Shown in pieces: positions 1-46,358 of a stretch of 46,358 nucleotides of DNA. Origin of the DNA: a virus (taxonomy: Duplodnaviria > Caudoviricetes); the IMG/VR virus record IMGVR_UViG_3300031820_000008, positions 1-46,358 of that record. One strand, 5' to 3'. Both the position numbers and the translations under genes were made by a program. The notes beneath the pieces were generated by a model. The model ran no database searches and had not been told where the DNA came from. It worked only from the letters and a program-made list of their open reading frames with translations. How positions within the stretch are numbered: position 1 is the first letter of the stretch; every line of letters starts with the position of its first letter.

Positions 1-1247
1 CACTCGTAGTCCGGCCACTTCTTCTTGGAGTACTGGTACAACGCGTCCTGGTACTTCTTAGCGTTGGGATCCTTGTTTTCCGACGCTGTACGAGCGTTCT
101 GTAACAGCTGTTCGAACTGCGGATCCTTCAACGCCTCCTTGTCCGCGTTGACCTTGTACAGTTTCGCCTGCGCCGTATCGCGTTCAATCAACGCGGCGTC
201 CTTCAGGTCCTTCGGCATCACGAACCCTTCCGGGAACGTTCCGTTCTTCATGAACCGCGCCGCGACCGCCGCCGGATCGTAGCTGGCCTTCTGGTCGGGG
301 GTCATGTTCTCGTTGAAGAACTTCGTGATGTTGAACGCCTGTGCGGTCGTCTCTCGATTGGCGTTCTGTTGCGCAATCCCGTTCGCCACGTCACGCCACT
401 TCTTCTCCAGCACCGCGGTCGTTGGGGGCAACCTCGTTGGCGGCGGAATGTTGTTGTCCGGATCAGCAGACAGCGCCAGCTGCATAATCTGCTTCATGTC
501 CGTGTCGGTCTGTGGGTTGAAGTCCTTGATGAGCTCCGGCAGCAGCTTCCTGTAGCCCTGCGCCCTGAACGCCGGCGTGCCAGGAGTCTCCGCTTCCTTC
601 AACCGCACCGCCAAGTCCGGGCGGAGCAGATCCGTCATGTGCCCCGAGTCCAGGATACTCGGCCCGTACGCCTTCACGGCCTTGGGTATCAGCTTGAACA
701 CGTCCTCCTGCGCCACGTTACCTTGGGAGTCCCGTTGCAACGCACCCAACGCCCGTTCGAACTCGTTCTGGTCAAGCTGCTTGCTGACCTTCTCCTCGGT
801 CTCAGCACGCGTCTTCTCTAGCGCCGCAGTAGCCGTCTCTCGCGTCGTCAACTCCGTTGTACCCGGGGCGATCAGCCGCCGGAACGACGTGTCGAGAGCC
901 GACTCTTGCGCTGGAGTCCTCTTGACGTCCTTCTTCAAGAAGTTCTCCGGCGAGTCGACCATCCACCAGAACTGCTTCCGCAACTCCGGGGGCCCCGCCA
1001 ACAAGTTCTCCCGCAGATCGGGGTCCCCCTTTAACTTCTCCAGGGCGTTGGCCTGCACCTCTGGGAACTTCTGTTTAAGCTCCGCTTTGTGCAGTACCAC
1101 CTTCTCCAGCGTCCCTGTTATATTGCCGATGCCCGACGTGATGGCGTCCGTGAGCATCTTGTTCCGCAGATAATTGGCGTCGTAGTAGTAGTCCTGGCCT
1201 GCGCCCGAACCGTAGTACCCCGCGCCAGTACTTTGTCCGCTAGGCAT
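1..1247 (-). CDS. Internal virion (ejection) protein, partial; runs off the window start
   Basis: ATG at 1247 with GGAGG SD, overlapping the stop of the upstream gene. Begins MPSGQSTGAGYYGSGAGQDYYY; no stop seen in the stretches translated by hand, ending ...KKKWPDYE at position 3. Helical A/Q/K-rich, located in the ejectosome region. Confidence 0.7.
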   Translation of the reverse strand, partial: MPSGQSTGAGYYGSGAGQDYYYDANYLRNKMLTDAITSGIGNITGTLEKVVLHKAELKQKFPEVQANALEKLKGDPDLRENLLAGPPELRKQFWWMVDSPENFLKKDVKRTPAQESALDTSFRRLIAPGTTELTTRETATAALEKTRAETEEKVSKQLDQNEFERALGALQRDSQGNVAQEDVFKLIPKAVKAYGPSILDSGHMTDLLRPDLAVRLKEAETPGTPAFRAQGYRKLLPELIKDFNPQTDTDMKQIMQLALSADPDNNIPPPTRLPPTTAVLEKKWRDVANGIAQQNANRETTAQAFNITKFFNENMTPDQKASYDPAAVAARFMKNGTFPEGFVMPKDLKDAALIERDTAQAKLYKVNADKEALKDPQFEQLLQNARTASENKDPNAKKYQDALYQYSKKKWPDYE

Positions 1248-3120
1248 GCCGCCTCCTGCTCATCTCCTTCGCCGCACTCAACACGATGCCCATCACATCT
1301 ACGAGGTGAATGGACTTCCCATCCCCGGTACCGAACAGCTCGTGCATGTCCTGTGCCATCGGTCCGATGTGACGCGTGCTGTTACCCTTGTACTGCCACT
1401 CGTAGATCGGCAACTTGCGAAGTCGTGGTAGCACGGGCCTCGCCTTCACCACGCGTTCCTTCGCCGCCTTGTCCGACAGCGCACTGGCGAGAAGCCAAGC
1501 ACTCAGCAACCCTGTCCCGCCCGTTATCGCCGCGCTCGCCAGCTGCGATCCGGTGCCCGGGACCTGCTGCTGCTGCGGCGGATAGTTGGTCGCGTACCCT
1601 AAGGCACTGTTCATCCAGGGGCTCGGCGCCTGCATCCGCTGGAACTCACTGTACGCAGCCTGCTGGTTCGCCTGTTGCGTCTGAATGTCGAGCGCGTTCG
1701 CACTCAGCAGGTTCCGCGTCGCGTCATTCGTCACGCCGCCGTACGTGTTGGCCTGCTGCGCGATGTTACTTGCCGCGCCAAGCCTCAAATTCCCGAGGCC
1801 CTGCGCCAGCTGTCCGCCCGTTCCGTAGGCGCCTGAGGCGAGACCGCCCAACTGCCCGAACGTGCCAGCACCAGTCGTACCTAGGCCGCCAAGTGCGCTG
1901 CCTCCCGCCTGCAATGCCTGCACACCGCCAAGTCGGTTCTGTTGTGCCTGCAGAATAGAGTTCGTCAGGTACTGGCTCTGGTTCTGAGCCATCTGTGCGT
2001 ACCCCTGACTGGCGCCCCGCGCGATAGCCTCGCTCACATCCGTTCCTGCGCCGAGACCCATCTTCCCGTACTGTTCCCGGAGCTGCGCACTGTTCTGGGC
2101 GATCTGTAGCGCCGCGTTCTGTTGGATCGCGTTAAGTCCCGTCTGCAACTCAGGCAACCCACCGGTCTGTGCGATCTGCGCTGCCTGGGCGTTGCCTGCG
2201 CCAAGCGTACCCGCTGCCTGTCCGCCAAAGGCGCTCATCCAGTTCGCGCCCTGGTTGGCGAACCCGAGGCCCTGCTGTACCGCGCCCTGCCCCATCGCCG
2301 CAATGCCTTGCGGATCCCCGAACTGCGCGTTCATCGCACCTTGGGCAGGAGCCATGTAGTTCTGCACCTGTCCAGGAATGCCCCAGGCCATGTCCTTCGG
2401 CTGCTGCAGCCCCTCAGTACCCACGCTCAGCGGACCACCGTACGCAGTCGGGTTGCCGCCTGTCCGTCCTAACACGTTCTGCATCAGGCTGCTGATGCCA
2501 CCACGTAACGCCGCCAAGTCCGGTGGTAACGTTCCCGTCCCGCCCGGTTGCCAGTTACCAAACGCACCGTAGGGTCCCGGACTCGGACCTGATCCGCCGC
2601 CGCCAGGCCCAGGCGTTGGTGACGACGGATTATCCGGCCCAGGCTCACCTGCGTTACAGACCCAGCCACCGCCCTGACAGACCCAGTGACCGCTAGGGCA
2701 CGGTAGGCTCGTTGGCTTCGGAACCCCGGTGCAGTCCGTTGGCCCACCTGGTGTTGGGTACGGCGGTGTTGGATCCTCCGTGCCCTTGCCAGGATCCGGC
2801 GGATCGTCCTCTTTTCGGCTGGGCGAAAAGGTCTGCCCCTGCATTGCACCACCACGGTCCCGTTGCGCCTGAGCCTCGGGGCTCATGCCGTAGGCCGGTG
2901 GTACGAACCCTGTGTTCATGCTGTAGGTCGACATCCCGGTCTGAGGACTGAAGCGGCCGGGAGCCTGCTGCTGCTGCTGCGCGCCAGCCGCCGCGGCTTG
3001 GTCTCCGCGGACTAGACCGTCGATCTTTGAGAGGCGGTCCAGTTTATCGGAGGCAGCTTGATGGTACGGATCGTACCCTAGATAACCCGCCCCGAAGAAG
3101 TCGTCGCCTGGGACTGCCAT
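1240..3120 (-). CDS. Gly/Gln/Ala-rich internal virion (pilot/ejection) protein with C-terminal peptidase S74-like intramolecular chaperone domain
   Basis: 626 aa. C-terminus LSDKAAKERV...LRKLPIYEWQYKG...HIGPMAQD matches the S74 pattern (SD..K, Y.Y, G.AQD). The body is low-complexity G/Q/A. Confidence 0.7.
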   Translation of the reverse strand: MAVPGDDFFGAGYLGYDPYHQAASDKLDRLSKIDGLVRGDQAAAAGAQQQQQAPGRFSPQTGMSTYSMNTGFVPPAYGMSPEAQAQRDRGGAMQGQTFSPSRKEDDPPDPGKGTEDPTPPYPTPGGPTDCTGVPKPTSLPCPSGHWVCQGGGWVCNAGEPGPDNPSSPTPGPGGGGSGPSPGPYGAFGNWQPGGTGTLPPDLAALRGGISSLMQNVLGRTGGNPTAYGGPLSVGTEGLQQPKDMAWGIPGQVQNYMAPAQGAMNAQFGDPQGIAAMGQGAVQQGLGFANQGANWMSAFGGQAAGTLGAGNAQAAQIAQTGGLPELQTGLNAIQQNAALQIAQNSAQLREQYGKMGLGAGTDVSEAIARGASQGYAQMAQNQSQYLTNSILQAQQNRLGGVQALQAGGSALGGLGTTGAGTFGQLGGLASGAYGTGGQLAQGLGNLRLGAASNIAQQANTYGGVTNDATRNLLSANALDIQTQQANQQAAYSEFQRMQAPSPWMNSALGYATNYPPQQQQVPGTGSQLASAAITGGTGLLSAWLLASALSDKAAKERVVKARPVLPRLRKLPIYEWQYKGNSTRHIGPMAQDMHELFGTGDGKSIHLVDVMGIVLSAAKEMSRRRHA

Positions 3121-3581
3121 TCCGGTTTCTCACTTCTCAACATGCCCAGCACGTGCAAGTCCTGCACTCCTGAGCCGTCGAGCCACGCGTTGCGGAGTAC
3201 GCCCTCTTCACGGAATCCGCAACGGGTTAACTGCGTTCTCAGCGGTCGATTCGCCGCTGGTACTATCGCCTGCAGCCTTTGCAAGTCGAACATGTCGAAC
3301 GCGTTCCCACAAAGGTACTGTACTACATCCCGCCGATCCCGACCGAACTTCTTGTCCCAGAAGACCACATTCACGTTCGCACAGAAGTGCAACTGTATGC
3401 CCGTTAGGTACCACAGCCCCACCTGTCCCAGTCTCATGAAGTACGCGTCCGGCCTCTGGGTGAGGTGCGTGATGAACACCTGCGTCGGTTCGAGGGGCAG
3501 CCCGGTACCCGCGTACTGGTTGATGATCTGCGTCGCCTCGTCGATGCTGTTCTCGCTCCAGTGTAGCGGAGTGCAGTCCAA
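3078..3581 (-). CDS. GNAT (RimJ/RimL-like) acetyltransferase
   Basis: FDLQRLQAIVPAANRP...CGFREEGVLRNAW...DLHVLGMLRSE is the RimL-type C-terminal signature. Start placed at TTG 3581, just after the upstream stop; the ORF track start is 3683. Confidence 0.75.
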   Translation of the reverse strand: MDCTPLHWSENSIDEATQIINQYAGTGLPLEPTQVFITHLTQRPDAYFMRLGQVGLWYLTGIQLHFCANVNVVFWDKKFGRDRRDVVQYLCGNAFDMFDLQRLQAIVPAANRPLRTQLTRCGFREEGVLRNAWLDGSGVQDLHVLGMLRSEKPEWQSQATTSSGRVI

Positions 3582-3586
3582 CAGAC

Positions 3587-3955
3587 TCAGCTTTGCAACA
3601 CGCCGCTCACCGCCGGCAGCACGAAGATCTTCACTGACTGGTTCGCTGCGCTGCAACGTACCGTCATCGTGTTGTTCGTCCACGCGCCTGCTCCTCTATT
3701 CACAACCCCCGTTAACGGCGGGTATATTACAAGGAACCCCACCGGCACGGTCCCAAGTCCGTGGGTCACTACGAAGTCGGTGTTAGCTGCTCCTGTGTCC
3801 GCGATAGTAGCCCACGTACCCATCACGTTGTCGCTGAACGTCCCATCGCCGAAGCCCAGACCACCGTCCACAGCACGCCACAACTTAAACAGCCACTCTC
3901 GCAGTAGCGCTGCGACCTGTACCTGTTGTAGCGGGATCGGTCCGCCTAGCTTCAT
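3587..3955 (-). CDS. Tail-associated virion protein
   Basis: 122 aa with VTHGLGTVPVGFLV, a motif common in phage tail proteins. Translationally coupled to the upstream gene. Confidence 0.6.
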   Translation of the reverse strand: MKLGGPIPLQQVQVAALLREWLFKLWRAVDGGLGFGDGTFSDNVMGTWATIADTGAANTDFVVTHGLGTVPVGFLVIYPPLTGVVNRGAGAWTNNTMTVRCSAANQSVKIFVLPAVSGVLQS

Positions 3956-5517
3956 GGCGACACCAACTCAGCGCTCGGCTCAATGATCGGGTGGAACGAT
4001 AACAGACGGGGGCTCTGGTCCAGGCCCGCGTCCTGTATCCGGAACGCTATCCTGTTCCCCGTCACCTGTTGCCAAAACACCATATCACTGATTTGTCCAA
4101 CAAGACCGTCACCTCCCATAGTAGACGTGTACGGGCCTTGCCAAACCCCGCCATCGACGCTGTAGTATAGCTGCAACGTGATGGGCGACCCTGTCTCCAT
4201 ATACGTTACGCCAACGCCCCGGATGGTAACCTTGTGCAGTACCCACTCAGGTCCGTAGTCCACCCCACGGTAGTCTCGGCTAGTCCAGTACGCTACGATA
4301 GGCGTACCGTTATCATTGCTGGACAACTGACTCCAAATGTACACCTTACCGTCTAGCCCGCCCGTTATCAGGACCGGTGTATTCGCACTCAATCCACGAG
4401 TGTCGAACTGCCAGTTCTGTTGATCAATCGTTCCGACCAACGAATCAATAGTACTGTTCGTTTCCACCCTGTGCATCGTACCGGCGAGCATGAGTGGCGG
4501 AGTGATCCACTTGTACCAGATTTTCCGCACGTGGTTGTACACCCAGACCGTGTCCGGTGCCGTGCCCGCCGTCGTGTACAGGAACATCATGTACTCAGGA
4601 GTGTCGTGCAGGATCACGGCCCAGTTGTTCTTCGCGTTCGGCCCGTCCAGCGTCCTGAATAACAGCTCCCGTATCGGCGTCGCTACACTGACCGCTTGGC
4701 TGCCGTTGAACTCGTACACATCGTCGTTGCCGAGGAAGATGTGCGTGTTATTCCGCCCCTGTAACGTGTAGCTACCGTACAGCCCGATGTCCGTCACTAC
4801 AATGTCGAACTGGGCGGGCGGCAAGATACCGGTTCGCGTCGCAACGATGGCGCTTCGCTCGGTATACACCACCAACTGCTGCAGCAGTGACCTCATCCCC
4901 TTGATGAAGTACGGTTGCTCCGTATTGTCCCTGAACCCGCTCCCGATGCCGCCCCAATCCGTGTGGTCGCTGTTAACCGGCCACCTCGTCCTGAACGGCT
5001 TCAACGCTCCGCCCTCCACGGTGAGGGACGCGTACAGCCGATCGGCGAACCGTGCCAGATAGAACGACGGGAAGCTCCCAGCACTCAACGCAGCGTAAGT
5101 ACTTCCCGCCAACGGCAGCGACATGATGTTGTCGATGCCCTGGCTAAACACGAGGCAGTTCTGACTGACCTCAAAGCTGAACCTGTCGTACGTGCCTCCG
5201 GTCAACGCGGGTCCCGTCTGCTTGTTCCAGACACCGCCTCCACTGCTCCACTGGTACACGCTAGCCCTCGTGGTGGCGAACAACCGCAAGTTGCCCGCGC
5301 TATCCAACAGGCTGTAGATCCCGGTCACCGGTCCGTCTAGTGCTGCAGCACCGGCTGGAAACTGTGCGTACCCCGCCCTCTTCACCAACGCGCCCTGGAT
5401 CACGCGAAAGTTCTGCATGTCAGGCGACGCGCCCTCAGGTATGTCCTGAGCGCTATCGAAGTCCCACTGACCCTGTATCGGTCGGACCGTTAGCGTTTTG
5501 GGCGGCGCTTCGTTCAC
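3952..5517 (-). CDS. Tail nozzle / packaged-DNA stabilisation protein (P22 gp10 / T7 gp12-like)
   Basis: 521 aa, beta-rich. N-terminal IPEGASPDMQNFRV..GALVKRAGY, VWVYN....WYKW and IVAYWTSRDY are typical of this class; position follows the adaptor gene. Confidence 0.7.
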   Translation of the reverse strand: MNEAPPKTLTVRPIQGQWDFDSAQDIPEGASPDMQNFRVIQGALVKRAGYAQFPAGAAALDGPVTGIYSLLDSAGNLRLFATTRASVYQWSSGGGVWNKQTGPALTGGTYDRFSFEVSQNCLVFSQGIDNIMSLPLAGSTYAALSAGSFPSFYLARFADRLYASLTVEGGALKPFRTRWPVNSDHTDWGGIGSGFRDNTEQPYFIKGMRSLLQQLVVYTERSAIVATRTGILPPAQFDIVVTDIGLYGSYTLQGRNNTHIFLGNDDVYEFNGSQAVSVATPIRELLFRTLDGPNAKNNWAVILHDTPEYMMFLYTTAGTAPDTVWVYNHVRKIWYKWITPPLMLAGTMHRVETNSTIDSLVGTIDQQNWQFDTRGLSANTPVLITGGLDGKVYIWSQLSSNDNGTPIVAYWTSRDYRGVDYGPEWVLHKVTIRGVGVTYMETGSPITLQLYYSVDGGVWQGPYTSTMGGDGLVGQISDMVFWQQVTGNRIAFRIQDAGLDQSPRLLSFHPIIEPSAELVSP

Positions 5518-5519
5518 GG

Positions 5520-6041
5520 CTACGTCTTTTGGCAGACCAGGAACTGGATGTACGGCGCGTTCGTATCCGCAACCGCACCCGCGTTGTTAATGGTGATCGC
5601 GCCGTTCGTCACCGTGATCGCGCCAGCGGACGCGGCCGTCGTAGGCAAGCTGTTCGCCACGTTGCCCAACTCGGGTCCACCCAACGCCGTAATGCCACTA
5701 GCGAAGTTCAGCGTGCTATTCGGGTGCTGATGGGTGCCCTGCGACGCTGTGGTCGTAGCCTGTGAGTTGGTGTGATTGTGCTGTCCAACCGGACGGCTTT
5801 CCAAATCGCTGGTAAACGCCGTCCCTCGTACCCCCGCTAAAGAGCCGCCGGACTGCAACCCCACAATGTACCGCCCTCGTGCCGCAGTAACCACGGTCCA
5901 GCCGGCAGGACACGCCGTAGCGTTGAAGTACAGGATCGCGTTCTTCGGAACCGGCGTACTCGCGGCCTCTGCCGGCCTCACGACGTTGTACAAGATCAGG
6001 GCGAGGACTGCACTGAGCAGCCCCGTCAACAACATCCTCAT
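5520..6041 (-). CDS. Tail-collar-like fibre protein with hydrophobic N-terminus
   Basis: FNATACPAGW...GRYIVG, H-x-H motifs and C-terminal PYIQFLVCQK. ATG at 6041 overlaps the upstream TGA (ATGA). Confidence 0.6.
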   Translation of the reverse strand: MRMLLTGLLSAVLALILYNVVRPAEAASTPVPKNAILYFNATACPAGWTVVTAARGRYIVGLQSGGSLAGVRGTAFTSDLESRPVGQHNHTNSQATTTASQGTHQHPNSTLNFASGITALGGPELGNVANSLPTTAASAGAITVTNGAITINNAGAVADTNAPYIQFLVCQKT

Positions 6042-6832
6042 ATCATGTCCCACTTTCCGCCGGCAGCATCGGCATAAAGCATCGTGGAGTCGTACTGCGA
6101 GCTACTGAACACGAAACTGTTTACACCGGCAATGGTATCGGTACCATTACCCTTAATGGTGATGTCGAACCCGTTCTTGTTGATAAGTCCGATCCGCTTC
6201 CCGCCGTTGCCCACCACTGTAGGCAACTGCACCGTGATGCCTGCCGCAGTGAAGTTGTAAATCGTCTCCACTGACGCGGAGAAGTTCCCACTCTGATCGG
6301 CGCCGTACGAGATGAAGGGATTCGGCCCAGTCGGCGGAGCTGCCCAGACCTGGTCACCACGGAGGAACGTAGTCGCGTCAGCCGATCCGCCAGCAAGACG
6401 CGCCGTCGGTACAAGTCCCGTGGCAATGGCAGTCGCCACCAAATTCGTAAGCCCGGACCCGTTTCCGGTAATCACCCCGTCCTGGTCCACGCTCATCTTG
6501 CTCACACCGCTCTTCTGCAGGTCTATGAGCTTCGACGTAGCAGCGGTGTTGTTGATGAGCAACCCCGTGGCTGCGCTACCTCCCAGGTTCATCATCTGGC
6601 CGGCGGGCGCAGCGATGTTAGTCCCGGTCAGGTAGGCCACCGTCACCGCACCGGTCGCATCCACGACGAGGCCGCGGTGCCGTCCGTCATCCGTTTGGTT
6701 CACACCGAAGTAGTGCTGTATGTTCAGCCGCTCTCGGATGTCCAGCTTCAGCTGCCGTATCACATCGTCGATACTGCTCGCCAACGCGGTGCCGAGGGGT
6801 TGTGTCTCGTCCCAAGCATTGGTAGCAGGCAT
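6038..6832 (-). CDS. Tail fibre/spike protein
   Basis: 264 aa. N-terminal WDET.P......IDDVIRQLK.DIRERL anchor, with GNGSGLTNL and TTFLRGDQ.W fibre motifs. Confidence 0.6.
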   Translation of the reverse strand: MPATNAWDETQPLGTALASSIDDVIRQLKLDIRERLNIQHYFGVNQTDDGRHRGLVVDATGAVTVAYLTGTNIAAPAGQMMNLGGSAATGLLINNTAATSKLIDLQKSGVSKMSVDQDGVITGNGSGLTNLVATAIATGLVPTARLAGGSADATTFLRGDQVWAAPPTGPNPFISYGADQSGNFSASVETIYNFTAAGITVQLPTVVGNGGKRIGLINKNGFDITIKGNGTDTIAGVNSFVFSSSQYDSTMLYADAAGGKWDMI

Positions 6833-7461
6833 TAGTAGGTCCTCACTTGGAATCCCTGCATCCAGTTCGCCAGCTTCGCCTTGTTCACGGGCAGATTGTT
6901 GACCTCAATCCACTTCAGCGCGAACTGCGCCTGCTTCCCCGCCTCGTCATAATCCCGCACCGTGCCGAGGCCGATGATGCTGGCGAACATCGGAATCAGC
7001 GGGTCCAGCACGCTGTCGAACACGGCGCTGTTGCCCGCCACCAACTCGACGGGCTTCTTCTTGTACCACATCTGAAACGTATCCCCACTCACACTCTTCG
7101 TGTCGAGCACCACCTGACCACCGAACCAGTAGTACCTGAATGGCGGCCCGGCCGGCTTACCGGTGGCGTACGAGTCCACATTCTCGATGTCGTCCCCACG
7201 CAGAAATTGGCCCGCGTTGCCCGACAGCTTGATCTTGATCGGCCACCAAAAATCCGCCGGGGTGGGCGTGAACCTGTCCGAATCTGCGGCGTTCGCTTGG
7301 TTACTCACGTAGCCTTGCAACGCGGCGTCGTCCATCATCCCCGAAATAACGTAGTACCCGTCGTTGATGAAGAACGCACGCATCGTGGCCGTGATATCCG
7401 ACCTGTTCGCGAGCTTCAGTTTCAGCTCCGCGTCAAAGTCGGCGAAGGTGCGCCTGGCCAT
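6832..7461 (-). CDS. Head-tail adaptor (tail tubular protein A-like)
   Basis: 209 aa with FFINDG, G.P..Y and WYKKKP motifs; position upstream of the nozzle gene. Confidence 0.6.
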   Translation of the reverse strand: MARRTFADFDAELKLKLANRSDITATMRAFFINDGYYVISGMMDDAALQGYVSNQANAADSDRFTPTPADFWWPIKIKLSGNAGQFLRGDDIENVDSYATGKPAGPPFRYYWFGGQVVLDTKSVSGDTFQMWYKKKPVELVAGNSAVFDSVLDPLIPMFASIIGLGTVRDYDEAGKQAQFALKWIEVNNLPVNKAKLANWMQGFQVRTY

Positions 7462-7697
7462 TACAAGTCACCACTGTCGATGGGTAGCTGCGTATTCGGA
7501 CGCTCCAGCGGCAAACGCAACCTCCGCCGTTCGGCCGCGTACCCGCGCTGGTCGTGGCAGTGGTTGGTGCCGATTCCCTGGCACACGATCAAGCCCCGCT
7601 GCACCAGTACGCGGGACTCGGGGTAGTCGTTACCGCACCTGCCACAAGTGTACCATCGTTCCCTACGTCGATGGTTTGTCATTCGTGTGTCCAACAT
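7461..7697 (-). CDS. Small Cys-rich (Zn-binding) protein
   Basis: WYTCGRCG..YP....L..QRGLIVC...C.D; stop overlaps the adaptor start. Confidence 0.55.
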   Translation of the reverse strand: MLDTRMTNHRRRERWYTCGRCGNDYPESRVLVQRGLIVCQGIGTNHCHDQRGYAAERRRLRLPLERPNTQLPIDSGDL

Positions 7698-8082
7698 CGG
7701 CCACCAGTTCTTTCACTTCTTCCTTGTCCCCAATCCGCGTCCGTTCCAAGCCCGTCCTAAACATAGCCGGCGGTCTCTGCCTCCCGAAGTAAAAGCCCAC
7801 CACGAGACCGACGATGGTCCACCACTCAGGGGGTAGACGCGTGTTGGCCAGCCACATCACGCCAGCGCACGTAGTCACCACGACCAACACGGCGATGGCC
7901 GACTGTGTGTACTCCCAAACCGTGTTGAAGCGCTTATCACTACTTGCCGTAAGCGTACGAGCGACACGTTGTACCTCGCCCAACATGGCGCGTTGGTACG
8001 CAGTGAGCTCTCCGTCGTCTAGCGGGAGTTCGTCTACCATAACGTAGTCCTTTAAGCCTACCTCACCTCGAGGAGCCACCAC
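7663..8082 (-). CDS. Two-TM membrane protein, holin-like
   Basis: Hydrophobic segments AIAVLVVVTTCAGVMWLA and WWTIVGLVVGFYFG; GFYFG followed by a charged tail. SD GGAG..GGA upstream. Confidence 0.55.
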   Translation of the reverse strand: MVAPRGEVGLKDYVMVDELPLDDGELTAYQRAMLGEVQRVARTLTASSDKRFNTVWEYTQSAIAVLVVVTTCAGVMWLANTRLPPEWWTIVGLVVGFYFGRQRPPAMFRTGLERTRIGDKEEVKELVADVGHTNDKPST

Positions 8083-8117
8083 CGAGTCCCTTCTCCCAGA
8101 AAGGTTGTGAGGTAGGC

Positions 8118-8411
8118 TTAAAGCACCCTAAAGTAGACGTTGCAGTTCGCGGGAATCGTGTCGATGTACGGACGATCGATCCACTCCCCGTCGCCACCAC
8201 TGAAGAACACGTCCGCGTCCTCATTGGCGTTCTGCACGTAGTGGTCCACCAGGATCGCCCCGCTCGCTGCGCCACGCTGCCTGATGAGTAGGCGCGCCCC
8301 CGGCGTTGCACCGGTGCCCACAAGGCGGATGCTGCTGCACTTCACCGGATAGTTCACGGTGTCAGCTGCCGCGGTCATGATCAGGATGCGTGCGCTTCTT
8401 GTGATAGCCAT
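8118..8411 (-). CDS. Small beta-rich virion protein
   Basis: 97 aa with GAGG SD; lies in the head/tail gene block. Confidence 0.55.
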   Translation of the reverse strand: MAITRSARILIMTAAADTVNYPVKCSSIRLVGTGATPGARLLIRQRGAASGAILVDHYVQNANEDADVFFSGGDGEWIDRPYIDTIPANCNVYFRVL

Positions 8412-8497
8412 CCAGGCCTCATTTCTTTTGTGGTCAACGGTGAGGCCGAGCTAGCGTTTCACCAAGCCCGGCTCCCGGCCGTCCCTGCAGCGTAGCG

Positions 8498-8692
8498 CTA
8501 CACGGCGCCAACTGTCTCAGTTGCCCCGCGATCTGTCGCCTCGTGGCGATATCGCCGGTCGGCACCCTCCGGAGGAGTGCTTCCAACGCGATCCGCTGCG
8601 CTGAGAGATTTTGTGAGTTCAAGTTCCGCCTGCAATGTGGCGATCTGGAATACCAGGTCGCCGATGATGTACTTCAACTTCGCTTCAATCAT
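8498..8692 (-). CDS. Hypothetical coiled-coil protein (possible fibre chaperone)
   Basis: MIEAKLKYIIGDLVFQIATLQAELEL; its SD is supplied by the variant repeat GTAGAGGGACTAA; follows the fibre gene. Confidence 0.55.
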   Translation of the reverse strand: MIEAKLKYIIGDLVFQIATLQAELELTKSLSAADRVGSTPPEGADRRYRHEATDRGATETVGAV

Positions 8693-8696
8693 GCAC

Positions 8697-8722
8697 TTAG
8701 TCCCTCTACTTAGTACCTCTAC
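8697..8722 (-). repeat. Two tandem copies of the 13-bp junction element (GTAGAGGTACTAA + GTAGAGGGACTAA)
   Basis: Plus strand reads ttagtccctctac ttagtacctctac, between the fibre gene stop and the next ATG. Confidence 0.95.
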
Positions 8723-8737
8723 TTCGACGGAGCCCCG

Positions 8738-10999
8738 TCAGTAAGCAAACGCGATGATCCGCAGGATGTCGCTAGCAGCCCACGCCACAGCGGCGCCCGT
8801 GCTAATCGTTTGACTTTGCACCGTGATCGACGTCGTCGTGCTTGCGGTTTGCACCGTCTGCACGTTCGCGCGATTCGCGGCTGTCGCCGTGATATTAACG
8901 ATGTACGCAATCCAGCCAGTCGTCGCGGCGGGCATCGTAATGACACCGCTCGACGCCGTGCCGCCAGTGCCGACGTTGACCGTGAACGACGCCGTACCGT
9001 TGTTGCTCGGAACTGACGGCGACGTGCCGAACCCGCTCCCGATCGTCGGAGCCGTAACTGACGCCAACAAGTTGGCAAAGCTCAGACTGCCGTTGTTAAT
9101 CGTTAGCCCGGCAACGAGCAGTGCTGCACTCGCACTATCGTCAGCGAGTCGCACCTGAAGCGTCGCACCTGCTCGTTTGAGCGCCGGAAAACTCGACGTG
9201 GTGCCGCCGAATTGGAGGCGACCGAAGTCCGTTAGAGCGTTGTTGTAGAGCGTGAACACGCCGTCCGAGCCACCTTGCCGAATCGCGCCACGACCGGGAC
9301 CAAAGGCGTAGATGTCAGCGACGAAGCCACTGTAACTAGCATCGTCAGCTGTACGCACTTCAATGTTCGCACTGACTTGTTTCAGCGCCGGAAAGCTCAC
9401 ACTCGTGCCGCCGAACTGGATCATCGGGGTGGTGCCAGTTAACGTAAGCTTACCTGCACCGTTCCGCGTCAACTGGGTATCCATCGTAGCGGAAGCATCG
9501 TTAGCCGTGTTAGTGAAACTGAAGCTCCCGTTAGATGGAATGGCGATATCGTTACCTCGTACAGCGAGACGCAATCCGCCGCCAGTCACAAGTCCTAAGA
9601 GTCCGGCTCCGGGCTTATACAGCCCTGTATTGGTTTCCGAGGCAAACGTAAGAGATGGCGTTCCAACTGCGCCGTCAGGCACCTGTAGCGCGCCATATAT
9701 GCGACCGCCGCCGATACCCAGATGAAACATGTCCCACGGCGCCGTCGGATGATAGAGCAAGACGCGCTGCACGCGGAAGAAATTGGTTAGCGGATCCGGT
9801 AGGCCTGACAAGGTGATCCGCGTCTTGTACATGTTGGCCGACGCATCCGGCGACGCAAACAGCGGTGACACCCAGGCACCAAACGGTCCGCCGAAAATCG
9901 TCACGTTCTGGTCGTACACGGTCGCGAACGACCCCCCAGTCGCAGTGTTCCAGGCCTCGATCTTGATGTGTGTCGGTATTTCCGCGTTCGAGCGGAGTGT
10001 CAACCCGATTTGAAAGCTGTTGTTATTACGATTCGGTACGATGGCGGCGGCCGCAGTGTGGTCAATCGTGATCTGTACCTGACCGCCGGTGGTCCCTGCA
10101 TTCCATTGGAGATTTGTCGTGTCGTCGTGAAACAGCTCCGGTCCGGTGCCACTGTTCGCCGCCGGGCTAGACGCAACAGTCGCACCGCGGCCGTCGATAT
10201 ACGCGTACTCGTCCTGGTAGTCAAGCATCACCAGATTTCCGAAGTCCGCGACGCGAGGGATCCACATGTTGCCGACCACCGGTCCGGCCGACGTCGTTGC
10301 GACCGTGTTTAAGTAACCGAACGCACCGCCGCCGAATCCCTGCACGAGACCGGCATTGAATGCCGCGTACGCGCTGTCGTCGGCGAGTCGCGCCTCGAGG
10401 ATCGCGTTATTCCGCTTCAGCGCCGGAACAGTATTATTAGTGCCGCCGAGCTGTAACATCGGGGTAGTGCCAGTCAATCTGACAGTTCCCGCTCCTGAAC
10501 GTGTTATTAAGGTGTCATTAACCCCGTTAGCTGCTCCGCTAGTGAAAGCTAGACTCCCCCCAGTCCCAATATGTACTGAAGCATCTAGCCCAACACCCAT
10601 TGCTCCAGAAACAGCAGTGGCTACAAAGTTAGCTTGTGGCCGATAAAACCCCAACCCAGTTTCCGCCGCGAACGCGATGGTTGGAGCAACAGCAGTTCCA
10701 TTGGCCGCCCCAATCGACGTGACCGCGTCCGCACCACCTATCTCGTGCTGTGCGTGGTGAAACGCTGGAACTCCGGCTCCCAAAATGGTGCCACCGGAGT
10801 TCCAGTCAAACCCAGGCAAATTCGCGACGCCTTCGGCAGCGGCACGCAACTGACCCAGCGTGTCGAACCAGAGGTAGAACGCGTTGCCAGACGTGTCTTC
10901 GAGGATCCAACCGCTGGGCGCCCCGCCGCCGTACCCCGTGATCTGACGAGGACGGCGGAGAGGGGTAAACCCTTCAACGGGGCGCTTCAGTACGGTCAT
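8738..10999 (-). CDS. Long fibre protein (head or tail fibre) with internal repeats
   Basis: 753 aa, G/T/A-rich. Three copies of (L/I)Q(L/F)GGT....PALK.....(E/Q).R.ADD and two copies of G....P...F..ET..G.Y.P. GGAGA SD. Confidence 0.75.
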   Translation of the reverse strand: MTVLKRPVEGFTPLRRPRQITGYGGGAPSGWILEDTSGNAFYLWFDTLGQLRAAAEGVANLPGFDWNSGGTILGAGVPAFHHAQHEIGGADAVTSIGAANGTAVAPTIAFAAETGLGFYRPQANFVATAVSGAMGVGLDASVHIGTGGSLAFTSGAANGVNDTLITRSGAGTVRLTGTTPMLQLGGTNNTVPALKRNNAILEARLADDSAYAAFNAGLVQGFGGGAFGYLNTVATTSAGPVVGNMWIPRVADFGNLVMLDYQDEYAYIDGRGATVASSPAANSGTGPELFHDDTTNLQWNAGTTGGQVQITIDHTAAAAIVPNRNNNSFQIGLTLRSNAEIPTHIKIEAWNTATGGSFATVYDQNVTIFGGPFGAWVSPLFASPDASANMYKTRITLSGLPDPLTNFFRVQRVLLYHPTAPWDMFHLGIGGGRIYGALQVPDGAVGTPSLTFASETNTGLYKPGAGLLGLVTGGGLRLAVRGNDIAIPSNGSFSFTNTANDASATMDTQLTRNGAGKLTLTGTTPMIQFGGTSVSFPALKQVSANIEVRTADDASYSGFVADIYAFGPGRGAIRQGGSDGVFTLYNNALTDFGRLQFGGTTSSFPALKRAGATLQVRLADDSASAALLVAGLTINNGSLSFANLLASVTAPTIGSGFGTSPSVPSNNGTASFTVNVGTGGTASSGVITMPAATTGWIAYIVNITATAANRANVQTVQTASTTTSITVQSQTISTGAAVAWAASDILRIIAFAY

Positions 11000-11008
11000 C
11001 TCAGTCTC

Positions 11009-11242
11009 CTACGTCTGTGCACCGATGCTGGTGCCGCCAGCGTTGAAGTCGAAACCAGCGGCCTCTGCCGTCGCCGCGTCCGTGATACGCAACGTACCTG
11101 CGTTGTTGATCCACAGGTAATAATCGTTGTTGTTCGTATCGGTCAGAATGAACCCGCTCGGTTGTCCGCCCGTCGTGCCCAACGCCTTCGAGGGCCTGGC
11201 GAAGCGGTTGAACCCCGGGACGGGCCGTTTGCTTACGGTCAC
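11009..11242 (-). CDS. Small virion protein paralogous to the fibre N-terminal domain
   Basis: Aligns by eye with the fibre N-terminus: MTV.KRPV.GF, GG.PSG.IL.D, YLW....G.LR, GFD.N.GGT..GA. Strong GGAGGGAGG SD. Confidence 0.7.
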   Translation of the reverse strand: MTVSKRPVPGFNRFARPSKALGTTGGQPSGFILTDTNNNDYYLWINNAGTLRITDAATAEAAGFDFNAGGTSIGAQT

Positions 11243-11255
11243 TTAGCCCTCCCTC

Positions 11256-11534
11256 CTACTTCTTGTTCGGGGTCTTCGTCACCGACACGGGCTGCGGCTC
11301 CGGCGGCGTCTCGACCGGCGGAGGCGTTTCAGCCGCTGGCGCCGCCGTGTCGATCAGCTCCGTGCCGAGCGTCGGTTGCGGCGCGGTGCCGAACGGCGGC
11401 GTGTTGTAGATCGGATGGCCGGTAGCGGCGCGGTACTTCCGTCCACACGTAGGACACGTGATGTCGTGCGGGTCGACGATCTCGTCGCTGTTCTGCTCCT
11501 TACCGCACTGTGGGCAAGTTACGGATACGCCCAT
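11256..11534 (-). CDS. Zn-ribbon protein with Pro-rich tail
   Basis: CPQC...CPTC; ATG lies 3 nt after the capsid stop, with GGAGG SD. Confidence 0.6.
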   Translation of the reverse strand: MGVSVTCPQCGKEQNSDEIVDPHDITCPTCGRKYRAATGHPIYNTPPFGTAPQPTLGTELIDTAAPAAETPPPVETPPEPQPVSVTKTPNKK

Positions 11535-11536
11535 CG

Positions 11537-12457
11537 TTAACCTCCACTCGTCCCGTACACACCACGCCACTCGGAGAAGCCCTTCGAGTACCGGGTGAAG
11601 ATCTTGAAGAGCGCGTCACCGGTGAGGAAGTCATCGGCGTTCGCGGTCTCCGGTCTGGTACGCCAGAAGAACTTCAGGTCGTGGCCACCGGCCTCGCTCT
11701 GCTGCTTCCTGGGTGCCAGCAGGAACCACTGCCTCGGATTGAGGAAGTACCGGCACTTGAGGTACTCCGTGACCTCGCCCTTCAGGGCGTTGATCTCGTT
11801 CCCCGCCGTGTACGGCTTGTACTCGCTCTGCGTGATCTCTCGGCAGGCCCAGTCGAATGTGGGATCGATCACGATCAACGCGGGGTTGATGTCGAGCGGC
11901 CTCCCCCTATCGTCGAGCATCGTCGCGAAGCTGTCCAGCGACGCCTGATACGAGGTGAAGCTGAAGTCCGCGTCCGTGCCGGGCCGGTTCGCGATCACCG
12001 TGCCGCCGTCCAACCGGGTGTGGGACGTATGGCACAACGCGAGACCGTCCAGTCCGACGAAGCTGGTGCTGAACGCGTTGTTCAACACCGACCACGCGTC
12101 GATCTCGACCTTGTACGCGCACGCACGCCCCAGCTCGGCCGCCATCTTCTTCATCACGCCGTAGAGCTCGTCGTCGTACATCTCTCGGGTGATGCGGAAG
12201 CCGAGGCCGAAGCTGTTGTGCGTGTAGCGGATGCTGGACCCGATTAACGGGTCGTCGAAGCTGATCGGTGTACCCTCGGGTTTGGGCACCATGCTGCCCA
12301 GACCGGCGACCTTGAGTTCCTCTTCGTACGCGCGCTCCGAGTCGTAGGTGTTGAACACCCCAACCCACTGATTGGGCTGGCTGTTGATCTCGTTGAACAG
12401 CACGTCGAAGAGGCCAGGCGCCAAGAGGGCACTGAACCCTCCAGTGGTGACTGCCAT
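11537..12457 (-). CDS. Major capsid protein (HK97 fold, Mu gpT-like family)
   Basis: 306 aa with S.RAYEE, KPEG..I.FD, YTH..FGLGF.ITREM.DD.LY, GLDG.AL....H and RYS.GFS.WRG.YG motifs. Strong codon bias and AGGAG SD. Confidence 0.9.
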   Translation of the reverse strand: MAVTTGGFSALLAPGLFDVLFNEINSQPNQWVGVFNTYDSERAYEEELKVAGLGSMVPKPEGTPISFDDPLIGSSIRYTHNSFGLGFRITREMYDDELYGVMKKMAAELGRACAYKVEIDAWSVLNNAFSTSFVGLDGLALCHTSHTRLDGGTVIANRPGTDADFSFTSYQASLDSFATMLDDRGRPLDINPALIVIDPTFDWACREITQSEYKPYTAGNEINALKGEVTEYLKCRYFLNPRQWFLLAPRKQQSEAGGHDLKFFWRTRPETANADDFLTGDALFKIFTRYSKGFSEWRGVYGTSGG

Positions 12458-12469
12458 GTCTGTGTCTCC

Positions 12470-12991
12470 TTAGCTGCCGACGTTGCCTTGGAAGTTGGCG
12501 TACGTTACGCCGAACAGTACGGGCGGTCGGATGTCGCCGATGACGACCTGCTGGGCGTTCTCCACGCTGAGCCAGAAGTCCCAGATCACGGCGCGGACGT
12601 TGACCGTGGTCTTGCCCTTGTCGGCGTACCAGAATCCGCCCGCCGCGGACTTGGTGAGACCGACGCCCTTGAACAGGTCGGTGTTGGCGCTGACGCCCGT
12701 GCCCTCACTCGCACTCGTATCGAGGTAGCCCTTGAACAGCACGCCCGGCGATGCCAGCTCCACGAGTTGGCTCTTCGCGCCGTCAGTTGCCCCGTTCTGA
12801 GCGTCCCTCGTTGCTACACCGAGGATTAGCGCGGGATTCGCGCCACACTCGTCGAGGAAACCGGCGTTCATGAAGACGACGGCGCCCTTCTTGAACGTGC
12901 CGCTGGCCTTTTCGGGCGTGTTGCGGCGGGGAAGAGGCGTGCCGAAGATCGTCTGTTGCGACGCCATAGCTATCTTCGCCTGTGTTGCCAT
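12470..12991 (-). CDS. Capsid decoration/cement protein
   Basis: 173 aa directly upstream of the capsid gene, with TFKKGAVV...G.L......ILGVA motif. Confidence 0.6.
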   Translation of the reverse strand: MATQAKIAMASQQTIFGTPLPRRNTPEKASGTFKKGAVVFMNAGFLDECGANPALILGVATRDAQNGATDGAKSQLVELASPGVLFKGYLDTSASEGTGVSANTDLFKGVGLTKSAAGGFWYADKGKTTVNVRAVIWDFWLSVENAQQVVIGDIRPPVLFGVTYANFQGNVGS

Positions 12992-13034
12992 CTGTCACAC
13001 TCCCGGTGCGCTTCGCGCACACCTTCGCACGTTA

Positions 13035-13057
13035 CTTAGTACCTCTACAGTCAGCTA
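13035..13057 (-). repeat. Junction element TAGCTGACTGTAGAGGTACTAAG
   Basis: Immediately after the stop of the upstream gene and ahead of the decoration/capsid genes. Confidence 0.95.
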
Positions 13058-13465
13058 CTACTGTGAACTTTCCACGAACACGAGAGGTCTGTCCACGGGC
13101 ACTTTCACGCCGTGGTTTGCCGCCATACGCATGGCGTTCTCGTTGGCCTGCTTCACCATCGTATCAATGGTAAGAGCGTGCCGTTCTCGCATCTCGCGTT
13201 CGCGAGCGCCTTCCCGTTCCTGCCACGTGTCCTCTTTGACACGGTGCAGGACGAGGTCCCCACGACGAACCACCTGACCTACCGTTGACGCGATGCCCGC
13301 CGGCGCGGGAAGTAGGGCGTCCTCTGCTGTTTCGAGCACAGGCTCCCAACCCTCATACCGAGCAATCAGTAGGTTCCTGTCCCGCTCGTTGAGCCATCGG
13401 TATCGATAGCCCGGTTCCTTACGGGTCCAGTGCAGGTAGTCAGGCCTTGGCGACCGGTCTGTCAT
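13058..13465 (-). CDS. Conserved head-module hypothetical protein
   Basis: PGYRYRWLN...EGWEPV...GDLVL motif, typical of the gene between scaffold and capsid in such podophages. ATG at 13465. Confidence 0.7.
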   Translation of the reverse strand: MTDRSPRPDYLHWTRKEPGYRYRWLNERDRNLLIARYEGWEPVLETAEDALLPAPAGIASTVGQVVRRGDLVLHRVKEDTWQEREGAREREMRERHALTIDTMVKQANENAMRMAANHGVKVPVDRPLVFVESSQ

Positions 13466-14207
13466 AAACCAACCTTCCCTTTGCCGTGTTTGTCGTACTG
13501 ACGGCCATACCGTCGATTTCCGCTTGCGTCCGGCCTTCGGCCTCGAGCCGACGCAGGTAGTCGTCCACGTTGAGGCCCCAGTGGTTACAGAACTTCCGAA
13601 TCCTCTCGTTAGCCACCAGCTTCGGGGGCTTCGCTCGCTGCTTCGGCTGCTCCGCACGGGCTGCTGGCGTGCCTGGCGCCGCTGGCGGAGCCGCCTTCCC
13701 CTGGACCCGCGGTGGTTCGGCCGGTGGCGGCTCCTCCGGCACCACTGGCTCCTCGTCCGGCGGCGGAGCCGGCGGAGGCACGTCGAACAGCACGCCCCTC
13801 GCCTCGTTGTCGTTTCCCTTCACCACGATGTACAGCTGCCTGTGGAGGCCCTGCGTAATGCGCCCTTCCACGGGCATAGGCTTCTTCAGCTCCTCAATCG
13901 CCTTCCTGTACTTCTCGTAGTCCGCCACGGGCCGGCCGTTGTTACCTGTAGCGATGAACGCACGCTCATCATCCTGTTCCAGGCGCATGGCCGTCTGTGC
14001 CTGTATCGGCGACAGCCGATCGGCGTTGGCAGCAGCTAGCCTGCCCTCAGGCGTCGCTTCGGCCTTCTGTTGCGGAGGCGTCTCGGTCTTTTGCGGCGGG
14101 CTGCCGGCGGCTTCCAACGTCTCGGCGTACTGCAACACGTCGCTCAGCTCGTAACCCTTGAAGCGCCCTTCAGTGATGACACCGTTTTCGTCAACCTTCA
14201 GTGGCAT
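13440..14207 (-). CDS. Scaffolding protein (putative)
   Basis: Charged helical protein with a Pro-rich linker and C-terminal WGLNVDDY motif; between portal and capsid; GAGGGG SD before ATG 14207. Confidence 0.6.
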   Translation of the reverse strand: MPLKVDENGVITEGRFKGYELSDVLQYAETLEAAGSPPQKTETPPQQKAEATPEGRLAAANADRLSPIQAQTAMRLEQDDERAFIATGNNGRPVADYEKYRKAIEELKKPMPVEGRITQGLHRQLYIVVKGNDNEARGVLFDVPPPAPPPDEEPVVPEEPPPAEPPRVQGKAAPPAAPGTPAARAEQPKQRAKPPKLVANERIRKFCNHWGLNVDDYLRRLEAEGRTQAEIDGMAVSTTNTAKGRLVYDRPVAKA

Positions 14208-14403
14208 GTTCCCCCTCAACGAAGCCTTTCAGCTTCATCAGCCTATTGTACACGTGGTGGGCCGCCCCCTGGACCCGTAGGACCTCCCATCGGTCCTCCG
14301 AGCGTGCCAGGACTCGGTATAAGTCCGCCAGGTCCTCCTCCGATTCCCGGAGCAGCGCCCGGCGCGCCTCCGGGTGGAGGGCCCGCCATTGCTCCTGGTC
14401 CAC
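14191..14403 (-). CDS. Small helical protein encoded over the portal C-terminal tail
   Basis: GGGAGGAG SD before GTG; amphipathic 70 aa with LRVQG; the usual position for a post-portal gene. Confidence 0.55.
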   Translation of the reverse strand: MDQEQWRALHPEARRALLRESEEDLADLYRVLARSEDRWEVLRVQGAAHHVYNRLMKLKGFVEGEHATEG

Positions 14404-16198
14404 CCGCTCCTCCCATCATCGTCTGCGACATTGTGGCCAAGGCCTGCATGACCGTCGGCACTACGGCGTCGATCTGTTCGATCTCAAACCGCTCTACGAA
14501 CTTCTTTATAATGATACCGGCGCTGGTCATCACTTGCATGGCCAGCATCTTCTGCGGCGGCGGGAACTGTGGGTTGAGGACCATGCCGCCCAGCTGCATC
14601 AGCCTCATGTAGTAGTCGTTGAGCACCTGCATCAACAACTGTAGGTTCTGGATCTCGAGATCCCTGTTCACGGACTCGCTCGTGATAGTCAGCTTGAGGC
14701 CCAGGGTCAGACGCGGATCGCCAGGAGGGAACTGAATGTACTTCCCCGGCGCCCATTCGTACCCGTCAGGGCGCATCTGCTGTTCCTGGGCAATGGTCAG
14801 GTACAACAGCTCCTCGATCGCATGCCTCATATCGTCGATGCTAACCCAGAACCGTTGGTTGCCCTCGGCGATCAGCGCTGTGGTTCCGGTAGCTGTAGCT
14901 CGTGAACCGACAGTAGCAGACTCGATCCCCATGTTGTAAATGGAGACTCCCGTTCGTTTCTCAACAAGCGTTGAAGCCTGCTGTTCAACTCCGGCGAGGC
15001 TGGGACTTGGTTCACTGATGTGGTAGATGGCGACGTCTTTGGTAGGGTTGGGTGTAACAATTTTCTTCCCCGGATAGATCTCCTCGTTCGGAGACACGTT
15101 GGTCTCAGGCGACACAACCACAATACCGGCGTTGGCGGCGGTGGCCGCGTCGATCACCTGGTTATGCGCGGTGCTCGCCTCTTCCTGCAACGGGAGCGCT
15201 TGCTCCGCGATGCCCATCGCCGGTACCTCGTGCGCCTGGAGCAGGAACGGTACCTTCACGAAGTGCCGGGCCTTGCCGAAGTACGGGTTGTAGATACACC
15301 GCAGGAGCATGTCTCCGTCCAGGGAGTACATGATGATGCACTCCTCGAACACCGGGTCCGACTCGTCTTCCGCCTTCTGGGGGATCTCCAGCATCATGTA
15401 CAGTTGCCACACCTCGTACACGTCCTGGGTGTCCGCGCTCAGGCCCTCGCTCTCCTTGTTCACCTGCTGCCGCTTGTCCTCGCGCTGCTTCTTGTGCGCC
15501 TTCAGCGGCGTGATGTCCTCCAGTGTGAACAGGCCCTTCTTCTTCATGTCGATGATCTCGGCCCACGTCAAACGGAGCCGTTCACCGAACCATGGGAGCT
15601 GGTACCAACTGTCGAAGCCTGTGGGCCACACCACATCCTGTGGAGCGGTGGTATACCAACGGACGCCCTTGTACCCCGGCACCGGCACGGCGACCACGTC
15701 GTTCATCGGTCCGTACGCGTGGTACGTATTCTCGTCCTCGACCCACAACGGCTTGATGAACGCGTCGCCCCACAACGGCATGTCGAAGAACACGGTGCGG
15801 AGCTGATCGCGGGCTCCACTAGCCTCGAAGTAGTGCTTGCACCACTCCCTCACATGGGCATCGGTAAGCTCTTCCCCATTGGACATCTGGTACGGTGTTT
15901 TCATGTGGAGGTGCGCTTCGACAGGATCCACCGCACCCAGTATCGACTTCTGTAGCCGCGCCGAGACGTTGTCCACCGCGATTGCCACGAGCGGCACCAC
16001 CACGTTGCTGGCGTCTTTCCAGGGCCAGTTCTTCTTGGGATGTTTGGGGATCGCCTTATAGGCACGGTGCCACTCGGCGAGTCGCTCCTCACGCTCACTG
16101 TGCGAGTCGAGGGCGGCGCTCAGCTCGGTGTACACGTACTCCTTCACCTTAGCCTCGGCGCCCTCAATCGTAAGGTCGACAGGTACAGTTGGTAACAC
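14243..16198 (-). CDS. Portal protein
   Basis: 651 aa with WPW..ASN..VP, PF......E..G.G, RATATGT.AL..EG..RF and a G/P-rich tail; follows the terminase. Confidence 0.85.
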   Translation of the reverse strand: MLPTVPVDLTIEGAEAKVKEYVYTELSAALDSHSEREERLAEWHRAYKAIPKHPKKNWPWKDASNVVVPLVAIAVDNVSARLQKSILGAVDPVEAHLHMKTPYQMSNGEELTDAHVREWCKHYFEASGARDQLRTVFFDMPLWGDAFIKPLWVEDENTYHAYGPMNDVVAVPVPGYKGVRWYTTAPQDVVWPTGFDSWYQLPWFGERLRLTWAEIIDMKKKGLFTLEDITPLKAHKKQREDKRQQVNKESEGLSADTQDVYEVWQLYMMLEIPQKAEDESDPVFEECIIMYSLDGDMLLRCIYNPYFGKARHFVKVPFLLQAHEVPAMGIAEQALPLQEEASTAHNQVIDAATAANAGIVVVSPETNVSPNEEIYPGKKIVTPNPTKDVAIYHISEPSPSLAGVEQQASTLVEKRTGVSIYNMGIESATVGSRATATGTTALIAEGNQRFWVSIDDMRHAIEELLYLTIAQEQQMRPDGYEWAPGKYIQFPPGDPRLTLGLKLTITSESVNRDLEIQNLQLLMQVLNDYYMRLMQLGGMVLNPQFPPPQKMLAMQVMTSAGIIIKKFVERFEIEQIDAVVPTVMQALATMSQTMMGGAGGPGAMAGPPPGGAPGAAPGIGGGPGGLIPSPGTLGGPMGGPTGPGGGPPRVQ

Positions 16199-16201
16199 GC
16201 G

Positions 16202-16214
16202 CTAGTACCTCTAC
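16202..16214 (-). repeat. Variant junction element GTAGAGGTACTAG
   Basis: Contains the upstream TAG stop and the GAGGT SD for the portal GTG at 16198. Confidence 0.85.
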
Positions 16215-16726
16215 CGCCGTCGGATGCTGTTCAGCGTTGAGTGCTGTTGATGCCCAAGCTGATGCCGCAGGCCGTCCGGTGATACGGAGATGCCGCGTAG
16301 CGGATCGAAGTCCGGCAGACGCGACTTCTCCGTTGTCACCGTCCCCTCGTTGCCTGCTACATACCGGTCGATGACCGGCCGATTGGCCTTCCGTTCGCTC
16401 CCACTCCGTGGGTACGGCCGCCCTTTGTGAACGGTGGCTTTGTCCCGGCGGGGCGCAAACCGGGCCCTTGTGGATCCCGATTCTTGTTCTCGTGGCTCAT
16501 CCCGTCGCCCATCGGCATTTCCCCGGCGGTCCGACTTGGCTTGAGAGGTGGGTACTTCCCTCCGTTGATGTCTCCCATCTGTGTTAGCTCCGTGTTTCGA
16601 GTTACGACCGTCCTCCAGTGACCGTGACGCAGGACGCGACGCGCTCAGTACTTTTTGGGCTTTCCTTTTCCGCCACGCATCTTCTGCTTCTTTGACCTTC
16701 CCATGATCGCGCGCTCCTTTGAACAT
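16211..16726 (-). CDS. Basic hypothetical protein (extent uncertain)
   Basis: ATG directly follows the variant repeat (GAGGGACT-ATG) and the stop lies inside the next repeat copy. The middle portion may only be an alternative frame of 16357-16578. Confidence 0.35.
   Translation of the reverse strand: MFKGARDHGKVKEAEDAWRKRKAQKVLSASRPASRSLEDGRNSKHGANTDGRHQRREVPTSQAKSDRRGNADGRRDEPREQESGSTRARFAPRRDKATVHKGRPYPRSGSERKANRPVIDRYVAGNEGTVTTEKSRLPDFDPLRGISVSPDGLRHQLGHQQHSTLNSIRRR
16357..16578 (-). CDS. Small Gly/Pro-rich hypothetical protein
   Basis: 73 aa with GGAG SD; nested in another frame of ORF 16211-16726. Confidence 0.45.
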   Translation of the reverse strand: MGDINGGKYPPLKPSRTAGEMPMGDGMSHENKNRDPQGPGLRPAGTKPPFTKGGRTHGVGANGRPIGRSSTGM

Positions 16727-16785
16727 AGTCCCTCTACTTAGTACCTCTACTTAGTACCTCTACTTAGTACCTCTACAGGCAGCTA
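16726..16785 (-). repeat. Four tandem copies of the 13-bp junction element preceded by TAGCTGCCT
   Basis: ttagtacctctac at 16738, 16751 and 16764, plus the variant tagtccctctac at 16726. Confidence 0.97.
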
Positions 16786-16969
16786 CCTCCCTAGTCGTGG
16801 CAAAGCGACGTGACCCAAAAAGGTCTGTAAGAGCCACAAGCAGAGAGCTATAACTACGACCACCCGGATGACAACGCGAATCGGTGGCGACAGCGGAATG
16901 TACGCCTCGATGAGGTACAGCACGACACCTACAATGATGAGCACTAATGAGCACCGAAACGATGTCCAT
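16783..16969 (-). CDS. Small two-TM membrane protein (Thivi_2564-like / holin-like), split by a +1 frameshift near the 5' end
   Basis: Frame 16944-16783 reads VLIIVGVVLYLIEAYIPLSPPIRVVIRVVVVIALCLWLLQTFLG. The ATG at 16969 (MDIVSVLI) is one base out of frame. Confidence 0.55.
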
Positions 16970-16970
16970 G

Positions 16971-18641
16971 TTAGTACCCCGTCAGTGCAGAGCGCGTTTC
17001 GTCTCCGCGGTCCGGCATGTAGTAGCGGTCGTGGCCCGAGTCACTAGTCTGAACACGCGCCGTGCCCATCAGCTCGATACACGCGGCGGCGGCGTCCAAC
17101 AGGTCCTTCAGGGGGAACAACGGAAACAGCTTCAATTCCTCCAGCAGGTCCTTCTGGTGCACCTGCACGTGGAGCATGTGCGACTCCACGTACGGGATGA
17201 GACTGCGGATCCGCGTCTCCTTATCGCCGATGGGTGGGTGCTCCAGCACGGGGAAGCGCCAGTTCTGCTCCATCATCTCGTGGTAGAGCGGGAACTTCAA
17301 CACGCGCTGAAAGGCTACGTCCTCAATCGCCGCGGTCTGTACGCTGAAACGGCGATGGAGGCTGATGTACCTGGAGAAGAGAAGGGTGGGATCCTTACGC
17401 TCTGCCCATGCAGCGAACACAAATAGCCGATCTTTTCGGTCTTTAGCGAGCACCACCATAGCGTTCCGTGAGCCCCGCTTCTTATCGTGGCTAGACATGG
17501 CGGGGTCCCAGAACAGAACGCGCTTGGTATACTCGAACGGGACCGTTTCATAGTCGCCTCCGCCATGGTCGATGCGGATGTTGCCCTCGTCATCGAACAT
17601 GAAGTAGCGCAGATCGGACGTTTTGAACTCAGCGAGGTCGGGGTCTTTTGGGTTGTTCAGGTACAACATGCTGTACATGAACGAACCTTGCTTCGCCCGC
17701 ACCCGTCTGCAGCTGTCCTCCGGAAACAGTTGCGGGAAAAAGTAGTAGGTGACGTCCGGGTCAGGCGCGTACACGGCGGGATCCATGTTCCAGATCGCTG
17801 GGATGGCGCTGATCTCCGCGTCCTTCATGTCGTTTTCGAGCTGTTCATGCGTCCAGTGCAGCGGTCGGACCAGGAACTGATAGGTCTCCGACTCGTCACG
17901 CATGATGTCCGCGTACACGTCGTCGACGCCCCACCGCGTCCCGATCAGGAGGTGGAACGCTTCCCGCTCGTTCACAAACAGGGCCTCCGACGCTCGGTAC
18001 AGAGATTTGACGCGGTCTCGCACGGCGGGTGACTCGAACGACTGCTTGTCCTCGATGTCGTCGTCCACTTGCACCGTGTAGTGGCGCGAAACGATGTGCG
18101 TGTCGATGCCTGCTGACTCGATCGTGTCCTCGCCGTAAACTCCATCGCGGGGGAAGAGTAGGTTGGAGTCGGTCCAAGTGGTCCGGCTCAGGTCCGGAAT
18201 GAGGGTGGGGTACAGCCACTTCAGCATCTCGTTACGTTCGATCTGCTGGCGTATGGCCTTAATCTGCTTGCGGGCGTTCTCCGAGGAGAAGGATTTCAGG
18301 AGGATCCTGTGCTCGCGGCCGGGCAGTCCGCAGAAGTCCTCCTGAATTAGGATCCACAACGGGAGGCTCTTGCTGCCCACGGTGCTCTTGTAACAGTCTC
18401 GGGGGATGAGCACGACTTTGCGGCGGTGCTCCGTGGACTGGATGAAGTTGCAAAGCTCCAGATGGGGACTACGTTGCAGCCTGTTGTACCCGAGGATGGC
18501 GGTAGTGAAGAAGAAGAGGGAGGCGCGGCCGTTCTCTTGGAACCGCGTGTACGTCTCGTCCGCCACGCTGGAGGTGGGTAGCTTGATGCCGAGCTGTTCG
18601 TGAAACAGCCGTTGCTCGGTGTTACGGGTGTAAATATCGAT
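16971..18641 (-). CDS. terL: Terminase large subunit
   Basis: Walker A-like IPRDCYKST, Walker B VQVDDDIED, coupling motif IGTRW..DD, nuclease motifs FWDPA and DLLDAAA. First GTG is at 18566, but the frame is open upstream and ATC at 18641 is proposed as the start. Confidence 0.9.
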   Translation of the reverse strand: MDIYTRNTEQRLFHEQLGIKLPTSSVADETYTRFQENGRASLFFFTTAILGYNRLQRSPHLELCNFIQSTEHRRKVVLIPRDCYKSTVGSKSLPLWILIQEDFCGLPGREHRILLKSFSSENARKQIKAIRQQIERNEMLKWLYPTLIPDLSRTTWTDSNLLFPRDGVYGEDTIESAGIDTHIVSRHYTVQVDDDIEDKQSFESPAVRDRVKSLYRASEALFVNEREAFHLLIGTRWGVDDVYADIMRDESETYQFLVRPLHWTHEQLENDMKDAEISAIPAIWNMDPAVYAPDPDVTYYFFPQLFPEDSCRRVRAKQGSFMYSMLYLNNPKDPDLAEFKTSDLRYFMFDDEGNIRIDHGGGDYETVPFEYTKRVLFWDPAMSSHDKKRGSRNAMVVLAKDRKDRLFVFAAWAERKDPTLLFSRYISLHRRFSVQTAAIEDVAFQRVLKFPLYHEMMEQNWRFPVLEHPPIGDKETRIRSLIPYVESHMLHVQVHQKDLLEELKLFPLFPLKDLLDAAAACIELMGTARVQTSDSGHDRYYMPDRGDETRSALTGY

Positions 18642-18654
18642 ACTTAGGTCCCGC

Positions 18655-18670
18655 CTTAGTACCTCTACAG
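18655..18670 (-). repeat. Junction element CTGTAGAGGTACTAAG (followed by GCGGGACC, as at 25047)
   Basis: Supplies the TAG stop of terS. Confidence 0.95.
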
Positions 18671-19213
18671 CCGTGGTACCACTTCACCCACGATCACCTC
18701 GCCCTGGGCCTCTTGCTCACGTGACAACAGGACGCGCATCGCCTCCTCCGTGATGACGAAGGTGGGAGCGCCACGCGAGACGTGTTTCTGTGCCGAGAAG
18801 CCCGCTCGGTCGAGCGCGTCATGCGCGATGTCCGTGAGGAGCTTGTTGTCGCTGGTCTGTTCCACGATCACCTGAAGACGTTCGAACATCTCTTCGGCGA
18901 AGTAGTTGATGTGATCCTGCAGCTGCTTCCGCTCACGCGGGGTTGGAAGCGGCATCGTAGGCGTGATCATGACGTTCTGCTGAGCGATACACCAGTTCTC
19001 GTACCGTTGGTACTCGGGCCGGCGAATCCACATGTGAACGGTGTTCGCGTTACGCCCGAGGGCTGTTGCGATCTCGGCGATGCTCAATGAGGGGTTCTCG
19101 ATCCGCGTCTTGGCGAGAAGCTTCCACTCCGTGCGGACCGGCTCCGGATAAGTGGCGATTTCGGCGTTCATCCTTGTGTGTCCCCCCGAGATTGGCCGCG
19201 GTGCCTGCGCCAT
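18665..19213 (-). CDS. Terminase small subunit (HTH)
   Basis: HTH SIAEIATALGRNANTVHMWIRRPEY and A.D.LDRAG motif; directly upstream of terL. Confidence 0.75.
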   Translation of the reverse strand: MAQAPRPISGGHTRMNAEIATYPEPVRTEWKLLAKTRIENPSLSIAEIATALGRNANTVHMWIRRPEYQRYENWCIAQQNVMITPTMPLPTPRERKQLQDHINYFAEEMFERLQVIVEQTSDNKLLTDIAHDALDRAGFSAQKHVSRGAPTFVITEEAMRVLLSREQEAQGEVIVGEVVPRL

Positions 19214-19218
19214 TCGGT

Positions 19219-19248
19219 ATTATACTACGGATGCCGATTGGACGGCAA
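19219..19248 (-). promoter_or_regulatory. Sigma70-type promoter for the virion operon
   Basis: TTGCCG-18 nt-TATAAT, ending 5 nt before the terS ATG. Confidence 0.65.
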
Positions 19249-19421
19249 CGGGCTGGATTTGAAAAACAATCGGGTCAATGACAATCACATCGGTTTTTGA
19301 CAGACCTAGTAACCTAAAGGTAGGAACTGGTTGTCCGGAGGTGTGGGGGTCCTAAAGGTGTAGGAGCAGAGCTGTGACTGGATTGATCGTGATTTGAGTT
19401 CGGGTGAAAGGTAGGTGTCAG

Positions 19422-19610
19422 ATGGCATCCAAGACGAAGCAGATTGCTGGCCTGGAGATGATGGAGCGAGATGTGAAGATGTTCGTGCGTCCAAGCAAGT
19501 CGCGGGAAGGTTGGTTACTCGTTGCGATCGAGAAGGATGGCGAGCTCAAGAAGTACATCATGAAGTCCGTCCCGAAGTGGTTCGACGAAGCAGCCCAAAT
19601 CGACTTCTAA
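19422..19610 (+). CDS. Small early-type protein, paralog A
   Basis: AGGTAGGTG SD; shares RDV.MF.R, GW.LVA.E, GEL...IM..VP.W and IDF with 19822-20022. Confidence 0.7.
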   Translation: MASKTKQIAGLEMMERDVKMFVRPSKSREGWLLVAIEKDGELKKYIMKSVPKWFDEAAQIDF

Positions 19611-19625
19611 CCAGGAGAACAGACA

Positions 19626-19739
19626 ATGGCTACTATCCTCGTTGCGTGGATGTTCGGAGTAGGAGTTGGGTTCGTCCTCTTTCCGCTACTCGGAGAGATG
19701 TACCGAGATTACCACAGAGAACAGCACAGAAGCAGATAA
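19626..19739 (+). CDS. 37-aa single-TM protein
   Basis: AGGAG SD; MATILVAWMFGVGVGFVLFPLLGEMYRDYHREQHRSR. Confidence 0.6.
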   Translation: MATILVAWMFGVGVGFVLFPLLGEMYRDYHREQHRSR

Positions 19740-19747
19740 CAGCAAGG

Positions 19748-19778
19748 GCCTGGGCAGAACACCGCCTGGGCTTTTTTT
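19748..19778 (+). terminator. Intrinsic terminator
   Basis: GCCTGGGC-8 nt-GCCTGGGC hairpin (with G-U pairs) followed by T7. Confidence 0.7.
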
Positions 19779-19821
19779 GTTGTGGTGTGATTTGGGGTTT
19801 TGTGAAGGGTGGTGATCTGAT

Positions 19822-20022
19822 ATGCCGGAGAAAGGACCCAAGGTCGTGAACATCGGCGATCTTGAGTTCGAACAACGTGACGTCACGATGTTCATCCGCG
19901 GAACTCCGAACGGATGGTATCTAGTAGCCCTCGAAGGTAAGAACGGCGAGCTTCGTCGTTTTATCATGCGAGAGGTTCCTAGCTGGATCCACGAACAAAC
20001 AAGTCAACCGATCGATTTTTAG
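19822..20022 (+). CDS. Small early-type protein, paralog B
   Basis: Clear similarity to 19422-19610. Confidence 0.7.
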   Translation: MPEKGPKVVNIGDLEFEQRDVTMFIRGTPNGWYLVALEGKNGELRRFIMREVPSWIHEQTSQPIDF

Positions 20023-20032
20023 GAGAACAATC

Positions 20033-20278
20033 ATGTCGAAGTATCCGTTCCCGTACACGTCGGTGGAAGCAGGGCAGAAGGACAACTGGAAGAAGATCAC
20101 TAACACCGGCTACACGCTCCAGCAGGTCCTCTCGGCGGGCTGGTACAACCTGATGAACCGCAAGGATCGGAACCTGGATCAGTCGGCGCTCAAGGAGATC
20201 CAGAAGAACGATCCGCAGTTCAAGGAGCTGATGGAGCGCGCGAGGCAGAAGGTGAAGGACGCGAAGGGCATCAAGTAG
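20033..20278 (+). CDS. Hypothetical basic protein
   Basis: AGGAG SD, strong codon bias, 81 aa. Confidence 0.7.
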   Translation: MSKYPFPYTSVEAGQKDNWKKITNTGYTLQQVLSAGWYNLMNRKDRNLDQSALKEIQKNDPQFKELMERARQKVKDAKGIK

Positions 20279-20290
20279 CGCTTCGCGCCT

Positions 20291-20326
20291 GGGGAACGCT
20301 TCACGCAAGTGGGGCGTTCCTCTTTT
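20291..20326 (+). terminator. Intrinsic terminator
   Basis: GGGGAACGCTTCAC-GCAA-GTGGGGCGTTCCTC followed by TTTT. Confidence 0.7.
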
Positions 20327-20339
20327 CTAGGAGAGACAG

Positions 20340-20585
20340 ATGAATGAGACCAAGCAGCAACTCGGCGAACGTACGTGGACGGCAGAGATCAAGCGCAACG
20401 TCGACAACGCTCAGTCGGCACTCCTCGAAGCGCTCAACCAGCGAGTCAGCGGGACGCTCATCGAAGCACTCGCGTTGGCGAACCGGATCAACCTCGCACG
20501 ACAGATCCTCGACGGACAGTACGACATCGAGAACATCTCGGCAACGATCGCCCAGGTGCCAGTAGAACGACAGAAGCAACTGTAG
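20340..20585 (+). CDS. Hypothetical helical protein
   Basis: AGGAG SD, 81 aa. Confidence 0.65.
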   Translation: MNETKQQLGERTWTAEIKRNVDNAQSALLEALNQRVSGTLIEALALANRINLARQILDGQYDIENISATIAQVPVERQKQL

Positions 20586-20592
20586 GGGCGAA

Positions 20593-20632
20593 CTACCAAT
20601 CCCATCGAAAGGTGGGGTTGGTAGCTTTTTTT
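20593..20632 (+). terminator. Strong intrinsic terminator
   Basis: 14-bp stem CTACCAATCCCATC/GGTGGGGTTGGTAG with GAAA loop, followed by T7. Confidence 0.85.
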
Positions 20633-20861
20633 GGCGGGAAGTTAGGGTAGATAGACAGGGCCGTGGTCCGCACTGCGCGCCTAACACGACTCGTCTACAT
20701 GTACGCCGGGCAACCGACTCAAATTGGTGTACAAAGTAGGTGGATCTGGCACGGAAACCCGACCTGTCTCCCCGAAGTTGGTCCGTCTGAGTCACGTTCG
20801 GCTTCTTGAATGATCGTTTCTTTAACTACGCATCCATGAACTTTCAGTTGTTACCAAGTGC

Positions 20862-21103
<242 letters not shown>

Positions 21104-21167
21104 CCACACTTTTTACCAAATACTCCATGCCTTCTTATCAAGTCCAATAACAATCCAAATTTGCACG

Positions 21168-21197
21168 TTGCTATTCAATAAACTCCTGTGGTATAAT
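21168..21197 (+). promoter_or_regulatory. Sigma70-type promoter
   Basis: TTGCTA-18 nt-TATAAT with extended TG; AAGGAG SD and ATG at 21218 follow. Confidence 0.7.
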
Positions 21198-21217
21198 ATA
21201 CCTTAAAGGAGCCACAC

Positions 21218-21781
21218 ATGCCAGTACCCCGTACCACGCCCGACGTTCTCCACTACATCACGGAGGAACTCCACGGTACCATCCTCGACTTCTACACCTC
21301 TAAGTCCTCCGCCTACGGTTCACGTCTCGTCCATCTCCCCGACCGCGTGCCAATGCCACTTCTCGACCTCCTCGCCATGAAACTCCACATCGGTTGGGAT
21401 CCTGTCACACACACCGTCGCGTGGGCAGACAAAGACCGCACCAATGAATCCTTCGACAACGTTCTCATCGTCGAGAAGACACACACCTCCGCACGTCCCA
21501 ATCGCAAATCAATCTACGGACTTCGCAGCGGTACTTCCGAATACCACAAAGCCTACTACGCAGCCAACAGAACTCGCATCCTCGAAGCCGCTCGTCAAAG
21601 CTACGCCGCTGGTCGCGCTGCGGTCGCCGCTGCTGGCCCTTCAGGCCCTTCGGGCAACGAACCAAAGGAGGTCAACAACAGCCAAGAGTTCTCAGCCGCC
21701 CTAGAAGAAAGCCTCTTCAAGATTATCGGAGGCGCTGCGCGCCCACACGAACAACCCGATGAAGGTAAAGACAACGCGTGA
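21218..21781 (+). CDS. Hypothetical protein with degenerate HNH-like segment
   Basis: VAWADKDRTNESFDNVLIV resembles the H.D.D..NN...NL HNH signature but lacks the His; followed by basic YHKAYYAANRTRI. Confidence 0.55.
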   Translation: MPVPRTTPDVLHYITEELHGTILDFYTSKSSAYGSRLVHLPDRVPMPLLDLLAMKLHIGWDPVTHTVAWADKDRTNESFDNVLIVEKTHTSARPNRKSIYGLRSGTSEYHKAYYAANRTRILEAARQSYAAGRAAVAAAGPSGPSGNEPKEVNNSQEFSAALEESLFKIIGGAARPHEQPDEGKDNA

Positions 21782-22112
21782 AGGCCTGGTCGGTGGTCAC
21801 ACCGCCACGGGCTGGATCATCGACACCAAGATGCCATTCGTCGCACTCCCGGCGCTCCGCGCCCTACGCCGTTTCGTCCGCGTCACTAACCCGGCGAACG
21901 GTCGCAGCTGCCTGGCCATCGTCCTGGACGTTGGTCCCTGGAACATCAACGACAACAACTACGTATTCCTCAAACACCGCCCCCAGGCCGAATCAGGCAT
22001 CGACACCACAGGTCGCTCCACCAACGGGGCAGGCATCGACCTGGGCGAAGCCGTTTGGGCCGCCCTGGGCCTGTCCGACAACACAGAAGTCGAATGGGAG
22101 TTCATCGAATAA
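21759..22112 (+). CDS. RlpA-like double-psi beta-barrel protein, probable endolysin (lytic transglycosylase)
   Basis: FVALP, VRVTNPANGRS...IVLDVGPW and IDLGEAVWAALG match the DPBB signature. Confidence 0.65.
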   Translation: MKVKTTREGLVGGHTATGWIIDTKMPFVALPALRALRRFVRVTNPANGRSCLAIVLDVGPWNINDNNYVFLKHRPQAESGIDTTGRSTNGAGIDLGEAVWAALGLSDNTEVEWEFIE

Positions 22113-22114
22113 CT

Positions 22115-22127
22115 GTAGAGGTACTAA
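22115..22127 (+). repeat. Junction element GTAGAGGTACTAA followed by GGGAGG SD
   Basis: Between the endolysin stop and ATG 22138. Confidence 0.95.
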
Positions 22128-22137
22128 GGGAGGACGA

Positions 22138-22263
22138 ATGACTCCACTTATCGTAGGGTTCATCACGGGAGCAGTGATACTGTTCCTTATCTACTGCCCA
22201 ATATTCAAACCGTGGTTCGGGTTCCGTAAACCCAAAGACCATAAAGGAAAGTGGTTCCAGTAA
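22138..22263 (+). CDS. 41-aa single-TM protein with basic tail (holin/antiholin-like)
   Basis: MTPLIVGFITGAVILFLIYCPIFKPWFGFRKPKDHKGKWFQ; GGGAGG SD; adjacent to the endolysin-like gene. Confidence 0.6.
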   Translation: MTPLIVGFITGAVILFLIYCPIFKPWFGFRKPKDHKGKWFQ

Positions 22264-22280
22264 GCCCTTCGGGCTCCGTG

Positions 22281-22302
22281 TAGCTAACTGTAGAGGTACT
22301 AA
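22281..22302 (+). repeat. Junction element TAGCTAACTGTAGAGGTACTAA followed by GGGAGG SD
   Basis: Upstream of ATG 22314. Confidence 0.95.
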
Positions 22303-22313
22303 GGGAGGTACAA

Positions 22314-22526
22314 ATGAACGAACAACAACAGTCTCAGATCCACACCGCGCTCCGCACCGCCGCCCCGCAACAGCTCCAATCGTTCGCCATGGGGCTACCC
22401 ACCAACGTCCTGCTCGCCCTGCTCCGCCACTGGCTCTCCTCAGATCAGGGCAAGGCCTTCCTGCTGTCCCTCATCCAGAAGGCCATTGACGCCGCCCTCC
22501 TCAAGCCTTCGGACACAGTCCAATGA
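22314..22526 (+). CDS. Hypothetical protein
   Basis: GGGAGGT SD, 70 aa, ATGA-coupled to the next gene. Confidence 0.65.
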   Translation: MNEQQQSQIHTALRTAAPQQLQSFAMGLPTNVLLALLRHWLSSDQGKAFLLSLIQKAIDAALLKPSDTVQ

Positions 22527-23671
22527 GCGACCGCACCATCCTCACCATCGTCTACAACTCTGATGGCCAGCCTGTGCCTGGCGCCACCGTCAAGATCGAC
22601 GACGCCACCCTTCACACGGGCACCACGGACGCGTCCGGGTTCTGCCCTCTACAGGTCTCCGCGATCCCAGCCTCGCACCTCTGGATCACCGCCCCTGGCT
22701 ACATCGACTACTCCCATCACCTCGACCTTCCCCTCACGAACGTGCAGATCCGCGTTGGTTACCCGCCTGACCCCGATCGACCTACGGACGTTCTCCTCCC
22801 GCCTCTTCAGGCCACAACTCCAACGCCCGACCCGGGCACCATCCGCCCGCTAACCTCCGAAGGCGTCACCATACGTGACGTCGAAACAGGCGACCGGGTC
22901 TCGCTCTGCGGCTACGACCAGTTCACCGCCCTGCACGCGACCCTGCACGGAACCGACCTCACGCCGTTCATCACCGAAACCCAAGCGATCGGGTTCAACA
23001 TGTGGCGCGTGTTCGGCGAAGCCTCGTCCACGGAGAACGGCTACTACACCCTGGACCCGCACACACCCGGTTACTACGACGCACTAGACAGCCTCGCGCA
23101 GCAACTACACACCGCCGGGATCTACCTCCTCTTCACCACGTACGCCGACAACCAAGTCTTGCACTGCAGCCTCGAACACTGGTACAAGTGCGCCGAAGTC
23201 CTACGCCCCTACCAAGAAGGCGTCTTCCTCAGCGGCGGTAACCAATACCAGAAGAACGGCTGGGATCCGTACGGTCTACCTGACCCCCACATAAAGTGGT
23301 GGTCACGCGGCTCCAGCACCGAGGACGACCAGAACCCCGTCCCGCCAAATGGCGCCACGTTCGCGGAGTTCCACCCACGACGCGATTACCCCAAAGCCCT
23401 GGACGACACAGTCGCCTCCGCCACAAACCTGCAATACACTAAACACTTCAACGTACCACTCCTCATCACCGAACCTCCACGCATGGGGGAAGACGGCTCC
23501 GGCACGCCATACCTCGACCCCCAAATCTGTTGGCAGTTCGCTCGTCACTACAGCACGCAATGTGCAGGCGCCGTTCTACACATGCGACCCGGACAGAAAG
23601 GTACCCTCATCGATCCCAACTCCGCCTGCGACCGCATCGCAGCCGCTTGGGTCGCGGCCTTTGCCCTGTAG
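22523..23671 (+). CDS. Ig-like (carboxypeptidase-regulatory-type) domain plus clan GH-A glycoside hydrolase-like TIM barrel
   Basis: N-terminal GQPVPGATV...GTTDASG...APGY; then GFNMWRVF, GIYLLFT, GGNQY and PLLITEP. Confidence 0.6.
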   Translation: MSDRTILTIVYNSDGQPVPGATVKIDDATLHTGTTDASGFCPLQVSAIPASHLWITAPGYIDYSHHLDLPLTNVQIRVGYPPDPDRPTDVLLPPLQATTPTPDPGTIRPLTSEGVTIRDVETGDRVSLCGYDQFTALHATLHGTDLTPFITETQAIGFNMWRVFGEASSTENGYYTLDPHTPGYYDALDSLAQQLHTAGIYLLFTTYADNQVLHCSLEHWYKCAEVLRPYQEGVFLSGGNQYQKNGWDPYGLPDPHIKWWSRGSSTEDDQNPVPPNGATFAEFHPRRDYPKALDDTVASATNLQYTKHFNVPLLITEPPRMGEDGSGTPYLDPQICWQFARHYSTQCAGAVLHMRPGQKGTLIDPNSACDRIAAAWVAAFAL

Positions 23672-23690
23672 CTCTCTGTAGAGGTACTAA
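23669..23690 (+). repeat. Junction element TAGCTCTCTGTAGAGGTACTAA followed by GGGAGG SD
   Basis: The first TAG is the upstream stop; ATG at 23701. Confidence 0.95.
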
Positions 23691-23700
23691 GGGAGGACGA

Positions 23701-25050
23701 ATGACGAATGACGAAATGGTAAAGCAACTCGATATCGCAATCGACGCCACCATCTCCGTCCGCAACGCGCTGGCCGGGCCTCCGGCTAACACCATCAAGG
23801 TGCCCCTCGGCGCCAGCCTGCAGGCCGCCATCGACTCAGCTCCGGCCAACAGCACCCTCCAACTCGAGGACGGCACATACCCTGGCGCGATCCGCCTCAC
23901 GAAGGCCCTTCAGTTCATCGGGGCCAACCCACCTGCCGCAGGCCGCGCCACACACGACACCGCTCACTCCTGGATCACCTCCTCCGACACTGATACCATC
24001 ACAGTCACCAACACAACCGACCCCGTCAAGTTCACAGGCATTGGCTTCCGTAACAGCAACGCCTCCGGCGGCCTCGTCAACCACCTCGGCTCCCACCTCG
24101 TCCTGGACCGCTGTGTCGGCCTAGGCGACCCGACCAACGGCCAACGACGCGGCATGATCATGAACGGCTCCGATTGGTCCGTCCTCGGGAACTACTGGGA
24201 CGACATTATCCTCAGCAGCAAAGAAACCGTCGTCCTTGGAGGCTGGGACGGCACACGTGACGGCCTCATCGACGACTGCTACCTACGCGGTGGCAGCATC
24301 ACCGTCATGTTCGGCGGCGCCGACTCCAAATCCGCCGATCGCATTCCCACGAACATCACCATTCGCAACTCCACCCTGACCAAGAACCCCGCCTGGTTCG
24401 CAGCCGGGCGCCAGATCAAGAACGCCTTCGAACTCAAGTCCGCCATCAACGTCACCATGCGGGGCTGCATCCTCGAGTACGCGGGCCTCGCCGAAGGCCA
24501 AGGCGCGTACTGCCTCCTGTTCACCGTCCGTAACCAGGACGGGACCGCGCCCTGGTCGTGCGTCAAGAACGTCCTTATCGAGAACTGTACCGGCCGCTAC
24601 TGTGCAGGCGCCATCAGCTTCCTCGGCTTCGACGATAACCACCAATCCGACATCCTCGACAACGTCACCATCCGTAACTGCACCTTCACTGACATCACAC
24701 GTGACGGGCCCTGGACGTACACTGACGCCTCCGGCGCCGTTCACACAGGCTCAGGCCGCGTCACGCTCTTCAATAACGCTCCAGCCCACGTCACGCTCGA
24801 AGCCCTCACCTTCGCTCCTGGCCCCAACGCTAACCTACAGGCGCTCGGCTACTTCCCGCCTGCCAACCACACTCCCAAGCTGGAGCCCGTCGCCCTCACG
24901 CTCCGTAACTGGAAGTACCCACCGACCACCTACGGATGGAAGATTGACGCGGGCCCCCTAGACACACCGCCATCCTCCACGCACCTGCAGGCGTACATGC
25001 CCGATCTCACGTACGCCATCACCGCCACCGATCCCGGTAGCTCTCTGTAG
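23701..25050 (+). CDS. Right-handed parallel beta-helix (pectin lyase-like) protein, putative polysaccharide depolymerase
   Basis: SLQAAIDSA.....L.L..GTY.G cap and repeated NITIRNS / NVLIENC / NVTIRNC coils; KNAFELKSA...RNQDG.APW. Confidence 0.75.
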   Translation: MTNDEMVKQLDIAIDATISVRNALAGPPANTIKVPLGASLQAAIDSAPANSTLQLEDGTYPGAIRLTKALQFIGANPPAAGRATHDTAHSWITSSDTDTITVTNTTDPVKFTGIGFRNSNASGGLVNHLGSHLVLDRCVGLGDPTNGQRRGMIMNGSDWSVLGNYWDDIILSSKETVVLGGWDGTRDGLIDDCYLRGGSITVMFGGADSKSADRIPTNITIRNSTLTKNPAWFAAGRQIKNAFELKSAINVTMRGCILEYAGLAEGQGAYCLLFTVRNQDGTAPWSCVKNVLIENCTGRYCAGAISFLGFDDNHQSDILDNVTIRNCTFTDITRDGPWTYTDASGAVHTGSGRVTLFNNAPAHVTLEALTFAPGPNANLQALGYFPPANHTPKLEPVALTLRNWKYPPTTYGWKIDAGPLDTPPSSTHLQAYMPDLTYAITATDPGSSL

Positions 25051-25059
25051 AGGTACTAA
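25038..25059 (+). repeat. Junction element TAGCTCTCTGTAGAGGTACTAA
   Basis: Encodes the last codons and the TAG stop of the beta-helix gene. Confidence 0.95.
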
Positions 25060-25070
25060 GGCGGGACCGA

Positions 25071-25102
25071 TAGAACACGCCCGTTCCTTAGGGCGTGTTC
25101 TA
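25071..25102. terminator. Perfect 12-bp hairpin (terminator or operator)
   Basis: TAGAACACGCCC-8 nt-GGGCGTGTTCTA; no clear U-tract. Confidence 0.5.
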
Positions 25103-25116
25103 CGTATCCAACCGAG

Positions 25117-25145
25117 TTGATTTAAGTTCCTAAATATGGTATAAT
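25117..25145 (+). promoter_or_regulatory. Sigma70-type promoter
   Basis: TTGATT-17 nt-TATAAT with extended TG. Confidence 0.75.
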
Positions 25146-25201
25146 TCCTTTATAAAATGAAGGTTTCCACACCACACACCCACACTCACAAGGAGGCCCA
25201 C

Positions 25202-25441
25202 ATGTCCCCCACACGCCCGACCATCCGGTCGGCCGCGGACACACAGATCCGTATCTACGACAGGAGCACCAACATCGAAGTAGCAATCCTGATCGGAGAG
25301 CTCCGCACTATCATCAACGTCCTGCGCTCCACACACTGGACAATGGCCGACTACCGTTGGTCCCTGTCCCCGTACGGGGCTGCGCCCAATAACGCCTTCT
25401 ACCAGTGGCAATACGAACACTACCTCATCGAGGACCTCTAA
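25202..25441 (+). CDS. Hypothetical protein
   Basis: AAGGAGG SD before ATG 25202. Confidence 0.6.
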   Translation: MSPTRPTIRSAADTQIRIYDRSTNIEVAILIGELRTIINVLRSTHWTMADYRWSLSPYGAAPNNAFYQWQYEHYLIEDL

Positions 25442-25442
25442 C

Positions 25443-25754
25443 GTGAAATCCCAAAGCATCCACGTCAGCAACATCAAACGGCGTCCTGGGCTGCGCCCCG
25501 CCACATTCCGTGAGCGTAACGGGGCTCCGCAGCTTCCCAACGCCTCCGACATGATGGCCAACGCACTCGGCCTCATCGCTCAGCACGCCACCGACGACGG
25601 CCAGTTCAGCGCACGTATCTTCCTACTTGCAGGACTCACACTCCTGCGAATGAACGGCAGCGACTCGCGGGCGGTCGACGCCGTTATCGTCAACCTACGC
25701 CCGTACGCAGACGCCCTTCTGGCGGAACTGCAAGGAGACACCACCGATGACTGA
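25443..25754 (+). CDS. Hypothetical protein
   Basis: GAGGA SD; tiles tightly with its neighbours. Confidence 0.55.
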   Translation: MKSQSIHVSNIKRRPGLRPATFRERNGAPQLPNASDMMANALGLIAQHATDDGQFSARIFLLAGLTLLRMNGSDSRAVDAVIVNLRPYADALLAELQGDTTDD

Positions 25755-25905
25755 ATACGTCGACGTCCGCGGTCCCTGGCCCATCTACGTGAACGGCCCT
25801 TACGCCGTCAAACTGGTGGACTACGACCGCAACATCACCCTGGCCGCGGCACGGCTCGCGGCACAGCGCATCCAGGCCCTCGCCTCACAAGGCATCTCGC
25901 TGTGA
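25747..25905 (+). CDS. Hypothetical 52-aa protein
   Basis: AAGGAG SD; MTEYVDVRGPWPIYVNGPYAVKL...; GTGA-coupled to the next gene. Confidence 0.55.
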   Translation: MTEYVDVRGPWPIYVNGPYAVKLVDYDRNITLAAARLAAQRIQALASQGISL

Positions 25906-26150
25906 GGGAAGTCACCGACATACTCGATCCCAACGGAGCACCGGTCGCTTTCGACCAGCTCCCGAACCACACGTACCGCGTCGTGTGCCCGTGGTGTGCC
26001 CAGAACGTCGACGTCCTCTCGTTGGGCCCCACGCTCACGTACCGCAAGCTCTACGACCTGCTCTTCGCCATCCAGTTCACACACATGATCACGTGCCCTG
26101 GGCGAGAGCTCACCTCAATGTCCGTCACCGTCAAAGGAGCCACACAATGA
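25902..26150 (+). CDS. Hypothetical protein (CPWC...H..TC)
   Basis: 82 aa, coupled to genes on both sides. Confidence 0.55.
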   Translation: MREVTDILDPNGAPVAFDQLPNHTYRVVCPWCAQNVDVLSLGPTLTYRKLYDLLFAIQFTHMITCPGRELTSMSVTVKGATQ

Positions 26151-26578
26151 CAAGCAGCCCTTCGGGCAACAGCGCACTACTCGACGCCCCGACCACCGTC
26201 CCAACGGCCCCGCGCATCGAACCGCTCCGCATCGAACTCCCCTACCACAAACCCAGTGGTTGGGAGCTCGACGCGTGGACCTCCGCGCTCCGTTCCGGTT
26301 GCTACCAACAGGGCGAAGGCTCACTTCGCAAAACCACCGGTCACTGCTGCCTCGGCGTCCTGGCCGACGCAGTCTGGCACAAACTGCTCCCGTTCGTCGG
26401 CACAGATGATTCCGATAACTATCGTAGCGCGAACTTCCTCGCCGATCTATTCCCGGACGCGGTCCAAGCCACCTGGGAGAACTACTTCTCCTATCTCAAC
26501 GACAACGAACATCTCACCTTCAACCAGATCGCCCTGGTGATCGAGAATGTCCCCGTCGAGGAGTGGCTCCATGGCTAA
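26147..26578 (+). CDS. Conserved phage hypothetical protein
   Basis: W..ALRSG.Y.QG.G.L....G.CCLGVL.D and LND....TF.QIA motifs; AAGGAG SD. Confidence 0.7.
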   Translation: MTSSPSGNSALLDAPTTVPTAPRIEPLRIELPYHKPSGWELDAWTSALRSGCYQQGEGSLRKTTGHCCLGVLADAVWHKLLPFVGTDDSDNYRSANFLADLFPDAVQATWENYFSYLNDNEHLTFNQIALVIENVPVEEWLHG

Positions 26579-26912
26579 GCCACGCGAAGCGTCTCGTGAC
26601 TCCGTCCTCGGCGAAGTCCCGCGTTGGCTCCGCATCATGACAAACGAGCAACGCGCCATGCTCCCTGAACTCCTGTGGGAGTACTTCCTCGAATCGAACC
26701 ACAACTCCTGGGACGGGCACAACCGCCGCGACCTGGCGGCCTACGCTCGTCTCCTCAGCGACATCATGCTCTTCACGAACAACCACCACAAGTGGCCAGT
26801 CGGTCACCGGTACAACACCGAAGGCAGCGAGTGCTACTGGGAGGATCCAACCAATGAACCAACTGAAGATGCTCCTGGCGGAGCTGGAACTGATGTCCCT
26901 GGCGCACAGTGA
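26571..26912 (+). CDS. Hypothetical protein
   Basis: GAGGAG SD before MAKPRE. Confidence 0.55.
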   Translation: MAKPREASRDSVLGEVPRWLRIMTNEQRAMLPELLWEYFLESNHNSWDGHNRRDLAAYARLLSDIMLFTNNHHKWPVGHRYNTEGSECYWEDPTNEPTEDAPGGAGTDVPGAQ

Positions 26913-27006
26913 CCTACTGTCCGCATACGCCAAGAACTGGGCCATGCAGCTGCGTGCTGCGATCCGCGAACTGGAGGAACAGCATGTACAGCAGGGAGGA
27001 GGTTAA
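26854..27006 (+). CDS. Hypothetical 50-aa helical protein
   Basis: GGGAGG SD; MNQLKMLLAELELMSL... Confidence 0.5.
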   Translation: MNQLKMLLAELELMSLAHSDLLSAYAKNWAMQLRAAIRELEEQHVQQGGG

Positions 27007-27175
27007 ATACACGTTCCGCGTCTGGCTACGGCAACTACAGGAAACAGCCGTAGACGAACGCACATTGAACGCCCGCACCAGGGCGTTCATGACGCTACTA
27101 CAAGCGGAGCACACCAAACGGACGCTCCGTAAGGAGGCACATGACAGTCGAAACCACGGGACAGATCATCACTAG
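26984..27175 (+). CDS. Hypothetical protein
   Basis: GGAGG SD before MYSREEVK. Confidence 0.55.
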   Translation: MYSREEVKYTFRVWLRQLQETAVDERTLNARTRAFMTLLQAEHTKRTLRKEAHDSRNHGTDHH

Positions 27176-27965
27176 ACTGCTCCACGACCGAGGCGGCCAG
27201 CTCCTCATCGTAGGTGAGGGCACGCGCAAAGCCATTCAGCCTGCGCCGCATCCCCAAGTCACCTTCTGGGAATCCCTGGAAGGTGACGTACCATCGAACA
27301 CGCGTGCGATCCTCCTCACTCGCTACGCGCCACACTCCACTAGCGTCGAGATCCGCAAGGCCGCACAACGCCTGCGCGTGCCGATCTGGATGCCCCAAAC
27401 GAACCGTGAGATCCGAGAGATCCTCGACGTGCTGCGCCGGCGCTCACTCACAACACAACCGATCGAAGAGCCAGTCGCGGTCCCAGAACCGCCAGCGGTC
27501 CCAGAACCGCAGAAGGAGCCAGAACCCATGGAACCTGTGCCGAACAAACTCATCCCCGTACAGACCGTCGCCTCGCGCCTTCGGACCAGCAACGCCGTCG
27601 TGCACAATCTCATCCATCACGGCGTGCTGCGCGACTACAACCCGAAGAACCCTGCGAACAAACGGCACTACGCTATGCTCGACGCAGAGGAAGTCCGCCT
27701 CCTGGTGAAGTTAGGTCTCAAGAAGTATGGGCGTGTCACCGAGAACACCGCACAGAAGATCATGGACGACCTCACGAAACCAACGGATAACGGCTCCGCG
27801 CCACCGGAACCGCGACGCGCCGCCAAACCTCAACCGCAGTCGCCCAAGCCCATCGTGCTCGCGTCCCCGGGCGGCGGTCTCCTCGGTGTGGTGCAGTCAC
27901 TGCAGACGGCCCGTGACGCGCTCGACACCGCGATCCACGCACTCCGCCAGCTTCTGGGGAACTGA
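27141..27965 (+). CDS. Two-domain protein with MerR/excisionase-like HTH
   Basis: AAGGAGG SD; LIPVQTVASRLRTSNAVVHNLIHHGVL follows a PEP-rich linker. Confidence 0.6.
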   Translation: MTVETTGQIITRLLHDRGGQLLIVGEGTRKAIQPAPHPQVTFWESLEGDVPSNTRAILLTRYAPHSTSVEIRKAAQRLRVPIWMPQTNREIREILDVLRRRSLTTQPIEEPVAVPEPPAVPEPQKEPEPMEPVPNKLIPVQTVASRLRTSNAVVHNLIHHGVLRDYNPKNPANKRHYAMLDAEEVRLLVKLGLKKYGRVTENTAQKIMDDLTKPTDNGSAPPEPRRAAKPQPQSPKPIVLASPGGGLLGVVQSLQTARDALDTAIHALRQLLGN

Positions 27966-27966
27966 C

Positions 27967-28185
27967 GTGCCGACCTTCAGTTCGTGGCACATCATCGACG
28001 AGCTCATCCGGTGCAACGGCAAGTACCAGGACGATCCACAGGTCACGCTCATCGTGGAGTACACCACTCCCGAAGGCAACAAGGCGTGGGGCGTCACGTA
28101 CCGTGGGCAACACCCCCTTAGGTACCTGATGCCCTCGCCGTTCATCATCAACCCGAAGGTCATCTGGTCGATCAGAGGCCAGTAG
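27967..28185 (+). CDS. Hypothetical protein
   Basis: GTG just after the upstream stop; its stop is the first TAG of the junction element. Confidence 0.55.
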   Translation: MPTFSSWHIIDELIRCNGKYQDDPQVTLIVEYTTPEGNKAWGVTYRGQHPLRYLMPSPFIINPKVIWSIRGQ

Positions 28186-28204
28186 CTGCCTGTAGAGGTA
28201 CTAA
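28183..28204 (+). repeat. Junction element TAGCTGCCTGTAGAGGTACTAA
   Basis: Identical to the lead copy at 16764-16785 on the minus strand. Confidence 0.95.
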
Positions 28205-28250
28205 GTGGAGAAAGGAGGGAAATTAGGGTAAGGCCCCTAAAAAATCAACG

Positions 28251-28280
28251 TTGCAGTTCAATTGGGGGTTGTAGTATAAT
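28251..28280 (+). promoter_or_regulatory. Sigma70-type promoter for the replication/modification operon
   Basis: TTGCAG-18 nt-TATAAT. Confidence 0.7.
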
Positions 28281-28286
28281 ATCTCT

Positions 28287-28365
28287 TGACAGTTGGGGCA
28301 CCACACAGTCCCGGCCCCAGACCACGCAGAGGGACTAATGTCACCGCAGCAACGCGCGGTGGAGG
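28287..28365 (+). promoter_or_regulatory. Structured 5' leader (H-type pseudoknot plus SD-proximal hairpin)
   Basis: Pairings TGGGGC/GCCCCA, loop AGTCCC/GGGACT, TGACA/TGTCA and CACCGC/GCGGTG. Confidence 0.5.
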
Positions 28366-28370
28366 CACAC

Positions 28371-28757
28371 ATGAGCATTCTGTCCGAGATCGATGTCAAC
28401 AACGTAGACCAGATGACCGAGGAGGACCTCCGGGTACACCTCCGCAAGCTCTCCGAAGAGCGTGTCAAGCGCCAGGCCAAACAGAAGGAGTACAACGCCA
28501 AGCCCGAGCAGCAGGAGAAACGAAAGGCCTACTCCCTCAAGTACCGCACCGACCCCGAGCGCTCCGAGAAGTTCAAGGCAGCTCGTGCCGCGTACATGAA
28601 GAAGCCCGAGGTCAAGGAGCGCATGAAGGCGTACCGTGACAAGCGGAACAACGCCTTCAAGCTCCTCAAGGCCGAGGCGGAGCGGCGCGGCATCGCCATG
28701 AACGACGTCCTGGAAACCCTCCGTCCCGAACGTCAGACGGCGGCGCCGGCGGAGTAG
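28371..28757 (+). CDS. Highly charged K/R/E-rich helical protein (putative nucleic-acid binding)
   Basis: GGAGG SD; very strong codon bias; followed by a GCCC-TTCG-GGC hairpin. Confidence 0.7.
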   Translation: MSILSEIDVNNVDQMTEEDLRVHLRKLSEERVKRQAKQKEYNAKPEQQEKRKAYSLKYRTDPERSEKFKAARAAYMKKPEVKERMKAYRDKRNNAFKLLKAEAERRGIAMNDVLETLRPERQTAAPAE

Positions 28758-28823
28758 CCCTTCGGGCCGAGGGACAGCCACCTCGGCCCTACCTTTGACC
28801 CTAAATCACCGTTGGAGTTCAAA

Positions 28824-29507
28824 ATGAGACCATCCGCGATCGTCCTCGTCAGCGGCGGGCTCGACAGTGCAACCGCCCTGGGTTGGGCAACCACACAGTT
28901 CCAGCACATCCTCCCAGTCAACATCTACTACGGCCAACGCCACTCCAAAGAAACGTTCGCCGCCGAACAGCTCTGCGACCACTACGGCCTGGCTTCGCCC
29001 CTGCACCTCGACTTCTCACAGCCGTTCGCGATGATCGGCGGCTCCTCACTCACCTCAGGTAGCATCCACGGTAACCCCTCACAAGAACTCGTCGAGCGCA
29101 CGCCCAGCGATCTGCCGCCAACCTTCGTGCCCGGCCGCAACATGGTGTTTCTCGCCGCCGTAGCGGGCCTCGGCTACGTACACCGCATCTACGACATCGT
29201 CGGAGGCTGGAACGCAGTCGACTACAGTGGATACCCTGACTGCAGACCCGAGTTCTTCGCTGCTGCTGAACGCGCCCTCGGCGAAGCCCTGGTTCACCCC
29301 CTAACGATCCACACACCACTCATATCCCTCACCAAACAGGAGATCATCGAGCTCGGTACCAAACTGGATGTTCCATATCGGCTCACTTGGAGCTGCTACT
29401 CTGGAGGCGGAGCACCCTGTGGACAATGTGATTCGTGTGTCATCCGCAGGGATGGTTTCGCGGCAGCGAAGCTCCCTGATCCTGCTCTCACCGCAGCAAC
29501 TTCGTGA
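28824..29507 (+). CDS. queC: 7-cyano-7-deazaguanine (preQ0) synthase
   Basis: SGGLDS PP-loop, YGQRHSKE, TFVPGRN, GYPDCR, TWSCY....CGQCDSC..R. Confidence 0.95.
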   Translation: MRPSAIVLVSGGLDSATALGWATTQFQHILPVNIYYGQRHSKETFAAEQLCDHYGLASPLHLDFSQPFAMIGGSSLTSGSIHGNPSQELVERTPSDLPPTFVPGRNMVFLAAVAGLGYVHRIYDIVGGWNAVDYSGYPDCRPEFFAAAERALGEALVHPLTIHTPLISLTKQEIIELGTKLDVPYRLTWSCYSGGGAPCGQCDSCVIRRDGFAAAKLPDPALTAATS

Positions 29508-29523
29508 AATGGAGGTCATGCTC

Positions 29524-30123
29524 ATGCACCACCGAATCACTCAACTACAACGTCTCTTCGCCGGTCAACCTGACTGCTGGATCGCTGGCAGCTACGCCGT
29601 CGATCCCCACCAAGCCGGCGACATCGACTTGTGGCTGATCAACCGCCCCATCACCGCCGACGCGATCGCGCACTCACTGACACCCTTCATCATGGAAGGC
29701 ATTCCCCTTACAACCAGCGACGTGCCCCAGTACGAAGGCGTCCGTGACTTCAACCGCGTCGCTACCTGGTACGGACGCGGCAGCACGTACTACTTCGAGA
29801 ACGACGCCCATCGCGACCTCGACGTGCAGATCATGATCACCCAGCACGCCACCGTGAACGAGCTCCTCGCGGGCTTCGACCTCTCGTGTCACCAACAAGC
29901 CTTCTCCCTTCACGACCCCGATCACGTCGTACGCTCCGACGAGTTCACCGGCACCGGCAAGCCCATCATCATCACCCGGTTCACCACGCCGTACAGCACG
30001 ATGCGTCGCTACTTCAAGTACCAGGAACGGTACAAGCTGAAGGTCGACTGGCAATCCATCGGACGCGTCGCTTTAGCGATCGCTCACATGCAGCCCGAAA
30101 CCGTGGAGGCAACCAATGTCTGA
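29524..30123 (+). CDS. Nucleotidyltransferase-fold protein (CCA/poly(A)-polymerase head-like)
   Basis: WIAGS....GDIDLW catalytic motif, DVQIM, GFDLSCHQ and R..KY.ER. Confidence 0.65.
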   Translation: MHHRITQLQRLFAGQPDCWIAGSYAVDPHQAGDIDLWLINRPITADAIAHSLTPFIMEGIPLTTSDVPQYEGVRDFNRVATWYGRGSTYYFENDAHRDLDVQIMITQHATVNELLAGFDLSCHQQAFSLHDPDHVVRSDEFTGTGKPIIITRFTTPYSTMRRYFKYQERYKLKVDWQSIGRVALAIAHMQPETVEATNV

Positions 30124-30331
30124 CGAAGTGTTCAACTACGGAATGGGAGATGCACAGTACGCCAGCATGCAGAACCTGAAGCTGGTGCAGCCCACCTGCA
30201 AGCAGCGGATCGAGCTCGCGGTGGCGCAAGCCGAGGAACGACTCAAACAGGTGCGCCGCGCGCAGGAACTCCTCGACAAGAATCCGGACCTCCAAGAACT
30301 GATCGACATCATGGCGAGGAACCACTTCTAG
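30116..30331 (+). CDS. Hypothetical coiled-coil protein
   Basis: GGAGG SD, 71 aa. Confidence 0.65.
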   Translation: MSDEVFNYGMGDAQYASMQNLKLVQPTCKQRIELAVAQAEERLKQVRRAQELLDKNPDLQELIDIMARNHF

Positions 30332-30333
30332 CC

Positions 30334-31014
30334 ATGAACGTCGGACTGCTCTGGTGGGAGTATAACGAGCTCCTCGAGCACCTCATCTCGCGGCCCGACA
30401 TCTGGACGGAGTCAGAGGGCCAACCCGGCCTCTGGCTCCGTTCCAGTTCCGAAGGGGACGGATGTGGTGTTCTGCTCGTACCTCCCGTAAAAACCGGCCC
30501 CTACCGCCAATATGTCCTGCGGTCCGTGCCGATGACGTGGGATGCACAACGCACAGACGACTACATCCACGAACTTCTCACACACTGGACCTCCTACAAC
30601 TACCGCCTAGACCTCACCACCCTGTTCACCGAGGAGCTACACCTTGACCAACGAACAGCATCCAACGTCGCTATTGCTGCGGTTCGACTTGGGCAAGGGC
30701 CCGAGTTCGACCCGGATCACCTTCCAGAACCCACACAGTCAAACCTTGTGGACGGGGACACTGGCTTCACTCACACCGCAGGACTTAACGAACCTCTCCG
30801 ACGCGTGTTCTATCTCACCGGAGGAGGCTACGTTTGCTTTCGACCTAGCGGTGGATTGCTTACTGTCGATATTAGCGTCAAAGTACGGGAAGGATTCACA
30901 GGAGCCGGCCAGTTCTCAGGACACGTACGCCCTCGAAACGGTGATCTTCGTGGTGCCTTTACCATCCTATTCGGGGAACCCCTTACTCAACTAACACGCA
31001 CGGAGCCCGAATGA
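30334..31014 (+). CDS. Hypothetical protein
   Basis: 226 aa; fills the operon and is ATGA-coupled to the next gene. Confidence 0.6.
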   Translation: MNVGLLWWEYNELLEHLISRPDIWTESEGQPGLWLRSSSEGDGCGVLLVPPVKTGPYRQYVLRSVPMTWDAQRTDDYIHELLTHWTSYNYRLDLTTLFTEELHLDQRTASNVAIAAVRLGQGPEFDPDHLPEPTQSNLVDGDTGFTHTAGLNEPLRRVFYLTGGGYVCFRPSGGLLTVDISVKVREGFTGAGQFSGHVRPRNGDLRGAFTILFGEPLTQLTRTEPE

Positions 31015-31985
31015 ACCGACTCTGGCTCGAAGTGGAAGACCAACACCTAGTGCTGGACGGGGACGTCGACATGAACCAGTCCCGCGTCCAGATCTACAAC
31101 GACTGTCACCGGAAGTACGCGTGGCAGTTCTACCAGCACCTCACGCCCGATCGTCCGCAATGGGCACTACAGGACGGCAAGGCCGTACACGAGGCGCTCG
31201 CTCATCTCACCGCTGGCGCCCCCCTCCTCGATGCGATCCGCGTTGCCCGGAACCTGCTAGCCGAAGGCATGCCGAAGCGCAAGCTCCCAGGCGACGACAC
31301 ACTCCTGGCGGAGCACCAGGACATGGTCGCACGTCTACTCACAGCGTACCTAGACACATACGGCACCGACACAACGTGGGTTCCGTTCGCACAGGAAGTT
31401 TCCGGCCGCGTCGAAGTTGGCGAAGGCACAGGGGTATACCTTGATTTTCGTACCGATAAGTTGGCGACATGGGCACAACAACTCTGGATCGTTGACCACA
31501 AGACAGCAGCGCGCCTGGACCTTCGCGATGTTCAGAAATACGCTATGGACCTTCAGTTCACAGCGTACGTCTACGGTACGCGAAAAGTACTCCAACGCAA
31601 GGTGGCTGGAGTTATCGTGGACCTTCTCGTCAAGACGCAAACACCACAATTTCATCGTGACCTTTTCAAGCGGACCGACGATGACCTACTCGAGTTCGAA
31701 CAGGAGTTTGTTGAAGTATCCCGTGAGATAGCGCTCCGCCACCGACGCGCCGACCACGGGCAGAACTGGAAAACCGTTTTCTACAAGAACACACGGGAGT
31801 GCTTCCGTTATGGAACCTGTCCCTACCGACCCCTCTGCCTCGACGACAACGGCGTCAACCGAGCAGAGTTCGTCCTCCGTGCCCCTGACTATGTCGACGC
31901 TGCGGCCACTCCTCGGTTACCTACTGATCCAACCGGACAACTCCCAAACGTCACTGTACCAGGGTCTGATAGTGACGTCGATTAA
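31011..31985 (+). CDS. Cas4-like / PD-(D/E)XK exonuclease
   Basis: C.RKY, G.AVHEAL, E..., D......IVDHKT, Q...Y and C-terminal C.....C.Y..LC Fe-S cluster motif. Confidence 0.85.
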   Translation: MNRLWLEVEDQHLVLDGDVDMNQSRVQIYNDCHRKYAWQFYQHLTPDRPQWALQDGKAVHEALAHLTAGAPLLDAIRVARNLLAEGMPKRKLPGDDTLLAEHQDMVARLLTAYLDTYGTDTTWVPFAQEVSGRVEVGEGTGVYLDFRTDKLATWAQQLWIVDHKTAARLDLRDVQKYAMDLQFTAYVYGTRKVLQRKVAGVIVDLLVKTQTPQFHRDLFKRTDDDLLEFEQEFVEVSREIALRHRRADHGQNWKTVFYKNTRECFRYGTCPYRPLCLDDNGVNRAEFVLRAPDYVDAAATPRLPTDPTGQLPNVTVPGSDSDVD

Positions 31986-32175
31986 GTACAACCTGCCCGT
32001 CTGCGGCCTCGTCCTCGCCCACGAAGCGACTACGTGGTGGCAGGAGGGTCCAACTGTGGGGCACGTCATGTACTTCGACAAGTACAACGTCCGCTCCATC
32101 GAACTCGGAGGCATCGAGTTCTTCCTCATACCAGAGACGGCATGCCTCGCCATCTCCACGGAGCCACTCACATGA
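31891..32175 (+). CDS. groES: GroES-like co-chaperonin (cpn10)
   Basis: MSTLRPLLGYLLIQP...GLIV...P..G.VLA...VG..MYF.KY....IELGG.EFFLIPE...LAI follows the GroES pattern end to end. Confidence 0.7.
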   Translation: MSTLRPLLGYLLIQPDNSQTSLYQGLIVTSIKYNLPVCGLVLAHEATTWWQEGPTVGHVMYFDKYNVRSIELGGIEFFLIPETACLAISTEPLT

Positions 32176-32345
32176 CACGAGAAGAGCTGAAGGCCGAGAT
32201 CGCCGCACGCATCGACACCATCGTCGCCAAGCCCGGGGAACTCAGCGACGAGAACGTGGACGATCTCGTCGCTGACCTCGGGGAGTTCGTCCAGGAGATC
32301 GTGGACGAGGACGCCAACGAAGACGCAGGGGAGGAAACCGCGTAA
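32172..32345 (+). CDS. Small very acidic protein (possible DNA mimic)
   Basis: MTREELKAEIAARID...EDANEDAGEETA; ATGA-coupled. Confidence 0.6.
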   Translation: MTREELKAEIAARIDTIVAKPGELSDENVDDLVADLGEFVQEIVDEDANEDAGEETA

Positions 32346-32590
32346 TGCCCCGAATGGTCGCTGAGCCCCTGCGGCTCTTCGACGTAGAGAGCGGTCGTGA
32401 GTGGGGAGAGGTCCGCCTTGTGCGGGCCCTCTCCTTACCCCACGGCTTCGAGCTGGAGGTACGCCAGATCCGCGGCGCGTGGCAACGCTTCATGGCGTTC
32501 ACCATCGTCAAAGACCACCTGGCTTACGCCATCTTCCCGAACAACCAGGCCTCACCGCACGCCTTCGAAGGACCACAGCGCGATGAGTAA
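32345..32590 (+). CDS. Hypothetical protein
   Basis: GGAGG SD, TAATG coupling. Confidence 0.55.
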   Translation: MPRMVAEPLRLFDVESGREWGEVRLVRALSLPHGFELEVRQIRGAWQRFMAFTIVKDHLAYAIFPNNQASPHAFEGPQRDE

Positions 32591-33464
32591 CACACTTCCA
32601 CCCCTTCGTCGCACTAGCGAGAACCGTGCTCAGTGGGCAAAGGTCCTCATCTACTGCGCGGCGCGTTGGGGCAAAACGAACCTCGCCCGTACTGTGCCAG
32701 GAGGGCCCAGCAAGGCGCTGATCCTGGCCACCGAGATCGGAGACACAGGAGGACTCCAAACGCTCGGTGACGTACCCTGCGGCATGATCAAGATCACCGA
32801 CCTCACGGAGATGGGCCTCGTCCTCTCCGAACTGGAACGCCGCCAAGTGCCCCCGTCACGGGCCACTCTCGACGGTCCAGCAGGTGTGTACTACGGCGGA
32901 GAACACTTCACTACCGTGATCAACGACAGTTACACAGCCACAGTGGACGGTCCCATCTACGACGCAGCGCTCTCCAACCAAGGGTGGAACTCAGTGTGGG
33001 AGAAAGCCGATCGCAAAGATCCCCGCCAATTCTACCCCTACCTGAACGAGAAGGGCCGTCAGGTCGCCAAATCGCTAATGGCGCTGGAAGCACACGTCGT
33101 ATTCCTCTGCAGGGAAGGCCTCGTCGAGGAAGGCGAAGGACGCGAACGCCGTGTTTGGCACGCGCCCGAACTACCCGGTCAAAAGCTCCCTCGAGAGTTG
33201 CCGGGCTGGCCCGACGCCACACTTCACGGCGTCTGGGTGAACGGGCAACGGGCACTCTGGACCCGCGAACACTACAAATCGGTAAGCGGATTCCGTGTTC
33301 CACCTAACTTCGCCGTACCTGACAAGATCGTCCCGAACCTCGACCTGATCTTCCGCCTCACGCTGGGTGACAGCACCGTGTGTCGGGAGATCGCATTCAC
33401 CCCTAACAGACAGGAGGCACCGCAAACACAACTACCGTCACTGGAAACCACGTTCCGTCGCTAA
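32583..33464 (+). CDS. AAA_24 / Sak4-like P-loop ATPase (recombination)
   Basis: LIYCAARWGKT Walker A, TVINDS Walker B, P.LPGQKL...LPG..D; sits between the Cas4-like and SSB genes. Confidence 0.8.
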   Translation: MSNTLPPLRRTSENRAQWAKVLIYCAARWGKTNLARTVPGGPSKALILATEIGDTGGLQTLGDVPCGMIKITDLTEMGLVLSELERRQVPPSRATLDGPAGVYYGGEHFTTVINDSYTATVDGPIYDAALSNQGWNSVWEKADRKDPRQFYPYLNEKGRQVAKSLMALEAHVVFLCREGLVEEGEGRERRVWHAPELPGQKLPRELPGWPDATLHGVWVNGQRALWTREHYKSVSGFRVPPNFAVPDKIVPNLDLIFRLTLGDSTVCREIAFTPNRQEAPQTQLPSLETTFRR

Positions 33465-33481
33465 CACAGGAGAACAGTCAC

Positions 33482-33907
33482 ATGCCGAAACTCGAAGGTT
33501 ACAGACCCGCAGACATGTCCGAGAGCAACATGATCCCGGAGGGCAACTACCACCTCCGCTGCTCCAAGGTCACGTACTACCCGTTCAAGCCCGCCGATCC
33601 CACCAAGCCGATCAGCGAGGAGAACAAGGACAAGTCGCCGTACCTCAACGTCGACTGGGTCGTCATGGACGGCCAGCACACCGGTCGCCACGTCTTCGAC
33701 TTCGTCTCGCTGGCGAAGGGCGAGGACTGGAAGATGCGCAAGATGTGCGACGCCACCGGCAAGCCCGAGGACTGGGAAGTCGACACCGACGAGTTCGTCG
33801 ACAACGAGGTCGACGCCGTCGTCGGCAAGCAGCCGGGCAAGAAGGGCTACCCCGACAAGAACTACATCAAGAAGTTCATCGTCGAAGGGGAGCGTGAAGC
33901 CCTCTAG
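33482..33907 (+). CDS. DUF669-type single-stranded DNA-binding protein
   Basis: IPEGNY, V.DG.H.GR.VFD and KNYIKKF; Sak4-SSB synteny. Confidence 0.75.
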   Translation: MPKLEGYRPADMSESNMIPEGNYHLRCSKVTYYPFKPADPTKPISEENKDKSPYLNVDWVVMDGQHTGRHVFDFVSLAKGEDWKMRKMCDATGKPEDWEVDTDEFVDNEVDAVVGKQPGKKGYPDKNYIKKFIVEGEREAL

Positions 33908-33915
33908 TACCACGT

Positions 33916-33944
33916 GGGGGGAGGGCCTTCGGGCCCTCCTTCTC
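33916..33944 (+). terminator. Hairpin with cUUCGg tetraloop after the SSB gene (terminator or stabiliser)
   Basis: GGAGGGCC-TTCG-GGCCCTCC followed by TTCT. Confidence 0.6.
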
Positions 33945-33967
33945 ACCATTCGCAGGAGGTACGTCGA

Positions 33968-34306
33968 ATGGAAACACCGGAAGGACCCAATCGATCAGAG
34001 CCTATTGCTGACGTGGTTACGTTCCCTAGCGGTGCAAAACGGAGCGGCACCCGGCTCCGATACGACCTCATCCCCGCGTGCGCGCTCCGCCGTATCGCAG
34101 CCCGCTTTGCCCTGGGAGCAGGCGCGTACGGAGACCGTAATTGGGAACAAGGACTCCCCTTCAGCGACACCTTCAACCACATCATCGAACACCTCCTCAC
34201 ACACGCCGAACAACGCGCCAACGAAACCGACGATAACCTTGCTGCCGCCGCGTGGGGGTGCATAGCCCTTATGTGGCTGGAAGAAAACGACAAAGCCACA
34301 CCATGA
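33968..34306 (+). CDS. dATP/dGTP diphosphohydrolase-domain protein (DUF5664-like)
   Basis: SGAKR....RYDLIP..AL..IA.....GA..YG.RNWEQG.P.S...NH...HL......DD.LAAA.W. Confidence 0.8.
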   Translation: METPEGPNRSEPIADVVTFPSGAKRSGTRLRYDLIPACALRRIAARFALGAGAYGDRNWEQGLPFSDTFNHIIEHLLTHAEQRANETDDNLAAAAWGCIALMWLEENDKATP

Positions 34307-34614
34307 CATTCAACCGCTACCGCGAATCACAGCACTGGCTCATCGCGGCCCAAATAAACACGCACAACCTCGACGCACATAGCATCGTCACAAACACACC
34401 CGACGAGTTCAACACGCTCCTAGACCTATTCTTCGACGACCTGTCCGCCTTGCTGGAGGAAAAGATCAATGCGCGTCTCCTACACCTTCGAACTTCCAAT
34501 GGGCCACCGCCTTCACCGCCACAAGGGGAAGTGCCGGTTCCTTCACGGCCACAACTACCTAATCACCGTAACACTGCACGGCGCAATCGAACCAACAAGC
34601 GGAATGATCATTGA
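34303..34614 (+). CDS. Hypothetical protein
   Basis: ATGA-coupled; the C-terminal third overlaps queD. Confidence 0.45.
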   Translation: MTFNRYRESQHWLIAAQINTHNLDAHSIVTNTPDEFNTLLDLFFDDLSALLEEKINARLLHLRTSNGPPPSPPQGEVPVPSRPQLPNHRNTARRNRTNKRNDH

Positions 34615-34870
34615 CTTCCACGAGCTCAAGGAGGCGTGCCGCACCGTGTTCGACGAGTACGATCACGCCTTCTGCCTGGAAGAGGGTGATCCGTTCTTCA
34701 CACTGCACCCCAACCTTGACGAACTGAACATCAAGATCCTAGACGTCCCGCCCACGGCGGAGAACCTCGCCGTCCTCTGGCGCGACGAACTGATCGTCAC
34801 TCTCAAAGCTCACGAACGCTCCGTCCACGTGGACGTGCATGAAACACGAGATTGTGCCGCCCACACTTAG
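34469..34870 (+). CDS. queD: 6-carboxy-5,6,7,8-tetrahydropterin synthase
   Basis: GHRL..H.GKC..LHGHNY, GMIIDF..LK, DH, PTAENLA and ET motifs. Confidence 0.95.
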   Translation: MRVSYTFELPMGHRLHRHKGKCRFLHGHNYLITVTLHGAIEPTSGMIIDFHELKEACRTVFDEYDHAFCLEEGDPFFTLHPNLDELNIKILDVPPTAENLAVLWRDELIVTLKAHERSVHVDVHETRDCAAHT

Positions 34871-34878
34871 GAGTACCC

Positions 34879-35517
34879 ATGACACCCAAGAAGTACCCTA
34901 TCGCCGAGCGCTTCTATAGCCTCCAGGGCGAAGGCGTCTACACTGGTCGTCCTGCCGCGTTCCTCCGCCTCGTCGGCTGCAGTGTAGGTAAAGGCGTGTG
35001 CACGCACTGTGACACCGACTTCGACCGCATTCTGCCCGATCTGGGCGGCGGCATGTACAGCGAGCTAGACCTGCTGTACTACTGCCGCGACTACCACCAC
35101 GTCGTCCTAACGGGCGGCGAGCCCCTAGACCGTGATCTCACCTCTCTGCTACACGGTCTCATCGCCGAAGGCCACTTCGTCCAGATCGAGACTAGCGGTA
35201 CGCGCCACCCGGACTGGCTCGAGGCGTTCCCCGAAGTTTGGATCACGGTATCACCCAAGCCCGGGTACCTGCCGGAGATGATCGCACGCGCTAACGAGCT
35301 TAAAGTGATCCACAACGGTCTGGGCGAGTCCACTAACGGATGGCCTACAATCGAGGATGCTAACAGATGGGCACTCACAAAGGTCGTGTTCCTGCAACCA
35401 AGAAACTTCACGAGCCACGTGAACTTCGAAGCGATGAAGTTCGCCCAATCAGTGGTACAGAAGAACCCGGGGTTGCGACTGAGCGTACAGCTCCACAAGT
35501 TCCTCTCGGTAAGATAA
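34879..35517 (+). CDS. queE: 7-carboxy-7-deazaguanine synthase (radical SAM)
   Basis: IAERFYSLQGEG..TG.PA.FLRL.GC......C..CDT, VLTGGEP, IETSGT, TVSPK, RLSVQLHK. Confidence 0.95.
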   Translation: MTPKKYPIAERFYSLQGEGVYTGRPAAFLRLVGCSVGKGVCTHCDTDFDRILPDLGGGMYSELDLLYYCRDYHHVVLTGGEPLDRDLTSLLHGLIAEGHFVQIETSGTRHPDWLEAFPEVWITVSPKPGYLPEMIARANELKVIHNGLGESTNGWPTIEDANRWALTKVVFLQPRNFTSHVNFEAMKFAQSVVQKNPGLRLSVQLHKFLSVR

Positions 35518-36053
35518 ACCCCGCCATCATCGCAGGTGGCGTCCGTCTTATCCTGGAGGGAATCGGCGTTGACCCCTACAGCGAGCACTACCTCGACACT
35601 CCCGACCGCGTGGCGAGGATGTACACAGAACTGTTCACCCCGCCACCGGCCACTCTCGCTACGTACCCAACCAAGAACGGAGGTCTCATTGTACTTCGCA
35701 ACCACCGGTTGTTCGGCGTATGCCCGCATCACCTCCTACCCTTCGAGATGCGCGTGCACATCGGATACATCGCCAACAAATACCTCATCGGACTCTCCAA
35801 GCTCGCCCGAATCGCCGAGGCCCAGCTCACACGGCCAATCCTGCAGGAAGACTTCACGAACGCCGTCGCAGACGACCTCCAGCGCCGGACCGACGCGCAT
35901 GGATCCGGTGTCGTAGTGGCCAGCGAACACGGCTGCATGCAGTGCCGCGGCGTCCGTACCACAGGGGACATCGTCACCAGCTCTATGCACGGCGTCCTTC
36001 TCCTATTCGAAGCCCCTCGTCTCGAGTTCATGTCTATCATCGGGAGGCCCTAA
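35514..36053 (+). CDS. folE: GTP cyclohydrolase I
   Basis: TPDRVARMY.E, CPHHLLPF, GLSKLAR, LQE and HGCM.CRG motifs. Homology begins at ATA 35514, which overlaps the queE TAA. Confidence 0.92.
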   Translation: MNPAIIAGGVRLILEGIGVDPYSEHYLDTPDRVARMYTELFTPPPATLATYPTKNGGLIVLRNHRLFGVCPHHLLPFEMRVHIGYIANKYLIGLSKLARIAEAQLTRPILQEDFTNAVADDLQRRTDAHGSGVVVASEHGCMQCRGVRTTGDIVTSSMHGVLLLFEAPRLEFMSIIGRP

Positions 36054-36054
36054 C

Positions 36055-36255
36055 ATGATGTTCGGTACAGTGAAGCGTCTGGTCCGCGAAAAAGGCTTCG
36101 GCTTCATTCGCACAACCGACGGAGTCGAGTGGTTCTTCCATCGCTCCGAAGCGCGTGAGTTCGACACCATGACCGAAGGCAACCGCGTCACGTTCCAGGA
36201 AACCGAAGGCACCAAGGGACCCCGCGCGGTGGGAGTAGAACGTGTCGAAGCCTGA
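36055..36255 (+). CDS. Cold-shock domain protein
   Basis: GTVK....KGFGFI....G..FFH.S...EG..V.F....G.KGPRA..V. Confidence 0.92.
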   Translation: MMFGTVKRLVREKGFGFIRTTDGVEWFFHRSEAREFDTMTEGNRVTFQETEGTKGPRAVGVERVEA

Positions 36256-38656
36256 CACCTGTATTGGGTGCCCTCTGTACGACTCCCCCCACGCTCCTGA
36301 GATAGTGTGGGGGGAAGGGCCCCAACCAGCACAGCTCCTCATCGTCGGCGAGGCGCCGGGAGCCGAGGAACAAGCTACCCTACGCCCCTTCGTCGGTGGC
36401 GCGGGCCGCGTCCTGTCTGTGCAGCTCCGCCAAGCGGGGATCGATCGCAGCGCTGCCTATGTCACTAACGCAGTCAAATGCCGCCCTGTGGTGATGGTGA
36501 ACAAGTATGGCACGCCACAACCCGAAAACAGGCCCCCAACCGAAGACGAACTCCGGCACTGCGCCCGTTACCTCGCCCACGAACTCGATACCGTCAAACC
36601 TAACCTTGTACTCGCCTTGGGGAACACCCCCCTTTACGTTCTCACAGGCCGAACTAAAATCAGCCAACAGCGTGGAGTTCCACTTGCAGCCCCCCGAGCC
36701 GACGGCACCATCCAAAAAGTCTTCGCCACCATCCACCCCGCAGCAATCATGCGGGACCAAGAAATGTGGCCCGTCGTCATCCACGACCTCGTCAGGGCGA
36801 AGGCCGAAACGGCCTCGCCAACGATCCACCGTGTGGAAGTACAACTTGTCACCGACGCAGACCCTCTGGTTGCTGGAGCAAATCTACTCGAGCGTGCTCG
36901 TCGCACAGGCGTCGTCAATATCGACATCGAAACCACCGGCACGAGCGGAGGACTTGCGGGTGCCCTCGATCCGCGTACCAATATCATTGTCTGTGCAGCC
37001 GCTGCCACCGGACCTGATCTCGGTGAAAGTTACCGTTGGACCCCAGAGGCTGCGGGAGTCTTTCGCGCCCTTCTTGCGGACCCTCACATCGAGAAAGAAG
37101 GACAAAACTCCGAACAGTTCGACTGGGAAGTCTTCATCGCCAAAGGCTACCTGGTAAACGGCCGCACGTTCGACACGATGCAGGCGGCTCACCTCCTAAA
37201 CAGCTCCCTACCTAAGGATCTGGGCTTCCTGATGACGCTGTACACGGACATGGAGTACCACAAGAACGAGGCCCGGAAAAACCTCTACCTGTACAACGCC
37301 AAGGACGCGGTCGGGGCTCGCCGGATCGGCATTGAGCAGCGGCAGGAGCTTCGGTACTACGGGCTAGAGGAACTCTACTACAACATCGTCCAGCCCGTCC
37401 AACGCCCGCTCCGACAGATGACCCGCGTTGGATGGCGCAAGGACACGCGCCGCGCCGCCATGTACAGTCTCCTGCTCACCCGTAAGTCCGAGGAGTACAC
37501 ACAGAAGCTCATCGGCGTGTTCGGGCCGGCCCTGAACTTGGACTCGCCGCAACAGCTCATGTCGATCCTGTACGACAAGCTCGGCCTCCCGGTTCAGTAC
37601 ACGAAGGATCAGAAGACCCGCCAGATGCGCCCTACGGCCAACAAAGAGGCCCTGGACAACCTCGCCGAACTTACCCAGGACCCCATTTTCCAACTCATTC
37701 ACCGGAGGCGCAGCCTTGACAAAGCGCGAGAGACGTTCATCGAAGTCTACGAAGACGACGAAGGGTTCGTCCACCCTGAGTTTGGCACATCCACTGCGGC
37801 GAACGGGAGACTTAACAGTTGGAACCCGAACGGGCAAAACATTCCTCTCGAGTACCGTGACATTTACATCCCCGACTCACCTGCTCACGTACTTATCGGC
37901 GCTGATTGGAAGCAAGTCGAGTGGGCATGTGCGATGGTCCTCTCAGGTGACGACACAGGTCTCAGGCTCCTTGCGGAAGGTGCAGATAACCATACAATCA
38001 CCGCCGCCGAATGCTATGGAATATCAACTGATGAAGTCCTTCGCCTCGATCGCGAACACGGTGGGACGCATGGGTCGCCGCGGTTCGCCACTAAGTTCAT
38101 CGTTTATGGCCTGGGTTACGGCAGGGGTGCTAAAGACATCGCAAAGCAGCTCAACCGGCCGGTCTCGTGGGTCGAGCAGTTCATGGCCCGGTTCTTCCGC
38201 AAGTACCCGACGTACGCGCTATGGCGTGCGTGGTGTGAGAAACAAGTTGAACTGAACGCGTGCCTGATCAACCCGTGGGGACGCCGACGGTGGTGGTATA
38301 CCAAGCAGATAACCGAGATGTACAACTTCCTGCCATCGAGCACACCCGCGGACATGATGATGCAGGCCATCAAGTACACCGACATCGAGCTCCCCCGCGA
38401 AGCACGGCTCTGGGCCACGATCCACGACGACCTTACTATCTGCGCCCCCAAGGACGTAGCACGCGAGGCGTACCACTGCCTTCGGGACAACATGCGTCGT
38501 GTGTGGCGTGCTGTCCGTGACGCGTCGCAGTACCCCAAGACGGTGGACAAGTACTTCCCCGATGGTTGGTTCTGTGACGTCGACATCCACATCGGTGCGA
38601 ACTGGAAGGAATGCAAGAAGGGTAACAAGGACCTAGAAAGGAGTCTCCTGGGATGA
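36242..38656 (+). CDS. polA: DNA polymerase family A with N-terminal family-4 uracil-DNA-glycosylase-like domain and 3'-5' exonuclease
   Basis: UDG: C..CPL, IVGEAPG.EE...RPFVG.AG, TNAVKCRP, T.HPA. Exonuclease: DIETTG, FD, YNAKDA. Polymerase: GRLNS.NPNGQNIP, motif A ADWKQVE, motif B R..TKFIVYGLGYG, motif C IHDD. Confidence 0.92.
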   Translation: MSKPDTCIGCPLYDSPHAPEIVWGEGPQPAQLLIVGEAPGAEEQATLRPFVGGAGRVLSVQLRQAGIDRSAAYVTNAVKCRPVVMVNKYGTPQPENRPPTEDELRHCARYLAHELDTVKPNLVLALGNTPLYVLTGRTKISQQRGVPLAAPRADGTIQKVFATIHPAAIMRDQEMWPVVIHDLVRAKAETASPTIHRVEVQLVTDADPLVAGANLLERARRTGVVNIDIETTGTSGGLAGALDPRTNIIVCAAAATGPDLGESYRWTPEAAGVFRALLADPHIEKEGQNSEQFDWEVFIAKGYLVNGRTFDTMQAAHLLNSSLPKDLGFLMTLYTDMEYHKNEARKNLYLYNAKDAVGARRIGIEQRQELRYYGLEELYYNIVQPVQRPLRQMTRVGWRKDTRRAAMYSLLLTRKSEEYTQKLIGVFGPALNLDSPQQLMSILYDKLGLPVQYTKDQKTRQMRPTANKEALDNLAELTQDPIFQLIHRRRSLDKARETFIEVYEDDEGFVHPEFGTSTAANGRLNSWNPNGQNIPLEYRDIYIPDSPAHVLIGADWKQVEWACAMVLSGDDTGLRLLAEGADNHTITAAECYGISTDEVLRLDREHGGTHGSPRFATKFIVYGLGYGRGAKDIAKQLNRPVSWVEQFMARFFRKYPTYALWRAWCEKQVELNACLINPWGRRRWWYTKQITEMYNFLPSSTPADMMMQAIKYTDIELPREARLWATIHDDLTICAPKDVAREAYHCLRDNMRRVWRAVRDASQYPKTVDKYFPDGWFCDVDIHIGANWKECKKGNKDLERSLLG

Positions 38657-39405
38657 AACTCGCTCTAGAAATCCCCGTCAGCATGCTCCCGGACATTATT
38701 CCGCTCACGGACATGAGTTTCACGCTAACACACATGGTCCTCCAAAACGACACTTACCGGGAGTTCTACGAACACCACAACCGACATCACGGCGACTGTA
38801 TCCTTGACAACAGCATGCACGAACTCAATCACCAACCTATGACTCCTGAGGACATCCTGGAGGCGGCCTCGGCCATCCGTCCCACATATATCATTCCGCC
38901 GGACACTCTCGGCGACTCCAAGTATACGTGGGAGGCGTACAAACGCTTCACGAAGCAGGCTCACGGCCGATACCACCTGATGCCTGCGATTCAGGGAAAG
39001 GACTACATCGAACGACGCGATCTGTTCCGACAGTACTGTAACGTCGGCGCTGCAGCCATCGCTCTGCCGTACCGTTCGCCGCGGCTCGACACGTTCCGTC
39101 AACTGTTACACGAGGTCGGAACTGTCCGCCGCGCCTGGCCAGGGAACGGACGGATTCACCTCCTCGGTATGAACACAATAACCGAGCTCATCGAGTTCCG
39201 CAACATCTTCGTTGACCTCGACTGGCCACGTGACTTCCTTAGCCTCGACACAGCGAAGCCAATCAAGTGGGGTCTACAGGACCGCCTTCTGGAGAACCTG
39301 CAAGACACCCACGGAGGAGGACTTGTGCCGCCTGATGTAGCGAACTGGACATCGCACGACGCCGCAGTCTACCGAAACATTGCGTACCTGCGCAAATTCC
39401 TATGA
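38653..39405 (+). CDS. TGT-fold protein, candidate divergent DpdA (7-deazaguanine insertion enzyme)
   Basis: ILDNS..EL, IPPD.LGD, MPAIQG, IHLLG and SLDT motifs, in the order seen in tRNA-guanine transglycosylase/DpdA folds; clustered with queCDE-folE. Confidence 0.65.
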   Translation: MKLALEIPVSMLPDIIPLTDMSFTLTHMVLQNDTYREFYEHHNRHHGDCILDNSMHELNHQPMTPEDILEAASAIRPTYIIPPDTLGDSKYTWEAYKRFTKQAHGRYHLMPAIQGKDYIERRDLFRQYCNVGAAAIALPYRSPRLDTFRQLLHEVGTVRRAWPGNGRIHLLGMNTITELIEFRNIFVDLDWPRDFLSLDTAKPIKWGLQDRLLENLQDTHGGGLVPPDVANWTSHDAAVYRNIAYLRKFL

Positions 39406-39414
39406 GCCCCATCT

Positions 39415-40794
39415 GTGCCGTCCAACATACCGCTCTCACAACAGATCTTTCTGTTGCAGAGGCATCTAGAGCTGCATGCCGACAGCACCATGTCGGACCC
39501 GAACTTCTCCACGATCACGGAGTGGGTCCGTCAAGTCCCACCTGCGGCACGGTCAGCCTCCCTCACGGAGCTACTGTGTCGGAAGTTTCACATCACAGAG
39601 GAGGCACTGACACACCTACTCAACACAACCAACCACCGCAGCGACTTCGACTCACTCGTACCACGTAACGGATACTTTCGTGACTACATCGAATTCACGC
39701 GCACAACAGAACCACCAACGGTCTTCCACTTTTTTGTGGCCGCAACCACGCTTGGGACTACCTTGGCTCGTAACGTTCGGTTCAACAAAGGCTCCTACTT
39801 CGTCTTCCCGAACCTTTGCTGTGTACTGGTCGCTCCTTCGGGACGGTGTCGTAAAACGAGTGCTTGTAATATCGGTGTATCACTATACCGATCCATTGGC
39901 GGAACTATACTCGCAGACAAAACAACGCCGGAAGCGCTGGTGGAAGCCTTTCGCGATGCCACCTCCGCAGTGGGACTACTGTACGCGCCTGAGCTTGCAG
40001 TGTTCCTGGGGAAGCAGAAGTATCAGGAGGGTATGGTACCTCTACTAACGTCGCTGTTCGACTGTCCCACGGAGTGGAGCAGCAAAACGATCGGTCGGGG
40101 CGACGCGCAGCTGCACAACGTCGCACTCAGTCTGCTCGCCGCTTCCACAATGGACTGGATCCAAACCGGCATTCCGCGTGACGCCTTCGGAGGGGGCTTC
40201 ATGTCACGCCTTCTGTTCGTAATCCAGAACGACACTCCGCGCAGCTTCCCGTTGCCCCCACCTATGGACGAGACGCTACGCGCTCAGCTCCTAACCCTGT
40301 TACGTGAGGCACAGGACTATCGCGGGGAGTTCACGATGAACCCCGCAGGAAGGATTTGGTATGAGGACTGGTACAACGAGCGTGCAGACAATCGTGTTGA
40401 TGAGAGACACTTTGCCGGATATTACGAGCGTAAGCCTGACCAACTCATCCGAGTGGCTATGCTACTGGCCGCAGCCTCAGGCCATGACCAGACACTCACC
40501 CCTGAGCTACTACAACATGGGCTCAATATACTCGATCACCTGGAACTCTCCCTGCCTGCTGCCTTCGATTCTATGGCTCAGAATGCAGTCGGGGAAGATA
40601 CCTCCCGTCTACTAAAGCAACTCCGTAACCGTGGCGGTCAACTCGACCACAGCACGTGGCTCCGCCTTAACAGCAGCCGTATGAACGCCCGTCTGTTCCG
40701 TGAAGCCGTCGATACACTCCGGCTCGCAGGCTTCGTGGAACAGGACGTTAAGACGCATCTCTACTATCTCACGCCGGAGGGCTGGAACCACTAA
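39415..40794 (+). CDS. DUF3987-type P-loop helicase (replication)
   Basis: TEPP..FH, PNL..VLVAPSG.CRKT, TPEAL, ELAVFLG, LT.LFD, AAST..W and GGGF.SRLLFV motifs. Confidence 0.75.
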   Translation: MPSNIPLSQQIFLLQRHLELHADSTMSDPNFSTITEWVRQVPPAARSASLTELLCRKFHITEEALTHLLNTTNHRSDFDSLVPRNGYFRDYIEFTRTTEPPTVFHFFVAATTLGTTLARNVRFNKGSYFVFPNLCCVLVAPSGRCRKTSACNIGVSLYRSIGGTILADKTTPEALVEAFRDATSAVGLLYAPELAVFLGKQKYQEGMVPLLTSLFDCPTEWSSKTIGRGDAQLHNVALSLLAASTMDWIQTGIPRDAFGGGFMSRLLFVIQNDTPRSFPLPPPMDETLRAQLLTLLREAQDYRGEFTMNPAGRIWYEDWYNERADNRVDERHFAGYYERKPDQLIRVAMLLAAASGHDQTLTPELLQHGLNILDHLELSLPAAFDSMAQNAVGEDTSRLLKQLRNRGGQLDHSTWLRLNSSRMNARLFREAVDTLRLAGFVEQDVKTHLYYLTPEGWNH

Positions 40795-40795
40795 C

Positions 40796-41227
40796 ATGTT
40801 CGGACGATTCTTCAACGCTTCGTATCAACCCCCCGTATGGCGACGCATTCGCATCAAGGACGGGGCCCCCAAAACTGTCGAGGCACGTCTGGAGGACATC
40901 CGTACGTTCTACGCGGGGTTCAAGATCACTGACGAGATGCTCTCCTCGGACGAGTTTATCCGCCTACTCGACGATGTGAGCTTCCTCGGTCAAACCCTAC
41001 TCCACGTCATCAATCAAGGAGAGTTCGGTGTCCAAAAAACCACACCGGGGCCAGCAGAGGCAGATCCTCAGCCTGCAGTCACGACTCCACCAGACGGAAA
41101 AGGAACGAGCACAGTTCCTCCAGGTGTTAGTACTCTTAGCCAACGACAAGCCAATCAGAATCCCATTGGAACTGCTAACGTCGTTTCCCCCGAAGGCGGC
41201 ACTCCGGGTCCAGGTACAAGGAAATGA
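40796..41227 (+). CDS. Hypothetical protein
   Basis: ATG 1 nt after the helicase stop; low-complexity tail overlaps the next ORF. Confidence 0.5.
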   Translation: MFGRFFNASYQPPVWRRIRIKDGAPKTVEARLEDIRTFYAGFKITDEMLSSDEFIRLLDDVSFLGQTLLHVINQGEFGVQKTTPGPAEADPQPAVTTPPDGKGTSTVPPGVSTLSQRQANQNPIGTANVVSPEGGTPGPGTRK

Positions 41228-41462
41228 ACTAGTGTTGGAGTCTATCGATGAATCAATGGGAATCACTGGCGAGGTCGCTCCACTACAACACGGAACAGGA
41301 GATGTGGACCAACCTGTACCTGAACAAGAACCTGAGCATAGCGAACCTGTCAGCACGGTTCGCGTGCGCGCCGCATACAATCCGGATGCGCCTGAAGAAG
41401 GCGGGGGTAACAATGCGTCCCCGAGGAGGGGAGAACAACATAAAGTACGAGGTGACTCCTGA
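41028..41462 (+). CDS. Hypothetical protein
   Basis: AAGGAG SD before GTG; globular N-terminal half and acidic tail. Confidence 0.5.
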   Translation: MSKKPHRGQQRQILSLQSRLHQTEKERAQFLQVLVLLANDKPIRIPLELLTSFPPKAALRVQVQGNELVLESIDESMGITGEVAPLQHGTGDVDQPVPEQEPEHSEPVSTVRVRAAYNPDAPEEGGGNNASPRRGEQHKVRGDS

Positions 41463-41652
41463 ACTGGAAGCGGAGATCGATCGGGACGGGGTCGCTGCGG
41501 TGGCAGAGCGCCTACATGTAACAGTGCAGGCGCTCTACCGTCGTGTGTACTACAAACGGGGTCGGCACCGTCGCTCTACGGCTGTGCAGGAGGCATCCCC
41601 AGAAACCGCTTTATCGCCGTCGGAATGTCCTCCTGAGAAATCGCGTCAATAG
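41248..41652 (+). CDS. Tandem HTH DNA-binding protein (candidate late regulator)
   Basis: LY....LSI..LS.RF.....TIR.RLKKAGV..RPRGG and a second HTH VAAVAERLHVTVQALYRR; GGAG SD; last gene of the replication operon. Confidence 0.65.
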   Translation: MNQWESLARSLHYNTEQEMWTNLYLNKNLSIANLSARFACAPHTIRMRLKKAGVTMRPRGGENNIKYEVTPELEAEIDRDGVAAVAERLHVTVQALYRRVYYKRGRHRRSTAVQEASPETALSPSECPPEKSRQ

Positions 41653-44600
41653 CATCCCAGGTGTGCCGGAGACCCCCAACTGGCACACCTGGCACCAACT
41701 GTGTCCACGCGCCCTTCAGCCTCGCCGCCGCAATGGCATCGGTCGGATCCTTGCTGCCCGCTACCGCCGCATTGAACGTCTTGGCCGCGTCGTAGCCGGC
41801 CTGTGCCAACGGACCTCCGGTGTAGCCCATCGGCGCGAAGAACAGCCACCGGCCCGCGTCCACGCCGAAGGCCTCCTTCGCCACCTCGTACATCACGTAG
41901 TTGGTGGTAGCCCACCGCGTTGCGACCTTCATCCGGTTTTCTAAACTACCTCGTAGCACCATGTTCCGTAGGTGCTCCACGAAGTACGCAGGCCACGTGC
42001 CGTACTGTCCCAGCAACCGCCCCGGCGTGTTCATCATCCAGTATGGCTGCGTACCCCGTCTGTAACTGAACTGGGTCGCCCTCATGTAGTCCGTGGCTAC
42101 AATGGCCGCGGCCCCGTCATTGTTGCCCTCACGGAGCATCTGCTCCAGCGCCCGTTCCATCGCTCCGCCCTTCGGCGTCCTCATGTCCGCCATCGACTCC
42201 TTCATGTACCCCGGAAAATCGATGTCACCTGCCAGATACCGTTCTCCGGCGGCCATGCTGGCACTGTGCTGCGCGTAGTACGCAACCACCCTGTTGATGT
42301 TGTCGGCGTCCTTATACGTCCGAGTACCGAGCTCCTTGTACCTGCTGTACGTAGGCTCGACCTTTTGCCACAGCGTCTTCGCGGGACCGCCTTCCATACC
42401 CTGCATGGCGTCCATCGCATGCTGGACCTCATTATACGTCTGGTTCCTGATGTCCCTCGTCAGGATGCCCCGTGCGATCAACTCCTCCTCGAACTCCGGC
42501 ACGTTCTTCCATCGCAGGGCCGCCTCAACCCCCGCCTTATAGGCCTTCATCCCCAAGCCCGTGCTGGTCTGCAACGTCTGTAGCATGTTCCGCATCACGA
42601 GTCCGGGATTCCAGGCCATGTTGGCGAAGTAGTTGGCGCCCACCAACATCTGTACGAAGTCCTCGTTAGCCGCCCACTTCAGCATCGGTCGTCCTGCCAA
42701 CCGGTCGCTGATCTGTTGAGCCATCCGAGTCAACGACGCAGCCATGTGATCCGGCATATGAACCACCTCGCTCATATACCGGCTGAAGTACATCATGTTG
42801 TCCCGCGTGACCTCACCTGAGAGCTGCCTCGCCGTGATCTGCGCCTTCACGCTGTTCCACGTGGGCTTCAGATCCTTCTCATTACTGATAGCCCGGCCGA
42901 GACGCATCATGACCCGGTACAGGTCCTGCTCTCTCCCATCACTCAACGCCACGCCGCTGCGGAACTGTCTGCTCAGCGTGGTCATCAGATCAGGGATCGC
43001 GCCCTTGTGCGACACGTAATCCGCCCAGTCCCCATCACTCTTCCGGAGCTGCCACATCTCGCCGAAGAACTGGTTTACCTGGTCCTCAGTGTAGCCGTAC
43101 GTCCCCGTCAACCACTTACGCCAGATCTGTTCACTGGCGTCCGCCAACGCGACGCTCCTTGGCGTGCTCCCCTCGAGCAACGTCTGGTAGTTCGGATCGT
43201 TGGCGTGCTTGGCCTCCAGCAGCAGGTTAGCGCCAATGCGCTCGTCCGCATTAGTACCCAGGAACAGCTGCGTAACGTTGTGCTTGAACCCGTTGAAGTT
43301 CGCCTCCAACTTGTTCCGGGCCCCTTCAATGTTGTTGTACCAGGTCCAGTACGGCACGCCACTCTTGGCTTCCCAGTCCTTCATCAGCTCCTCCGGTACG
43401 CGGAAGAACCGACTCAACTTACCCAACACACCAGATTCCTGCGTCACCCCCACACGTTGCGCCCGTTCCCACGGATCTCGCCCGCTCAAAATCTCCCACT
43501 CCGGCTCCGGCTCCGTGATCGGCGGCGTGCCATCGCCAGGATGCATCCGCGTCCCTTCCGGGAACGACTCGCCAATCACTTCGTTGAGGTCGACGCCCTG
43601 CGGTCTGGGCCACTCCTCACCCCCGAGACCCGCCGGTCCATCGGTGGGCATGCTCTGCGGTCCTGCCGGCGGCCGTAACGGGCCAGCAGGACCCATCGGT
43701 CCCAGTCCTGCTGAGGGATCGGCGCTTGCGACGCTGGGTGTCCCAAGCGGTTTATTGAAACCGGAAGTCTCTGCCACATCCGGCGTAAACGTTCGATAAA
43801 GCCCCATCGTGTCACTGTTAAACCTGCCTTGCTCCCATACTTCCCGCAGTCCCCTCTCCCGCGCCCACGTATACAGGATAGCGTCCAACGGATTACGCCC
43901 GCCAGCGGCGAACGCCTCGAGCCCCCACGGCTTCTGCGCTAGCAAGCTGAGGGCCTGTTCCGCAGTCATCTCACGCGTCACACCCAACTTAGCCAACTGG
44001 GTCTCCAACCCGTTACGCATCATCTGCACAGCCGCCTTGTTGTACACGACCATCGTGGTCCGAGCACTGCCCCGGGTACCCCACGCGCCCGTGACAGGCA
44101 GCGCCTGCAGCGTTCCCTGCGGCAGCTTCGCCATCTGTTCCATCGACGCTAGCGACTCGCGCACTGCCTTCGGGTCCCGCGTATACATCGTCACCGCGGC
44201 ACGCTTGCCCTGCATCAGCTCCTGCGTCGCCACGTCCTGCAACGACGCATTAACGAACAGGCTCTGATCCTTATCAGGGTCCATCATGCGCCCTCGACCA
44301 AGCCCGAGCTGCGCCTCGATCGGATCCTCCAACCGTTGCAGTCCCACGTTGCCCGTCGGTTGCCTCAACACGAAGTCTGCGGCCTCCAACTGCGTATCAA
44401 ACTTACGTTCCCAGCTCCCGTCATCTGCACGCAGGATCACACCACGCCCCTGTGGCGTAGCCTTAATCCCGCGCGGAGCCGCCTCGTCAAACAACCGGGT
44501 CATGGACATCTGGCGTGGTTCGTAGTCCGCCAACTGACCCAACGTCCACTGATGTCCCCCGTCCACATTCTTGTGAGTGTCCCACGCGGCACGGAAGAAC

Positions 44601-46358
44601 ACCGGTGTCTCTCGGTCTACGCCCTTCGACATCAGGATGCGTGCCGCCTTAATTCCCTGTGCCATCTCCGGATGACCAACAAAGTCCGGGCCGATGCCGT
44701 ACGCCTCCGGCAACTCCATCGACAAGTCCTCCTCGAACTTCGTTGTGGAGTGTCTGACACCCCTAGCGTACTGTAACCCGCCCCTCTTCACTGTCATCCC
44801 CTCAGGGATCACTGGTGTCGGTTCAGGAGGAGGCTGTTGCACCTGCATCGTCTCACGCAGCGGAGCGCCGTACACGGGCTCCATCGTGCGGGTCTCAGGA
44901 TTCCACTGGTACCCGCCAAGACCCGCACGGAACGCCTGTGGTTGGTTGAGCGGCCTCGGCGCGGCCACGTCCACGGCGCCCTCACCCACCGGTGTAGGTC
45001 CGAAGGCCAACCGGTGTTCAGTCAGCTGCTTAGCGGTGAGCCCAGGAAACGGGCTGCCGCTCTTATCGCCTGGCTCAGCCTGGTTAGCAAAAGTCCCTTG
45101 GCCCAAGTTGCTAGCCTGATCGTAAGCAATCCGATTCGACTCAATCCGCTGCTCCACTTCCTCGAGGTTCTTCATCCGCCCATTCTCGAGGCGGCTAGCG
45201 CTCGTTGCCTTGTGCGTTTTCACACGCACCAGCTCCTTACTCAGGTCGCTGGTGTTGTCCATCGGAATTAGGCCTTCACCCGTCGCACTCTTCGCTCCGC
45301 CACTATACCGCCCGCCCGCCATCGGTGGCTTCTGCCGCGCCTGGGTGAACTGTGCACTGTCCTGAGGACCGAAATCCCCGCTCTTCCCGAACTGCGGCAT
45401 CTCCCATAACCGTTCACCAGGCGTCACGCTAATCGTAAGCCCGTTGGGACCAATGAACGCCCGCGGATCATGCCCGTTGTTCGCGTCGTAGTCCGGTGTG
45501 TAGAAGTGCCCGCTCCGGAACGAATTCACGCGTGGATTCATCGCAGAGCCCCAAGGCTCCACACTCAGCTGCCTCGCCGGATCCGTCTCGTTCGTGTGCA
45601 CCAACATGTTGCGTGGTTGGCCATCCGGATGTGGCAACCAGGGACCCATGTCCGCCTTCTGTCCAGCCACCTGCAACTGAACGGGGATCTGCGCTAACGA
45701 AACCTCCTTATCCGTCCCGTCTGGCATCCTCACTACCACGTGCCCAGGCGCCGGCTGCAACGTCGAACGCGTCACGCCCGCTACATTCTCCACGGGCTCC
45801 GTAGTCTCGGGCTTCGCCATGAGGGGCGTCAACGCCACGCCCTGTTCCGCCAACGCTCTCCTCTTAACCCCGACCTGGTTGGCCAGACTCCACATCTCTC
45901 CCCGTTCCACATCGGTGAGTGGATTCCGACTGAACTTCGTGTTCCGCCGTTCCAACGCCTCAAAGCGTGCCTGCAGTGAGCCTAACTCCGTGTCGCCAGC
46001 ACGCTCAGCAGCGTCCATCGCCTTACGGGCCGCCACGATCTGGGGAGTCAACGCCTTGCGCTCGGCCAACGCCGCCGGCGCCCGACTGTTCTGTAGCTGC
46101 TGTACCCTCGCTACCAACGATTCGTACTTCTGCCGTTCCGGGCTCTTCCCGGCGACGCCTAGCACGGCACCCGGATCCTCGGTCGGTGCCAACATCGGCA
46201 TCTGTGGCGGCTCTAGCGGTCCGCGTGGTCCAAGTGGTGCCTGAGGCACGCCCACCACCGTGACGCGCGCTGGCGCGGCGCCCGGGTCAACCACTGTCTG
46301 TGTAGAGCCGACGGGAGGCACTCCGCCACGCTCCGCCCAGCTATTAACCGGCGCCGCG
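41576..46358 (-). CDS. Very large internal virion (ejection) protein; 5' end lies outside the window
   Basis: At least 1581 aa, frame open to the window end. C-terminal N...RN..Q, AD..NR, TQF.Y.....P and LLGQYGTWP motifs are typical of large podophage internal proteins. Confidence 0.75.
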   Translation of the reverse strand, partial: AAPVNSWAERGGVPPVGSTQTVVDPGAAPARVTVVGVPQAPLGPRGPLEPPQMPMLAPTEDPGAVLGVAGKSPERQKYESLVARVQQLQNSRAPAALAERKALTPQIVAARKAMDAAERAGDTELGSLQARFEALERRNTKFSRNPLTDVERGEMWSLANQVGVKRRALAEQGVALTPLMAKPETTEPVENVAGVTRSTLQPAPGHVVVRMPDGTDKEVSLAQIPVQLQVAGQKADMGPWLPHPDGQPRNMLVHTNETDPARQLSVEPWGSAMNPRVNSFRSGHFYTPDYDANNGHDPRAFIGPNGLTISVTPGERLWEMPQFGKSGDFGPQDSAQFTQARQKPPMAGGRYSGGAKSATGEGLIPMDNTSDLSKELVRVKTHKATSASRLENGRMKNLEEVEQRIESNRIAYDQASNLGQGTFANQAEPGDKSGSPFPGLTAKQLTEHRLAFGPTPVGEGAVDVAAPRPLNQPQAFRAGLGGYQWNPETRTMEPVYGAPLRETMQVQQPPPEPTPVIPEGMTVKRGGLQYARGVRHSTTKFEEDLSMELPEAYGIGPDFVGHPEMAQGIKAARILMSKGVDRETPVFFRAAWDTHKNVDGGHQWTLGQLADYEPRQMSMTRLFDEAAPRGIKATPQGRGVILRADDGSWERKFDTQLEAADFVLRQPTGNVGLQRLEDPIEAQLGLGRGRMMDPDKDQSLFVNASLQDVATQELMQGKRAAVTMYTRDPKAVRESLASMEQMAKLPQGTLQALPVTGAWGTRGSARTTMVVYNKAAVQMMRNGLETQLAKLGVTREMTAEQALSLLAQKPWGLEAFAAGGRNPLDAILYTWARERGLREVWEQGRFNSDTMGLYRTFTPDVAETSGFNKPLGTPSVASADPSAGLGPMGPAGPLRPPAGPQSMPTDGPAGLGGEEWPRPQGVDLNEVIGESFPEGTRMHPGDGTPPITEPEPEWEILSGRDPWERAQRVGVTQESGVLGKLSRFFRVPEELMKDWEAKSGVPYWTWYNNIEGARNKLEANFNGFKHNVTQLFLGTNADERIGANLLLEAKHANDPNYQTLLEGSTPRSVALADASEQIWRKWLTGTYGYTEDQVNQFFGEMWQLRKSDGDWADYVSHKGAIPDLMTTLSRQFRSGVALSDGREQDLYRVMMRLGRAISNEKDLKPTWNSVKAQITARQLSGEVTRDNMMYFSRYMSEVVHMPDHMAASLTRMAQQISDRLAGRPMLKWAANEDFVQMLVGANYFANMAWNPGLVMRNMLQTLQTSTGLGMKAYKAGVEAALRWKNVPEFEEELIARGILTRDIRNQTYNEVQHAMDAMQGMEGGPAKTLWQKVEPTYSRYKELGTRTYKDADNINRVVAYYAQHSASMAAGERYLAGDIDFPGYMKESMADMRTPKGGAMERALEQMLREGNNDGAAAIVATDYMRATQFSYRRGTQPYWMMNTPGRLLGQYGTWPAYFVEHLRNMVLRGSLENRMKVATRWATTNYVMYEVAKEAFGVDAGRWLFFAPMGYTGGPLAQAGYDAAKTFNAAVAGSKDPTDAIAAARLKGAWTQLVPGVPVGGLRHTWDAIDAISQEDIPTAIKRFLGMPPAQP

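Follow-up and report, generated by a model that had tools for sequence, protein, structure and literature searches.

Is guanine replaced by a 7-deazaguanine in phage DNA only after the polymer has been made, or can the swap be made on free nucleotides before replication? The question is raised by a 46-kb uncultured soil phage (the window, the whole stretch of 46,358 nucleotides analyzed here), which encodes a 7-deazaguanine pathway, a putative nucleotide hydrolase, a DNA polymerase and a TGT-fold protein. A preliminary description of this DNA proposed that the set could work at the nucleotide level, the hydrolase destroying dGTP and the phage polymerase incorporating the deaza-dGTP.

A 7-deazaguanine module in a 46-kb phage

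All of the genes named in that description were found by profile and fold comparison, all on the + strand, and the ORFs of the module are intact and retain their catalytic motifs. The 7-cyano-7-deazaguanine synthase gene queC (28824..29507; PF06508, E 5.7e-61; TIGR00364, 176 bits vs. a cut-off of 150) starts at an ATG (28824) preceded by GGAG, and its product keeps the PP-loop, the YPDCR motif and the Zn cysteines. It lies 4.5 kb upstream of the remaining module, with recombination and replication genes in between; a clade-specific ORF at 30334-31014 gave no usable match in the Atlas. By synteny a conserved replication/recombination block encoding a PD-(D/E)XK nuclease, a Sak4-like AAA_24 protein and DUF669 (31011..33907) marks where the modification slot begins, and a DUF3987 primase/helicase-like gene (39415..40794; PF13148, E 4e-13; phrog_14296, E 2.2e-31) closes it. 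Scans for promoters and terminators gave chance-level results.

The DUF5664 gene (33968..34306; PF18909, E 5.6e-15; phrog_801, E 1.5e-15), of the dATP/dGTP pyrophosphohydrolase family, starts at an ATG (33968) with GGAGG upstream; its PF18909 score of 55.6 bits, against a curated cut-off of 27, was measured on the longer ORF 33914-34306. It occupies a fixed slot in the order DUF669 - DUF5664 - queD, and its described place upstream of queD was borne out, one ORF ahead of the queD start at 34469. The queD product (34469..34870; PF01242, E 4.6e-28) keeps the CxxxHGH motif and is therefore not the DpdL decarboxylase paralog, the motif of which is LxxxHRHxF (PMC10516641). The radical SAM gene queE (34879..35517; phrog_2076, E 1.9e-27) scores below the cut-off of the NCBIfam QueE models and has a clade-specific Cx6CxxC motif present in 24/24 clade rows. 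The GTP cyclohydrolase I gene folE (35514..36053; PF01227, E 2.2e-40) probably starts either at an ATA overlapping the queE stop or at an upstream ATG (35367), as no ATG, GTG or TTG stands where the folE genes of relatives start. The letters at this start are identical in two public runs, the contigs of which have no differing letters across the parts covered, although one of the runs is perhaps the source. A cold-shock domain gene (36055..36255; PF00313, E 7.1e-15) is an optional passenger found in 4/29 groups. It is followed by polA (36242..38656; PF00476, E 1e-44), encoding a family A DNA polymerase with a 3'-5' exonuclease domain and an N-terminal family-4-like UDG domain (PF03167, E 1.4e-26) that the preliminary description had missed. 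The polA stop overlaps the start of the TGT-fold gene (38653..39405) as ATGA.

The TGT-fold protein is a DpdA3

Searched as a single sequence, 38653-39405 matched nothing in Pfam, NCBIfam or the PDB sequences, and a word-indexed search gave only two relatives besides itself. From homology, fold, catalytic residues and phylogeny we assign the gene as dpdA3, encoding a guanine transglycosylase. Among isolated phages its matches fall in the CP220 DpdA3 group (YP_009169190.1; tblastn 25.9% identity, E 6e-8, 83% coverage). It matches phrog_20335, the family of phiST, and its profile aligned with the phiST DpdA3 (CGPG_00065) at an hhalign probability of 99.2% (E 1.3e-19) vs. 2.5% with DpdA1. In the tree the protein joins five named DpdA3 sequences apart from DpdA1 with support of 100, within a 20-row sub-clade that has no isolated phage among its members. 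As expected of a DpdA3, it is accompanied by FolE, QueD and QueE.

An AlphaFold model (pLDDT 95.7), which replaced a poor three-sequence fold (pLDDT 66.8), had DpdA 7ui4 as its best Foldseek match (E 6.9e-7) and aligned with archaeal TGT, bacterial TGT and DpdA over ~222 residues (VIA-align Z 16.4-16.2). Residues D52, D84, H169-G172 and D199 correspond to the TGT/DpdA catalytic set, and D52, D84, H169, G172 and D199 are invariant across 14 DpdA3 and 5 DpdA1 rows. DpdA1 membership was rejected because the protein lies outside the DpdA1 clade and the DSGAF and DSSSW motifs are missing, with DNSxHE and DT in their place. Net charge, pI and the Zn motif did not separate the two subfamilies (0/12 DpdA1 proteins have the motif). 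The DpdA3 C-terminus is short, 51-68 residues vs. 94-103 in 4/5 aligned DpdA1 proteins; the exception, phi47:1 DpdA1, also has 52 residues past the nucleophile. A search for longer DpdA3 fusions, which is weak evidence, found none. In the Atlas a 455-aa cluster with 110 members is listed as a structural neighbour, and AAA_28 is present in 93% of them.

Predicted base and extent of G replacement

FolE, QueD, QueE and QueC would convert GTP to preQ0 or its amide ADG, and the 7-deazaguanine would replace most or all G in the phage DNA, protecting it against restriction. In all three analyzed DpdA3 phages, CP220 (dADG), the Flavobacterium phage immuto_2-6A (fdPreQ1) and the Cellulophaga phage phiST (dDG), 100% of G is replaced (Cui, Hutinet et al. 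2023, PMC10516641), and on this ground extensive or near-complete substitution is likely in the window phage. A preQ1-derived system (QueF, DpdM, DpdN) was rejected because PF14489 (QueF) is unmatched in the window's record, and a dDG (DpdL) system was excluded by the presence of QueC and by the QueD motif. No ArcS or QueF-L was found among the 47 ORFs scanned with general family profiles, and the QueC ORF, only 227 aa long, is therefore not a Gat-QueC fusion. The absence of QueF and Gat-QueC agrees with the preliminary description, but dPreQ0, its default product, now shares that place: CP220 has the same gene set, so the modified base may be dADG rather than dPreQ0. Avoidance of G-containing 6-bp palindromes is weaker in the clade (median 0.91, n=24) than in sister phages lacking que genes (0.775, n=16), the window's ratio of 0.85 being at the clade's low end. 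This weakly supports extensive G modification and does not bear on its route.

A different reading, that the sub-clade modifies only part of its G or that the pathway is weak here owing to the non-standard folE start, seems unlikely. The absence of an isolated member from the 20-row sub-clade, the folE start itself and the window's palindrome ratio are in its favor, but the ORFs are intact and every clade member with enough sequence retains the que genes and dpdA3 (a low QueC count of 8/29 in the clade survey was a flank artefact). Moreover, hosts generally provide FolE.

Kinase and hydrolase genes beside dpdA3

In the three fully substituted isolates both a P-loop kinase-like and a nucleotide hydrolase-like gene lie no more than four genes from dpdA3: gp057 (AAA_28) and gp055 (HD) in CP220, gp203 (AAA_28) and gp208 (PRA-PH/MazG-like) in immuto_2-6A, and CGPG_00066 (P-loop motif; weak phrog_139 match, E 8.9e-4) and CGPG_00068 (MazG-like) in phiST. 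Among immuto-like loci flanked on either side by 3 kb or more, a kinase is present within 5 kb in 32/32 groups and a hydrolase in 26/32. In the window clade phrog_761 kinases (0/18 records) and AAA_28 (0/21) are absent, and phrog_139 gave one true kinase among 18 records plus one C-terminal-only match. The window's 96%-complete record has no P-loop nucleoside or nucleotide kinase near dpdA3, and Walker A is confined to the AAA_24 gene. The phrog_761 kinase is also found in 3/12 sisters and in 0/12 DpdA1 records, and MazG-like genes in 3/12 sisters and 1/12 DpdA1 phages. In two further DpdA3 loci neither a named hydrolase nor a named kinase lies within 10 kb.

CP220 shares FolE, QueD, QueE, QueC and DpdA3, and likewise lacks QueF, but it is a 177-kb phage in which an HD + P-loop gene and the AAA_28 kinase-like gene flank dpdA3, whereas in the 46-kb window phage, which has DUF5664 but no kinase, the que genes, polA and dpdA3 form a single run. 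Phages immuto_2-6A and phiST share DpdA3, que genes and a hydrolase-like gene (immuto_2-6A also has PolA in the cluster), but differ in having a P-loop kinase-like gene and either QueF + DpdN or DpdL without QueC, and in hydrolases of the MazG/PRA-PH-like type rather than DUF5664. Two other isolates, BSP7 (Bacillus) and Youna2 (Weizmannia), share QueC, QueD, QueE, FolE, a DpdA3 adjoining PolA, and upstream PD-(D/E)XK and AAA genes; they differ in the order dpdA3-polA, in a thymidylate-kinase-like gene (phrog_761) directly before dpdA3, and in lacking DUF5664. DpdA1 systems (9g, CAjan, iggy) share the precursor pathway, TGT fold, catalytic residues and a dpdA gene beside the polymerase, but form a separate clade (support 100), modify only 0.1-30% of G (PMC10516641), and have neither DUF5664 nor the phrog_761 kinase in 12 records.

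A fixed DUF5664 slot in one lineage

In 16/21 clade groups with a visible slot, the gene between DUF669 and queD is DUF5664; the other five have a different small protein there. One such replacement protein resembled neither DUF5664 (hhalign 0.5%, E 0.12) nor any PHROG below E 0.004 or PDB chain, and one replacement family matches the C-terminal part of a dNMP-kinase PHROG (E 1.2e-4). Across whole records PF18909 was matched in 11/18 clade records (3/7 misses are fragments starting inside the cluster), 0/12 sister phages, 0/12 DpdA1 phages and 0/9 other DpdA3 records. These counts are not independent, since essentially a single lineage (24 PolA rows, support 100 in a quick tree) accounts for the link of DUF5664 with dpdA3. 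Beside that lineage (support 82) branches L229, a distant phage (PolA 25%; DpdA3-like by hhalign, 98%) in which a 47% identical DUF5664 is relocated between queE and folE.

DUF5664 has homologues in 277 phage records, of which 231 are from Propionibacterium/Cutibacterium phages; 8/35 loci with the window's subtype lack a que gene over distances of up to 8 kb, and the subtype also occurs in a cluster with a PurZ-type gene, PolA and HD. Searches against solved structures gave no match for DUF5664. By family the protein is a putative dNTP pyrophosphohydrolase, and a preference for dGTP is a prediction; the one stand-alone DUF5664 assayed gave dNMP + PPi with a kcat ten times as high for dATP as for dGTP (PMC12884076).

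Before or after replication?

We give about even chances that the base swap is made on free nucleotides, before replication. DUF5664 would hydrolyze dGTP to dGMP + PPi, draining the dGTP pool and supplying substrate, and DpdA3 would exchange the guanine of dGMP for the deazaguanine by TGT double displacement, with D199 as nucleophile and D52 as acid/base. The triphosphate would then be completed by host guanylate and NDP kinases, just as dZMP is phosphorylated by host enzymes, and incorporated by the phage PolA. In a variant, DpdA3 would act directly on dGDP or dGTP, which would also account for the missing kinase.

The closest parallel is the Z-genome pathway of phages Wayne and Ghobes (DUF5664 or DutZ with DmtZ, PurZ and DpoZ; PMC12884076). 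In that pathway DUF5664 converts dNTP to dNMP, an enzyme transfers the deoxyribose-5-phosphate to a non-canonical base, the nucleotide is completed by host kinases and a family A polymerase incorporates it, although the base and the enzyme fold (NDT vs. TGT) are different. The window phage was rejected as a Z-genome system itself: the 47 ORFs scanned include no PurA/PurZ adenylosuccinate synthetase, and PolA scored 40.7 bits against a DpoZ model cut-off of 500. A PurA beside dpdA3 in another locus has the canonical GDEGKG motif and is therefore not PurZ.

A pre-replicative route had been proposed for Campylobacter phages, according to PMC6884629, and was later set aside in PMC10516641; that paper, alone in the literature searched in naming DpdA3, calls it post-replicative. 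According to the same paper, complete G replacement has been linked to no DpdA subfamily other than DpdA3, which has never been reconstituted on DNA; its activity could not be shown in E. coli, where a DpdA2 did work, and ADG nucleoside is reported in the cytoplasm of CP220-infected cells. The nucleotide-level proposal gains weight because the gene belongs to this subfamily and because the place of DUF5664 is fixed in the lineage's deazaguanine cluster. Two of its other supports are weak: 7/12 DpdA1 phages, with partial modification, also have dpdA beside a polymerase, so adjacency was rejected as diagnostic, and DUF5664 is common without que genes, its assayed member favoring dATP about tenfold. 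In addition, no phage kinase for the modified nucleotide was found.

The missing kinase, the polymerase adjacency and the spread of DUF5664 without que genes suit a post-replicative or replication-coupled exchange, a serious but less than probable alternative in which DpdA3 swaps G in new DNA irrespective of sequence and DUF5664 is a general pool sanitizer or balancer inherited with the replication module. The characterized TGT and DpdA enzymes all share these catalytic residues and take a polynucleotide as substrate (PMC10164549), and no TGT-fold enzyme acting on a free nucleotide was found in the literature searched. The ATGA coupling and polA adjacency in most of the clade fit an enzyme at the fork, and neither the absent Zn motif nor the short C-terminus sets DpdA3 apart from DpdA1. 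This alternative leaves unexplained the kinase and hydrolase flanks of dpdA3, the absence of both DUF5664 and the phrog_761 kinase from DpdA1 records, and the persistence of DUF5664 with que genes in L229; the inactivity of DpdA3 in E. coli also speaks against it.

Quite improbable is a mixed route in which the slot protein, DUF5664 or in a sister clade DUF3310, recycles or re-phosphorylates nucleotides, for instance as a T7 gp1.7-like phosphotransferase that substitutes for the absent kinase or salvages modified nucleotides, while DpdA3 acts on DNA or nucleotides. The sister DpdA3 clade (L176, L198) lacks DUF5664 and has, between folE and polA, DUF3310, a domain implicated in T7 gp1.7 nucleotide kinase activity (PMC9339283), and one slot replacement family resembles a dNMP kinase as noted above, but the assayed DUF5664 released PPi and DUF3310 also occurs in immuto and in 1/12 sisters without que genes.

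Implications

The locus bears on how phages reach 100% G replacement. The clade is informative because the kinase that accompanies DpdA3 elsewhere is missing, leaving DUF5664 and DpdA3 as the two enzymes of the proposed swap, and it is a counter-example to a kinase always accompanying DpdA3. More tentatively, DpdA3 may have moved from polynucleotides to free deoxynucleotides, in which case the clade would have a minimal pathway for replacing G before replication, equivalent for guanine to that of Z genomes, and six small genes would be enough to write a fully G-substituted genome. Were DpdA3 to act on nucleotides, the TGT fold would gain a new class of substrate and the Z pathway would be joined by a second one that substitutes a whole base, and a working set would give a compact route to restriction-resistant, non-canonical DNA in laboratory strains.

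A complete DpdA3-type module in a tailed-phage genome

The window, an entire IMG/VR virus record of 46,358 bases (estimated completeness 96%), comes from a tailed phage whose minus strand encodes the terminase, portal, and capsid proteins and whose plus strand carries the replication arm. The stretch is present in two public DNA runs labelled soil metagenome, one of them possibly the source of the record, and the contigs of both runs are identical in sequence wherever 28700-39500 is covered. All of the genes named in the preliminary description were found, each on the plus strand: queC (28824-29507), the DUF5664 gene (33968-34306), queD (34469-34870, CxxxHGH motif present), queE (34879-35517), folE (ending at 36053), polA (36242-38656, encoding an N-terminal UDG domain), and the TGT-fold gene (38653-39405), plus a cold-shock gene between folE and polA. 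The ATGA coupling noted earlier is indeed the polA/TGT-fold gene overlap, and QueF, not recognized earlier either, gave no match in the record. The window holds a complete DpdA3-type deazaguanine module.

The 38653-39405 protein gave no match in Pfam or NCBIfam. A tblastn search of 50,697 phage records returned 15 matches: 14 Campylobacter phage records and Weizmannia phage Youna2. The phage CP220 match is YP_009169190.1, which Cui et al. (PMC10516641, sheet DS1) list under DpdA3. A profile search with an E cut-off of 0.001 gave 2,643 representatives, and the structure predicted from a 133-sequence alignment (pLDDT 95.7) resembled DpdA 7ui4 and TGTs. The profile matched phiST DpdA3 at 99.2% by hhalign and CAjan DpdA1, of the comparison subfamily, at only 2.5%, yet with the catalytic motifs in register. 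In an alignment of 14 DpdA3 and 5 DpdA1 rows, D52, D84, H169, G172, and D199 were invariant (for DpdA catalytic roles, see PMC10164549), whereas K2, H27, Y35, N53, and E57 were near-invariant in DpdA3 only. A quick tree of 43 rows grouped the protein with five named DpdA3 proteins against nine DpdA1 proteins (support 100), within a 20-row sub-clade lacking isolated members (support 96). Charge and the Zn motif, tried as discriminators, failed to separate the subfamilies. An ESM Atlas neighbor is a cluster of 455-aa proteins (110 viral members, structural alignment over 234 residues, TM 0.78), 93% of which carry AAA_28; it is likely a DpdA3-kinase fusion, and was not recovered in a separate search for longer DpdA3 fusions.

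Several other features of the region were seen. In all 24 rows from the window's lineage of uncultured phages (the clade), the iron-sulfur motif of QueE is Cx6CxxC (CSVGKxxCxxC), in place of the usual Cx3CxxC seen in L176, L198, Youna2, and BSP7. At the position where relatives start folE, the window has no ATG, GTG, or TTG; an ATA that overlaps the queE stop (ATAA, 35514-35517; identical in both runs) is a possible start. Directly after queC, ORF 29368-30123, with relatives in 3 of the 29 groups described below, gave no Pfam or NCBIfam match; it carries a GS...DxD motif that we take to be nucleotidyltransferase-like. ORF 30334-31014, between queC and the nuclease gene, is conserved and clade-specific, with no family or Atlas match. 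A GroES-like gene (31810-32175; weak matches, E about 0.006) is kept in 12/29 groups, and no GroEL was found among the scanned ORFs.

One lineage and an exchangeable slot

A viral-contig scan gave 37 loci which, with the window and four isolates, formed 29 groups at 90% DpdA3 identity. The clade accounts for 24 of these, with the conserved order PD-(D/E)XK, AAA_24, DUF669, small gene, queD, queE, folE, polA, dpdA3, DUF3987. In a polymerase-side scan (80 loci kept, from at least 580), every locus with PolA identity of at least 39% had que genes, and dpdA3 wherever the sequence extended to it. In a quick tree those polymerases formed a single 24-row clade (support 100), with the DpdA3-positive loci L176 and L198 as its sister group (support 96). 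Phages farther off (hereafter sisters) share this replication block but have no que genes. In 6/6 of those whose large slot gene was scanned (L145, L146, L150, L167, L186, and L194), that gene, upstream of polA in the place taken by the deazaguanine genes in the window, encodes a ParB-fused N6/N4 DNA methyltransferase. The slot is thus a DNA-protection cassette that can be exchanged.

Other gene contents were also observed. The slot of L154 and L156 holds kinase, dUTPase, and dCMP deaminase genes. In L189 (6276-12400) dpdA3 is flanked by ribonucleotide reductase and canonical adenylosuccinate synthetase (PurA, GDEGKG) genes, adjoining polA, an arrangement that could allow reuse of the displaced guanine or pool balancing. 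Phosphoribosyltransferase genes lie within the que cluster in two clade groups plus immuto (L014:5615-6223, L020:4928-5506, L043:9834-10229), as does ThyX in L014 and L025. Between queE and folE, L018 (6214-6408) encodes an Acb2/Tad1-type anti-defense hairpin domain (PF24729, E 8.9e-8).

DUF5664 and nucleotide kinases

Of the 21 groups in which the place of the small gene is visible, 16 have DUF5664 there, between DUF669 and queD (one partial); three further clade groups are truncated at this point. The other five (L005, L021, and L037; L034; L038) have one of three unrelated small proteins, some of which carry what we take to be an acidic helix of E-x-x-D-like pattern, resembling that of MazG-type enzymes; homology was looked for and not shown. 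One replacement is an unnamed family of about 75 residues (L021:5024-5281, L005:4702-5004, L037:5137-5574; 21 proteins; motifs KYRxGQxEHGGDL and DEAVDQVVYLL), a candidate new nucleotide-pool enzyme.

A whole-record search of 51 records found PF18909 in 11/18 clade records and in none of 9 other DpdA3, 12 sister, or 12 DpdA1 records (50 loci picked from 79 planned, long contigs favored). Among 35 loci of a DUF5664-side scan, 25 had que genes, two were clade fragments without visible que genes, and eight lay elsewhere without them. L229, among the 25, is a distant phage (PolA 25%, DpdA3-like at hhalign 98%) whose DUF5664 (47% identity) is kept but relocated between queE and folE. One of the eight, L230 (270-8281), encodes PolA, an HD protein, a DUF5664 protein of the same subtype as the window's and 38% identical to it, and a synthetase that we take, by motif, to be PurZ-type; it is apparently a Z-genome phage. 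Homologs in 277 isolated phage records, mostly of Propionibacterium/Cutibacterium phages, count against specificity of DUF5664 for the deazaguanine module. Also against specificity, the DUF5664-dpdA3 association is essentially that of one lineage.

All three isolates with fully substituted DNA have a kinase-like and a hydrolase-like gene beside dpdA3, and in BSP7 and Youna2 a kinase-like gene immediately precedes dpdA3. Loci resembling that of Flavobacterium phage immuto_2-6A (80 loci, 50 groups at 90% identity), searched with profiles from the isolates, had a kinase within 5 kb in 32/32 and a hydrolase in 26/32 of the groups with 3 kb or more on each side. This kinase-beside-dpdA3 rule does not hold in the window's clade. 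The kinase family phrog_761 was found in 0/18 clade records, elsewhere occurring in 4/9 other DpdA3, 3/12 sister, and 0/12 DpdA1 records; AAA_28 was found in 0/21 virus records, including L176, L198, and L229; and phrog_139 gave one full kinase (L034) in 18 clade records. MazG (PF03819) was present in 1/18 clade, 3/12 sister, and 1/12 DpdA1 records, plus phiST. L176 and L198 encode DUF3310, which has been linked to the T7 gp1.7 kinase (PMC9339283).

Predicted base and route of insertion

According to Cui et al. (PMC10516641), the DpdA3 phages CP220, phiST, and immuto_2-6A have all of their G replaced, and modification with DpdA1 and DpdA2 is partial. Near-complete replacement of G by dADG or dPreQ0 is thus probable in the window phage. 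dPreQ0, the default base of the preliminary description, is still predicted, but dADG is an equally good prediction because the gene set listed for CP220 (FolE, QueD, QueE, QueC, and DpdA3) equals that of the window and yields dADG.

For the mechanism, we give even chances to a swap at the nucleotide level. A modified-dGTP route is mentioned as proposed for Campylobacter phages by Hutinet et al. (PMC6884629), and ADG nucleoside was found in the cytoplasm of CP220-infected cells in earlier work cited in PMC10516641. The polymerase neighbor, earlier read as a sign of this route, is weakened as an argument, 7/12 DpdA1 phages also having a DNA polymerase gene about 3 kb or less from dpdA (one with a deoxyribosyltransferase gene nearby). 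Exchange at the DNA level is somewhat less probable. It agrees with the conclusion of Cui et al. that insertion is post-replicative in all cases; the same paper describes DpdA3 tests in E. coli as unsuccessful, and a literature search, with most subscription journals outside its coverage, returned no paper that reports an active DpdA3 or a deazaguanine cluster containing DUF5664.

Partial modification of G, a reading that overlaps the others, is unlikely. Under-representation of G-containing 6-bp palindromes was weaker in the clade, where the median observed/expected ratio was 0.91 (24 loci), than in sisters, where it was 0.775 (16 loci); ratios were 0.88-1.03 in five DpdA3 isolates, 0.53-1.02 in ten DpdA1 loci, and 0.85 in the window. 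These ratios hint at broad protection rather than at a mechanism, and only hint, because the loci share ancestry, are short, and vary in both GC and host. A mixed route, or a kinase-like role of the slot gene in this clade that lacks the neighboring kinase, seems improbable. The value of the window's clade is that it makes the question of mechanism testable with two small enzymes.
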